From an uncultured archaeon (GTDB taxonomy: Archaea; Asgardarchaeota; Thorarchaeia; Thorarchaeales; Thorarchaeaceae), in assembly GCA_964558645.1 (NCBI GenBank), contig CAZLEV010000019.1, forward strand, positions 1-49,895: 49,895 nucleotides of DNA, given 5' to 3'. Below the pieces are notes generated by a model, which did no database searches, was not told the origin of the DNA, and saw nothing but the letters and a program-made list of their open reading frames with translations. Positions 1 to 49,895 of this stretch are shown in pieces; position 1 is the stretch's first letter; each line of letters starts with the position of its first letter. The position numbers were made by a program, and so were the translations under genes.

Positions 1-42
1 AACTAATTAGTATGAATATCGGCTCTCTCGTGTGAAAAGACA

Positions 43-774
43 ATGCCGATATGGAGTGAGTTGACACATCAAGATTTCATGGAGAAGAGCCAAGAAACTG
101 AAGTCGCGGTATTGGTCACGGGTGCCCTAGAGGCTCATGGGAAGCATCTACCTCTCGGGACCGACGCGTTCTTGCCGGCCTATCTTGCGAACGCCGTTGC
201 AGAACAGACGAGAGCTCTTGTTCTTCCTGAGATTCCATTTGGCGATAGCTGGGCATTCAAGGACTACAGAGGGACCATCAGCATTGACAATAACATCCTC
301 GTGATGCTCTATGCTCAGGTGATGAATGCGGTCTTCGATCATGGATTCCGGTATCTTGTAGCCATTAACGGTCACGGGGGAAACACTTCCGCCCTAGAGA
401 ACGCTGCCAAGACTGCGACTGAAGCTGGTGAGCGCACAGTGATTGTTGTGAACTGGTGGCGAGATCTAGCGAAAGAAACAAGGGCGCAGGTCCTCGAAAC
501 CCCCGAGGGGCACGCAGCAGAAGATGAGACCTCTGAGGTCATGTACATACTTCCGGAGTTGGTAGACATGAGCTCTGTAGAGTCGGCATATGTGGAGATG
601 GAGTATAGGATAGTCTCTGCATCATATCGCCAGGAGCTGTATCCTTCTGCAGTACATGGAGATCCCTCCTCCGCCACCCCAGAGAAGGGGGAGGCAATTG
701 TGAAGGCGGCTGTTCAGGATCTCGTGGACCTCATCGAGAACTTGGAGAAAGGAAGACTGCCAATCAAGAACTAG
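43..774 (+). CDS. Creatininase / creatinine amidohydrolase family protein
   Basis: Family motifs GALEAHGKHLPLGTD, INGHGGN and HAAEDETS; C-terminal GDPSSATPEKGE. Confidence 0.9.
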   Translation: MPIWSELTHQDFMEKSQETEVAVLVTGALEAHGKHLPLGTDAFLPAYLANAVAEQTRALVLPEIPFGDSWAFKDYRGTISIDNNILVMLYAQVMNAVFDHGFRYLVAINGHGGNTSALENAAKTATEAGERTVIVVNWWRDLAKETRAQVLETPEGHAAEDETSEVMYILPELVDMSSVESAYVEMEYRIVSASYRQELYPSAVHGDPSSATPEKGEAIVKAAVQDLVDLIENLEKGRLPIKN

Positions 775-1610
775 ATACCAACTTTGAATATGAGCGCATC
801 TCGGAGAACTCTCTGAAACATCCTGAGCAAGTTCTTTCCCTCAGTAGCTATCGTCGGAAATATGGGATATCCTTCGACATCAAGCAAATCAGCCATGTAG
901 TTGACAGGTAGTGCATTAGGTAAATCGCGCTTGTTCAGAGAAATCACGATGGGCATGGTTGCGAGCCGGTCAGTTCCAAGAGCAATCCTTAGCTCCTCCA
1001 TAGAGGCAAGGTTCTCATTCATGGACTCCGGCCTCGAATCCGCCATGAATATGATCCCATCGGAATCCCTGAGGACGGTGATTCTGTTCTGTGCATGCCG
1101 TCTCTGCCCCGCCACTGTGAAGACATCAAAAACAACCTTCTCACTTGCGGTAATGGGCACGAAGTCGAAGAATGTGGTTCTGCCCAGTTCGTCCGAAATC
1201 TCGATTATCTTGCCCTTGGACAGGCTACGGACATTGGCAAAGAGCCACCGCAAAGCGGTCGTTTTTCCAGAAAGAGAAGGACCATAGAACACGATTTTGA
1301 TATGGATGCGTCCCTCGTCATCTCGCTTGAGCTCTTTGCCAGGGACAATCTCAGATACTGTGTGAGGCCTGATTTTGGCAGCTTTCGCCATGGTCCTTGT
1401 TTCGTGTGCATCTATGCCCAGTTCCTCGGGACTGGCCACAAGACTCTCTGTTGGCAAGGGAGCTCTTGTTACAGTAGGTTCGGAAATAGATGGTTCTTCA
1501 CGTGAGGGTGTTTCGGTGTCGGTCGGATCGTCAGCTCGCAGGTCCTCTGATTTTGGCTCCTTCTTTTTGGAGCGCTTGAACCTTTCAATCAACCTGCGAA
1601 ATAATGACAA
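771..1610 (-). CDS. MglA-like small GTPase with ~100-aa N-terminal extension
   Basis: G1 GPSLSGKTT, MglA-type RTTFFDF, G3 TVAGQ, G4 NKRDL, G5 TIATEG. Confidence 0.88.
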   Translation of the reverse strand: MSLFRRLIERFKRSKKKEPKSEDLRADDPTDTETPSREEPSISEPTVTRAPLPTESLVASPEELGIDAHETRTMAKAAKIRPHTVSEIVPGKELKRDDEGRIHIKIVFYGPSLSGKTTALRWLFANVRSLSKGKIIEISDELGRTTFFDFVPITASEKVVFDVFTVAGQRRHAQNRITVLRDSDGIIFMADSRPESMNENLASMEELRIALGTDRLATMPIVISLNKRDLPNALPVNYMADLLDVEGYPIFPTIATEGKNLLRMFQRVLRDALIFKVGI

Positions 1611-1710
1611 ACCGCTCTCCAGTCATTTCACAGTGTATTCAGGTCTTAAATCTTAGGGGGATGTTCCAATCAGTGAGCTTTATCAGAAGAATGCCTTTCG
1701 GAAGAGCATT

Positions 1711-2835
1711 ATGGCGCGAGAGATAGACCCAGACTTCATCACAACCAACTTCCCGACGCTATCAGAGATGACTTACTTGAATAATGCCTCAACCGGGATT
1801 CCGCCCCGGCAGTGCGTCACAGCTATGCAATCGTATCTGAACGACAGGGTGCGGGCGGTTGGTGATTTCGAGAAGACACTCAGGACCTTTACAAGAATCA
1901 CAGATAACTTGGCGAACTTGTTGGGCGGCACCAAAGAGCAGTATGGCTTTGTTGGCAGCACCTCCATGGGACTGAACTCCATTGCTCATGCCATTGAGTA
2001 CCCGAAAGGTTCGAATATCGTAATCTGCGATCTTGAGTTTCCCTCCAACTATATACCCTGGCAGAACATCAGTCGGCTCTCAGGTGTTGAACTTAGAGTG
2101 GCGAAGAGCTCTCATGGCGCAGCCTCACCCAGTGGTTTCGGAGAACTCGTGGATGAGAATACCCGTATTGTTGCCGTAAGCCATGTCCAGTTTGGTTCCG
2201 GATACAAATCAGACCTAGAAGAACTAGCGCGTATAGCCCATGACGAAGATGCAATTCTTGTGGCTGATATTATCCAATCAGCAGGATGGGCAGACATCGA
2301 CCTTGAGAGATGGGACGTTGACTTTGCATCAGCTCAAGCCGCAAAATGGCTTCTTGGTCCAATAGGTGCCGGATTTGTATATGTAAGCAAACACATCATG
2401 GATAGACTGAGGCCGAGATTCATGGGGTGGTGGGGAGTCAGAGATATCGCGAACTTCACCTACTTCGAGAGAGAGCCCTTACCCGATGCAGGCATGTTTC
2501 AGATTGGATCCCCAGCAATGATTGCCTACGTAGGGTTCTTGGTATCACTAGATGTCTTGCTTGAGCTAGACGCAGAAACACGGGAAGCAGTTGCATTGCG
2601 GAACGCGAACTACCTCAGAAACAGACTTGATGAGATTGGAGTCCCGTACTATGATTTCGGAGACAGACACAATTCAGCAATAGTCTCGAGCGAACCTGAG
2701 AACGTGGAAGAGATACAAAAGAAACTGAGCAACAATGGCATCCACTGTTCCGTCAGAAATGGGAGACTGCGGGTATCACCACATTTCTACAACACGATGG
2801 ACGAGATAGATCGTCTTGTTGAGTATCTGAGGTGA
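1711..2835 (+). CDS. PLP-dependent aminotransferase class V (cysteine desulfurase/selenocysteine lyase-like)
   Basis: YLNNAST, EFPSN, DIIQSAG, AKWLLGP (PLP lysine), LRVSPHFYNT. Confidence 0.88.
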   Translation: MAREIDPDFITTNFPTLSEMTYLNNASTGIPPRQCVTAMQSYLNDRVRAVGDFEKTLRTFTRITDNLANLLGGTKEQYGFVGSTSMGLNSIAHAIEYPKGSNIVICDLEFPSNYIPWQNISRLSGVELRVAKSSHGAASPSGFGELVDENTRIVAVSHVQFGSGYKSDLEELARIAHDEDAILVADIIQSAGWADIDLERWDVDFASAQAAKWLLGPIGAGFVYVSKHIMDRLRPRFMGWWGVRDIANFTYFEREPLPDAGMFQIGSPAMIAYVGFLVSLDVLLELDAETREAVALRNANYLRNRLDEIGVPYYDFGDRHNSAIVSSEPENVEEIQKKLSNNGIHCSVRNGRLRVSPHFYNTMDEIDRLVEYLR

Positions 2836-2839
2836 AGAC

Positions 2840-3520
2840 ATGTTCGACCAGATTGCACCCAACATTCATTTCAGAACCAGTAGCAGTTTCGATAGCAATA
2901 TCGGCCTCATATCCAGCAACGAGAAGGTCGTACTGGTGGACACTGGGACAGGAATGCACTCTGATGATCTTCGACGAGATCTCAAGAAGCTAGGGGTATC
3001 ATTCGGTGATGTCACAGATATCGTACTGACCCACAGTCACATAGACCATATCGGTGGAGTTGTGGCTATTCTTGAAGAGTCGGATCCAGCAATACATCTC
3101 CACAAGAGCGAGGCAGAGATGATCAACTCAGGAAACATGGAGCTTACACTCTCTAGCCATTTCGGCGTGAAGCTACCCTCCATCAGGATTGACAAGATGC
3201 TAGAAGAGGGGGATACCGTCAGATTCGGCGAGGTGAGTCTGGAGGTGCTACACACCCCGGGTCATTCTCTCGGATGTGTCTGCCTGTTTGAGAAGAGCCT
3301 GAGCCTTATGTTTACAGGAGATACCATGTTCCCAGGGGCCAGCTTTGGCCGGGTCGATTTCCCCACCGGGAGTCCCGAGGATCTGGTGGCCTCCCTCAAG
3401 AGACTCTCCGAGATTGACTTCGAAATAGCACTCCCGGGCCATATGTATCCCATCAGTCACGACGCATCCAGATCTGCGGGTAATTCGTACAGAAGTGCAA
3501 AGATGATGTTCAGGATTTAG
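2840..3520 (+). CDS. Metallo-beta-lactamase fold hydrolase (glyoxalase II-like)
   Basis: LVDTG, THSHIDHIGG, HTPGHS, FTGD, PGH. Confidence 0.9.
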   Translation: MFDQIAPNIHFRTSSSFDSNIGLISSNEKVVLVDTGTGMHSDDLRRDLKKLGVSFGDVTDIVLTHSHIDHIGGVVAILEESDPAIHLHKSEAEMINSGNMELTLSSHFGVKLPSIRIDKMLEEGDTVRFGEVSLEVLHTPGHSLGCVCLFEKSLSLMFTGDTMFPGASFGRVDFPTGSPEDLVASLKRLSEIDFEIALPGHMYPISHDASRSAGNSYRSAKMMFRI

Positions 3521-4505
3521 TCATGGCACGAACAAGTTCCTCAGTATACAACGAGGGCTTCTCAAGACCCACTTCTTCGTCAGGCAAGTACTTCGACTCG
3601 AGTGCGCGAACGAGTGCGTACACCGACTCACTAGCGGGAGTAGGAATACCTAGTTCCTGGCCAATCCTGATGATCACACCTGTAATTGACTCGATCTCTG
3701 TGCGTTTCATTGCACGAATATCCTGAAGCATTGAGTTGATGTTGTTGCCTGTGGCCTTTGCTGTCCCAAGTGTGTATCTCACAGGGTCTTCAGTGGTGAG
3801 GTCAATGCCAAGCCGCTCCACAATAAGAGAGGCCTCCTCAACCAGCTTGACCACAAGCCCTCTCAGAGCAGGATTGCTGTGGATTTCTCCATTCGTCAGG
3901 CCAGTAAGGGCGCCCACCGGATTTATCCCACAGTTGACAATCGTCTTGGTCCAGACGACTCCATCTATGTTATCCGATTCAGCAACCTCAAATCCCGCCT
4001 CTCGAAGGGCTGCAGCAAACTCATGGACAGCATCCATATTCTCATCATAATGTGACCCTATCTCGGTGAGCCCCTGCCCTGTCACTTCCACTGCGCCGGA
4101 TGCAACAATCTCTGCGCCGAAGCAAGTAGTAGCTCTGAGCACTGCCGTCGTACCCAGTGCCTTTGCCACTTGCCGCTCCGTGCCAAGACCATTCTGCAGG
4201 ACAACCACTTTGGCACCTGCTTTCACAACATGCTCGATATCTCGAGCAGCACGGATTGTGTCGTAAGTCTTTGTAGTAATCATGACATAATCGGCCTGAA
4301 CCACATCATGAGGATTGCTGGTTGCCTCGATGTCGATGGTGTGTTCTCCTAAGACCCCTGAAATCTTGAGTCCTGAATCGTTGATGCTCAGCACATGATT
4401 GGGTCTGCCGATGAGGACTACATCATGCCCTGCAATCTTAAGAAGACCGCCGTAGAGACTTCCGATGGCTCCGGCGCCCATGATAGCGATTCGCATGTTA
4501 GTCAC
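3510..4505 (-). CDS. panE: 2-dehydropantoate (ketopantoate) 2-reductase
   Basis: GAGAIGS Rossmann motif, LQNGLG, WTKTIVNCGINP, SMLQDI, RTEIESITG; overlaps the PPS gene. Confidence 0.93.
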   Translation of the reverse strand: MTNMRIAIMGAGAIGSLYGGLLKIAGHDVVLIGRPNHVLSINDSGLKISGVLGEHTIDIEATSNPHDVVQADYVMITTKTYDTIRAARDIEHVVKAGAKVVVLQNGLGTERQVAKALGTTAVLRATTCFGAEIVASGAVEVTGQGLTEIGSHYDENMDAVHEFAAALREAGFEVAESDNIDGVVWTKTIVNCGINPVGALTGLTNGEIHSNPALRGLVVKLVEEASLIVERLGIDLTTEDPVRYTLGTAKATGNNINSMLQDIRAMKRTEIESITGVIIRIGQELGIPTPASESVYALVRALESKYLPDEEVGLEKPSLYTEELVRAMTKS

Positions 4506-5307
4506 TCACCTCTTTACTGAATTCGTGCAGGCGTACATCGGCCTGTCTTGACATCTCATTTAGGTGTTCCCCTATTATCTTGATGGATTCACGAAGGTTC
4601 TCAACATTATCGAAGTGTTCCATAATCTGCTGTAGCTCACGCTGTGGTCTGTCAGCCAGTTCTCTTGCGAAGTCAACCATGATTGGTAATGCTCGGACTA
4701 TGTTATCCACAACCGTGACGTTGGAATACAATGCAGTACGACTCATAGGATTGAGGTCAATGGTGGCTACATATTTGCCGATGCGTCGGAGTGCTTCAGT
4801 TCTGTCTCCATCTTCCAGTGGAACCAGCACATAATCGGCTTGCGCTATGCCCTCGGAGTCAACCTTTCGCCTATTACTGCTCAGCTCGGGTATGGTTTCG
4901 GATGGACGATCGTGGGTTCCAAGCACTCGCTTGGCCCCGGCTTCAGTGAGTGCCTTGAGAATGGCGTCTTCTCGCTCCTTCCTGTAGTAGAAGAGGTTGA
5001 TTTCAAGCGGTGCACCAGTGAGTTCAGAGAGAGCGACAAGCTCGTCAGGGACAAGAGAGCATGCATTTCCGTTAACGCTTATGACAGGAGTATCTGCGAG
5101 TAGCATCGCTGCCACCGCGGCTCGTGCAGCATCCCTAGCTACCTCAGTTGTTTCTTCTCCAATCATGTAGTCAAATGCCTCCCCTCTTCCGTGGGCGAGA
5201 AGACCAGCTGTTGCTACAATGTGTTTCTCATGTCCCTCGATAATCTGATGTCGCACCTCTAATGACACACGACGTGGATGATCGGGTGGTACGTGAACAT
5301 CTGTCAC
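4498..5307 (-). CDS. pps: Archaeal 4-phosphopantoate--beta-alanine ligase (phosphopantothenate synthetase)
   Basis: HPRRVSL, AHGRGEAFDY, PVISVNGN, VPLEDGDRTE, IDLNPMSRT, VDNIVRA. Confidence 0.93.
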   Translation of the reverse strand: MTDVHVPPDHPRRVSLEVRHQIIEGHEKHIVATAGLLAHGRGEAFDYMIGEETTEVARDAARAAVAAMLLADTPVISVNGNACSLVPDELVALSELTGAPLEINLFYYRKEREDAILKALTEAGAKRVLGTHDRPSETIPELSSNRRKVDSEGIAQADYVLVPLEDGDRTEALRRIGKYVATIDLNPMSRTALYSNVTVVDNIVRALPIMVDFARELADRPQRELQQIMEHFDNVENLRESIKIIGEHLNEMSRQADVRLHEFSKEVSD

Positions 5308-6218
5308 TCTCTCAAACTACCTCCTTCATCAGATATCCGAGTAATCATCACTCTGTCTTCATCGTAGTATTCAGACAGTATTCGACATGGTTCGTCTGTT
5401 TCACCAGTACATATACAGAAGACTGCGTCACCCAGCATGACCATGCTGGAATCAGAAAATCCTGAGTCTTCAAGATCTGAGAGTGCCCTGCTCACTCGGT
5501 CAGGCATCAGACCAGTACTCTGAGCGAAATTTCGAGAGCATTCGATGAAGGTCTCAAGCCTTGGGTCTGAGTTGAGCCGCTCGATGAGCCTTGCACCTGC
5601 TTGGTTGATTCTTCGTCTTGTCTCTCCATTGGTCAGTACAAAACGGGTCTCAACACCAGGAGACCCCGCTAGGACCACATGACAATCCGTCGGAGTGTCT
5701 ATTCGAATCGCATGGCCAGTGTTTGGTGCGCCAGGCTTAAGCCTAATCTCCAGACCTCCGAGGGTCTGCGCAATCACATCGCCAAGGCCAGTATGATTTA
5801 CAACTTCTGCATAGTGGGCATATCGCCCAGCCCTAAGTAAGTCATAAGAATCGTGCAAGAGAGAATCTAGAGCAATGGCTGCCCCCAGTGCACCAGCTCC
5901 CGAAGCGCCATAGCCAGTGCCTATGGGAAGATGGGATGTATAGTCAACATTGACGTCCATTCTCTCACCGTTATCTTCCAACATTTTAATCACAACCGTA
6001 TGTGTCACCGGGGCATCCAGAGGAGAGCCATTGTATACAACCGATATCGAAGACTTGTCGGCTGGCTCCACGGAGAGTCTTGTAATAGTCCCCGCTTTGA
6101 TGCAGAACCCCGACCCTGTCGAACCTCTAAGAAATGGGTCTTCATATTCATCATGTATGCGGAAGAATCCTGTTACATGACCAGGAACGAAGGCCTCTGC
6201 GGTTCTTATGGCTTTCAA
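5304..6218 (-). CDS. pok: Pantoate kinase (GHMP kinase family); start moved to TTG at 6218
   Basis: AFVPGHVTGFF, GSTGSG, PIGTGYGASGA, TGLGDVIAQ, MVMLGD. The ORF-track extension to 6287 runs through an AT-rich promoter-like region. Confidence 0.9.
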   Translation of the reverse strand: MKAIRTAEAFVPGHVTGFFRIHDEYEDPFLRGSTGSGFCIKAGTITRLSVEPADKSSISVVYNGSPLDAPVTHTVVIKMLEDNGERMDVNVDYTSHLPIGTGYGASGAGALGAAIALDSLLHDSYDLLRAGRYAHYAEVVNHTGLGDVIAQTLGGLEIRLKPGAPNTGHAIRIDTPTDCHVVLAGSPGVETRFVLTNGETRRRINQAGARLIERLNSDPRLETFIECSRNFAQSTGLMPDRVSRALSDLEDSGFSDSSMVMLGDAVFCICTGETDEPCRILSEYYDEDRVMITRISDEGGSLRE

Positions 6219-6253
6219 GGCGCTCGTTCCCTGACAGCTCGCAGTGACGTATA

Positions 6254-6298
6254 AGTATACTCTATAAAACATAGAAAGAGTATACATATTATATACTC
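6254..6298. promoter_or_regulatory. AT-rich promoter region of the pok-pps-panE operon with overlapping inverted repeats
   Basis: GTATACTCT (6255-6263) / AGAGTATAC (6277-6285) and GAGTATA (6278-6284) / TATACTC (6292-6298); minus-strand TTTATA at 6268-6263. Confidence 0.5.
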
Positions 6299-6384
6299 AT
6301 TCTTCGTAGAGGCCCAACCAGTGCTGAAAGCACCATCAAGAATTGGATGCAACCGTCATCTCGAGGAGGGTAGACAAAAGAGGA

Positions 6385-7224
6385 CTAGTCCTTGAGTGGC
6401 AGGAGACTTGTATAGCCCTTCTTATGTGGAGGCGGATTGGAGGAGCCCTCGACAGGATAAGCCCACCGAGCATCGATATCTCTTCCACTGAGGTCAAAGA
6501 CCTTGAAACTGCCAGAAGACCAAGTGAGGGGGCTGAACCCGAGCATGAGAGTCTGAGTACGCCAGCTCGAAACAACCATATGATTATTCATTCCTGCAGT
6601 TGGAACAACGAGAAATGCATTGGACAACTCCATCAGCAAAGAGGTGCTTATTCTGTAAAAGAAACTGTATGTCTTTCTGTGTTCCTCTGTACCCTGCGCC
6701 CTGAGATCGTTTAGATACCTCATGATGGTTTCGTCATGAACTGACGGATCCATAACATCAGAGAGCTCCTCGACATCAACCACCACTGCGGTTTCGAAGT
6801 AATATGCGAGTGGAAATTCTGTGATGTGGAAGATGATGAACTTGTCTTGAGATATCACATTATAGAGGTGCTGGAAAATTGCCTGTTTTGAATAGAGCAT
6901 ATTCGCATCTAGAGATGCAGGTTTGAACTTCTCGGACTCTTCTGCCACAACCAGACGAAACATGTCATCAAGCATATCCCCATCATATCCCAGTCGGACA
7001 ATGTGATAGGGACGTTCAGAACTGCTGTTGGGTGCGTTCCTACTGGCAATCAGATACTCATCAAAATCCCGCCTGAAGGTATCAAACTCATTATCATTAT
7101 CAAGAACAAAGAGCGATTGGCTGGGTGTACCAAAGGCAGAAACAACAGAGTCATAGGCTTCGAAACGTGCCTCCTTCTCAGATGTGAGATTCTTGACGCC
7201 CTTCCAAGGAGATTCTTTAGGCAA
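6385..7224 (-). CDS. Hypothetical protein (279 aa) inside the CoA biosynthesis cluster
   Basis: Long ORF with protein-like composition; GGTG SD upstream of the TTG start; no motif recognised. Confidence 0.75.
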   Translation of the reverse strand: MPKESPWKGVKNLTSEKEARFEAYDSVVSAFGTPSQSLFVLDNDNEFDTFRRDFDEYLIASRNAPNSSSERPYHIVRLGYDGDMLDDMFRLVVAEESEKFKPASLDANMLYSKQAIFQHLYNVISQDKFIIFHITEFPLAYYFETAVVVDVEELSDVMDPSVHDETIMRYLNDLRAQGTEEHRKTYSFFYRISTSLLMELSNAFLVVPTAGMNNHMVVSSWRTQTLMLGFSPLTWSSGSFKVFDLSGRDIDARWAYPVEGSSNPPPHKKGYTSLLPLKD

Positions 7225-7495
7225 GTCTCAACACCAGCATCACTGTTTCTTCCCATCTCACGAACATAGATCATGTATGGTCGGATGGGAGTCCCGTGTT
7301 CCAAACCCAGAAACGGCATTCTCCCTAGGGATGCCATTCTCGGCCGTTGTGGTCAAACATGGCCACTCATATATTCTTTGCCTAAGTCTATTTTCGAATC
7401 ATCCGTCGTCTGGAACCATTCTCGAGAGGGCTCGTTTCTTTGTACTGATACTCTTCAGCTCAGTTTATCAGTCATAGACACATCCTAACGCATGT

Positions 7496-8755
7496 GTGAG
7501 CACGATGAAACACACGTCAAAACTAATCAAGTCCAGTAGCAGTCGCACCCTTGAGAGGAAGAAGATAGCATTGTGTATTACTGGAAGTGTGGCTGCAGCC
7601 GAGTCGGTTGCACTGGCAAGAAACCTGATGCGTCATGGCGCAGAGGTCTACTGTGTTATGAGTCATAGTGCTCAGAAGATAGTGCATCCATACCTGCTGG
7701 AATGGGCAACTGGAAATGAAGTCACCACCGAGCTCACCGGCCAAATCGAGCATGTGACGCTTGCAGGAAAACACCCGGACCATGTAGACCTTGTTTTGAT
7801 TGCACCGTCAACCGCGAACACCATTGGAAAGATTGCAAACGGAATTGATGATACGCCTGTCACCACCTTGGCCTCTTCAGCTATCGGAGCAGGAATACCC
7901 CTGCTAATCGTACCGGCCATGCATGAGTCGATGTATGACCATCCGGCAGTCACCAAAAACCTAGACTATCTTAGAGAGATAGGAGTGGAGATAGTAGCTC
8001 CCCGGATTGAGGAGGCCAAGGCGAAGATACCTTCTGTTGATACCATAACGGAGGCGGTGTTCAAGACTTTGACAACCAATGATTTGGAGGGCCTCCACTT
8101 CGTTGTGACTGCGGGCCCAACACGAGGATGGATTGACAGAGTCCGCTTCATAAGCAACCCTTCCACCGGAAAGATGGGCCTCGAGATTGCCAAGGAGATA
8201 ATATCACGAGGAGGAACGGTCCGACTCATCCTCGGACCTACTCCAGTTCCGATACCTCAATGGATTGAAACAACTAGGGTGGAAACCAGTAGGGAGATGC
8301 TGGATGCAGTGTTACATAAAATCACCGAGAACGCAGTGGACTGCCTTGTTTCAGCAGCCGCAATTCTTGACTACGTTCCTGCAGAGAGAGAGGATCGTAA
8401 ACGGCCCTCGGGTAAGCCCTACTCCTTGGAACTAGTGCCGACAGAGAAAGTGATCGAGAGAGCAAGAGAAACGAAGAACGACCTGTTCATTGTGGGATTC
8501 AAGGTGGAGTCGGATGTCAGCGAAGAAGAGCTCATTAAGCGGGCAAGAGCCAAGATTGACAATGGCATTTGCAACCTAGTTATCGCTAATGATGAAAGCA
8601 AGGAAGGTGTCGCATTTGGCACAGACACGAACGAAGTGGTCATCGTTTCAAAGGATCATGTAGAGAAGGTGCCCCTCTCGACTAAGCGGGAAGTTGCACG
8701 AGAAATCCTCACCCAGGTTGTTAGCATGCTCCAGAAAAGGGAGAACCATGAGTAA
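7496..8755 (+). CDS. coaBC: Bifunctional phosphopantothenoylcysteine decarboxylase / phosphopantothenate--cysteine ligase
   Basis: ITGSVAA, IEHV, APSTANTIGKIANGIDD, PAMHESMY, TAGPT, DRVRFISNPSTGKMG, VGFK. Confidence 0.96.
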   Translation: MSTMKHTSKLIKSSSSRTLERKKIALCITGSVAAAESVALARNLMRHGAEVYCVMSHSAQKIVHPYLLEWATGNEVTTELTGQIEHVTLAGKHPDHVDLVLIAPSTANTIGKIANGIDDTPVTTLASSAIGAGIPLLIVPAMHESMYDHPAVTKNLDYLREIGVEIVAPRIEEAKAKIPSVDTITEAVFKTLTTNDLEGLHFVVTAGPTRGWIDRVRFISNPSTGKMGLEIAKEIISRGGTVRLILGPTPVPIPQWIETTRVETSREMLDAVLHKITENAVDCLVSAAAILDYVPAEREDRKRPSGKPYSLELVPTEKVIERARETKNDLFIVGFKVESDVSEEELIKRARAKIDNGICNLVIANDESKEGVAFGTDTNEVVIVSKDHVEKVPLSTKREVAREILTQVVSMLQKRENHE

Positions 8756-8761
8756 GCGTTT

Positions 8762-9124
8762 CTAGAGAATCTCAAGCAGATTCTCTGCCATACGCTTCAT
8801 GTCCACAAATATCAGACCAAGCTGAGCATCCGGCTTCGCGAGAACTAATAGGAGCGCGTCTAGGCCTACAGAGGTCATTAGGGTGTAACCGTTCTCACCT
8901 TTCACATAGATCTCCTTGAGTTCCCCACGATTGAGCTCGGTAGTTGCCTTTTCTCCCAAAGAGAGAATGGCTGCACTTATTGCCGCTACTCGCTCCTGCT
9001 CGCTCTCGGGTAAGGCGGAGGATATCATCAGGCCGTCTTGTGAAACAAGAGCTGCTCCCTCTACTCCGGGGACAGTTTCAAAATCACGGATCACCGAATT
9101 GATTTTATCAACACGACTCGACAT
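8762..9124 (-). CDS. Roadblock/LC7 (MglB-like) protein
   Basis: GVEGAALVSQDGLMISSAL...ERVAAISAAILSLGE...LGLI; 120 aa. Confidence 0.9.
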   Translation of the reverse strand: MSSRVDKINSVIRDFETVPGVEGAALVSQDGLMISSALPESEQERVAAISAAILSLGEKATTELNRGELKEIYVKGENGYTLMTSVGLDALLLVLAKPDAQLGLIFVDMKRMAENLLEIL

Positions 9125-9221
9125 ATGATGAATCTCCTAATATGCGCAAAGGAAACACTCTTTCATTAGTTATTAAGTACTATTGTTATATTTGGGTCAG
9201 GAAGTGGTTATTTTGCGCATT

Positions 9222-12200
9222 CTACTCGACTTCAAAGAACTCCTTAGCATCAAACTCTTTGTCTCTCTTCTTCTGTTGCTCCCTTTTTCGGCGTTCAATC
9301 TCTTCACGTCGAGCCCTCTCCTTCCTAGAAAGAAACGGACTGGAAGAAACGGGTGGAGGAGGGGGGCTCTTTCCTCTGCGCTTTTTGTAATATGTATGAG
9401 CAATCACTGCAACACCAACCAGACCACCGCCGACTAGTAGAATAAGAACAGGCGACGGACGGATGTAGATGAAACCGACCAAAGTGATTGTCATTGAATC
9501 GTACCCGCTCCTCCTTCCATTAAGACTGAGATCGTGATATCCGACCCGACCGCTTGTCCATTCCTCGGTCAAGGTGACGACGTAGACACCTTCTCCAGTT
9601 TCTGATACCATGTGTGTGACATCTGTTTCATTCATGTAGGCCTCAATATCAATACCCTCCAGAGCCTGACCAACCGCATCGCTGATTCGGAGTGTGATGA
9701 TAATACGATCCCCCTCCCATGCAATCTCCTGATTTGTGGATATTTCGTCCAATATCACCGAAGGCTGTTCGAACCAAGACACAGCATTCTCCACTGTCAG
9801 ATTTGCCTGGAGCCCTGCGGGTATCGTGGTGGAGAGAGCTATCTTACCAACGCCAACTGTAGAGGCAACAATGACGGGATTATCTCCATCTGTGGCGATG
9901 ATAGAGAAGTTCGCCCATTGACCTGCAAAATGGCCTTGATGATTGACTTCGGTACTCAGTTCGTTCGGTACACTCACCAATGGATGCGCATCATCCACGA
10001 AATCGATTCCAGACGACGAGGCTGAGGACACGTAGGTAAGAGGCCATGGGAGCCATGAGAGATCACCGGACACTCCCAGGACCACAAGGGTCCCACCACC
10101 CGTAACATAGTTCAGTATGTCGTCTTTTGATGATGCAAACTCCGAAGAGAACTCAGAGGTAGTATCGGGTTCTACTAAGATACATCTTCTGAGAAAGAGT
10201 AGACGCAGAAAATCCGAGTAGTTGGAAACTTCATAGTAGTCATGGTCTAGCACTAAGGAGTCAAACACAGAGGGCAGATAATCAGAACCCCCAAGACCGA
10301 CAATAGGTCGAGTCCCCCTACCTGGTCGATGTCCATCAAGCGAGAGCCCATAGGGATCGACAGCTACAATATGAGGACTGTCAGATGGATGGTACAGTAC
10401 CACACGTGGGTCGCCAAACAGGATGTGTTGGTTCGCGTAATCACGCGGCTCACCGGTCGGCAGTGGATCCGAGTAGTCTGACGAGACCAGTGTCAAGGCA
10501 TCAGACAACGATCTTCCAACAGGTCTTCCTGCGACGAGAGACTCGGTTATGTATAACGAGAGCATAGCTGCGGGTTGAAAGTAGACAGTACGTGGAGAAC
10601 CGAAGACGGCTACAGACCCCCGCTCCATGAGAACCGAGGGAAGGCGAGATCCTCCAAGAAGACATGCAGTGAGTAGAACGATGGGTGAGCCTATGTTTCC
10701 AACTCGCCCTTCAAGAACGGACGTGGTTTCAATTCGGTGATGAGCCTGTTCGGCGGTAAACATGACGGGGTTCACAAGCTGATCTCCGTTAGCATCTCTC
10801 TGGCTCTCTGTCTCAACACCATAGGGCATGTCTTGATCACGAAGAGAGAAGAGACCTTCACCTTTAGGCCGATTCGGAGGATCGGTGGGATATCGCGTCA
10901 GAGTGCCATGCGTACTGAAGGTCCAAAGGGCGAGTTGAGAGTTGACTGCCTCATACACCTCGTTGTAACCAATATGCGACTCAACAGTGAAACCTCTATC
11001 TTCAAGCATGGATGTTGAGTTCTCGTATTGATAGATTACATTCAAGTTGTAGTTGTTATCCAGAAGACTGGCACCGTGGGTGTACGCGTACATACTGACA
11101 AGCGAGGTGTCAGCAGACTCAGAGGTCTCAAAGAGGAATCTGTGGAGCATACCACGGTTGATCATGACAGAAGCCATTGCGGGATCAGATGCGGGAATTC
11201 GACCCGGAGAGAAGTGACTCTGAAGCGACCTGTCGAAACTGGTCTTCACTACGTCGGTGGGCGAAACAACAACCACATCTTGAGGAGAGGATGAGTTGTA
11301 TGCCCCCCTGTCAACTAAGAATGCCTCAAAGGAGTCTACTGAGAGCTGCATGGAGTATTTGTTGGGAATGCGTTCGTCATACCATCCATTCTCAGTTCTT
11401 GTAGAATATCGATTAGTCACATAGACATCAATCTCAGGCCCAATCAGATAAGGAGCCCATGTTTCTTCTGCACGGGTCATCATGGAATTATCGGCGTCAC
11501 AGAGAGAAAAGACGGGGGCTCCGCGATAGGCTGCCGTCAATGCAGCTGGAGCGAAGAACTCAGAACCGTCGCCTCGAGGCACTGTGATGACCACATCATT
11601 GGAAGTAGAAAGGCTCTTTATCCACTGGGTAACAAGCTGGTAGTTGTTCAGATTGTTGACGAAGAAGTCAGTGTCCAATGCATCATAGAGCTGGGATGTG
11701 TGGACACCTTGGGGATCCACAAGAAAAGCTACTGAAATCCCAAGTCGACTGGCAGCCCAGTCCGTTATCTCTGGAACCTTGTCTCTGTCAACATAGAGAA
11801 GCGGGGCATTCAACAGCGAGGCCAAGACTGCACCATTTGCAGCAGATTCGAGATACGCCTCCAGTAGAGAGGGAGAGGTCTCCATCTGCCAGGATAGGTT
11901 CACGTTGTTGTTCTCGGCTGTTGCATCCATCCACGCCACCACGACAGTCCATGTCCCAGCCATTGGATATTCGATGTCAACGCTTGCCGAACCAGGACGA
12001 GCCAGAATGCTGCCCGATGGATCCCAGGCAACGAGACGCCCAGTTGGGTCCACCAAAGCCAGATTGAGATCCGCTGCGGTCTTGTCCCAGCCCAGGTCGA
12101 TATGTAGTGATGAAATGTCTGCTCCAACAGCAATCTCAGAGGTGAAACTCGGGTGATACTTCAGGATGAAATCCAGAGGTAGTGGATTGTTAATTGTGGC

Positions 12201-13088
12201 CCAAGGATATAGACGCAACGTCCATTCGCCATCCATTGTCTTTGGAATCCAGAATTGTAGAGGCACAGGGGCATCAAGCTGAGGACTGAAACGCTCCCAA
12301 TACGTCTGGGTCCAGACTGAGTAGTCAACCACTCGTCCACTAGGGTCTCTCAGTACGTGAGTGAAGTAGGCACTGCCAGTCCAGTTGATTGACGCTTCTA
12401 TCCAGCCACAGTCGGACGGCGGAGTGAAGACCACATCTACAGGATCCGTAGAGGGGACGGTTACATCAGGCGTATATGTGGTCACGGGCTGGTTGTTAAA
12501 GACGTACTCCGTGCCATCCCCCAACAGCGTAACGCTCTCGAATGAATCCTTAGCCAGTGCAAAGACGCCAACACTAGAGCTCTGCCAATCAGCCACCGCA
12601 ATCTCAGCCGCAATCTGAGCTGAGGATGTCCCCCGAATCCACGGAAATATTGAAGTTCTTGTTCTTTGTTTAATCTCCCTAGCAATGTCTGGGCGAAGAT
12701 CACCAATAATCATCGTCTGCGTCGTCCCGCCATCGATCGATACGTAGTCGGCCCAGTCTTCAGACAGCCATATCTCCGATTGAGAGTTCTCACTTAGGAT
12801 GAGTGGTGACACGTAGGTGGTACCACCGCTATGGAATACAGAACTGGGAACAGCAGCCATGTACGAAAACTCATCTCTGTAGGAAAATGGATCATCAGCC
12901 ACGTAGGCTATACGTCTAAGAGGTGTCAATGAAGAAGCATTTGCAGAGAGAGCATATGGGCTCGAACCAGAGGAGCCTCCGTCCATACTCTGAAACATAT
13001 GCCGTGGTACATTAGCAGAAAGTAGCAGATTTGGGATACAAAGGACTATTACTAATGCCACAACAGCTCCACGATTAGGTTCTCGCAC
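9222..13088 (-). CDS. Large secreted, C-terminally membrane-anchored protein: CWB2-like repeats, PPC-like beta domains, gingipain/C25-like (clan CD) peptidase domain, GATase-like and Ig-like domains
   Basis: N-terminal signal; LWTFSTHG and IVLLTACLLG dyad motifs; VAVFGSPR; HILFGDP; GAVLASLLNAPLLYV-type repeats; DLNLALVDPTG; C-terminal TM followed by KKRR. Confidence 0.8.
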   Translation of the reverse strand: MREPNRGAVVALVIVLCIPNLLLSANVPRHMFQSMDGGSSGSSPYALSANASSLTPLRRIAYVADDPFSYRDEFSYMAAVPSSVFHSGGTTYVSPLILSENSQSEIWLSEDWADYVSIDGGTTQTMIIGDLRPDIAREIKQRTRTSIFPWIRGTSSAQIAAEIAVADWQSSSVGVFALAKDSFESVTLLGDGTEYVFNNQPVTTYTPDVTVPSTDPVDVVFTPPSDCGWIEASINWTGSAYFTHVLRDPSGRVVDYSVWTQTYWERFSPQLDAPVPLQFWIPKTMDGEWTLRLYPWATINNPLPLDFILKYHPSFTSEIAVGADISSLHIDLGWDKTAADLNLALVDPTGRLVAWDPSGSILARPGSASVDIEYPMAGTWTVVVAWMDATAENNNVNLSWQMETSPSLLEAYLESAANGAVLASLLNAPLLYVDRDKVPEITDWAASRLGISVAFLVDPQGVHTSQLYDALDTDFFVNNLNNYQLVTQWIKSLSTSNDVVITVPRGDGSEFFAPAALTAAYRGAPVFSLCDADNSMMTRAEETWAPYLIGPEIDVYVTNRYSTRTENGWYDERIPNKYSMQLSVDSFEAFLVDRGAYNSSSPQDVVVVSPTDVVKTSFDRSLQSHFSPGRIPASDPAMASVMINRGMLHRFLFETSESADTSLVSMYAYTHGASLLDNNYNLNVIYQYENSTSMLEDRGFTVESHIGYNEVYEAVNSQLALWTFSTHGTLTRYPTDPPNRPKGEGLFSLRDQDMPYGVETESQRDANGDQLVNPVMFTAEQAHHRIETTSVLEGRVGNIGSPIVLLTACLLGGSRLPSVLMERGSVAVFGSPRTVYFQPAAMLSLYITESLVAGRPVGRSLSDALTLVSSDYSDPLPTGEPRDYANQHILFGDPRVVLYHPSDSPHIVAVDPYGLSLDGHRPGRGTRPIVGLGGSDYLPSVFDSLVLDHDYYEVSNYSDFLRLLFLRRCILVEPDTTSEFSSEFASSKDDILNYVTGGGTLVVLGVSGDLSWLPWPLTYVSSASSSGIDFVDDAHPLVSVPNELSTEVNHQGHFAGQWANFSIIATDGDNPVIVASTVGVGKIALSTTIPAGLQANLTVENAVSWFEQPSVILDEISTNQEIAWEGDRIIITLRISDAVGQALEGIDIEAYMNETDVTHMVSETGEGVYVVTLTEEWTSGRVGYHDLSLNGRRSGYDSMTITLVGFIYIRPSPVLILLVGGGLVGVAVIAHTYYKKRRGKSPPPPPVSSSPFLSRKERARREEIERRKREQQKKRDKEFDAKEFFEVE

Positions 13089-13201
13089 TTCTCATGTCTC
13101 CTTGCAGATAATGAAGAGAAGCTCTTCAAGTCAAATAGGCTTTTTCTTGAGGTAGTCAAGGCTTGAGTATACTAGAGCATTTCTTGGGTCTGCGACGAAC
13201 T

Positions 13202-14062
13202 CTATATCAAGTCCTCATCGAAATCATCATCGAGATCATCCTCGTCCTCTTCCTCCTCCTCGGGAAGAGCATCAATGACCGAATCAATGACCTTTCGTAG
13301 TCGACGGCGAGTGGACTTGGGAATGTCCCACATCTTACTCTCAGCTCTCTCAACGACTTCTCGAGAGAACTCGTAAATCTCAGCTTCAAGATAGAGCTTG
13401 GCGGCCTCAGTGAAGTGCTCAGCTGCTTTCTTCTGGTCGCCCTGCAGCTCCGCAATATCTCCTAGAAGAGAGAGGGCATCGGCAGTACCGGCCTTATCAT
13501 CAATCTCTTCATAGACCTTGAGGGCCTTCTTGAACATCTTAACAGCATTGTCCCAGTCCTCTTTGTCTGCATATGCATTGCCCATATCCATGATTATGCT
13601 GGCAACACCTTGCTGGTTGTCGGAGGCTTTGTAGGCCTTCTGGGCTTCCTTGAATAGGTCCATTGCTGAATCAAAATCGCCTTGGCCCAGATTCGCCAGT
13701 GCAAGTGCATAGACAGAATCAGCTTTGCCTTCTTCGTTCGACAGCTTCTCAAACATATCCAAGGCCGTCTTGCACGTTTCAGTGGCCTTCTCCCATTGCT
13801 CAAGGTTAATCTGGGCCAAGCCCAGGTTGTATAGAGCATCACTCATGCCCACTTCATCGTCCAGTTCCTTGTAGAGTGTGAGGGCCTGATCAAAACAGTC
13901 GTGTGCCTCTTCGTATTCGGCATATGACATGTAGATATTCCCGACTTCATTGTATAACTTGGCTGCATCCTCTTTGCTGCCAGACTCCTCCAGATTTGCA
14001 GCCTCCTCAAGCAGCATTGCCGGGTCCAGATCATCAAAATCGTATTCCTCACTCATGGGCAT
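13202..14062 (-). CDS. Tetratricopeptide repeat protein with acidic termini
   Basis: About five ~40-aa TPR units (e.g. ALYNLGLAQINLEQWEKA, IIMDMGNAYADKEDWDNA); D/E-rich C-terminus. Confidence 0.88.
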   Translation of the reverse strand: MPMSEEYDFDDLDPAMLLEEAANLEESGSKEDAAKLYNEVGNIYMSYAEYEEAHDCFDQALTLYKELDDEVGMSDALYNLGLAQINLEQWEKATETCKTALDMFEKLSNEEGKADSVYALALANLGQGDFDSAMDLFKEAQKAYKASDNQQGVASIIMDMGNAYADKEDWDNAVKMFKKALKVYEEIDDKAGTADALSLLGDIAELQGDQKKAAEHFTEAAKLYLEAEIYEFSREVVERAESKMWDIPKSTRRRLRKVIDSVIDALPEEEEEDEDDLDDDFDEDLI

Positions 14063-14125
14063 GTCACATCCATTACGTCTGCCTTGAGCCCGTTTATGTC
14101 GCTTTTGATTCTTTCTGATTGTGAC

Positions 14126-14827
14126 TTAGCGACTCATAAGGAGCATTGGGTTCTCAAGAATGGGGCGTACACTATCCCGGACCTTGAATTCTTCGTCACC
14201 AACTTGAACCTCTAGGAGTTTCCTGAGTTCAAAACGCCTCAGATAACCGACAACGTGTTCTCGATTCATGTTGAGGTCTGCCATTAGTCTGCTTAGTCCG
14301 TCTGATAAACCGCTGTACTCAGCCATCTTCTTGAACACAGAGCACCATTGCATCATAGAGAGATACAGTAGAGTACGCAGTACGTTATCGATGTTCTCTC
14401 CGGTCTTGGCTGAACATGGGATTACAGGTAGACCAACGAGAAAACTCATGCTCTCACGAAGCCTGTCAACGGGGCGTGCAGCATCAAGGTCCTGCTTGTT
14501 AGCGGCAACAACGCAGGGAACCCCAGGCAGAAAGAATGCAATCTCTCTGAAGAAGAGCCTAGCTCTGGCATCCGACTCCTCATCGACCGAATCGACAACG
14601 AAGATTATCCCATCTGCGCCTGAACTCAGAATCTTTCTCATTGTCCTGAATCTAAGGAGTCCTGGTGTTCCAAACAGGAATACACTCATACCATCTACCT
14701 TGGCCACACCGTGATCCATGGCTATGGTCGTGCCATTCCGCTCTACATTGATGCATGCACCATCGGTTATTTTGTGAACAATGGAGCTCTTCCCCGATTC
14801 ATATGGGCCTGTGACTACAATCTTCAT
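14126..14827 (-). CDS. Small GTPase (CvnD/MglA-related) with C-terminal winged-helix; start moved to ATG 14827
   Basis: MKIVVTGPYESGKS, TTIAMDHG, GTPGL, NKQD, CSAKTG; the C-terminal ~60 aa resemble a wHTH. Confidence 0.85.
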   Translation of the reverse strand: MKIVVTGPYESGKSSIVHKITDGACINVERNGTTIAMDHGVAKVDGMSVFLFGTPGLLRFRTMRKILSSGADGIIFVVDSVDEESDARARLFFREIAFFLPGVPCVVAANKQDLDAARPVDRLRESMSFLVGLPVIPCSAKTGENIDNVLRTLLYLSMMQWCSVFKKMAEYSGLSDGLSRLMADLNMNREHVVGYLRRFELRKLLEVQVGDEEFKVRDSVRPILENPMLLMSR

Positions 14828-14934
14828 TCGCTTGCACCCAATCCTGCATTCCGTGCTTTGCGTCCTCGTAATCATATCGACAGTTAATAATGATTTGGCG
14901 TTCCTTCTCTTAGGTGTTACTCGAATGATTCCCA

Positions 14935-15243
14935 ATGGCCAGACAACCTGAAGACTTGGGGGCTGTATCGGCGAATCGATGGTGTGCCAAGTCGGTTTCG
15001 TCAAAACCCGTATCAAAGAAGTTATATCGGCAAAACGCGAAGTATTCAGTGAGAATAATACTTGGAGTGAGCTTACTCTTGGCAACAACAAAGCAAGTCA
15101 AAGAACCTGAATTCTGGCTGTTCCACGATGTGGAAGAGGAAGAGATCGTCGAGATTCGAAAATTCATTGACCCGGACCTAGACTTAAGTTCGCTGAAAGG
15201 ATTCGACAAACTTCTTGATAAGCTGAATCATCTCATCGAATAG
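14935..15243 (+). CDS. Hypothetical small protein (uncertain)
   Basis: 102-aa ORF in the gap between the GTPase and rtcB; the C-terminal half is protein-like and the stop overlaps a hairpin. Confidence 0.35.
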   Translation: MARQPEDLGAVSANRWCAKSVSSKPVSKKLYRQNAKYSVRIILGVSLLLATTKQVKEPEFWLFHDVEEEEIVEIRKFIDPDLDLSSLKGFDKLLDKLNHLIE

Positions 15244-15494
15244 AGCCGTGATGGCTCTAGCCAAATGAACCGAGTCTGGCCGACTTCCTTTCTTAGCTAG
15301 GCAAGGCTTTGGCCAGCAGATCGTTTTCTACCTGGCTAGCACCATTCTTGAAATGATATACCCGTCAGAAGAGATAGTGCCAAGCCATTCATTGACCGAC
15401 GCTCACTAAGAAGAATATCACACATGCATTATTTCATAAGTCTTAAAGAGAATTCTAGGCTTGTTATGACCGTTCCACAGAGGAGAGTTTAGTC

Positions 15495-16940
15495 TTGGAT
15501 ATTAAGAAGATTGATAATAATCTCTACGAAATACCAAAGGGCACCAAGCCCTGCATGAAAGTGCCTGTACGAATCTACGCATCGGACACTCTGATCGACA
15601 AGATGAAGCAAGACAACACACTCAACCAGAGCATCAATGTTGCCTGTCTCCCCGGCATCCAACAGAAGAGCATTGTTCTTCCTGATGGGCATCAGGGTTA
15701 TGGTTTTCCAATTGGCGGCGTGGCCGCGATAGATTACAACGAAGGAGTCATCTCACCTGGGGGAGTAGGCTATGACATCAACTGTGGAGTGCGAGTGCTT
15801 AGGACTAATCTTAGAGTAGATGATGTTACCCCAAAGCTACGGGAGCTGGTGGATAGACTATTCGACAACATTCCAAGTGGCGTTGGTAGTACTAGCAAAG
15901 TCAATCTCCGCAGTGAGGGCGGAGTGGATGAGGTTCTCAATCTTGGAGCAAAATGGAACATAGAGAATGGGTATGGCTGGGAGGAAGACCTCAAACACAC
16001 TGAGGCGAACGGGAGTCTAGAGGTAGCAGACGCATCCAAGGTCTCAGCTCAAGCCAAGGGACGAGGGAACAGACAGGTAGGAACCCTTGGTTCTGGAAAC
16101 CACTTCTTGGAAGTTCAGGCAGTAGACGAGATCTATGACCAAGAGGCAGCCAGAGCCATTGGAATTGAGGAGACCGGTCAGATAACAGTGATGATCCACA
16201 GTGGGTCTCGCGGCCTTGGTCATCAAGTCTGTAGCGACTACATCAAGACCATGACTAGGGCGATGAAGAAGTATAACATTGATGTGCCAGACAGAGAGCT
16301 CTGCAGTGCACCGGTGACCTCTGACGAAGGACAGGCATATCTAGCAGCAATGAGCGCTGCAGCCAACTATGCTTGGGCTAACAGACAGACTATGATGCAC
16401 TGGACCAGAGAGACCTTCGGCCGGGTCTTCGGCCAGTCACCAGAGGATTTAGAGATGCATCTGATATACGATGTTGCACACAACATGGCAAAGGTCGAAG
16501 AGCATGAGACAGAGGGGAAAAAGAGGAAGGTAGTCGTCCATAGAAAAGGTGCCACCCGAGCATTCCCACCGAATCACCCTGAAACACCGGAGCTCTACAA
16601 GAAGATTGGGCAACCAGTTCTGATTCCAGGCACGATGGGGACTGCTTCCTATATCCTCAGAGGTGATGCACGGGGAATGAAACTGACGTTTGGTTCAACT
16701 GCTCACGGAGCGGGCCGAGTGATGAGTCGAACTCAGGCGAAACGAGACTTCTATGGTAAGGATGTGCAAAAGCGACTTGCTGGTGAAGGAATACTCGTGC
16801 GTGCACCCAGAGCCGTTGGCATAGCAGAAGAAGCGCCTGGAGCATACAAGGACGTTGACGAGGTTGTTCGTGTATCGCATGAAGCAGGAATCGCAACCTT
16901 GGTGGCAAGACTACGACCCATGGGTGTCATCAAAGGCTAG
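15495..16940 (+). CDS. rtcB: RtcB tRNA-splicing/RNA repair ligase
   Basis: LPDGHQGYGFPIGG, GYDINCG, GTLGSGNHFLE, HSGSRG, HN, HRKGAT, HGAGR, EEAPGAYKD; no intein. Confidence 0.97.
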   Translation: MDIKKIDNNLYEIPKGTKPCMKVPVRIYASDTLIDKMKQDNTLNQSINVACLPGIQQKSIVLPDGHQGYGFPIGGVAAIDYNEGVISPGGVGYDINCGVRVLRTNLRVDDVTPKLRELVDRLFDNIPSGVGSTSKVNLRSEGGVDEVLNLGAKWNIENGYGWEEDLKHTEANGSLEVADASKVSAQAKGRGNRQVGTLGSGNHFLEVQAVDEIYDQEAARAIGIEETGQITVMIHSGSRGLGHQVCSDYIKTMTRAMKKYNIDVPDRELCSAPVTSDEGQAYLAAMSAAANYAWANRQTMMHWTRETFGRVFGQSPEDLEMHLIYDVAHNMAKVEEHETEGKKRKVVVHRKGATRAFPPNHPETPELYKKIGQPVLIPGTMGTASYILRGDARGMKLTFGSTAHGAGRVMSRTQAKRDFYGKDVQKRLAGEGILVRAPRAVGIAEEAPGAYKDVDEVVRVSHEAGIATLVARLRPMGVIKG

Positions 16941-17858
16941 TGGCGCCTTTCGATTCGCGCGTGCAATGTCTGTGAGCACAAGAGCAATTCCTATCAATAT
17001 AACAAAAAACCCAACGAAGGTGATTGGCAGCGGAATCTCATTCAGAAACACTGCTGCCAATAGAGTTGCACCCACAGGTTCTCCTAACACTGCAGCAGAT
17101 ACTACATAGGCTGGAACCAGTGTAAGCAGGTAATTGTTCACGGAGTGCCCAAGAACTGTGGGAAAGATGGCCAAAGCTAGGAAGAGCATCAACTCTCTGG
17201 GTTCAAGAACTGCTACACTGACACCCTGTATCAAACAAAGAACGAGAGTGAATCCAGATGCAGCAATGTAGACGATCGAAGTATAGACCGTGATGGGTAT
17301 TCCGCGAGCGAATCTACGCCCTCCGATAAAATACAGTGCCAGAAAGAGTGCGCTAAGAAGAGCCAGCAGGTCGCCGCTGAGTGCCCCCAAACCTGATGAT
17401 ACAAGATCACTCCAAGCAAGAAGAATGGCTCCCGATACGGCTATGACAATTCCACCCCACGACTTTCGGCCGAGCTTCTCTTTGAGTACGAAAGTGGAGA
17501 GCAGAGCTGTGAAGATAGGTGAACTATCAGTCAGAACCACACTTGCAGCTACAGTTGTCAGAAAGAGAGACGTAAACCACGCAGAGAAATGAAGGCAGAG
17601 AAACAGCCCAATTACCGCAAACCACTTCCAGTAATCACGTACTGCTTGTCTAGACTGGATTGTATAGTCACCTCGTACAAGGCCAATAGATGCCATCAGG
17701 ACGGCACCAAGAAGTGTTCTCCAGAAGACTATGACAAGAGGAGGGGAGTGACTCAATCGAATAAGAATGCTGGCACTAGAGACCATAGAAACTGATAGGA
17801 CCAACAGCAGCACGATTCGTGGACTGTCTTCTGGCTCGGCCTCTATTCTGTGATTCAT
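16911..17858 (-). CDS. DMT/EamA family transporter; start moved to ATG 17858
   Basis: About 10 TM helices in two EamA repeats; GEPVGATLLAAVFLNE. Confidence 0.88.
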   Translation of the reverse strand: MNHRIEAEPEDSPRIVLLLVLSVSMVSSASILIRLSHSPPLVIVFWRTLLGAVLMASIGLVRGDYTIQSRQAVRDYWKWFAVIGLFLCLHFSAWFTSLFLTTVAASVVLTDSSPIFTALLSTFVLKEKLGRKSWGGIVIAVSGAILLAWSDLVSSGLGALSGDLLALLSALFLALYFIGGRRFARGIPITVYTSIVYIAASGFTLVLCLIQGVSVAVLEPRELMLFLALAIFPTVLGHSVNNYLLTLVPAYVVSAAVLGEPVGATLLAAVFLNEIPLPITFVGFFVILIGIALVLTDIARANRKAPLAFDDTHGS

Positions 17859-17871
17859 GGCTCCGCACCAA

Positions 17872-18360
17872 CTAATCAGTAGAGCGTCCGCACAGAACAC
17901 ATACATGGTGATTGTCTGATCCGAAAGCGACTTCAGAGTCACAGTGCATGCACTCTCTCAAGACTAGGTTGTTGAAGTCGATGCCTTCTAGTATCGACTG
18001 GACATCCGTTGAATCTTCGTAGGTGAAGAGGGCCTTTCCTCTTGCTCCTAGAACCATACGTGAAAGCCGATCACTGCCTGCCTGTCGGAAGAGCAAGATG
18101 GGTTTGCGGTGCTCGATGGCCAGCATTATCTCCATTCCAACGCCCAGAGATGGGTTGCTGACTTCACCTACAAGAAAGTCTGAATCTCGTACCCACTGCA
18201 CATCCCGCAGATATATCTCCCGAGGCTCCAGGGGAGCGAGAAACTGAGGTGCAAAGACCTCAATGTGATGCTTTCGGAGAGTTTCCACTACAACACTGTA
18301 GAAGTCCCTCTTCTGAAGGTGTGCGTGGATTATCGGACCGGAGAGATAGGCATGAAGCAT
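17872..18360 (-). CDS. Nucleoside 2-deoxyribosyltransferase / DNPH1(Rcl)-like N-glycosidase with C-terminal Zn ribbon; start moved to ATG 18360
   Basis: YLSGPI, IYLRDVQW..DSD..VGEVSNPSLGVGME, SRM; C-terminal CMHC...CVLC. Confidence 0.82.
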   Translation of the reverse strand: MLHAYLSGPIIHAHLQKRDFYSVVVETLRKHHIEVFAPQFLAPLEPREIYLRDVQWVRDSDFLVGEVSNPSLGVGMEIMLAIEHRKPILLFRQAGSDRLSRMVLGARGKALFTYEDSTDVQSILEGIDFNNLVLRECMHCDSEVAFGSDNHHVCVLCGRSTD

Positions 18361-18373
18361 TGCTGGCCACCAA

Positions 18374-18781
18374 TCAGTCTGAATCGGTTCTTGTCTGTGA
18401 TCCCGATTGATCCATTCGGCCCATAAGGTCTGATACCTCGGGCACTGTGCCGTCATCCTCGACAACTTCCAGCTTGCCAGAACGCCCAAGGGATAGTTGA
18501 GGTTTGCCTTGCCACTCTTTGGCCCACCCATCAGTGATTCTTAGAACATCACCGACCATCAAGTCGGAGCCTTCGCCAAATCCCCATAAGGTCAGAATGA
18601 TTGTGCCGCTTTCGTCGCCAACCAGAAGTTCGGTCAGCTGTGTCTTCCGTCCTCCACGTGTGCGTATTATCCGAGGCGGGGCTTTCGAGATAACACGAAC
18701 AATGACCTCTGACACATTCTCGTTGGTTTCGATGTCTTCTATCTTCAACAGTTGTTCCCTACAGTATCTCAAGAGCTTCAT
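18374..18781 (-). CDS. ssb: Single OB-fold ssDNA-binding protein (crenarchaeal SSB/RPA-like); alternative start TTG 18748
   Basis: VGDESGTIILTLWG, GDVLRITDGW..EWQGKPQLSLGR. Confidence 0.85.
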   Translation of the reverse strand: MKLLRYCREQLLKIEDIETNENVSEVIVRVISKAPPRIIRTRGGRKTQLTELLVGDESGTIILTLWGFGEGSDLMVGDVLRITDGWAKEWQGKPQLSLGRSGKLEVVEDDGTVPEVSDLMGRMDQSGSQTRTDSD

Positions 18782-18847
18782 TTAATTGAGTCTTCCGAGA
18801 CGACCACAGAGAGATCAAAACTTGAGAAAGCAGACTGCAAACACTCC

Positions 18848-20632
18848 TTATTCGTCTTCTTCGTCAGGCTCCTTGGGGTCAATTATCTCCTCAAGCTCTG
18901 CAATGGCATCATCATCCACAGTATGCGGGCTATCGGCTGCGGATGTGTCATCGGGAGGAGGAGTCTTGTCATCGAGGAGACCTAAAATCCTATCTAAGTC
19001 ATGAAGCTCATCTTCGTCAAGCTCATCAGGAGTCTCAAGTTCTCTTCCATTCGGGGTCACAGTTTCTTCGCACTTCAACGCATCTAGAGCCGTATCGAGA
19101 TCATCAGGGTCTGTGTTGTCTATCTCAGCAGTGATTATATCATCTGCATCTAATTTCTCAGAAAGGATTTCCTTGACCAGGCGCATCTCGTCAGTTTCCG
19201 CTCTGGAGGGCATCTCGCTTGTTTCCTCGGGTTCGGGCGGTACTTCGACGGGTATCTCTTCCATTTCGCTTTCGTCTTCGACCTTAACCTCGAATTCTTC
19301 GTCAGGAGTTTCAGATGGAAATTCTTTCTCCTCTTGCACGGGAATTATCTCGTACTCATTCTTGGCTTCGGATGCAGCCTCGGACTCTTCAACGAGAACT
19401 AGCTCGGTCGATGACGCGCGCATCGGCTCTGCAATGTCTTCGGAAACAGGAGATTCATCCACACCCTCTTCAGCCTCCTCTTCAGCAACCTCGAACTCTG
19501 CGGTAGTTCCTGAAACAAGAGACTCGTCCATCTTGTCATCCGTTTCTTCTGCTGCAAGTTCCTCCTCACCCTCTTCAAGCTCGACCTCCTCAATTAGCTC
19601 GTCGATTATCTCGTAATCATCTGTGTCTTCAATGATATGACCCTCCTCATCGACATACACCTCTTCAACGACCTCAACCGTTTCGTATTCTTCGTCCTCA
19701 TCTCGACCTCGAAGGTCTACCTCAGAGGCCTTTTCAGCAGCCTCATCGCTGAATCGCAGGAGTTCGCTTGCAGGAAGGTCCGGAAGGACTACTCCGACAT
19801 ACTGCGCGGCAGCATTCATCAGAATCCGCAGCATCTCATCGCGGCGTTCTTTATCAATGGCCACCATGGGGTATGTTGGGATTCCCAAGATCTTTTGAAC
19901 TACCTCGGGATTCATGGCGTTCGGTTTGTCTTGCTTGTTGGCAAGCGCGAAAATCGGAACCTTTGGTGCGTCACGACGAATTAGCTTGAGTATGTCCTTA
20001 CTGATGATGACATTCCTGAGGGTAGAGTCACATACCAAGAAGATTACATCTGCGCCGTGGAAGTAAAAACGCCAGAGTGTTCTGAAACGTTCCTGACCGG
20101 CGAAATCCCACAAGACCAAACTGTAGTTGCCGAACCGTATGTTCTCGACGGTTTCCAGATTCAGAGCTATTGTGGGCACGTACTGCTTCGGAGGAGTATC
20201 TCCAAGTAGCAAGTGCAGAGTTGTCGTCTTTCCCACACCACCTTCTCCCACAAGAGCAATTTTCAGACGTGTAGTGACTGAGGGCTCGATGAGCGATTCA
20301 TATTGTTCAATCAGTTTGTCTAGACCCACTTTTTCAAGGGTTCTTCGTACCGACTTCACTGCGTTTTCCATACGCTCAAAGATTGAGTGTTCATCCTCAC
20401 TAGTATCCGTGACGAATACCAAGAGAAGGTCTTTGACTATCTCAAGACCGTGATACTTGTCATCCCCGATGATCAAGGGAAGCTCAGACATCGAACTATC
20501 AGCTGACCGTATATCGGACCTAGTTTCAACGAACTCCGTGACTTCTTCTGATGTGACCTGCACGGGCCAGTACTGGGTCGAGGCAAGCACTTCGTTGTTG
20601 GAAACACGGACCAGGAATGTATTGTGAATCAA
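18848..20632 (-). CDS. Longin-like domain + Arf/Rab-like small GTPase + long acidic tail
   Basis: GEGGVGKTT, YVPTIALN, WDFAGQERFRTLW, NKQD; the N-terminal 120 aa have a longin-like pattern; the C-terminal half is E/D-rich. Confidence 0.85.
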   Translation of the reverse strand: MIHNTFLVRVSNNEVLASTQYWPVQVTSEEVTEFVETRSDIRSADSSMSELPLIIGDDKYHGLEIVKDLLLVFVTDTSEDEHSIFERMENAVKSVRRTLEKVGLDKLIEQYESLIEPSVTTRLKIALVGEGGVGKTTTLHLLLGDTPPKQYVPTIALNLETVENIRFGNYSLVLWDFAGQERFRTLWRFYFHGADVIFLVCDSTLRNVIISKDILKLIRRDAPKVPIFALANKQDKPNAMNPEVVQKILGIPTYPMVAIDKERRDEMLRILMNAAAQYVGVVLPDLPASELLRFSDEAAEKASEVDLRGRDEDEEYETVEVVEEVYVDEEGHIIEDTDDYEIIDELIEEVELEEGEEELAAEETDDKMDESLVSGTTAEFEVAEEEAEEGVDESPVSEDIAEPMRASSTELVLVEESEAASEAKNEYEIIPVQEEKEFPSETPDEEFEVKVEDESEMEEIPVEVPPEPEETSEMPSRAETDEMRLVKEILSEKLDADDIITAEIDNTDPDDLDTALDALKCEETVTPNGRELETPDELDEDELHDLDRILGLLDDKTPPPDDTSAADSPHTVDDDAIAELEEIIDPKEPDEEDE

Positions 20633-20761
20633 CAGTCTTTCACCAATGATATGAAGATAGCCTATCGCTTGGAATCATCTTTCAATGTATATGTAAATCA
20701 ATCCTTGACGGACTCAAGGCACCTTGAACCATTCCTATAAAAGATATGAAGACAGTCCGCT

Positions 20762-21724
20762 ATGCTAATATCTCACAGAGATGTTAGAAGAAGCCAGTGG
20801 GCCATGATTTCTCTCAGACCTGGATCAAGCGATATGTTCGAAGACCTCGCGAAACTCTACAATACAGTCAATAGCTATGATAACCCTGATCATCACGATA
20901 TTGGGTCAGAATATGTCTCCAGGCTCTTCTCGCGCCGAGAAGCAAGACCTGACGAAAACACGATCCTGGCACTAGATGTTGAAGGTAGACTGGTGGGTTC
21001 GTCTGTGTTCTTTCGCCGAACATCTCACAAAGGCCTCTATTCGTTGACAATTCAAGTCCATCCGGACTCCAGAAGGCAAGGCGTAGGCACATCGCTGCTT
21101 AAAGAGTCAGAGTTCAAAGCCGAGAAAGCAACCATGTTCGTCGGTAGTATTCCCAGCTTCAGAGAGGAGTCCATCAGCTTCGCTACAAAGAGGGGATTTC
21201 TGAAAACCGGCAAACTGGAGATGATGAGACTGAAATCATTGGAGGGTGTCAATCGTTTCGAACCAATATCAGGCTATTCTCTTCGAGAGGCACGAGATAC
21301 GGATTCCTCAGAGTGGAGCAAGCTGCAGAACGAAATATTCAAGGGGCATTTCCGCTACGAGCCAGTATCAGACGAATACTACAGCAGAATGACACAAAGA
21401 AGAGCCTTTGTCCCTGACTTCAGCTTGGTCATGCTCCATGATGGACAGATAGTCGCTTACTGCTTGGGACTAGTACAATACGACTCGGAACGATCGAACG
21501 GAGGGCGTCTGCTGATTCAAGGCCTGGGAGTTAAACGAGGGCATCGCGGCAGAGGATTGGGTCTGAAGCTGCTGACAGAGGTTCTCGCTCGAGCACGACG
21601 GACGGGTGTTGAGTCTTCGATCTTGGTTGTGGATAGTGCAGCGATACCAGCTATGTCACTATACCGGAAAATAGGCTATAAACGTCGATACAGCATACTC
21701 TGGTTTCGAAAGAAACTGGGCTGA
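20762..21724 (+). CDS. Tandem GNAT acetyltransferase (MshD-like)
   Basis: Two acetyl-CoA motifs, VHPDSRRQGVGTSLL and VKRGHRGRGLGLKLL; AMSLYRKIGY. Confidence 0.88.
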   Translation: MLISHRDVRRSQWAMISLRPGSSDMFEDLAKLYNTVNSYDNPDHHDIGSEYVSRLFSRREARPDENTILALDVEGRLVGSSVFFRRTSHKGLYSLTIQVHPDSRRQGVGTSLLKESEFKAEKATMFVGSIPSFREESISFATKRGFLKTGKLEMMRLKSLEGVNRFEPISGYSLREARDTDSSEWSKLQNEIFKGHFRYEPVSDEYYSRMTQRRAFVPDFSLVMLHDGQIVAYCLGLVQYDSERSNGGRLLIQGLGVKRGHRGRGLGLKLLTEVLARARRTGVESSILVVDSAAIPAMSLYRKIGYKRRYSILWFRKKLG

Positions 21725-22139
21725 TCGGCTGCTATGTCACGATTATGAAACAATGAATGTTCAGAAGGATGCTCGTATAGGAGCGGGGTTCGCCAAGCCG
21801 AAGCCTGAAGAGGCGAACCTTCCGCATCCGTCAGGTCATATAGACCAGCCCAACTACAAGGCGCACGAAACAATTCAGTATGTGCAAGTTTGCAAGGGAA
21901 TCTTGCAAGGGGACCAATGCTAGAAACTCATTCTTTGGGACCAATATTGCGAATGCGAGTTTCCGACGGGGAAATTCGAACGCCCCATATTTGAGCTATC
22001 GAAGTGCGGAACTCGAAACGAATTCGGAACCGCATCATTCGCAGTACAGTCATTCTATATGAATCTTGTTAGCTCTCAGATACAGGAGAAACACTACATC
22101 TCACCCATCCGAATTCAGATGGAGCCAGCTAAAGGACGA
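21725..22139. other. Structured 415-nt intergenic element between convergent genes (possible ncRNA or repeat)
   Basis: Several stems (GGTTCGCC/GGCGAACC; ATTGCGAATG/CATTCGCAGT enclosing CGAGTTTCC/GGAAATTCG and TGCGG/CCGCA); short direct repeats TGCAAG x3 and GGGACCAAT x2. Confidence 0.35.
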
Positions 22140-23279
22140 CTAGCGTGGGAAATTGTCACGCAGTAGCCTTAGATGTTGATGAACCATTTCACGGGCTCGT
22201 GAATCGTCAGGTGTTTTCTCAAGCTCGGTGATGAGGTCTTGGAGGAAATACTCCGGGAAGAATAGACGCACACGGATGTCGTTGAGCAGAAAGAGCCATT
22301 TGTCAAATTCCCCAGAAGGCCCCTTTCGCCTCTTCTCTGAGATCACACGGTACTTTTTCAGAGTCTCAATTGCAGCTCTGAGCTCTTTGGGGGGAATGCC
22401 AAGCGACGCTTCCAATTCCGCAACGCTTACCGGACGGGTTCGGACTTCTGTTAACAGGTCGTAACAATCTGGGTCTGCAAGAATCTCAGCTATTGCCACC
22501 GTGTCTTCAGGTGTTTTGGTCCATTCGGTGAGAAACTCAAGAACCTCAGCCTTGTATTGGGCAGCCAACTCAGGATCAAGAATCTCGGTTGAAGACTCCA
22601 TAGCAGTCAGAGGTGGTGCTCTGAACACTTCAAGGTCTTTTATCATGAAGACACAGGTTCGCCCAATCTCGTCGACCCACTCGCTCTTCACCAAGCCCAG
22701 CTCCTCAAATGGAGAGAGTATCGAGTCAACACTCACACTGGGAAGGCCCGTGACCATCTTGAGCCACTCCTCAAGATCCTCTTTGGAAATACCACCCTTC
22801 CAGAGCTTTGGAAACACCGCGCGAGACACCTCGTCATAGAATAAGCGCGCCAAACGACTCTCATCGGTCATTCCCGCAAGGCGAATTATCCGACGATACG
22901 TGTTATCGAGTTCTTCTTTGAGTTCGGCATCCGTCATGGATATGACTGCATTTGTGATGGGAGAAACAACAGATGTGATCGCGGCCTCGTATGTCTTGGG
23001 ATCTTCTGATGGAGTCAGTAAGAGAGAGATGCAGTACTGCTCCTCTTCTCGCACAATTCCTGTATAGTAGGATGCAACATTGTATTCTTCACCGCCGATT
23101 CGAATACTGAGCGTAGAGAATCCCGCGGTGGCATCGCCCATCGCGTGAGAAGTAAAGATTCTCATGGCTTCGGTGTTCAAATCCTCGCGATAATAGTCCG
23201 CGAAATCATCCGGCACTTTCGCCTTCAGAACGGCACCAATCTTACTGTCCCAATCGATTAGGAGCATAGCAACGGGCAT
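22140..23279 (-). CDS. Asgard-type longin/uDENN-like N-terminal domain protein with C-terminal winged helices
   Basis: N-terminal MLLIDWDSKIGAVLKAKVP strand-turn-strand; SKEDLEEWL..SVDSILSPFEELGLV and SVAELEASLGIPPKELRAAIETLKKYRVI wHTH-like segments. Confidence 0.7.
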   Translation of the reverse strand: MPVAMLLIDWDSKIGAVLKAKVPDDFADYYREDLNTEAMRIFTSHAMGDATAGFSTLSIRIGGEEYNVASYYTGIVREEEQYCISLLLTPSEDPKTYEAAITSVVSPITNAVISMTDAELKEELDNTYRRIIRLAGMTDESRLARLFYDEVSRAVFPKLWKGGISKEDLEEWLKMVTGLPSVSVDSILSPFEELGLVKSEWVDEIGRTCVFMIKDLEVFRAPPLTAMESSTEILDPELAAQYKAEVLEFLTEWTKTPEDTVAIAEILADPDCYDLLTEVRTRPVSVAELEASLGIPPKELRAAIETLKKYRVISEKRRKGPSGEFDKWLFLLNDIRVRLFFPEYFLQDLITELEKTPDDSRAREMVHQHLRLLRDNFPR

Positions 23280-23396
23280 CTTCTTCTTACTCCCGGTCCC
23301 TTAGAGGCCTTGTCAGAGGGGGGTATTTCTCAATAGGATGCATGTTGTCTATCTAAAAAAGCTTGTCACTTTTTCGACCGCGAATCAGATTTTCCA

Positions 23397-24050
23397 CTAA
23401 ACGACATGAGTGTATAGCTCACGGCGAATCTCTGAGAGAATCCTCGCTACTACCTGCTGCAGAGGCTGCGTTGCATCGACAACGCAATAGTTCGCTTTGT
23501 CTTCACGACTCATCTCGAGATAGGCCTGACGAACCTCGACTAACCGATCAAGATCCTCGAACTGCTTGTTTGCTTCGCATCCCCGGCCACCTATACGGGA
23601 GAGGCCTTCTTCCGCGGGCAGATCTAGAATAAACACAACATCAGGTTCGGGTGGAGATATTTCCATACGATTTCTGCGTAAGATAGCTTGCCAAGGAATG
23701 CCCGTACTGGCTGACTGATATGCTCCAGTGGCGTAGTAATACCGATCCAATATGATGATCTTGTTCTGTCGGAGTGCAGGACGAATTCGTTCCCTTATGT
23801 GCCACCTGCGATCCTTGATGAAGAGGTCAAGCTCCTCCTCCGGGGTTAGTTCTCCTGTAGGTGACCTCCTCCGTATCTCCTGACCCCACTGACTCTCATC
23901 TGTTGGTTCTCGTAAACGTATATTCATGAACCCCTCTGAGGTTAGCTCTTCGGACACCCTATCTGCAACAACCGTCTTGCCGGCACCGTCGATGCCTTCT
24001 AAGACGAAGAGGAACCCTCTGTCCAGTTGCTTGTAGTCCTCATTGGTCAA
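23397..24050 (-). CDS. tmk: Thymidylate kinase
   Basis: LEGIDGAGKT, REP, LF..DR..H, DRYYY...AYQ, PD. Confidence 0.95.
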   Translation of the reverse strand: MTNEDYKQLDRGFLFVLEGIDGAGKTVVADRVSEELTSEGFMNIRLREPTDESQWGQEIRRRSPTGELTPEEELDLFIKDRRWHIRERIRPALRQNKIIILDRYYYATGAYQSASTGIPWQAILRRNRMEISPPEPDVVFILDLPAEEGLSRIGGRGCEANKQFEDLDRLVEVRQAYLEMSREDKANYCVVDATQPLQQVVARILSEIRRELYTHVV

Positions 24051-24180
24051 TCACAATCACCGCAACAGCAAGAAACAAGGATGTCGCAGAGATGAAGGTT
24101 TTAGGTTCTTCGGTGAGAGGATTTCAGCTTAGAAAGGGACAGCTCCAAAATGTATATCTTTGAAGCAGTCACTATGTACT

Positions 24181-24424
24181 GATAGGACTTGAAGGGGACG
24201 TAGTGTCTGAATGTCAAAAAGGCGCCTTCTGGTGGAGAATCAATCTCCATCGAATGGAAAGTCGTTTGGATATGCTCTCTTTAAGAAGAAACTGCGAATC
24301 AAACTTGCCATCGCGTTCGTTCTTAACTTGGTCCCCTTGCAGAGTTATCCAATCCAGCGACCCGTATTTCAAGAGGCGCTTAATCGATGATGCTCATCAC
24401 GAAGACCAGCCGTCCTTGCGACGG
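24181..24424 (+). ncRNA. Candidate structured RNA (stand-alone ncRNA or riboswitch-like leader of a cobalamin uptake operon)
   Basis: Nine mutually compatible helices whose non-canonical pairs are G-U on the + strand; TATA-like TGTATAT at ~24151; B12-box-like GAAGACCAGCC at 24401-24411. Confidence 0.5.
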
Positions 24425-24486
24425 TAATCCTTAAATTCAGTATGATGAGGTTGTAGGTCAACCAATCCTACAACTGGTGGAAAAAT

Positions 24487-24972
24487 GTGAAGCCGACTTT
24501 AGCCATAGCCTTCCTCCTAGTACTGATTATCAGCATCCCAGTCACAGATGGGAAACGAAACCGATGTGCAGTGCCAGCAAGCGGGATCAACGTGAGTCTG
24601 AGACTTGACTTCGGCAATGGAACCTCGATTTCGTATGATAACTTAGAGGGCAGTACAGTACTGAACGTGACGGAGAGTGTCGTTGCTGTTGAGTATGAAT
24701 GGTATGGAGATCTGGTGTTTGTAACTTCAATTGCTAATGTATCGAATGATGCTGACCAAGGACTCTGGTGGCAGTATTGGGTCAACGGAGAGATTGGATC
24801 TGTTGCCGCCAATCAATATACAGTTGAGGATGGTGACCTCATAGAGTGGCGACTAGGCCCCACAGAAACGCCCCCAGCTGAAACGGACTGGTCACTCCTA
24901 ATTGGTTTGTCGATTGTTGGGGCGGCAGCGTTTCTGTTCCTGGTTCTTCTCCGACTATCATCCCGCGGGTAG
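24487..24972 (+). CDS. DUF4430 / transcobalamin C-terminal-like domain protein, membrane anchored
   Basis: LDFGNG, YGDLVFVTSIANV, WWQYWVNG....VAANQY.VEDGD.IEW; N-terminal signal and C-terminal TM. Confidence 0.85.
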   Translation: MKPTLAIAFLLVLIISIPVTDGKRNRCAVPASGINVSLRLDFGNGTSISYDNLEGSTVLNVTESVVAVEYEWYGDLVFVTSIANVSNDADQGLWWQYWVNGEIGSVAANQYTVEDGDLIEWRLGPTETPPAETDWSLLIGLSIVGAAAFLFLVLLRLSSRG

Positions 24973-24978
24973 ATTCCT

Positions 24979-25743
24979 TTGGTCGACAATGTCATGAAGC
25001 ACACTGCTATCTGTATGATACTTACGTTGATTACGATGTCATCTTCAGGGTTCTATCACGATTGCTTCACCCCCTCCGAAGAAGGAAACACCATCGTGAA
25101 GTGGAATGTTATTGATAGTCCTTTGACACCGGTTGCCTGGGGATGGTCAGGATCCGAGAAATGGCTGGTCCAGAGAGATTCGAGAATCACGTTTGAGGTG
25201 ATCGCAGTTGAGCCTGAAATCGCCGGTATCCTAACAATAGGGAACCTGACAATCAATGCGAACAACAGCCAGATCGGAACAGAGCTGGTGTTGGGTGTAT
25301 GGGGATTGACTCCTTTCTTCCCGGGGCTCATCATTCCCATTGATGATGAGGCAGTCGACCGACTGAACCAGACCGCTCAGGATAGCGCTTCGCGGAAGAG
25401 CGGAAACTACATGAATGGTTCGATGGCAGTCTATACTGAACAAGTAGTTTCTTCGAACGAAACCTATCACTGTGTCGTTTTCGACTACGTTCAAGATCCT
25501 GTGGGTTTTGGAGAGGCGCAGAAGACGGAATTGAAATATGATCTGGAGACCGGCGTTCTCGTTTTCTGCAACACATCTTACTCATTCGGAACTCCCTACA
25601 TACTGAGTCTTGAGATATCATCAATAGAACATCCTGCTGGCCTCAGTAGTCCTGATTCGCTGCTGCTCATGATGATAGCATTGAGTGGAACTGCGACAGT
25701 GATTGTCTTCACATTTGGTGTATGTTACTTCAAGAGAAGGTGA
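24979..25743 (+). CDS. Hypothetical secreted, C-terminally anchored protein
   Basis: Signal peptide, YDLETGVL motif common in archaeal surface beta proteins, C-terminal TM plus KRR. Confidence 0.75.
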   Translation: MVDNVMKHTAICMILTLITMSSSGFYHDCFTPSEEGNTIVKWNVIDSPLTPVAWGWSGSEKWLVQRDSRITFEVIAVEPEIAGILTIGNLTINANNSQIGTELVLGVWGLTPFFPGLIIPIDDEAVDRLNQTAQDSASRKSGNYMNGSMAVYTEQVVSSNETYHCVVFDYVQDPVGFGEAQKTELKYDLETGVLVFCNTSYSFGTPYILSLEISSIEHPAGLSSPDSLLLMMIALSGTATVIVFTFGVCYFKRR

Positions 25744-25759
25744 CCAGAGAGGTTTGGAT

Positions 25760-26353
25760 ATGAAAGAAGAAGACGGGGTTCACATCTCAAGGAGCAGATG
25801 GGTCGCCCTAGCTGCCACGATGACTGCACTTGCTCTAGTGGGCAATTACTCACTAGTAGCAATCCCCAGTGTCGAGTTCGGCACAGCAGTTCTCTTCGTA
25901 ACTGCGTACGTGTTCGGTCTCAGTATGGGAATCTGGTGTACTCTATTGATGTCATTGGTCTTTGGGATTATGAATCCCTGGGGCGCGTTCATTCCTCAGA
26001 TATGGGTATTCCAGGTCATCGGTTGGGCTTACGTTTGTGCAACTGCGGCTCTTCTAGGTAGGGATAGCCCAATCATTGAGGATAAGAGACCTGGTTTTCT
26101 CATGCTTGCAGCAGTGGGTGCGTTCATCACACTGGTCTTTGACCTTCTAACAAATGTAGGCTTTTCCATTGCATTTGGATATCCATACTTACTTTCGATT
26201 CTAACGGGACTCCCCTTCACTGCGGTGCATGTCTTCTCAAACGCCCTCATAATCCCTCTGGCAGTTCCCAGACTAGAACTGGCAATCAAGCGAGACCTTG
26301 GCGGAGCAATTTGGTTCGTTGAAGAAAATCTTCCTGATTCTACCATAGAATAA
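25760..26353 (+). CDS. ECF transporter S-component, CbrT (cobalamin)-like; start moved to ATG 25760
   Basis: About 6 TM helices, AxxxA motif in helix 1 (ALAATMTALA), IPSVE loop, FQVIGW, FDLLTN, H..SN. Confidence 0.78.
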   Translation: MKEEDGVHISRSRWVALAATMTALALVGNYSLVAIPSVEFGTAVLFVTAYVFGLSMGIWCTLLMSLVFGIMNPWGAFIPQIWVFQVIGWAYVCATAALLGRDSPIIEDKRPGFLMLAAVGAFITLVFDLLTNVGFSIAFGYPYLLSILTGLPFTAVHVFSNALIIPLAVPRLELAIKRDLGGAIWFVEENLPDSTIE

Positions 26354-26394
26354 AATACGCACAAAGCTCACAACAGAGTGGAGCTTGACCGGCA

Positions 26395-27033
26395 TTGCAC
26401 TGGAAAGACACTCTCATTGAACTCTCGGAGCCAGCAGACGGACGGGTGCCCCCCGTCTTTAAGCCGTATCATGCAGCTGTTGCGGTTATCATGATTGGTA
26501 GGCGTCAACCTCTTGGAAGATATGAGCTCTGTGAGAATATGTCAGTGGGTGAGGGCAGTGTGAGAACACTCCTGAAGAGGCTGTCAGAGAGCGGCCATAT
26601 CGCTCCAGAAGGGAGACAAGGACAGAAACTCACCAACACGGGTAAGGATCTCTTCGAAAGTATCATACAGGATATTCCTTTGGGACTCTTTCTTGATGTA
26701 GGCAAGCTGACTGTATTCGAGCATTCCTTTGCCAACATTGCGAGGGACAAGGCGGGATCAGTGACCGATGGAATAAGGCAAAGAGATGAGGCAATCATCC
26801 AAGGCGGAGCAGAAAGGGCAGGTGCAACGACACTCATCATGAAAAACGGGCTTCTCGTCATGCCGCCTGATGATTTCAATATACTCGGGACGTATCCCGA
26901 GGAGACCCTTCTCATAACTGAGAGCTTGAAACCACACGAGAACGATGCAATAGTGATAGGATCCGCAGACGATAGAAATCTTGCAAGGGAGGTTTCAATG
27001 GCTGCGGTCATGACTCTGTTTGAAGTTGATTGA
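26395..27033 (+). CDS. Archaeal wHTH protein (DUF4443-like)
   Basis: GRVPPVF, PLGRYELCENMSVGEGSVRTLLKRL, GIRQRDEAI..GA..GATT. Confidence 0.78.
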   Translation: MHWKDTLIELSEPADGRVPPVFKPYHAAVAVIMIGRRQPLGRYELCENMSVGEGSVRTLLKRLSESGHIAPEGRQGQKLTNTGKDLFESIIQDIPLGLFLDVGKLTVFEHSFANIARDKAGSVTDGIRQRDEAIIQGGAERAGATTLIMKNGLLVMPPDDFNILGTYPEETLLITESLKPHENDAIVIGSADDRNLAREVSMAAVMTLFEVD

Positions 27034-27851
27034 GAATGCAGACAGACCTGTACGGGAATGTGCCAGTAGTAGTGATAGATGTTCACGAAACTGGCGGAAA
27101 ACGGATGAACTCTGTCAAACACCTGATGTCTATGTTGGATAAGGAAGAGATACAGTACACTGTACAGAAGACTCCTATTGGCGATGTCTTGGGACCAGAG
27201 GGCATTGCCATCGAGAGAAAGACTGTGAGTGACCTTGTCAACACGCTGAAGGGGAGCGCAGCCGGAGTACCCCGATTTCAGAAGCAGATGGACGCACTTC
27301 TGGAATACGAGAAGCCGTATCTTCTCATTGAAAACATGCTCTCGATAAGAAGGGATCCAATCAAGGGGTGTGTATACATACCCTTCAAGAGCAACAAGTC
27401 GAAGAGCAAACCCTTCATGGTCACAATGGAACGCGTGAGTTACATCCATCCGTCGGCACTGGATGCACTGATAGAGAGTGTACGTGAGCGAGACATCGAG
27501 GTTCTTGAGGGGTTCAATGCACTACACTCTGCAGGCCTGATCTATGGAGCACTGTTTCCTAGTGATGACTACAAGCATGAAAAGGGAACTAGACTGCCCG
27601 TTGTCAGAACACGTAAGGGACTTGATTCTATGGCCGACGAGCAGGAATTCTTCATAGCGGGATTCCCAAGTGTCAATGTCGTCAGAGCAAAGGCTCTTCT
27701 CAAGCTCTTTGGGACTCCCCATGAAGTAGTCAGGAGAATCGATGAATGGGAAGAAGTACCAGGGATTGGCCCCAAGACAGTTGCAGCCGCCAGAAAAGTG
27801 CTCTTTTCAGACTACCTTGAAGAGGAAGACAACGATTCGGCCGATGACTAG
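27030..27851 (+). CDS. xpf: Short XPF/ERCC4-family structure-specific endonuclease with C-terminal HhH
   Basis: VIDVHE...GD...IERKTVSDL catalytic motif; FPSV...RAKALL..FGT and VPGIGPKT HhH pair. Confidence 0.85.
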   Translation: MRMQTDLYGNVPVVVIDVHETGGKRMNSVKHLMSMLDKEEIQYTVQKTPIGDVLGPEGIAIERKTVSDLVNTLKGSAAGVPRFQKQMDALLEYEKPYLLIENMLSIRRDPIKGCVYIPFKSNKSKSKPFMVTMERVSYIHPSALDALIESVRERDIEVLEGFNALHSAGLIYGALFPSDDYKHEKGTRLPVVRTRKGLDSMADEQEFFIAGFPSVNVVRAKALLKLFGTPHEVVRRIDEWEEVPGIGPKTVAAARKVLFSDYLEEEDNDSADD

Positions 27852-27908
27852 CTCGATAATCTTAAAAGCCAGCTATTCTATGCTCATAAAATAGTTGGTG
27901 AAAATCTC

Positions 27909-28997
27909 ATGGCAGACATTCGTGTCGCAATAGCAGGACTTGGTAATTGTGCCTCCGCATTGGTTCAGGGCGTCCACTATTACAGGAACGCCAAGGCAGA
28001 CGAAGAGATACCGGGACTGATGCACGTTGATTTTGGAGGATACTTCCCGAAGGACCTCAAGTTTGTTGCAGTGTTCGAAGCAAACAGGAAGAAGATAGGT
28101 CTAGACATAGCAGATGCAATTTGGGCTGAACCCAATTGCTGCGCGAAGTTTGCCCCAGATGTACCGAGGACTGGTGTCAAGGTCTTACCAGGACCTATCT
28201 CCGATGGTGTGGCCCCTCACATGCGAGAGTCTTTCTTCGCGTACAATGAAGATGAGATCGAACCTGTCGATGTCGCTGAAGAACTGAGAAGGACCGATGC
28301 AGATGTGCTTGTCAGCTACCTCCCAGTTGGTAGTGCCGAGGGGTCGAGGCTCTATGCCCAGGCAGCACTCGAAGCGGGGATAGGGCTCATCAATGCAATT
28401 CCAGAATTCATTGTTTCAAATCCCGAAGATCCTATCGCAAAGGGCTTCAAAGAAAAAGGCATACCATGTGCAGGAGACGATATCAAGAGCCAGCTCGGCG
28501 CAACCATCCTCCACAGGGTTCTCGCGCAGCTATATGATAAGAGGGGGCTCGTGCTCGACAACACTTACCAGCTAAACATTGGAGGCAATACGGACTTTGA
28601 GAATATGCAGGTAGAGGACCGACTCAAGTCCAAGAGAGTAAGCAAGACCGAAGCAGTAACTAGCTGTGTGAAATACGAACTACCAACCAAGATAGGGCCG
28701 AGTGATTACGTCCCATTCTTGGGAGATAACAAAGTGTGCTATATCACCATGCGCGCAAGAGCCTTTGGAGACCTGCCGCTAGACCTTAACCTGAAACTCT
28801 CCGTGCAAGACTCCCCGAATAGTGCAGGCGTTATTATCGATGTCATTCGAGCCATCAAGATAGCGATGGACAGGGGCATCGGCGGCGAGCTCTCAAGCAT
28901 ATCATCATATAGCTTCAAGCACCCCCGCTATCAGATTGATGACTTTGAAGCAAGAAACAGAGTGGACGAGTTCATCGAAGGGAAGAGAGAGCGCTAG
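27909..28997 (+). CDS. ino1: myo-inositol-1(3)-phosphate synthase
   Basis: GLGNCASALVQG, SYLPVGS, GDDIKSQLGATI.HR, YQLNIGGNTDF, SKTEAV, DSPNSAG. Confidence 0.96.
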   Translation: MADIRVAIAGLGNCASALVQGVHYYRNAKADEEIPGLMHVDFGGYFPKDLKFVAVFEANRKKIGLDIADAIWAEPNCCAKFAPDVPRTGVKVLPGPISDGVAPHMRESFFAYNEDEIEPVDVAEELRRTDADVLVSYLPVGSAEGSRLYAQAALEAGIGLINAIPEFIVSNPEDPIAKGFKEKGIPCAGDDIKSQLGATILHRVLAQLYDKRGLVLDNTYQLNIGGNTDFENMQVEDRLKSKRVSKTEAVTSCVKYELPTKIGPSDYVPFLGDNKVCYITMRARAFGDLPLDLNLKLSVQDSPNSAGVIIDVIRAIKIAMDRGIGGELSSISSYSFKHPRYQIDDFEARNRVDEFIEGKRER

Positions 28998-29031
28998 AGG
29001 AAGAACCTCTAGCCGCCCTAATCCTTCCTTT

Positions 29032-30171
29032 TCACGAGATTTGAGTGAAGGCCTTAACCGCCTGCTCATCAAGCCGCTTGATGACCTCGACAAGCAGTTT
29101 TACAGCGTTTTCCACATCGCTCAGGTCAAGAATGGCATGATGTGAGTGGATATGTCTTGTGGGAATCCCTATGAACAATGAGGGGGCGCCCATGCCTGTG
29201 ATATGGATGATGCCGGCATCAGTGCCTCCCGCCTTCAAGAACGCGGCCTGATGGCGTATATTGTGCTCTTCTGCGATATCAAGAACAAACTTCCTGAATC
29301 GCGGATTGGGAATCATGGACCCATCACCAGCGGATACTGATACGCCCTTTCCCATCTTCTGCACTATATCCTCTGTGCCAGGCACGTCTCCGGAGATGTC
29401 TACATCCACCGCAAAACCAATATCAGGTAGCAGCATCTGGGCCGCGGTTCGTGCTCCTCGAAGACCCACCTCTTCCTGTGTTGTGGAAACACAATAGACC
29501 GTATTGGGTAGTTCAACCTTCTCTTCCGAGAGCCTTCGCAGTACCTCAAGAATGATGAAAACACCTATTCTATCATCGAAAGCCTTCGCTGCAGCAACAG
29601 TCACTTCTCGAGATACCTTCTCATCTTCATTACCATTCTTCTTCTTCTCTTTGAACTTCCTCGCCATGGTCCTGAACTCAGCACGAGGTACGGCAGGATC
29701 TCCCACTCGAACACCGAGTTCTTTTGCCTCATCTGCGGAACGACAGCCGATATCGATGTACATCTTCTCCTTGGTCACGACTTTGCTCCGCTCCTCCTGA
29801 GAGAGGATGTGTGGAGGAGGGGCACCAATCACTCCAGTGATGAATCCATCACTCTCAGACGGTTTGAGTACTACTTCATGGCCGAGCAGAACCTGATCCC
29901 ACCACCCACCAAGCTGATGGAACCGGAGGAAGCCATTCTTTTCGACTTTCGTGACAACAAATCCAATCTCATCGACATGCCCTGCCAGCATTATTTTAGG
30001 ACCCGAGCTGCCCTTCTGGAACACTACAGAGCCCATTCTGTCCTGGAGAACCTCATCTGCATACTTCGCACCATATTCTTTGACAACTCTCTGGACCTCG
30101 TGTTCGTGGCCACTCGGACCGAATGCGTTGCAGAGTTTCTCAAGAAATCCAATATCCAACTCAAAACCCAT
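29032..30171 (-). CDS. M42 family (TET-like) aminopeptidase
   Basis: GPSGHE, AGHVDEIG, KAFDDRIG, QEEVGLRGA, GGTDAG, RHIHSH; start taken at ATG 30171. Confidence 0.93.
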   Translation of the reverse strand: MGFELDIGFLEKLCNAFGPSGHEHEVQRVVKEYGAKYADEVLQDRMGSVVFQKGSSGPKIMLAGHVDEIGFVVTKVEKNGFLRFHQLGGWWDQVLLGHEVVLKPSESDGFITGVIGAPPPHILSQEERSKVVTKEKMYIDIGCRSADEAKELGVRVGDPAVPRAEFRTMARKFKEKKKNGNEDEKVSREVTVAAAKAFDDRIGVFIILEVLRRLSEEKVELPNTVYCVSTTQEEVGLRGARTAAQMLLPDIGFAVDVDISGDVPGTEDIVQKMGKGVSVSAGDGSMIPNPRFRKFVLDIAEEHNIRHQAAFLKAGGTDAGIIHITGMGAPSLFIGIPTRHIHSHHAILDLSDVENAVKLLVEVIKRLDEQAVKAFTQIS

Positions 30172-30248
30172 TTTTATCAACTTCAACGGCATAGTTACTG
30201 ACAGGTCGAGGGCTAGACGACCATAGAAATCGGTTTCGGTAGCTCCTG

Positions 30249-30788
30249 TTATTGGAGACTGGATTCTGCAAGCAGGTAGAATGCATGTTCCACGTTCTCC
30301 CCTGTCAGGGCGCTGGTTTCGAGATAGCCATTCAGACAGTTTTCTTCAACAAACTGGCGACCCATCTCTGAAGTTATGACACGCTCATCCACAAGGTCAA
30401 CCTTGTTTGCGAGGAGTATGATGGGAATCCTCTGACCCAGAGCATTCTCTGTTTCTTCTATCCAGTTGGGAAGGACATCGTAGGTGTTCTTTCTTGTAAC
30501 ATCGAAGACGAGCAGAGCTCCCTTTGCTCCTTTGTAATAACTAGAACGAATGAAATCGAAGCGCTGCTGTCCAGCCAGATCCCAGACCAGCAGCTTCACC
30601 GTAACGCTTCGGCCATTATCTTTGTCAACAGTGACCGTCTTCACTGCAAATTGGCTTCCTATTGTTACAATGTACTGCTCTGAGAACTTCTGGGTCAGGA
30701 ATCTATTCACCAACGCGGTCTTGCCACTGCCGCCAGCTCCGATCATGACAACCTTCCGCATGTACTGAAACGTATCTGACACAGTCAA
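30249..30788 (-). CDS. Rab-like small GTPase
   Basis: GAGGSGKT, VTIGSQF, KLLVWDLAGQQRF, SSYYKGA, NKVDL, ETSA; no C-terminal prenylation cysteine. Confidence 0.92.
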   Translation of the reverse strand: MTVSDTFQYMRKVVMIGAGGSGKTALVNRFLTQKFSEQYIVTIGSQFAVKTVTVDKDNGRSVTVKLLVWDLAGQQRFDFIRSSYYKGAKGALLVFDVTRKNTYDVLPNWIEETENALGQRIPIILLANKVDLVDERVITSEMGRQFVEENCLNGYLETSALTGENVEHAFYLLAESSLQ

Positions 30789-30990
30789 CCCTCAAATCTT
30801 AGAATCCACTAGTTCCTAGCCTCTTGGTCTATTCTTGCCCATCACGATGTAATCGATGTGCAATGACGAGTCCGATGGAAGCTATTTAGCCTTTATTCGC
30901 ATTTGAGGTGCAGCCAGACCATGCAACCAGACACACACCATTTAGCGCCCCATAGCGAGAATTAGATGACATCCACAAAGAGATTATATT

Positions 30991-31012
30991 CGGTATTACC
31001 CGGGTAGTACCG
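30991..31012. promoter_or_regulatory. Palindromic operator upstream of the RHH gene
   Basis: CGGTATTACCCGGGTAGTACCG, a 22-nt near-perfect palindrome directly after TTATATT (30984-30990). Confidence 0.6.
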
Positions 31013-31028
31013 GCCGGGAGGCCAGACA

Positions 31029-31208
31029 GTGCGACTGATTACGGTCAAGATGAGCGAGATTTACGTAGACGCAATAGACAAACTAGTGGACAGGGGTATG
31101 TATCCCAGCAGAAGTGAGGCCATACGAGTCGCCATTCGAGATCTTCTCATGAGAGAGCTGTGGGTCGATGGTATGCCCCATATGGTTCAGAGCAGCAAAC
31201 AGGACTAG
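31029..31208 (+). CDS. Ribbon-helix-helix regulator, CdrS/CopG-like (59 aa; absent from the ORF track)
   Basis: Manual translation from GTG: MRLITVKMSEIYVDAIDKLVDRGMYPSRSEAIRVAIRDLLMRELWVDGMPHMVQSSKQD; GGAGG SD upstream. Confidence 0.9.
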   Translation: MRLITVKMSEIYVDAIDKLVDRGMYPSRSEAIRVAIRDLLMRELWVDGMPHMVQSSKQD

Positions 31209-31308
31209 CTCCTTACAACACAGCTTGGCCACACACCCGCAAGACACTTTAGTGTTGCACACAAGACCATCCCAAGCCATCACATCATGTTTAGGAGGAT
31301 GCGATACT

Positions 31309-31827
31309 GTGAATCTAAGAATATTCTTCAAGAGCGTGAAATTCGCGTTCAGAGCAAGAAGAAGGGTCATCTCCTTCATAATAATATACGCCATTCTCTA
31401 TGTTCTAGTGGGGAAGCAGCTTGCAGGTTCTCCCGTAGGTGCTGAATGGCCATGGGTCATCTTGGCCTTCATCGTTTCAACCATTTATGCGATTCTTATC
31501 AGTCAATTCAGAAGGAGAGACATTGCAATACTGAAATGCGTATCATGGGGTAACCAAGACATTATGATTCTTCTAATAGGCGAGGTCGTTCTGGTTGCAC
31601 TAGCGGCGTTCTTTGTGGTGTTCCAGCTCAGTATTGAGATATTGGGCTTGATAGCCTACTTTGGAGACATTGCCTTCCTGCTGGATATACAGAGTCTGAT
31701 TGTAGTTCCAGTTGCCCCAATGTTGACTACCCTGCTTCTGGTCGTTGTCCTGCAACTGCCAGGATTGGGACTAGCACAGTATCGGGCTATGAAAATACCA
31801 CCCATGCGAGCTCTCAGGGAGGAATAG
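31309..31827 (+). CDS. Minimal FtsX/MacB-like ABC permease; start moved to GTG 31309
   Basis: RRRDIAILKCVSW, YRAMKIPPMRALREE; GGAGG SD at 31294-31298. Confidence 0.82.
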   Translation: MNLRIFFKSVKFAFRARRRVISFIIIYAILYVLVGKQLAGSPVGAEWPWVILAFIVSTIYAILISQFRRRDIAILKCVSWGNQDIMILLIGEVVLVALAAFFVVFQLSIEILGLIAYFGDIAFLLDIQSLIVVPVAPMLTTLLLVVVLQLPGLGLAQYRAMKIPPMRALREE

Positions 31828-31830
31828 AAA

Positions 31831-32511
31831 GTGCCAAACGCAATCATCCAAGTTGAAGAGGTCAACAAAGAATATGGTTCAGGTAAGAAGACAGTTGCTG
31901 CACTGAAGGATGTCAATCTGGAAATCAACCGAGGCGAGTTTGTGGGCGTTGTTGGGCCATCGGGATGCGGCAAGTCAACACTTCTACATGTGATGTCAGG
32001 GCTTGAGGCCCCCACCTCTGGCAGGGTCCTGCTTGATGGTGTTGACGTCACGCTGATCAGTGAAAGAGATCTTCCAAAGGTCAGAGCGCAAAAGATTGGT
32101 TTCGTGTTCCAAGCATTCCTGTTGATTGAGGATCTGACAGCATTTGAGAACATACAGGCCGTGCTGTGGCCCAATGAAGAAATCACGAAGCAGAAGCAAG
32201 AATCTATGGCCCTTCAAGTCCTGAGAGAGGTTGACATGTTGGAGAGAAGGGATCACTTCCCCAAACAGCTCAGCGGTGGGGAACAGCAACGTGTGGCCAT
32301 AGCTCGGGCCCTGGTCAATCAGCCACCTGTTCTTTTCTGTGATGAGCCAACCGGAAACTTAGACTCAAAATCGGGCGAGAATATCATGAAAATCATCGCC
32401 TCATTGAACAAGGAGAAGGGAATGACAGTGGTACTGGTCACTCACAACGAAGAGCTCGTCAAATACGCCAAACGGATTCTGAGAATGAAAGATGGTGTTG
32501 TTCGAGCATAG
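31831..32511 (+). CDS. ABC transporter ATP-binding protein (LolD/FtsE/MacB type)
   Basis: [41 protein letters not shown]. Confidence 0.95.
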   Translation: MPNAIIQVEEVNKEYGSGKKTVAALKDVNLEINRGEFVGVVGPSGCGKSTLLHVMSGLEAPTSGRVLLDGVDVTLISERDLPKVRAQKIGFVFQAFLLIEDLTAFENIQAVLWPNEEITKQKQESMALQVLREVDMLERRDHFPKQLSGGEQQRVAIARALVNQPPVLFCDEPTGNLDSKSGENIMKIIASLNKEKGMTVVLVTHNEELVKYAKRILRMKDGVVRA

Positions 32512-32584
32512 CAGCAGCAAGTGCCAGCAAAGCTTTAGATGTCCAGATTCCACCCCGCACGCAGCAAAGGGAGCCCGTTAGTCC

Positions 32585-33421
32585 ATGGAAACCACAAACT
32601 GCCGCGAGATGGAAAAGAGAGCTAATGAACGGGCAACAGGGGGCAAGAACAGCGATGCATTTGAGCTATTCCTCGAGGCCGGCAAATGCTGGATGAGGTG
32701 GGAGTCTTTCTCCAAGACAGCAGATTGCTACGAGAGAGCCTATGAACACGGTATGCTAGCCCAGCGATATACTGAGGCGGCCAGAATTATGAAAGAGGCT
32801 GGGAATGCATGGATCAAGGTTGGCCAGCACGAGAAGTTTGAGATCGATCATCAGATTGCAGCAGAGGCCTACATTCTGGCTGCAGAGAAGGAGAAGAAAC
32901 CGACACTCCTGCTAGATGGAGCGTATTCTGCAATCCTCGGAGGCGACCTGGAGCTAGCGCGTCAACTTATTCATGCATCTGCAGAAACAATTCGTGGCGG
33001 AGCAAAGGAACTCGTCAATCTTGCTTTGATGCTGACGGAATATCAGTTCGGTGACGCTGACCGCTATATTGACGTCGCCGTTGCAAGGGTTCTCGACAAA
33101 CAGAAGTTCTCCGAGACCACTGAGATGTTTAGGCTCGTCTTCATTGGGTTTGTGAGAACAACACTGGAATCAGAGCTTGCAGTTTCACTGGCCAGTCTTG
33201 CAGAAAGCACAGGGCTGCAAATTGAAAGAGCCAGGGAGATTGTACTGAAAGGAGTTGAAACGGGGTTGATACCCGCGTATTTCGACCGTACATCCGAAGA
33301 ATTAGTTATCGATACGGATAGAACGGACCTCTCGGATGTGAAGAGAAGGAAGCGCCCGATACTAAGTACAGACTTGGAGGATCCGGGAGCATGGGACATT
33401 GACACAACTCAGGAGGATTAG
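32585..33421 (+). CDS. alpha-SNAP/TPR-like helical protein with C-terminal PCI-type winged helix
   Basis: AFELFLEAGKCW...TADCYERA..AARIMKEAGNAW helical repeats; VSLASLAESTGL..ERAREIV...VETGLIPAYFD PCI-like pattern. Confidence 0.65.
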   Translation: METTNCREMEKRANERATGGKNSDAFELFLEAGKCWMRWESFSKTADCYERAYEHGMLAQRYTEAARIMKEAGNAWIKVGQHEKFEIDHQIAAEAYILAAEKEKKPTLLLDGAYSAILGGDLELARQLIHASAETIRGGAKELVNLALMLTEYQFGDADRYIDVAVARVLDKQKFSETTEMFRLVFIGFVRTTLESELAVSLASLAESTGLQIERAREIVLKGVETGLIPAYFDRTSEELVIDTDRTDLSDVKRRKRPILSTDLEDPGAWDIDTTQED

Positions 33422-33600
33422 CACTCTGGTGATGTTCAATCACGGAAAATTAGGGAAGTCTTCCACGTGGGGTGAAATTCTCTTGCCGACCGGTGCCAAA
33501 GACACATTCGAAACGCACAGAAGCCCGTGTAAGAAATCTTTTTCAGTACGTTTATTCAAGCTGGCAACTTGTCCGCTCCCTCATCAACAGGTGGTGCCAA

Positions 33601-33819
33601 ATGTCTGAAGGACTCAAATGGTTGCAATGTCCTGTCTGCAAGGAGACAATCTACTGGAAGGTGCCAGCTGATATACTCAAGGGAGTCGAGCGATTCCCTA
33701 CTCCTATTGTGATAAGACACGAAGATCATTATCTTGTCTGTTATGTTGATAGTCACTATCAGCTTGCAGATACTGAAGTCGCATCAGCATTCATTGAAGC
33801 TCAGGCCAAAGAAGCCTGA
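33601..33819 (+). CDS. Small putative Zn-binding protein (CxxC...HxxH); start moved to ATG 33601
   Basis: MSEGLKWLQCPVC...RFPTPIVIRHEDHYLVCYVD; GGTGG SD upstream. Confidence 0.78.
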   Translation: MSEGLKWLQCPVCKETIYWKVPADILKGVERFPTPIVIRHEDHYLVCYVDSHYQLADTEVASAFIEAQAKEA

Positions 33820-33846
33820 TCGAACTGATTCTCATCCAGATTGTCG

Positions 33847-34401
33847 CTAGTCATCATTGAAGTGAGGACCAATCCCATTATCAAAGGCCCACTCCATTAC
33901 TTGAGCAGCTTGGGCGCTCGAGATTCCCCAGACACGCAGATTAGATACCAGATTGTGGATTCCGGAGGCCCAATCGGACAGCACCTGCCTGATACGACCC
34001 GTGATTCCGGGGTCTGTCACGTTCTCGAGGAGAGGCAAGAGTTTTGCAACAAGACTCTGGGATAGGACGAGTATGGTTTCTAGGCGTGCAATCCACTCAT
34101 CACGTGGTAGGCCACTCAAGGTCTGGACCACCGCAAGGTGGTAATCATATTGAGTCGTGTAGTATCTTAGGCGCCAACTAAGTATCTCAACAAGAAGAAC
34201 ACGATGTGCATTGCTTGGAGCAGTCTTCATGAGTAGTTTCAAGAACCGCTCACACATCTCATCTGCAGACTGACTCGCATCGTAGTACAATGCCATTGCC
34301 TGTTGATACTCTTGGTCTCTGAGGAGCTCGGCAGCCTCTTTGGTTGCTTTCTTGAATCTATCAAGAATAGCCCGTGTGGATTTTAGTTCCGAGCTCTCCA
34401 A
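33847..34401 (-). CDS. Hypothetical alpha-helical protein
   Basis: 184-aa ORF with amphipathic helical pattern; GAGG SD upstream. Confidence 0.72.
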   Translation of the reverse strand: MESSELKSTRAILDRFKKATKEAAELLRDQEYQQAMALYYDASQSADEMCERFLKLLMKTAPSNAHRVLLVEILSWRLRYYTTQYDYHLAVVQTLSGLPRDEWIARLETILVLSQSLVAKLLPLLENVTDPGITGRIRQVLSDWASGIHNLVSNLRVWGISSAQAAQVMEWAFDNGIGPHFNDD

Positions 34402-34428
34402 TTCACCATACCTCTTGTGCGGTCGTAT

Positions 34429-34857
34429 CTAGCTTTCGTCCCGATCCAGAGTCAAATAATCGATTTCGACACTCAATACACTGGGACGGCTTCGAATCCA
34501 GTTAGCAAACTCTTCAGTCTTATGCTTTGTTTCCACACTGAAATATCCCTCCCAAATGCAGGAATCCTCGAGCGGACAGAATCCTGTAGAATGAACCATG
34601 TCCATGGATCGTTTCTTGATTTCGGAGAAGACCTCTTTTGCAGATTTGGTGAAGCCCTCAAGGGAGAAACTAACACGAATGAGAACCACCAGTTCTCCGT
34701 CTAATCCAATGACACGGAGAAAGTGGCTCTTTGTACCGATGACCAAGACAGGACTACGGTCATTAATACCCATTTCTAGGCCGAAGTTTCCAAGTAGCAG
34801 CTTACCCTCTTCAATTCTGGTCACTTTACCCCTGGTGAGCGTCTTCAAGCTTCCCAT
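34429..34857 (-). CDS. Hypothetical protein, possible AbrB-like N-terminus plus ACT-like C-terminus
   Basis: KVTRIEEGKLLL...MGINDRSPVLVI; alternating beta/alpha ending RPSVLSVEI. Confidence 0.65.
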   Translation of the reverse strand: MGSLKTLTRGKVTRIEEGKLLLGNFGLEMGINDRSPVLVIGTKSHFLRVIGLDGELVVLIRVSFSLEGFTKSAKEVFSEIKKRSMDMVHSTGFCPLEDSCIWEGYFSVETKHKTEEFANWIRSRPSVLSVEIDYLTLDRDES

Positions 34858-35120
34858 CCAAGAACCCTCTTCAAGAACGTTTCACCCAGAGGGGTGACAT
34901 CGTACCCGCTTGCATCACCGCTAAGTAGCCCTAGAGTCTTCAACAGAGGAATCTTAACTTCAAGGCAGCCCTGAGTGACTGAGCTATAGCGCTTTAGCTC
35001 GTAGTCGTTCACACAGCCTTGCTTGATCAAAGTAAGAATCTCTATTCCCATGCCACCAATGAGATAGCGAATGTTATCAGGACCAAAGTTGGCAATGGTC
35101 TCAGTATCGGATGACTCCAT
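34845..35120 (-). CDS. Small winged-helix protein
   Basis: GIEILTLI...ELKRYS.V...CLEVKIPLLKTLGLL.....YDVTPLGETFL. Confidence 0.72.
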   Translation of the reverse strand: MESSDTETIANFGPDNIRYLIGGMGIEILTLIKQGCVNDYELKRYSSVTQGCLEVKIPLLKTLGLLSGDASGYDVTPLGETFLKRVLGWEA

Positions 35121-35176
35121 ACTAGTTTCTACAAGGTTTACACCCTAAAAGGTGTCTAGGATGTATACCCTTCTAC

Positions 35177-36151
35177 TCATATGGGAGGCATATGAGAGTC
35201 CTTGTATTCGTCAGTTGCTTCCGTCCAAGTCATGAACTCCTCCGATGGCGGATTGCTCTGGTATAGAATTTGCCGTTCAGCCTCTAGGCACTGCACATCT
35301 TCCCCTGCTAGCTCAGCCATGGTTGTCACGCGATTTCCATTATCCTGTGCCGCGTCATAAACTGGTTGGAGCCATTCTTTCCATGACGTAGAACGCTGCA
35401 GGTGGTGATCTACAACAAGTGTCGGTACAGCAGATGCCAGTCTACATAGTGATTCCCGGGCCTTAGCGCGATGTGCCTCAGTGAATACATGCAGGTAGAC
35501 CGGGGGACCGCCTACTATCATCAAGTCAGCGTTCATCGAGAGAAGGGCGTCAGTCACCTTCTGCTCAACAGGGCCCTGAACATCAGGAGCAAATGCTACA
35601 CGCACAGAATCATACTCAACACAGGTCCCGACAACGTATCCAAGAGGACTAGATTCGGGACCATGACTCAGGGGTGGGGAGTACTTGAGGGTCGTATCCT
35701 CAAAACGAAAGCGCTTGCCATCATTCCATTTGATGACCTTAGCGACATTCTCCACATCTTTCTGGAAGTAGTAGCCTCTACGGCGCTGTGAAGGGTTGAT
35801 ATTCTCCCTGTTATCCTTGGCCAGAACGATGCTGCCTTCAAACATTCGGTGCAGTTCCTCTCGTGAGCTTAGATTGTACCGAAAATTCGTGAAACCCGGC
35901 CTGATATGGTCGAAGTGATAATGTGATATAGAGAGGATGTCGGCTTTTCGGGCCTCCACGAAAATTCTCTCTAAGCGATCCTTAAGGGCTCTATACTCCA
36001 GTGGATGTGGCTCAAGACCAAATCTTTTCGCCAGCGCGGCAGAGGGGTCAAACAGCACCCGCAAGCTGGGAGACACCATGGCTGTGCATAGAGAACGTAC
36101 ACCCATCGTTTCCGCAGCTATGGGGAGTATTTCAATATCTCCAACTCTCAA
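35177..36151 (-). CDS. Archaeal MBL-fold metallo-hydrolase (UPF0282-like)
   Basis: PIAAETMGVRS, DPSAALA.RFGL.PHP.E, ISHYHFDH, INPSQRRR, DVQGP, VDHHL.R. Confidence 0.88.
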   Translation of the reverse strand: MRVGDIEILPIAAETMGVRSLCTAMVSPSLRVLFDPSAALAKRFGLEPHPLEYRALKDRLERIFVEARKADILSISHYHFDHIRPGFTNFRYNLSSREELHRMFEGSIVLAKDNRENINPSQRRRGYYFQKDVENVAKVIKWNDGKRFRFEDTTLKYSPPLSHGPESSPLGYVVGTCVEYDSVRVAFAPDVQGPVEQKVTDALLSMNADLMIVGGPPVYLHVFTEAHRAKARESLCRLASAVPTLVVDHHLQRSTSWKEWLQPVYDAAQDNGNRVTTMAELAGEDVQCLEAERQILYQSNPPSEEFMTWTEATDEYKDSHMPPI

Positions 36152-36666
36152 TCATAAGCCTTCCTGTAGTAGTTCAGATGATATCCGTCATTGTCTTGGG
36201 CAAGCTCTGCCTCAAAGGGGATACCTGTTTCCCGATCTATCTCAAAGGATTTGAACATGTACCAATCAGAAGGGATGAAGTCCGACTTCAGTGCCATAAT
36301 ATCAGGTCGAGTGAAAGCCCCGAGCTCTCCCTCTCTGGACTCCTGTTGATAGTCAGAAATGACGGCATAACCCACAAAGATGAGGAAGTGCGCTTTGAGA
36401 CTGCCTTCCGAATTAACCAGACGTTCAGAAACAAGACCACGATATGCATAGTTCGTCAGTGTACTGGTGCCTGTCTCTTCCCGCACCTCGCGTTCAGCAG
36501 CTTCTCTAACATGCTCGCCTGGATCAATCTTTCCTCCTACCAAGCCCCAGAGCCCGTCATATGGGGGTTTCCGTCTTTTGATGAAGAGATAACCATCCTG
36601 GTGATCGAGGATTGTGATGACTATCGGCAACAAGGGAGCATTATTGGCCACTCTATCGGATTGCAT
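36148..36666 (-). CDS. NUDIX hydrolase (MutT-like); start moved to ATG 36666
   Basis: Nudix box GGKIDPGEHVREAAEREVREETG. Confidence 0.9.
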   Translation of the reverse strand: MQSDRVANNAPLLPIVITILDHQDGYLFIKRRKPPYDGLWGLVGGKIDPGEHVREAAEREVREETGTSTLTNYAYRGLVSERLVNSEGSLKAHFLIFVGYAVISDYQQESREGELGAFTRPDIMALKSDFIPSDWYMFKSFEIDRETGIPFEAELAQDNDGYHLNYYRKAYD

Positions 36667-36769
36667 CACGTATGCCAAGAGGGGTGAAGCTCCTATAAAC
36701 TCTAGCTGAAACGAAGGATGCCGAAAGTTATTAGCAAACGCAGAACACCTGTCCTCCGGGTACTGTGTA

Positions 36770-38218
36770 TTGAATGAAATACTAGAAGGCGAATTGCGTA
36801 ATCGCCTCCTTGCAGAAATCACTCCGAATGACGAAGAACTGAGAAGACAGAGAAATATTATCGAGAGTCTTGCCACGGCCCTGCAGGAGAGGGCGGCGGC
36901 AATCGGAGAGAACTATTCTTTCATTGAACCACATGGTTCAACTGGTGAGAAACAGACACAGCTGAGAGGAGCAGCAGATATTGACCTGTTTGTTGCTCTC
37001 GACCCTCAGGACTATTCATCAATTCTCCAAGCGTCTGCAACTGACAGGGAACGAATATTGAGCAATCGGTTGGAAAGGCTTGTTGATGAATGGTTTCGTC
37101 CAGCTGTTGAGTCCACTGAGGCTAAGAGTGTCAAGAAGACCTACTCACAGCACCCTTATCTGTCGTTGGTCATGGGCGGGCTGGAAGTGGACATTGTTGC
37201 CTGTTTTGGCTTGTCTCCCCGCTATCTCATGAGGGAGGGACCAATCACGGCGGTCGACCGTACTATCCACCATACCAGATACGTGTCAAACAGGCTTGAC
37301 GAAACACTCAGGGCCGATGTACGCCTGCTGAAGTCGTTCACACGGGCGGGTCACGCCTATGGAGACAAGTGTGCAGTGGGCAGAATGGGACTCACTGGGT
37401 ATTGTCTAGAACTAATGGTCATATGGGGAGAGGGATTAGATGGAGCAATCAAATCACTGCAAGGTCTCACGGAAGAGCCACTTGATCCAGAGAATAGGAG
37501 TCTGAGGGAGCTTAGGAACAGGCCAAGGTTTAGAGATGATTACGTCTTTGTGATCGATCCGATAGATACAGACAGGAATGTGGCCTCCAGTTTCTCAAGA
37601 AGAAGTGTGGATTGGACAATCACGAGGGTTCACGACCTGCTCGAAACTCCTCGGGATGCTGACTCACAGGTCATCTTTGATATGTTTGTTGAGAAGCCTA
37701 TTAGCGCAACACCGTTACCCAGAGAATTGCAGAATCATTACGTGGGCTTCGAGTTCGAATCCTTGGGCTCTGAGCATTACACGGTCATTCGAGATAAGCT
37801 GTACAGCTTGGCAAACAAGATCAGAGACAAGGCCGCCAGAGAACGGACGGGAGAGAAGAGGTTTGGAGAGTGTGTCTTCGAGTTATATTTCGAAAAACCG
37901 AGATATGCCCTCGGATTCTTTGTAGAACGCTCCTCTATCAAAGGGAGGTACCGCAGGCGGGGGCCACCTACGAACATGAAGAGTGCTGCTGAGAAGTTCA
38001 AGTCTGAGCATCCTGAGGCCCATGAAGAGAGCGGATATCTGTGGATCACGGAGAAGCGGAAATGGACATCGGCAAGACAGATGATCACACACTTGATCAC
38101 CAAGAACAAGATAGAGGACCTAGAGATTCTGGAGGAGACCGGGGATTTGGCTCGAAAGGTCGGAAATATCATTCAGACTGCAGTTCTGAGAGTAGAAGAT
38201 ATGAAGATCGAAGAATGA
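36770..38218 (+). CDS. cca: Class I CCA-adding tRNA nucleotidyltransferase
   Basis: GS....T.L.G..DIDLF, YSQHPY, VDIV, TAVDRT..H..YV, VRLLKSF, GY..EL, DPID..RNVA, R.GPP. Confidence 0.9.
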   Translation: MNEILEGELRNRLLAEITPNDEELRRQRNIIESLATALQERAAAIGENYSFIEPHGSTGEKQTQLRGAADIDLFVALDPQDYSSILQASATDRERILSNRLERLVDEWFRPAVESTEAKSVKKTYSQHPYLSLVMGGLEVDIVACFGLSPRYLMREGPITAVDRTIHHTRYVSNRLDETLRADVRLLKSFTRAGHAYGDKCAVGRMGLTGYCLELMVIWGEGLDGAIKSLQGLTEEPLDPENRSLRELRNRPRFRDDYVFVIDPIDTDRNVASSFSRRSVDWTITRVHDLLETPRDADSQVIFDMFVEKPISATPLPRELQNHYVGFEFESLGSEHYTVIRDKLYSLANKIRDKAARERTGEKRFGECVFELYFEKPRYALGFFVERSSIKGRYRRRGPPTNMKSAAEKFKSEHPEAHEESGYLWITEKRKWTSARQMITHLITKNKIEDLEILEETGDLARKVGNIIQTAVLRVEDMKIEE

Positions 38219-38264
38219 CAAGGATTTAATGAAACAATGCTCTGCACGACAATGGTGAACATCT

Positions 38265-39338
38265 GTGGCTTGGGACAGAATGCTATTGATCTCGCATCCG
38301 AGCTCAGTCCAGCACAACATGCCATTTCTGCGACCTCATCTGGAGTCTTTTGAGAGCCCATTGAGAGTACAGATGGCAGAACTCTACCTGAAAGAACGAG
38401 GAATCTTGGAGAAACTGGATACCCAGCGTGCCCCAGAAGTGCCCATTGAGATGGCACTCAGCGTTCACAGTGAGTATCTGGTTGACTCGGTCAGGATCAT
38501 GACAGAATTGGGCAGTGGACAACTCGGAGAGGCAGCGTACGCTAGTCCAGAACTATTACAAAGCGCTCTCCGTGCCGTCGGGGGAGCAGTTCGTGCGGCT
38601 GAGGCGGTCTATGAGAAAGAAGCCAAGCATGCTTTTTCTCTTATGCGTCCTCCAGGCCACCATGCGTCGGCCTCCACGGCTATGGGACTGTGTTACTTCA
38701 ACAACATCGCAATTGCAGTGAGAACGCTTCAAGCCAAGGAGGGCGTTGAACGGGTTAGCATCATCGATTTCGATGACCACCACGGTAATGGTACAACGGA
38801 TATATTCTATTCCGATCCAGATGTGCAATATGTTTCAATCCATGAGTATGACTACGAGAACTACGGGACCGGCCACTTCTCCGAGATCGGATATGGTGAC
38901 GCAGCGGGCACCAACGTGAATATTCCACTCATCGACTTCGCTCCTGATGCGTCCTACAAGAGCGCCTTCGATAGAATCGTAAGACCAGCGGTCAAATCCT
39001 TTGCCCCTGACATCATAGGGGTCTCAGCCGGATATGACCCCCACTATGCAGACCCTGTAGGAAATATGGACGTTGATAGCTCTACGTTTCACCTCATCGG
39101 AAAGGGCATCTCAGAGCTTGTGCGAGATGTGAAGGCATTAGGCTCATTTTGGGTATTAGAGGGGGGGTACAACCCGTTTGTAATTGGACCATCCATTGAA
39201 GCATCTCTTCATGGCCTGGCTGGAAAGGCGCTACCCTCGCTCCAGGACCAAGTGGACAGAGAAGTCAACGAACCAATTGTGGAGAGCAATGAAAGCATCA
39301 TCGACACCATAATTGAGATGTTCAGCCCTTTCTGGTGA
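38265..39338 (+). CDS. Histone deacetylase superfamily protein (Zn-dependent amidohydrolase)
   Basis: RPPGHHA, GLCYFNN, DFDDHHGNGT, SAGYD...DP, LEGGY. Confidence 0.92.
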   Translation: MAWDRMLLISHPSSVQHNMPFLRPHLESFESPLRVQMAELYLKERGILEKLDTQRAPEVPIEMALSVHSEYLVDSVRIMTELGSGQLGEAAYASPELLQSALRAVGGAVRAAEAVYEKEAKHAFSLMRPPGHHASASTAMGLCYFNNIAIAVRTLQAKEGVERVSIIDFDDHHGNGTTDIFYSDPDVQYVSIHEYDYENYGTGHFSEIGYGDAAGTNVNIPLIDFAPDASYKSAFDRIVRPAVKSFAPDIIGVSAGYDPHYADPVGNMDVDSSTFHLIGKGISELVRDVKALGSFWVLEGGYNPFVIGPSIEASLHGLAGKALPSLQDQVDREVNEPIVESNESIIDTIIEMFSPFW

Positions 39339-39411
39339 TTTGGCGTAAGGCACAAGATTTTAAGGTCAGCCTCTGACGCCCCGTTGACGACCCCCCTATG
39401 GTGGTTTAGAA

Positions 39412-39684
39412 TTGGCTAAAAAGAGAAAATCAGGTGGCCGAAGCAAGGGCAAGTCTGGAAAGACAGGCACTGTACAATGCTCTAAATGCGGAAGGATAGT
39501 CCCAGCAGATAAAGCAAAGAAGTACACCCGTCGGGTCTCTCCTGTTGACCCACAGCTGGCACGGGAATTGAGACAACAGGGTGCGTTCATTCACACCCGA
39601 AAGGTGACTCAATATTATTGCATTAGTTGCGCAGTACACTCTGGAAGAGTGCATATCCGCGAAGAGGACAAGCGCAGAGACTGA
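39412..39684 (+). CDS. rps26e: Ribosomal protein eS26
   Basis: KKRKSGGRSK, VQCSKCGR.VP.DKA.K, YCISCAVH....IR. Confidence 0.95.
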   Translation: MAKKRKSGGRSKGKSGKTGTVQCSKCGRIVPADKAKKYTRRVSPVDPQLARELRQQGAFIHTRKVTQYYCISCAVHSGRVHIREEDKRRD

Positions 39685-39761
39685 GAACAAAGGCATCATG
39701 CCCGAAACCTGCACATATAAGGGATTGTAAGCGATTATTTGCGCGGCAGCTGATATTCCAT

Positions 39762-40358
39762 ATGACTCGAGAACAGCCCTTGCTGAGATTCATCCAGTTA
39801 CTTCTAGACGGCCCAGAAGATGGGAATTTCATATTGAAGGATCTACCAGGGTCCGGGAAAAGAATAGATCTTCTCTGCCGCGACCTTGCTGCATGTTTTG
39901 ATTGGGGTCCTGAAGACTGGCCCAAAGACCGACTCGAACTCATCGCGCTATTACCAGCCAATACTACACTCACATTCCACTACCCCGATAGAGAGATTCC
40001 TGTCGGAGAGAGAGCCTGGGCAGAAGAAATCAAAGCGGTTCTGGATGGGCATGAGAGCGATCTGCTAGAGAAGGAGTTGACTGAACTAGATGGGGTAATC
40101 CAGAAGCTACTTAATGAGGAAAACAGCAGGCTCTGGGTACTCGAAGAGAGTGGAACGAATATCAGATCTGTCACCGATTTGGATGCGAAATCGCAGAACA
40201 GTTTTATCCTTGGAGACCATCAAGGTTTTGGTCATGCTGTCCTACAGATAATTCATCAGTACGATATCACACCAATCTCAGTGGGGCCGCATAGCTACCT
40301 TAGCAGTCATTGCATTGCAGCCGTAATCTCGGAACTTGAAAGGATGAGCCACAGATGA
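39762..40358 (+). CDS. trmY: TrmY-like tRNA (pseudouridine54-N1) methyltransferase, SPOUT; start moved to ATG 39762
   Basis: LKDLPGSG.RIDLLCR, ER, FILGDHQG, ISVGP..YLSSHCI. Confidence 0.78.
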   Translation: MTREQPLLRFIQLLLDGPEDGNFILKDLPGSGKRIDLLCRDLAACFDWGPEDWPKDRLELIALLPANTTLTFHYPDREIPVGERAWAEEIKAVLDGHESDLLEKELTELDGVIQKLLNEENSRLWVLEESGTNIRSVTDLDAKSQNSFILGDHQGFGHAVLQIIHQYDITPISVGPHSYLSSHCIAAVISELERMSHR

Positions 40359-40702
40359 ACCCGTCTTCAGACCAACCAAAAGCGATTCATAGATTGGTGA
40401 AGAAGCTTACAAAAGAGATGTTGTGGATCTATATTCTACGCCTTCTACAGGAGAAGCCACGCTATGGTTACGAAATCAAGAACCTGGTCACTGAAAAATT
40501 CGGATTCTCACCCGCTACAGTAAGTGGCTACGCAATTATCTATCGGCTCGTGAAGGATGGTCTGATTGAAGCCCAAGAGCGAAATGACTCACCCCGGAAG
40601 TATTACGCCATAACCGAGGAGGGATTAGGGGCAATGAAAGATGCGAAGGAGTTCATTCTCGAAACTCTTGAGAGAGTCTTTGATCTCACAGACGTCACCT
40701 AG
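40355..40702 (+). CDS. PadR family transcriptional regulator
   Basis: ILRLLQEKPRYGYEI, Y.IIYRL..DGLI, RKYYAITEEG. Confidence 0.92.
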   Translation: MNPSSDQPKAIHRLVKKLTKEMLWIYILRLLQEKPRYGYEIKNLVTEKFGFSPATVSGYAIIYRLVKDGLIEAQERNDSPRKYYAITEEGLGAMKDAKEFILETLERVFDLTDVT

Positions 40703-41610
40703 CGAATGCTGATTTTAGGATAGACCAGTTCTGAACGCTTCTTCACTTGAGCATAGGTCATCTCTGGATTACAACCCGTTCGCTCAATCATGAAACTGGC
40801 CGCTGCTGTCCCAAATGCACCACACTGCAGAAGATTTCCGCCATCCAGTAGCCTCAGTGCGAAGGCAGCCATGAATGCATCCCCCGCACCATATGGCTCC
40901 GTGATGGGGGTTTGATAGGCCGGAACAACATAGAAATCCTCTCCGTCATAGATTATACTACCGTCAGAGTCCAGAGTTACAGCAGCAAGGGGAGATCCCC
41001 ATTCCACCAGTGTTTCAGCAGCAACATATGGATCCTTATAATTGGTCATGAGAAATGCTTCAGTGCGGTTCGGCTGTACCATATCCACCAAGCCTAGAAT
41101 GCAACGAATCGTACGAGTGTCAACGTGCGCGGCCAATCCCCTGTCAGGAAGAACACTGTACAGCTGAGGATTCCAAAGAATTCTTGCGTCGGAAGAACTG
41201 GCAATCCACTCGACTATTTCTAAGTCTACCTCTTGGAATAGCGGGCTGAGAATGATGCAGTCTGTTCTCAGGAACTCCTCAGGAAAATCGCGTATCCTGA
41301 TGGGGTTGCCAAGCCCGGTGAGTTCACTCGTTCTGGCTCTATCTTGGGCAACATTAAACGTGAACTCGTTCGTTTCCTTGCATTCAACGAGATGACGCTC
41401 TTCGATTCCACAGGAATCCAGATCAGCAAACAGCTGTTCCCTCATGCCAATTGGGCTGCAACCAATGAATGCACACTCATGAACTCCTAGCTTGGCAATA
41501 ACTTGAGAGGTGTGTATTGCTGGACCAGCAGGAATAGCCTGCATTTCCTTATTTGACTCGTAACTGACCTTGCGGTATGCAGGATTTCCGACAACAACCG
41601 CTCTATACAT
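40699..41610 (-). CDS. PfkB/ribokinase-family carbohydrate kinase; start moved to ATG 41610
   Basis: PNRTEA, VTLDSDGS, EPYGAGDAFMAAF; overlaps the upstream CDP-alcohol transferase gene. Confidence 0.85.
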   Translation of the reverse strand: MYRAVVVGNPAYRKVSYESNKEMQAIPAGPAIHTSQVIAKLGVHECAFIGCSPIGMREQLFADLDSCGIEERHLVECKETNEFTFNVAQDRARTSELTGLGNPIRIRDFPEEFLRTDCIILSPLFQEVDLEIVEWIASSSDARILWNPQLYSVLPDRGLAAHVDTRTIRCILGLVDMVQPNRTEAFLMTNYKDPYVAAETLVEWGSPLAAVTLDSDGSIIYDGEDFYVVPAYQTPITEPYGAGDAFMAAFALRLLDGGNLLQCGAFGTAAASFMIERTGCNPEMTYAQVKKRSELVYPKISIR

Positions 41611-42364
41611 TCTGCGCCGCTTCCTGTTCCTGTGACGCAATGATTCTTCGCGCATATGCTAGACGCTGAGCCACCGTGATGTGAGACAGAATGGCCACAA
41701 TCACGATGCAAACGGTAAGAATGTTGGTGACTTGGATTGTTCCGAAAAATGCAACAGCTGCTGGCGGGAATATGCTGAGAAAGTCCATCCAGATATTCGT
41801 GGTGGGTAGTGCAAGCAACAGAATACCTGCGAACTGGAGTAGAAGCTTTTCTTGCCGTTCGGCAATGCCCACAGCACAATCATCCATTCCACCGATGGAT
41901 TCGGCTTTTGCACGAGAGAAACTTGCCATCAGCATCCCGAAGAGTGCGACAAAGCCCCAGAACCAAGGAATGAAAGTGTCACCCGCAACATATGGCCACC
42001 ACACAATGTTCGGGTTTCCAGATGGGCCTGCCATAAGTCCAAGCATGAAGAAGAACTCCGCGTATCTATCGAGCGTATGATCGAATGTGGCACCGAAACG
42101 AGACGCAAGATTCGCGGCCCGGGCAACAGCTCCATCAAACATGTCCATCACAACGGTCAATAACATAACGAGAAAACCGAGCAGTAGTGCTCCTGAGTAG
42201 AAGAAGTAAGCGCTAACCATCGAAACCATGAGGGTCAGCCCCGTTATTGCATTTGGTGTCAGGCCCGTCCGAGCTAAGGCCCTACCCACTGGCATCATTG
42301 CTTTCTGATATCTATCTCTCAGTCTTCCCAGCATCAATATCACAGGCCACGTTTTGTCGCCCAC
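41603..42364 (-). CDS. pgsA: CDP-alcohol phosphatidyltransferase (archaetidylinositol phosphate synthase-like)
   Basis: LTPNAIT, DMFDGAVAR....SRFGATFDHTLDR, SFSRAKAE, VGIAERQE, TVAQR. Confidence 0.85.
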   Translation of the reverse strand: MGDKTWPVILMLGRLRDRYQKAMMPVGRALARTGLTPNAITGLTLMVSMVSAYFFYSGALLLGFLVMLLTVVMDMFDGAVARAANLASRFGATFDHTLDRYAEFFFMLGLMAGPSGNPNIVWWPYVAGDTFIPWFWGFVALFGMLMASFSRAKAESIGGMDDCAVGIAERQEKLLLQFAGILLLALPTTNIWMDFLSIFPPAAVAFFGTIQVTNILTVCIVIVAILSHITVAQRLAYARRIIASQEQEAAQNV

Positions 42365-42410
42365 TTTCGACTCGCTAATAAAGCTGTTGTGAAGTCGATG
42401 GAGTAGTAAA

Positions 42411-44081
42411 TCACAGTACAGATTCTAGTCTCTGAGTCACCCAATCGGCTCCGAGGAGATTGAGGAAAGGACCTAGTCTCGGACCCGATTTTCCGGAGAT
42501 GAGTAGCTGGTAGAATAGGGCAAAGCCACGGCGTGGCTTCATTCCAACGCTCCTTGCAGTTTCAAACACCGCAGTCTGCAGCTCCTCATCATCTCTCGAT
42601 GGCCCCCTCAGCACCTCAAGCATCTTAGCAAGAAACTCGCGATCTTGATCACTTAGGTTTCTCCGCACATCTTTGGGTACTTCTTCAGTGATTCTGATTT
42701 TGTCCCGGTCAGATCCAAACTCTTGAACCCAGTTCTTGGCTCGGCTCAAACGTATTGGTATATGTGCTAGAGTTGCAGGGGGGATATCATCAATATCATG
42801 TTGCTTTCTGACAGCCTCCTTGCATCGCTCCATAACTACTTCTCTTCCCAGTAAGCCCTCCAGCTGTGAAGTAACCATTGCAAACTTGTAGGACAGTTTC
42901 GGAGTGAACTGCTCGCTAGGCGGCGCCGCTTCGCTCAATGGATACAACAAATCTGCGAGTTCTTTCTCCTCGGGAGTGGAATCATCGATTCCATAGTAGA
43001 CCCGTTCAAAGCGTTCATACTGGTCCACAGTATCAGGAATTCGTTCTGGCTGGATGTTGATCGTTCTCTTCAAGTCAGTCTTCAGTATCAAAAACCTGTA
43101 GAGCTCAGGAGGAGCAATCTCGAGCCATGTCTTTGGAATAAACACTATCCCCTCAGAAGTGGCCATATCTCGACCACCAATCTGAACCCATTCATAGGGG
43201 ACTTTGACCGGGCCCTTCCACCCGAAGACTCTTCGAGATACTTCAAGACCTGTGTCGTAGGAACCTCCCTTGACAGAATGGTCCTTACCTGCAGGTTCGC
43301 ATGTGACTCTGAAAAGGTGCCACTTAGCAGGCCAGTCGACTCTCCAAGTGAGTTTAACCCGGACATCGCTCAGGGATAGAGTTGCAGCATAGCCACATCC
43401 CGGACAGGCGAAGCTAACCTCGTCGTTGGCTGCGTTGTACCCCGTGACTCTATTCGGCTCAATTCCACCCTTTACACCACTCTGCAATCGTCCGCACTTA
43501 GGACAGACTACCGAAGCAGGGAACCAACTCTTCATGGCTTCGACATACTGCTGCCTCTGCTCATCGTTGAAGTCACGAGCAACATATTCTACCATGATGT
43601 CACGAATGGTCTCGGTCTTGCGTAGACAGGTTCGAACCTCTTCAAGCATTCCCGGAGTTTCATAGAGCTTGGATGTCCAGACAATCTCAGGATTGAGCCC
43701 AAACTCAGGGAATGTATCAATCAGCTCATTAGCCCAATGTGCACCATAGCTCTCGCAACACCCAAACTCGTCAGGTACGTCAGAATACGGAACTCCTGCA
43801 TATTTCTCCAAGGAAAGCGATGTCGTGGGAGGAAATGATCTCACAGGGTCATAGTCATCAATGACGAACATAGTTCGGGCCTTCTTACCTCGCTCCAGAA
43901 GCCTCCGTTTGATGACATCGCATACAATCAGCTCTCTCAGTATGCCTATGTGGATTTGTCCACTTGGGCTCTTGCCAGCAGATATCAGATAGCTGTCAAC
44001 ATTGCGGGCAAGAACCCTGTCCACAACGTCCTGGATCCAATGAATGGAGAAGTCCTGTTCGTCTGCACCGGGCATTGTCAT
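42411..44081 (-). CDS. lysS: Class I lysyl-tRNA synthetase
   Basis: SPSGQIHIG, DDYD, CPKCG, KLTWRVDWPAKW, EPAGKDH...GGS, MATSEG, GPRLG. Confidence 0.95.
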   Translation of the reverse strand: MTMPGADEQDFSIHWIQDVVDRVLARNVDSYLISAGKSPSGQIHIGILRELIVCDVIKRRLLERGKKARTMFVIDDYDPVRSFPPTTSLSLEKYAGVPYSDVPDEFGCCESYGAHWANELIDTFPEFGLNPEIVWTSKLYETPGMLEEVRTCLRKTETIRDIMVEYVARDFNDEQRQQYVEAMKSWFPASVVCPKCGRLQSGVKGGIEPNRVTGYNAANDEVSFACPGCGYAATLSLSDVRVKLTWRVDWPAKWHLFRVTCEPAGKDHSVKGGSYDTGLEVSRRVFGWKGPVKVPYEWVQIGGRDMATSEGIVFIPKTWLEIAPPELYRFLILKTDLKRTINIQPERIPDTVDQYERFERVYYGIDDSTPEEKELADLLYPLSEAAPPSEQFTPKLSYKFAMVTSQLEGLLGREVVMERCKEAVRKQHDIDDIPPATLAHIPIRLSRAKNWVQEFGSDRDKIRITEEVPKDVRRNLSDQDREFLAKMLEVLRGPSRDDEELQTAVFETARSVGMKPRRGFALFYQLLISGKSGPRLGPFLNLLGADWVTQRLESVL

Positions 44082-44124
44082 ATCCCTATAGTTGGCCGTT
44101 CCCTTGGTCTAAAGAAGGTTATCG

Positions 44125-45978
44125 TCACACCGAGAACTCTGAAACCTGAAGTTCTGACTTCCTGCTGAAGATGAAGTAGACGGGGACCGCTGCAAGAAGC
44201 GTGACCAGGACCAAGAACAGAATCATAATTGCCATTGCGGCGGGTAGATACAGCACGGAGGGAACTGCAGCCTCGGGAACGAGGAAATAAACACTGAAAA
44301 GTGTTGCAGCAAAGACTGCGGGGACTCCCGACTTAAGGCCCATGTCAAGACCCTCTGCGATCATGGTCTTGACCACGAACTCCGGGCTTGCACCAATACT
44401 CTGCATGATCTTGTAGTCACGAAACCTGCCGAACACAGATACTAAGAGGTAGTTCATTAGGTTGAACAATGCGCCAACAAGTGCCATGACAGATAAGGGC
44501 TGCAACAGGAACCATATATCGTGAACTACCCCCAGGTTGGTATCAAGAACCTGATTTTGAAGATAGATGTCAAAGCCATAGCTCTCAACTAGACTGCCGA
44601 TACTGGAGATAGCCTCATCGGAGTAGGAGGCAACATGTAGTAGAAGGAGATTGGATCCATTCAGACCTAGAACCGTCTGTAAAGTGGACAGTTCTACCAT
44701 TGCTACCATTCCGCCGTTTGCCAGTTCAAAAGCGACAGCTTGAACATCGAAAGCATACCCGCCGAACTCAAGACTCTGGACGAGAGGATCCTCGTAGAGC
44801 TCTTTCGCCATTCTTCCCCCAATCCAAGCTTGGTTGATTGCGCTTGTGGGAAACCCTTCAAAATACCAGCTCGATTGGGTAGACTCCCAGTCCACCCCCA
44901 TTATGAGAGCTGAACCAGTCCGGTTCTTCCCAACCCACTCATACTCATCGGTTGTGGGGTTTCTGATGATGCCGGGTAGCTCTCTCACCGCAGTGTAATG
45001 GACCAATCGGGATTCAAGTGACTCTACGTATCTATTCTCATCAAGAGCCTGAATTAGGGGCGCAGGTAGGAAGGAGTCATTCCCAATGAATGAGAATGTT
45101 GAGTTGAGCTCTGAGCCAGTCAAGGTGTACGCATCATAGTATTGATGAAGCAGTTCGGTAGTTCCAACAGCTATAACATCAGTTCCCATTGATCGAGTTA
45201 TGTATGCATCCGTGGTGGTTTCAACAACTCCTCCCCCTATCCAGATTACAGATGCAATTGTCACCCCCAAGAACAGAGAGAGAAGCGTCCGCCTCATCCC
45301 TCTGACGCGGCGTCCTGTCCCCCTAGTAGCAATCCTGAAAGGTAGGCCAAAGGAATCAAACAGCCCAACCTGTCGCACACGATTTCCAACGTCAGGATTC
45401 AGGGCCGAGATGGGCGCCTCGTGCACTGCGTCATAGATGGGTTTCTGAGCCGCAAAATACCCAAGAAAGAGATAGATCCCAGCCAGGAAACCGACCTGTA
45501 GAAACGGAAAATGAAAGGTGTACTGAAGGCCCGGCGATACAGAAGCTAGCCAACTCATCCCAAGGAGATAGAATAATGTCCCGAAGGCGATTCCCAAGAC
45601 TATGCTTGCAAGGAGTAATATCACGGCTTGAGCCATGAAATGATCAAAAATGGTATCCATCAGAGTGCCAATCGATTTCATGAGTGCAATGTCCTTCCTT
45701 CTGGTAACCATCTCCATTGAGATTGTGCTGGACACGACAACTGCGCCAAGTATGATCACAAGAAGCAAGGTCGTCCAGATGAAGGCTTCAAAGAACACTC
45801 TCAGGGACTGCATCAGTCCAGTTGATGTAAAGAAGAGTGTGATGTCAAGCAGCGAGTTAGCGAAAAGGAATAGAAAAACTGTCGAAGTCATAGATGTGAT
45901 CATAGAGAGAAGAATGACGCTGGTCCGAAAGGGTCTTCTCTTCAGGTCAGTGCTGGCATAGTCTTGAGTGTTACTCAA
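44125..45978 (-). CDS. FtsX/MacB-like ABC permease (two FtsX domains)
   Basis: RRKDIALMKSIG and RFRDYKIMQSIGA motifs, with an extracytoplasmic domain between them. Confidence 0.85.
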   Translation of the reverse strand: MSNTQDYASTDLKRRPFRTSVILLSMITSMTSTVFLFLFANSLLDITLFFTSTGLMQSLRVFFEAFIWTTLLLVIILGAVVVSSTISMEMVTRRKDIALMKSIGTLMDTIFDHFMAQAVILLLASIVLGIAFGTLFYLLGMSWLASVSPGLQYTFHFPFLQVGFLAGIYLFLGYFAAQKPIYDAVHEAPISALNPDVGNRVRQVGLFDSFGLPFRIATRGTGRRVRGMRRTLLSLFLGVTIASVIWIGGGVVETTTDAYITRSMGTDVIAVGTTELLHQYYDAYTLTGSELNSTFSFIGNDSFLPAPLIQALDENRYVESLESRLVHYTAVRELPGIIRNPTTDEYEWVGKNRTGSALIMGVDWESTQSSWYFEGFPTSAINQAWIGGRMAKELYEDPLVQSLEFGGYAFDVQAVAFELANGGMVAMVELSTLQTVLGLNGSNLLLLHVASYSDEAISSIGSLVESYGFDIYLQNQVLDTNLGVVHDIWFLLQPLSVMALVGALFNLMNYLLVSVFGRFRDYKIMQSIGASPEFVVKTMIAEGLDMGLKSGVPAVFAATLFSVYFLVPEAAVPSVLYLPAAMAIMILFLVLVTLLAAVPVYFIFSRKSELQVSEFSV

Positions 45979-46720
45979 TTGAAGACAACTCCCCCTTGGT
46001 CATTGTGAACTTCCTTGTGCCGGAGTGCGAGATGATATCTTGGTCATGAGTCATAACTATGATCGTCTTCCCTTTTTCATGCAGCTTGGAGAGTAACTCG
46101 CGAATCAACTGTGCACTCTCTGTATCTAAGTTTGCAGTGGGTTCATCAGCAAGAAGTACAGGAGGGTCATTAGCAAGAGCCCGTGCAATTGCAACTCTCT
46201 GTTGTTCTCCAGAGCTCAGCTGCCAGGGAAGATGATCATTACGGTCCTCAAGACCCACTACGGCGAGGAGCCGATGTGCCTCCTCTCGTAGCTCAGATTC
46301 GGGTTTGTCTTGCAGCTGCATGGGAAACATGATATTCTCGAGCGCAGTCAGTGTCGATATCAGATTATAACTCTGAAAGATGAAACCAGTGTTTGCAAGA
46401 CGAAAAGTGGCTCTGAAAGTTTCATCATAGTCGCCTATCGGTACATCCATCACAAGGACTCGCCCAGACGTAGCTAGATCAATACATCCGATGATATTCA
46501 GCAGTGTTGTCTTCCCCGAACCCGAGGGACCATATACCACAACGTAATCCCCGCTCTTCACTTGCAGACTCACGTGATTCAGAGCTCTGATTTCTCGATT
46601 ACCGAGACTGTACGTTCGAGATACATCTTTCAGACGAACCGCGTACTCGACATCATCAAGGTCTTCTATATCGAGGTCATCTACTGCTTCATCGAATCCT
46701 AAGAATGCCTCATCAACCAT
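45971..46720 (-). CDS. ABC transporter ATP-binding protein (LolD/MacB type)
   Basis: [41 protein letters not shown]. Confidence 0.94.
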
Positions 46721-46844
46721 TGGGATAGCCTCTATAGCTGGTCTATCGACTAGCCTTGAACAGTGATGAATCCACCGTTCTTCTCATTTAGCCACTTTCT
46801 CACAGAAATAAGCATAGAGGTAGGACAAACACCGTACCAGATTC

Positions 46845-47627
46845 CTATTGGATTATTGAAAGTAAGGTGGGGAGTTCTGTACGAGCCCAATCAGTCAACA
46901 CCAGCGGCTTCTCTCTGCCAAATACACGAACATATCCCAGTATGCCGTCATTCAGAAGATTACTCGTGTAATAGGAAACCAAGCTCTTATCGAGTTCGAG
47001 ATTTCGACTCAGTTCAGCCTGCGTTATTCGGCCAATTTCAAGAATCTCCCTAAGAATCGCTCGAGCAGTTGGATTTCGCAAGACTGATGTCAGGTGAAGC
47101 ACCTTGGCATCGGAGGAGAAGTCAGAGAGGAAGAAATGCTTGGTGTTTCCTGATTTATGAGACTCGATCAAACACTCAGCCTCCAGGTTACGCAGATGGT
47201 ATTGCAGAGCGCCCATTGCACAATCGACAGTTCGCTTCAATTCACGCAGATGAATGCCTGGTTGGTCAGCTATCTCCGCTACCACGCGGTCACGCAGCTT
47301 TCCACTACTACGCTCACGCTTCTCTGTCGCTACCGTTCCGATTGCCAGAGCAAACAACCCAGACACTGAAGCAGTGCCTCCAGTCCAAGAGAAAGCATCC
47401 ATTGTGCTGAATTGCATCTGGACTGTGCTCATTGTCGAGTTCCAGAAACTGCTCGGTCCCGAGCTGTCGGAGAAAGCGAGATCTTGAACAGCGAGGGATT
47501 GCTCTCCGGATTGCATCTGAACGAGGTAAAGACCCAGCATTCCGGTTGTAAGCAATAAGAATGCAGCTGCAGCTATGATTTGCTTCGTCGTCCCGCCATT
47601 CATGGTATAGACCAGGCTTACTACCAT
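46845..47627 (-). CDS. Membrane-anchored double winged-helix transcriptional regulator
   Basis: Two hydrophobic segments, then PGIHLRELKR....MGALQYHLRNLE and ITQAELSRNLELDKSLVSYY wHTH domains. Confidence 0.82.
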   Translation of the reverse strand: MVVSLVYTMNGGTTKQIIAAAAFLLLTTGMLGLYLVQMQSGEQSLAVQDLAFSDSSGPSSFWNSTMSTVQMQFSTMDAFSWTGGTASVSGLFALAIGTVATEKRERSSGKLRDRVVAEIADQPGIHLRELKRTVDCAMGALQYHLRNLEAECLIESHKSGNTKHFFLSDFSSDAKVLHLTSVLRNPTARAILREILEIGRITQAELSRNLELDKSLVSYYTSNLLNDGILGYVRVFGREKPLVLTDWARTELPTLLSIIQ

Positions 47628-47695
47628 GGATTAGTAGTTAAAGCTTGGTTTCGGTGAAAGGATGTACTAGCTCCAAGAAGGAGAAGATAGGGCTT

Positions 47696-48259
47696 CTAGC
47701 CACGTGCAGGATAAGACATTGTTATCTTGAAAGAACAGGCCTCAGCTCCCGTCGACATGCACTTTTCTTCGATCACCACAAGCTTCTCATACTCGATTCT
47801 ATTGAAGTCAGTCAGGTATTCAAGTACCGCCTCGATGAATCCTTTAAGGAAATAACATGTGGGTTCGTCACTGTCAACTCCAGCAGCATATGGGTTGTCT
47901 CTAATCTCAATGACTGCCTCCTCGTCAAGGAAGAGCTTGTACAGCTTCTCTATCTTGATATCACCAAAAGGGACAATGAGGGTCTCCATGGCCATCTTGA
48001 TGAACTCAATAATCCCTTTGAAGTCCCCGGGAGGCTTCTGATTGCCTATTTTGAAGTATTCACGTTGTGCCTCTAGACCAGCAAGTCGCCCGGCGCTGTA
48101 GTAGAGGTCTTTTGTCTTCTCCGGAAACATCACCTCGATGCGATTTCCAATCTTCGTCCAAGTCTTGCTAAAGAAGGCTCGCATCAGTTCTCGCTCTTTG
48201 AGGCGACCTTGCCACCATTCTATGACTTTGTGTTCCTTCGACATACTGGAGCTCACCAA
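47696..48259 (-). CDS. V4R domain protein
   Basis: YYSAGRLAG, FGDIKI, DNPYA...PTCYFLKGFIEA, EEKCMSTGAEACSF. Confidence 0.85.
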   Translation of the reverse strand: MVSSSMSKEHKVIEWWQGRLKERELMRAFFSKTWTKIGNRIEVMFPEKTKDLYYSAGRLAGLEAQREYFKIGNQKPPGDFKGIIEFIKMAMETLIVPFGDIKIEKLYKLFLDEEAVIEIRDNPYAAGVDSDEPTCYFLKGFIEAVLEYLTDFNRIEYEKLVVIEEKCMSTGAEACSFKITMSYPARG

Positions 48260-48308
48260 TTAGTGATTCTCTTAGCTCGTGTTTGGTTAAGTTTCTTGTC
48301 ATGATGTG

Positions 48309-48782
48309 CTAGACAAGACGCACATTCCACGTGCATTCATCGGCACCAGTTGCTCGACAGGACTCCTCAAAGACCTTTGCGTCCACTCCCTTGAATTGCA
48401 AAACTGACTGGAGAATTCCACTGAAGGCCTCACAGTATCCGAAACCTCGCATCCCCTCCAGATTCACCTCTTGACACCAGATGCAAGAGTCATCGCTGAC
48501 TCTCACAGATCCTCGGGCAGACTCCATATCCACCTCCGAAGGCTTCTTGTCGAACAGGACCTTAAAAAGAACCTCAATCAGCTTTGAAACGTCTTCTCGA
48601 GTCGTGATGGTTTCCTTGGTCTTATCAACAATCTCAGTTGTGAGATAAATCTGCTGAGCCATCTCACCACCAAGTGCTCTGAGTCTTTCATTCGCTTCTT
48701 CCACATTTTTCGTGGATCTCAGGATGTCGTCAACCATCTTGGAGTAAATGGATAAGAACAACGGATTCTCTATCTTGGCCAT
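48309..48782 (-). CDS. TRAPP Bet3-like / V4R-fold protein
   Basis: KIENPLFLSIYSKMV..IL......EEANERLRALGGEMA matches the Bet3 N-terminal pattern; YCEAFSGILQSVL; C-terminal C...G...C. Confidence 0.78.
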   Translation of the reverse strand: MAKIENPLFLSIYSKMVDDILRSTKNVEEANERLRALGGEMAQQIYLTTEIVDKTKETITTREDVSKLIEVLFKVLFDKKPSEVDMESARGSVRVSDDSCIWCQEVNLEGMRGFGYCEAFSGILQSVLQFKGVDAKVFEESCRATGADECTWNVRLV

Positions 48783-48814
48783 TGAAATCTAACCTCTTGT
48801 AGCAATCTGTACAC

Positions 48815-49825
48815 CTAGACAGTCTTTCCAATCATCTGCATACCATGTCGTCTGTATTGCGCCAGTACTTGGATGACTCTCGGAACAGGTACTCCAGCAG
48901 CCTTCGCAATCTGCTCCGGAGTCTTTGTGCCGTCACAGAGCTCGACTATTGGTGCATCTTCAGGATTTATTTTTGATTCGTCCCCTGCAAACTTTGGTAC
49001 CTTAACAAATCGGCCAAAACCGCCCGTTTCCTCATCGGGGGTGTCAGACGGGGATCTTTGAGGCGCAGTCACTATGCCCTTTGCTGCAGCCCATTTCAGC
49101 AGATCGATGACACGCTCAAGTGGCTGGAACATGGACTCCGCTATGTCGCGAACTGGAGTGTTTCCGTCCACCAACATCAGAACATCAAACCCGAAATTCC
49201 GGTAGACCTTCTTCATCTCCTTATACAAATCGGAATCCAGAGACAGAGCATTTGGATAGGCTTTACCTCTGCCAGGTACTGACGAAGGAGTGAGTTGAAA
49301 ATCACTGGGGGATAGCTCTTCCGGTTCTGCCTGCAGGGCAGGTGCAGATTCTTCAGATGGAGTTATAACGGTTTCAGATGGGCCGGGGCTCGGTGTAGTT
49401 GTTTCAGTTGAAGCCGCCTGGATGGCTATGCTCTCCAACACCTCTAAGTTCCCCTCAGCAGATTCCTCGAAGTCTTCGGGTGGAGGGGGGAGCTCGATTC
49501 CCTCAAGAAGACGAAGGACATTCTTGGTCTTCGCAATTGCAAGACCAAGCTGAAGTTCAGGCACATAGAGGACTGTCAAAATCCAATTATCATCAACAGG
49601 AGCCAAGACGACTAGACCCTGATCGGTGTCAATGGTCATGAGCCTCAGATCAGATTTGTAGAGATTGATGCTATCCTTGACGCGAGGAAATAGCTCTTCT
49701 GGAAATGAGAAACTAACAAACGGACGACCATTCTTGGTCATCAACGAGTATCCTAGAACCTGGTCATCGAAACGCAATTTCGACAGAGCTCTTTCTAGAT
49801 CACTGGCCAATCTTCTACACCTCAT
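48815..49825 (-). CDS. Roadblock/profilin-like N-terminal domain + S/T/P/E linker + two winged-helix domains (likely start TTG 49810; the frame is open to the window edge)
   Basis: VLGYSLMTKNGRPF, LQLGLAIAK; VLMLVDGNTPVRDIA and IVELCDGTKTPEQIA wHTH signatures; GAGGTG SD before TTG 49810. Confidence 0.72.
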   Translation of the reverse strand: MRCRRLASDLERALSKLRFDDQVLGYSLMTKNGRPFVSFSFPEELFPRVKDSINLYKSDLRLMTIDTDQGLVVLAPVDDNWILTVLYVPELQLGLAIAKTKNVLRLLEGIELPPPPEDFEESAEGNLEVLESIAIQAASTETTTPSPGPSETVITPSEESAPALQAEPEELSPSDFQLTPSSVPGRGKAYPNALSLDSDLYKEMKKVYRNFGFDVLMLVDGNTPVRDIAESMFQPLERVIDLLKWAAAKGIVTAPQRSPSDTPDEETGGFGRFVKVPKFAGDESKINPEDAPIVELCDGTKTPEQIAKAAGVPVPRVIQVLAQYRRHGMQMIGKTV

Positions 49826-49895
49826 ATTCGCTGAGGAAACTAGTCCTTCAGCAATAAGAACCTCCGTAGTAGTCTGAAAAGCATTGTGGTATTCA

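Follow-up and report, generated by a model that had tools for sequence, protein, structure and literature searches.

The 49,895-nt stretch of archaeal DNA analysed here (the window) contains, in the spacer between tmk and a DUF4430 operon, a stand-alone structured noncoding RNA of about 220 nt, which we term RNA A. From the comparison with its relatives we conclude, with a probability of roughly 0.9, that RNA A is a noncoding RNA gene with a promoter of its own, present as a single copy and dispensable. The original prediction for this region, the quoted sequence words of which were all found in place, had left open whether the element is a cobalamin riboswitch variant or a new stand-alone RNA; it is the second option that is supported, as RNA A has a promoter of its own and is not tied to the operon. 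RNA A is previously uncatalogued and belongs to no Rfam family. Rfam gave no gathering-level match in the window and none up to E 10 around RNA A, and a sub-threshold CRISPR-DR10 match, obtained with loose Rfam thresholds in the window and 14 homologs, falls on a variable hairpin. No paper on RNA A was found in the literature searched. The positions of all features are collected in Table 1.

Table 1. Features of the RNA A locus and of RNA B, with positions in the window
Feature	Positions	Strand	Basis
RNA A promoter, A-rich BRE-like stretch and TATA box (TATA 24152-24159)	24146-24159	+	start site predicted
RNA A, stand-alone structured noncoding RNA	24181-24405	+	covariance-model matches, covariation, strand test; ends predicted
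5' G-rich leader (AGGAC, then AAGGGGAC); can pair as pseudoknot with GTCCCCTT (24331-24338)	24184-24199	+	all copies
Outer stem (24209-24216 paired to 24388-24395; 24220-24227 paired to 24374-24381)	24209-24395	+	three-genome genus alignment
Conserved inner stem with 3-nt bulge, 24254-24271 with 24352-24365	24254-24365	+	helices 1 and 2
C-rich strand, CTCTCTT in the window, CCCTCCC or CTTCCC in other genera	24274-24282	+	alignment
Conserved core: CTGCGA/TTGCAG helix, TGC/GCG hairpin, single-stranded TTCGTTC, near-invariant GGTCCCCTTGCAGAGTT (24330-24346)	24290-24346	+	invariant columns
Promoter of the DUF4430 operon, distinct from that of RNA A: BRE-like stretch, TATA (24429-24436)	24421-24436	+	30 loci compared
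Palindrome (consensus TAGGATAGG-N4-CCTATCCTA) across the predicted start site, a putative DNA operator	24450-24474	.	sequence conservation; binding predicted
Operon: DUF4430 protein, membrane protein, ECF S-component-like protein, DUF4443/PH0730-like winged-helix protein	24487-27033	+	Pfam; PDB 2p8t
RNA B, related stand-alone structured RNA (TATA about 22055-22064)	21780-22030	-	profile matches, shared words, stem changes

Occurrence and promoter of RNA A

A core covariance model matched 27 of 86 Thorarchaeota-family genomes, with a single copy in each and always at the same locus. The carriers belong to six genera, and ten other genera of the family had no match to the model among the 86 genomes. 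Weak model matches at C1:347020, C7:36959 and in G063, which might have been taken for extra copies, all lie inside coding regions. Likewise, no multiple copies, varied sites or transposase/TnpB neighbours were met that would characterize RNA A as a mobile element or TnpB guide. When the covariance model was applied to 112 Asgard genomes outside the order, RNA A was not found in other families; we do not call it absent there, because the sister-family copy described below itself escaped the models. When 185,579 species genomes were scanned for the 17-nt core, archaeal matches came only from contigs of this family, mostly labelled Thorarchaeota; there were scattered bacterial matches as well, which we read as chance. 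Five metagenome matches represent the same locus, and none was obtained in viral contigs.

An orthologue of the DUF4430 gene is present in 76 of the 86 family genomes. In some of these, the gene is separated from tmk by about 270 nt of additional spacer, which contains the related element, and in 50 genomes DUF4430 is kept without RNA A. On a poorly resolved tree of the longin-wHTH protein, the presence of RNA A needs 2 to 5 gains or losses, and the copy in G009 (C1:93576-93671, L177) is a decaying gene, the 5' half and the promoter of which have been replaced by other sequence. For these two reasons RNA A looks ancestral and dispensable.

The original prediction had placed a TATA-like box upstream of the RNA, and this box is real and conserved: in all 24 copies checked it lies 29-41 nt ahead of the G-rich motif at the 5' end, with an A-rich stretch before it, and it is missing from the short spacers of genomes that have no RNA A. 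Six copies are not located in front of DUF4430. RNA A precedes DUF4443 alone in G008, G023 and G065, and it is followed by a PAS kinase gene in G010, by a peptide-binding protein gene in G094 and, in the case of the probable copy in G037, by a convergent gene. On the other side of the RNA A promoter, at 24099-24114, the motif TTTTAGRTKCTTCGGT before tmk is kept in most family genomes and probably represents the minus-strand promoter of tmk.

Fold of RNA A and a related RNA nearby

The proposal that the region encodes a functional structured RNA gains strong comparative support. When the homologs were compared, both conservation and covariation were present: 91.5% of cells are paired in 20 homologs (36-41% in slid controls), and 15 of the 28 pairs carry two-sided changes, which 0 of 500 shuffles reach; these homologs are kin and not independent, and the two-sided changes arise in several genera. 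Our model R1 has helix 4 one column out of register, and model R2 is sequence-only. The assignment to the plus strand likewise agrees with the alignment, in which Watson-Crick-majority columns hold 24 G-U against 4 A-C pairs and the consensus energy of -18.3 versus -11.8 favours that strand. An RNA from the opposite strand was ruled out by the G-U/A-C counts and the promoter position. Folding energy alone proves little for 24181-24486, which is slightly better than its shuffles (z -1.87) but equalled by 5 of 100 of them, and the reverse strand scores z -1.69. RNA A proper has a z of -2.2, with a mean of -2.0 over 19 homologs.

The alignment shows a long covarying stem that closes a core with two pyrimidine-rich strands, one of the CCCUCCC type and GGUCCCCU. 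In the inner stem (helices 1 and 2) two-sided changes occur in 10 of 14 pairs, and 96-97% of cells are paired. This stem corresponds in part to the long arm proposed earlier, of which GG-AAA-GTCG/CGAC-CC is retained (97% paired), as is the GGAT helix, albeit in register with ATCC at 24352-24355 and not with TATCCA. The outer stem varies in sequence across genera, and other genera have an equivalent stem of different sequence. Other proposed pairings fared less well. AGGCGCCT/AGGCGCTT, the TGGTGGAGA hairpin and TTAAGAA/TTCTTAA are conserved at the genus level only, whereas GGGGACG/CGTCCTT, put forward as the main helix, and GATGA/TCATC are not kept even within the genus.

Inside the stem the elements follow in the order C-rich strand, CUGCGA/UUGCAG, hairpin, UUCGUUC, optional hairpin and GGUCCCCUUGCAGAGUU, the last being almost invariant among homologs. 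CUGCGA/UUGCAG is 98% paired and shows no covariation, and we therefore treat it as a candidate helix; the small core hairpin is 94% paired and has a variable loop. The C-rich strand is conserved in the alignment; its predicted probability of being unpaired is 0.6 on average, only 0.3 in the genus of the window, and 0.46 on average for the second strand. The G-rich 5' end can pair with GGUCCCCUU in every copy, with a mean of 8.3 bp versus 5.2 bp for shuffled leaders, a lenient control given that the leaders were picked by their G-rich motif. Matching flank changes are seen in G016, G008 and genus g3, and the AAGGGGAC/GTCCCCTT pairing reaches 76% on the raw alignment. This pairing had been described as the alternative state of a switch; the pairing is conserved, but the 3' helix CCGTC/GACGG that it would free is not kept even within the genus.

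A second RNA, RNA B, is encoded 2.4 kb from RNA A, between a longin-wHTH gene and a longin-Arf GTPase gene. Its profile matched 34 of 37 family genomes, and genus g2 was added by eye; outside the order there was no match in 112 Asgard genomes, where RNA B is again 'not found' rather than 'absent'. The stem of RNA B carries matched changes (GAAACTC/GAGTTTC, GAACTC/GAGTTC, GAAATCTC/GAGATTC), and its most invariant word, GGUCCC, is present twice (three times in genus g9), often in loops. RNA B resembles RNA A in the long closing stem, the C-rich strand, the AACU strand with its GAGUU partner, the words GGUCCC(CUUGCA) and ACUUGCG, and the kind of promoter. It differs from RNA A in being near-universal and in having two GGUCCC units, a 3' hairpin and no 5' G-rich leader. 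The genome holds exactly two copies of the 12-mer GGTCCCCTTGCA, one in RNA A and the other in RNA B, at 21904-21915 on the minus strand. In sense direction the two RNAs share ten conserved 5-mers (1.9 expected) and two conserved 6-mers (0.2 expected), these words being overlapping. Judging from the promoters of both RNAs and the G-U pattern, the two transcripts carry these words in identical form. Common descent of RNA A and RNA B is likely but not proven, because in genome-wide searches neither profile recovers the other RNA, the best cross-match, at selected loci, having an E of 0.05.

One sister-family genome, G037, has a GC-rich island at the syntenic place (contig C34, L320:895-1110, minus strand) with a folding z of -3.2. 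The island, followed by the convergent gene mentioned above and in a genome without DUF4443, shows the same bulged stem, two C-rich repeats and the word CCCUCCCA, followed by GCGUUCGU and then GGUCCCCU; all three together appear in 0 of 20,000 shuffles, the words having been chosen after being seen. RNA B was not found at its usual place in G037. The models gave no match on the island, which we therefore regard as a probable rather than a certain distant homolog of RNA A.

Several known RNAs were considered as identities of RNA A. RNase P RNA and SRP RNA are likewise large, stand-alone and structured with long stems, but the true genes lie elsewhere in the genome, at C4:209083-209421 (RF00373, 154 bits) and C6:184495-184807 (RF01857, 102 bits), and neither model scores at RNA A, in keeping with the earlier remark that motifs of both are missing. 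There is what we take to be a word resemblance to U6 snRNA, mainly in RNA B; among the matches to RF00026 up to E 10 in five genomes, however, neither RNA appears. A tRNA complement or T-box was rejected, since none of the tRNAs has GGGACCA at its end and RNA A does not conserve the U ahead of GGUCCC, and so was a telomerase-like template for GUUC repeats, as the genome has no such tandem repeats. The 5' acceptor strand of the tRNA-Sec of G000, GGCCCCCU, resembles GGUCCCCU, probably by chance.

The DUF4430 operon and the cobalamin riboswitch reading

DUF4430 resembles the C-terminus of transcobalamins (PMC4350170), and the operon is a putative corrinoid (vitamin B12) uptake operon with its regulator. 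Its TATA-like box, which the original prediction had pointed out as a caveat, is real and conserved and belongs to the promoter of the operon: in nearly all of the 30 loci, with and without RNA A, it stands about 25 nt before the palindrome at near-constant spacing. The sequence of the palindrome is conserved in genomes with and without RNA A. It had been read as an RNA hairpin, but because the predicted start site falls inside it, it is most likely a DNA operator and not part of RNA A. Where the operon is split, the palindrome is kept at two places, ahead of DUF4430 and ahead of the gene for the DUF4443 winged-helix protein, which suggests that the DUF4443 protein regulates its own expression through this element. 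The DUF4443/PH0730-like gene (26395-27033), likely to encode the regulator, is found in 190 of 251 Asgard genomes; no paper on the protein was found in the literature searched.

These observations bear on the reading of RNA A as a cobalamin (corrinoid) riboswitch variant, i.e. a long leader controlling the DUF4430-ECF operon. RNA A is comparable to cobalamin riboswitches (RF00174; class II RF01689) in size and in its position before a putative B12 uptake operon. Most copies are on the same strand as DUF4430 or the gene for the operon's regulator and immediately precede it, no clear terminator was seen between RNA A and the operon in a bacterial-type scan, and the downstream genes are plausibly corrinoid-related. 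On the other hand, none of the cobalamin models scores at RNA A: RF00174 gave no match there at E<=1, and at E<=10 there was none with RF01689 in five genomes or with the whole of Rfam. Neither the T-loop hairpin P4 nor an L5-L13 kissing loop was found in RNA A, and the GUGANAAAUCGG segment that recalls a T-loop pairs with a distant strand, with two-sided changes. G002, a member of the same genus, has lost the B12-box-like GAAGACCAGCC, which is also missing in other genera; the B12-box-like words of RNA A are a chance occurrence in this one genome. The switch helix is not conserved either, and a second promoter and a putative operator lie between the RNA, with its own promoter, and the gene. 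Moreover, RNA A is independent of the operon: unrelated genes follow in G010 and G094, the probable copy in G037 is followed by a convergent gene in a genome without DUF4443, and the operon runs without RNA A in 50 genomes. We therefore regard a riboswitch as very improbable. One false archaeal riboswitch candidate is thereby removed, and a putative protein regulator (DUF4443, with a palindromic operator) is indicated for the putative B12 operon.

Candidate functions of RNA A

Tentatively, we propose that RNA A is a small RNA that works in trans by base pairing. The C-rich strands would serve as seeds on G-rich ribosome-binding sites and block initiation, as RsaE and LhrC do in Firmicutes, while the 5' G-rich end would fold back and mask the second C-rich strand; RNA B may be an older-style sibling with three C-rich strands. 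This proposal is based on the TATA box that every copy checked has to itself and the independence from the downstream gene, and on the C-rich strands, which recur two or three times in either of the two RNAs and likewise in the copy of the sister family. G-rich words are enriched before the start codons of this genome (GGAGG 118 vs 17, GGGAG 51 vs 10, GGGGA 28 vs 7, AGGGG 33 vs 12), and the C-rich strand is predicted to bind a consensus ribosome-binding site with -5 to -11 kcal/mol. In the genus of the window, however, this strand binds least strongly (-5.0) and is predicted to be mostly paired, and the words that would match the most invariant word perfectly, GGGAC and GGACC, show no enrichment at ribosome-binding sites.

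It is important to note that the 17-nt near-invariant core, the pseudoknot and the bulged stem exceed the needs of a seed-type small RNA, and would fit a protein-binding or catalytic fold equally well. RNA A might thus be a protein-binding scaffold or sponge, in which proteins would bind repeatedly at GGUCCC and at the C- and U-rich strands and RNAs A and B would form one type of RNP. U-rich single strands could suit Sm-like proteins, which is one reason for this reading, and it is also consistent with the repetition of GGUCCC in RNA B, often in loops and as the most invariant word, and with the 3-nt stem bulge, which is kept even in the sister family. However, no partner gene travels with RNA A, the neighbours of which differ, and Rfam revealed no protein-binding motif of a known family. 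We rate a scaffold as only slightly less likely than a base-pairing small RNA. A compact catalytic or ligand-binding RNA (a new ribozyme or trans-acting aptamer), the 5' strand of which closes a pseudoknot stacked on CUGCGA/UUGCAG, would explain the invariant core nucleotides and the pseudoknot geometry. We consider this unlikely, in view of the core helix without covariation, the missing likeness to known ribozymes, and RNA B, which has the core words but no conserved strand to close the pseudoknot.

Two further readings involve other RNAs as partners. RNA A could be a partner or decoy of RNA B, with two 5' G-rich motifs that pair with the GGUCCC loops of RNA B. The 8-bp complement is indeed present in trans as well as in cis, and in genus g3 an AUCCCC in RNA B accompanies GGGGAU in most RNA A leaders, although this is one lineage event and G099 keeps GGGGAC. 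Since the GAGAAC variants of the first motif (G094, G095, G028) are uncompensated in RNA B, and since in the sister family an A-like RNA occurs in a genome that lacks RNA B at the usual place, such pairing seems improbable. Hardly credible is a guide or chaperone for rRNA maturation (U3-like or a modification guide). GGUCCCCUUG can pair with a stretch of 16S rRNA and CUUGC with 16S helix 5, and CCCCGUC of RNA B matches the pre-16S trailer. Yet antisense matches of the conserved words of RNA A to rRNA are at chance level (43 vs 43.3; 8 vs 9.2), 16S changes in G010 and G021 are uncompensated, genus g2 alters the word of RNA B while the trailer is unchanged, no C/D or H/ACA match was obtained, and the alignment shows no conserved boxes.

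Some features of the rRNA genes were recorded on the side. CCTTGC, a word common to pre-16S leaders and RNAs A and B, lies 25-30 nt before the 16S 5' end (L263-L290), is kept in all pre-16S leaders seen and could pair with GCAAG in 16S helix 5, and GACGGGG is kept in most 16S 3' trailers (L263-L290). The 16S rRNA gene of G000 (C10:124412-126689, L147) is 2278 nt long and apparently carries five insertions; one contains a long reading frame resembling that of a homing endonuclease, and the other four are short and hairpin-like, the last being common to several relatives.

More speculatively, RNAs A and B could be the first known representatives of a novel class of large RNAs in Asgard archaea, an RNP core or ribozyme with a housekeeping role and with no counterpart in known bacterial, archaeal or eukaryotic families. 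In such a class RNA B would be the near-universal form and RNA A a switchable paralog, the 5' end of which masks the shared GGUCCC. We see this as a rather unlikely extension. In the literature searched, which omitted most subscription journals, no described Asgard noncoding RNA families were found beyond rRNA, tRNA, RNase P, SRP and SECIS. The two related RNAs provide a covariation-supported family with defined promoters, an invariant core and natural presence/absence variants, and therefore make post-transcriptional control testable in a lineage close to eukaryotes.

Returning to the base-pairing small RNA proposed above, RsaE exposes unpaired UCCC seeds (PMC2790875), and LhrC has redundant CU-rich sites and multicopy sibling sRNAs (PMC4132741). 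No Rfam match indicates sequence homology of RNA A with either. RNA A shares with them the stand-alone gene, several C-rich strands that could pair with G-rich ribosome-binding sites, and sibling copies in one genome; in RNA A these strands are predicted to be unpaired in part. It differs from them in being archaeal and about twice as long, in its long closing stem and its 5' fold-back, and in that its targets are putative. The comparison is therefore meant as an analogy of how RNA A may work.
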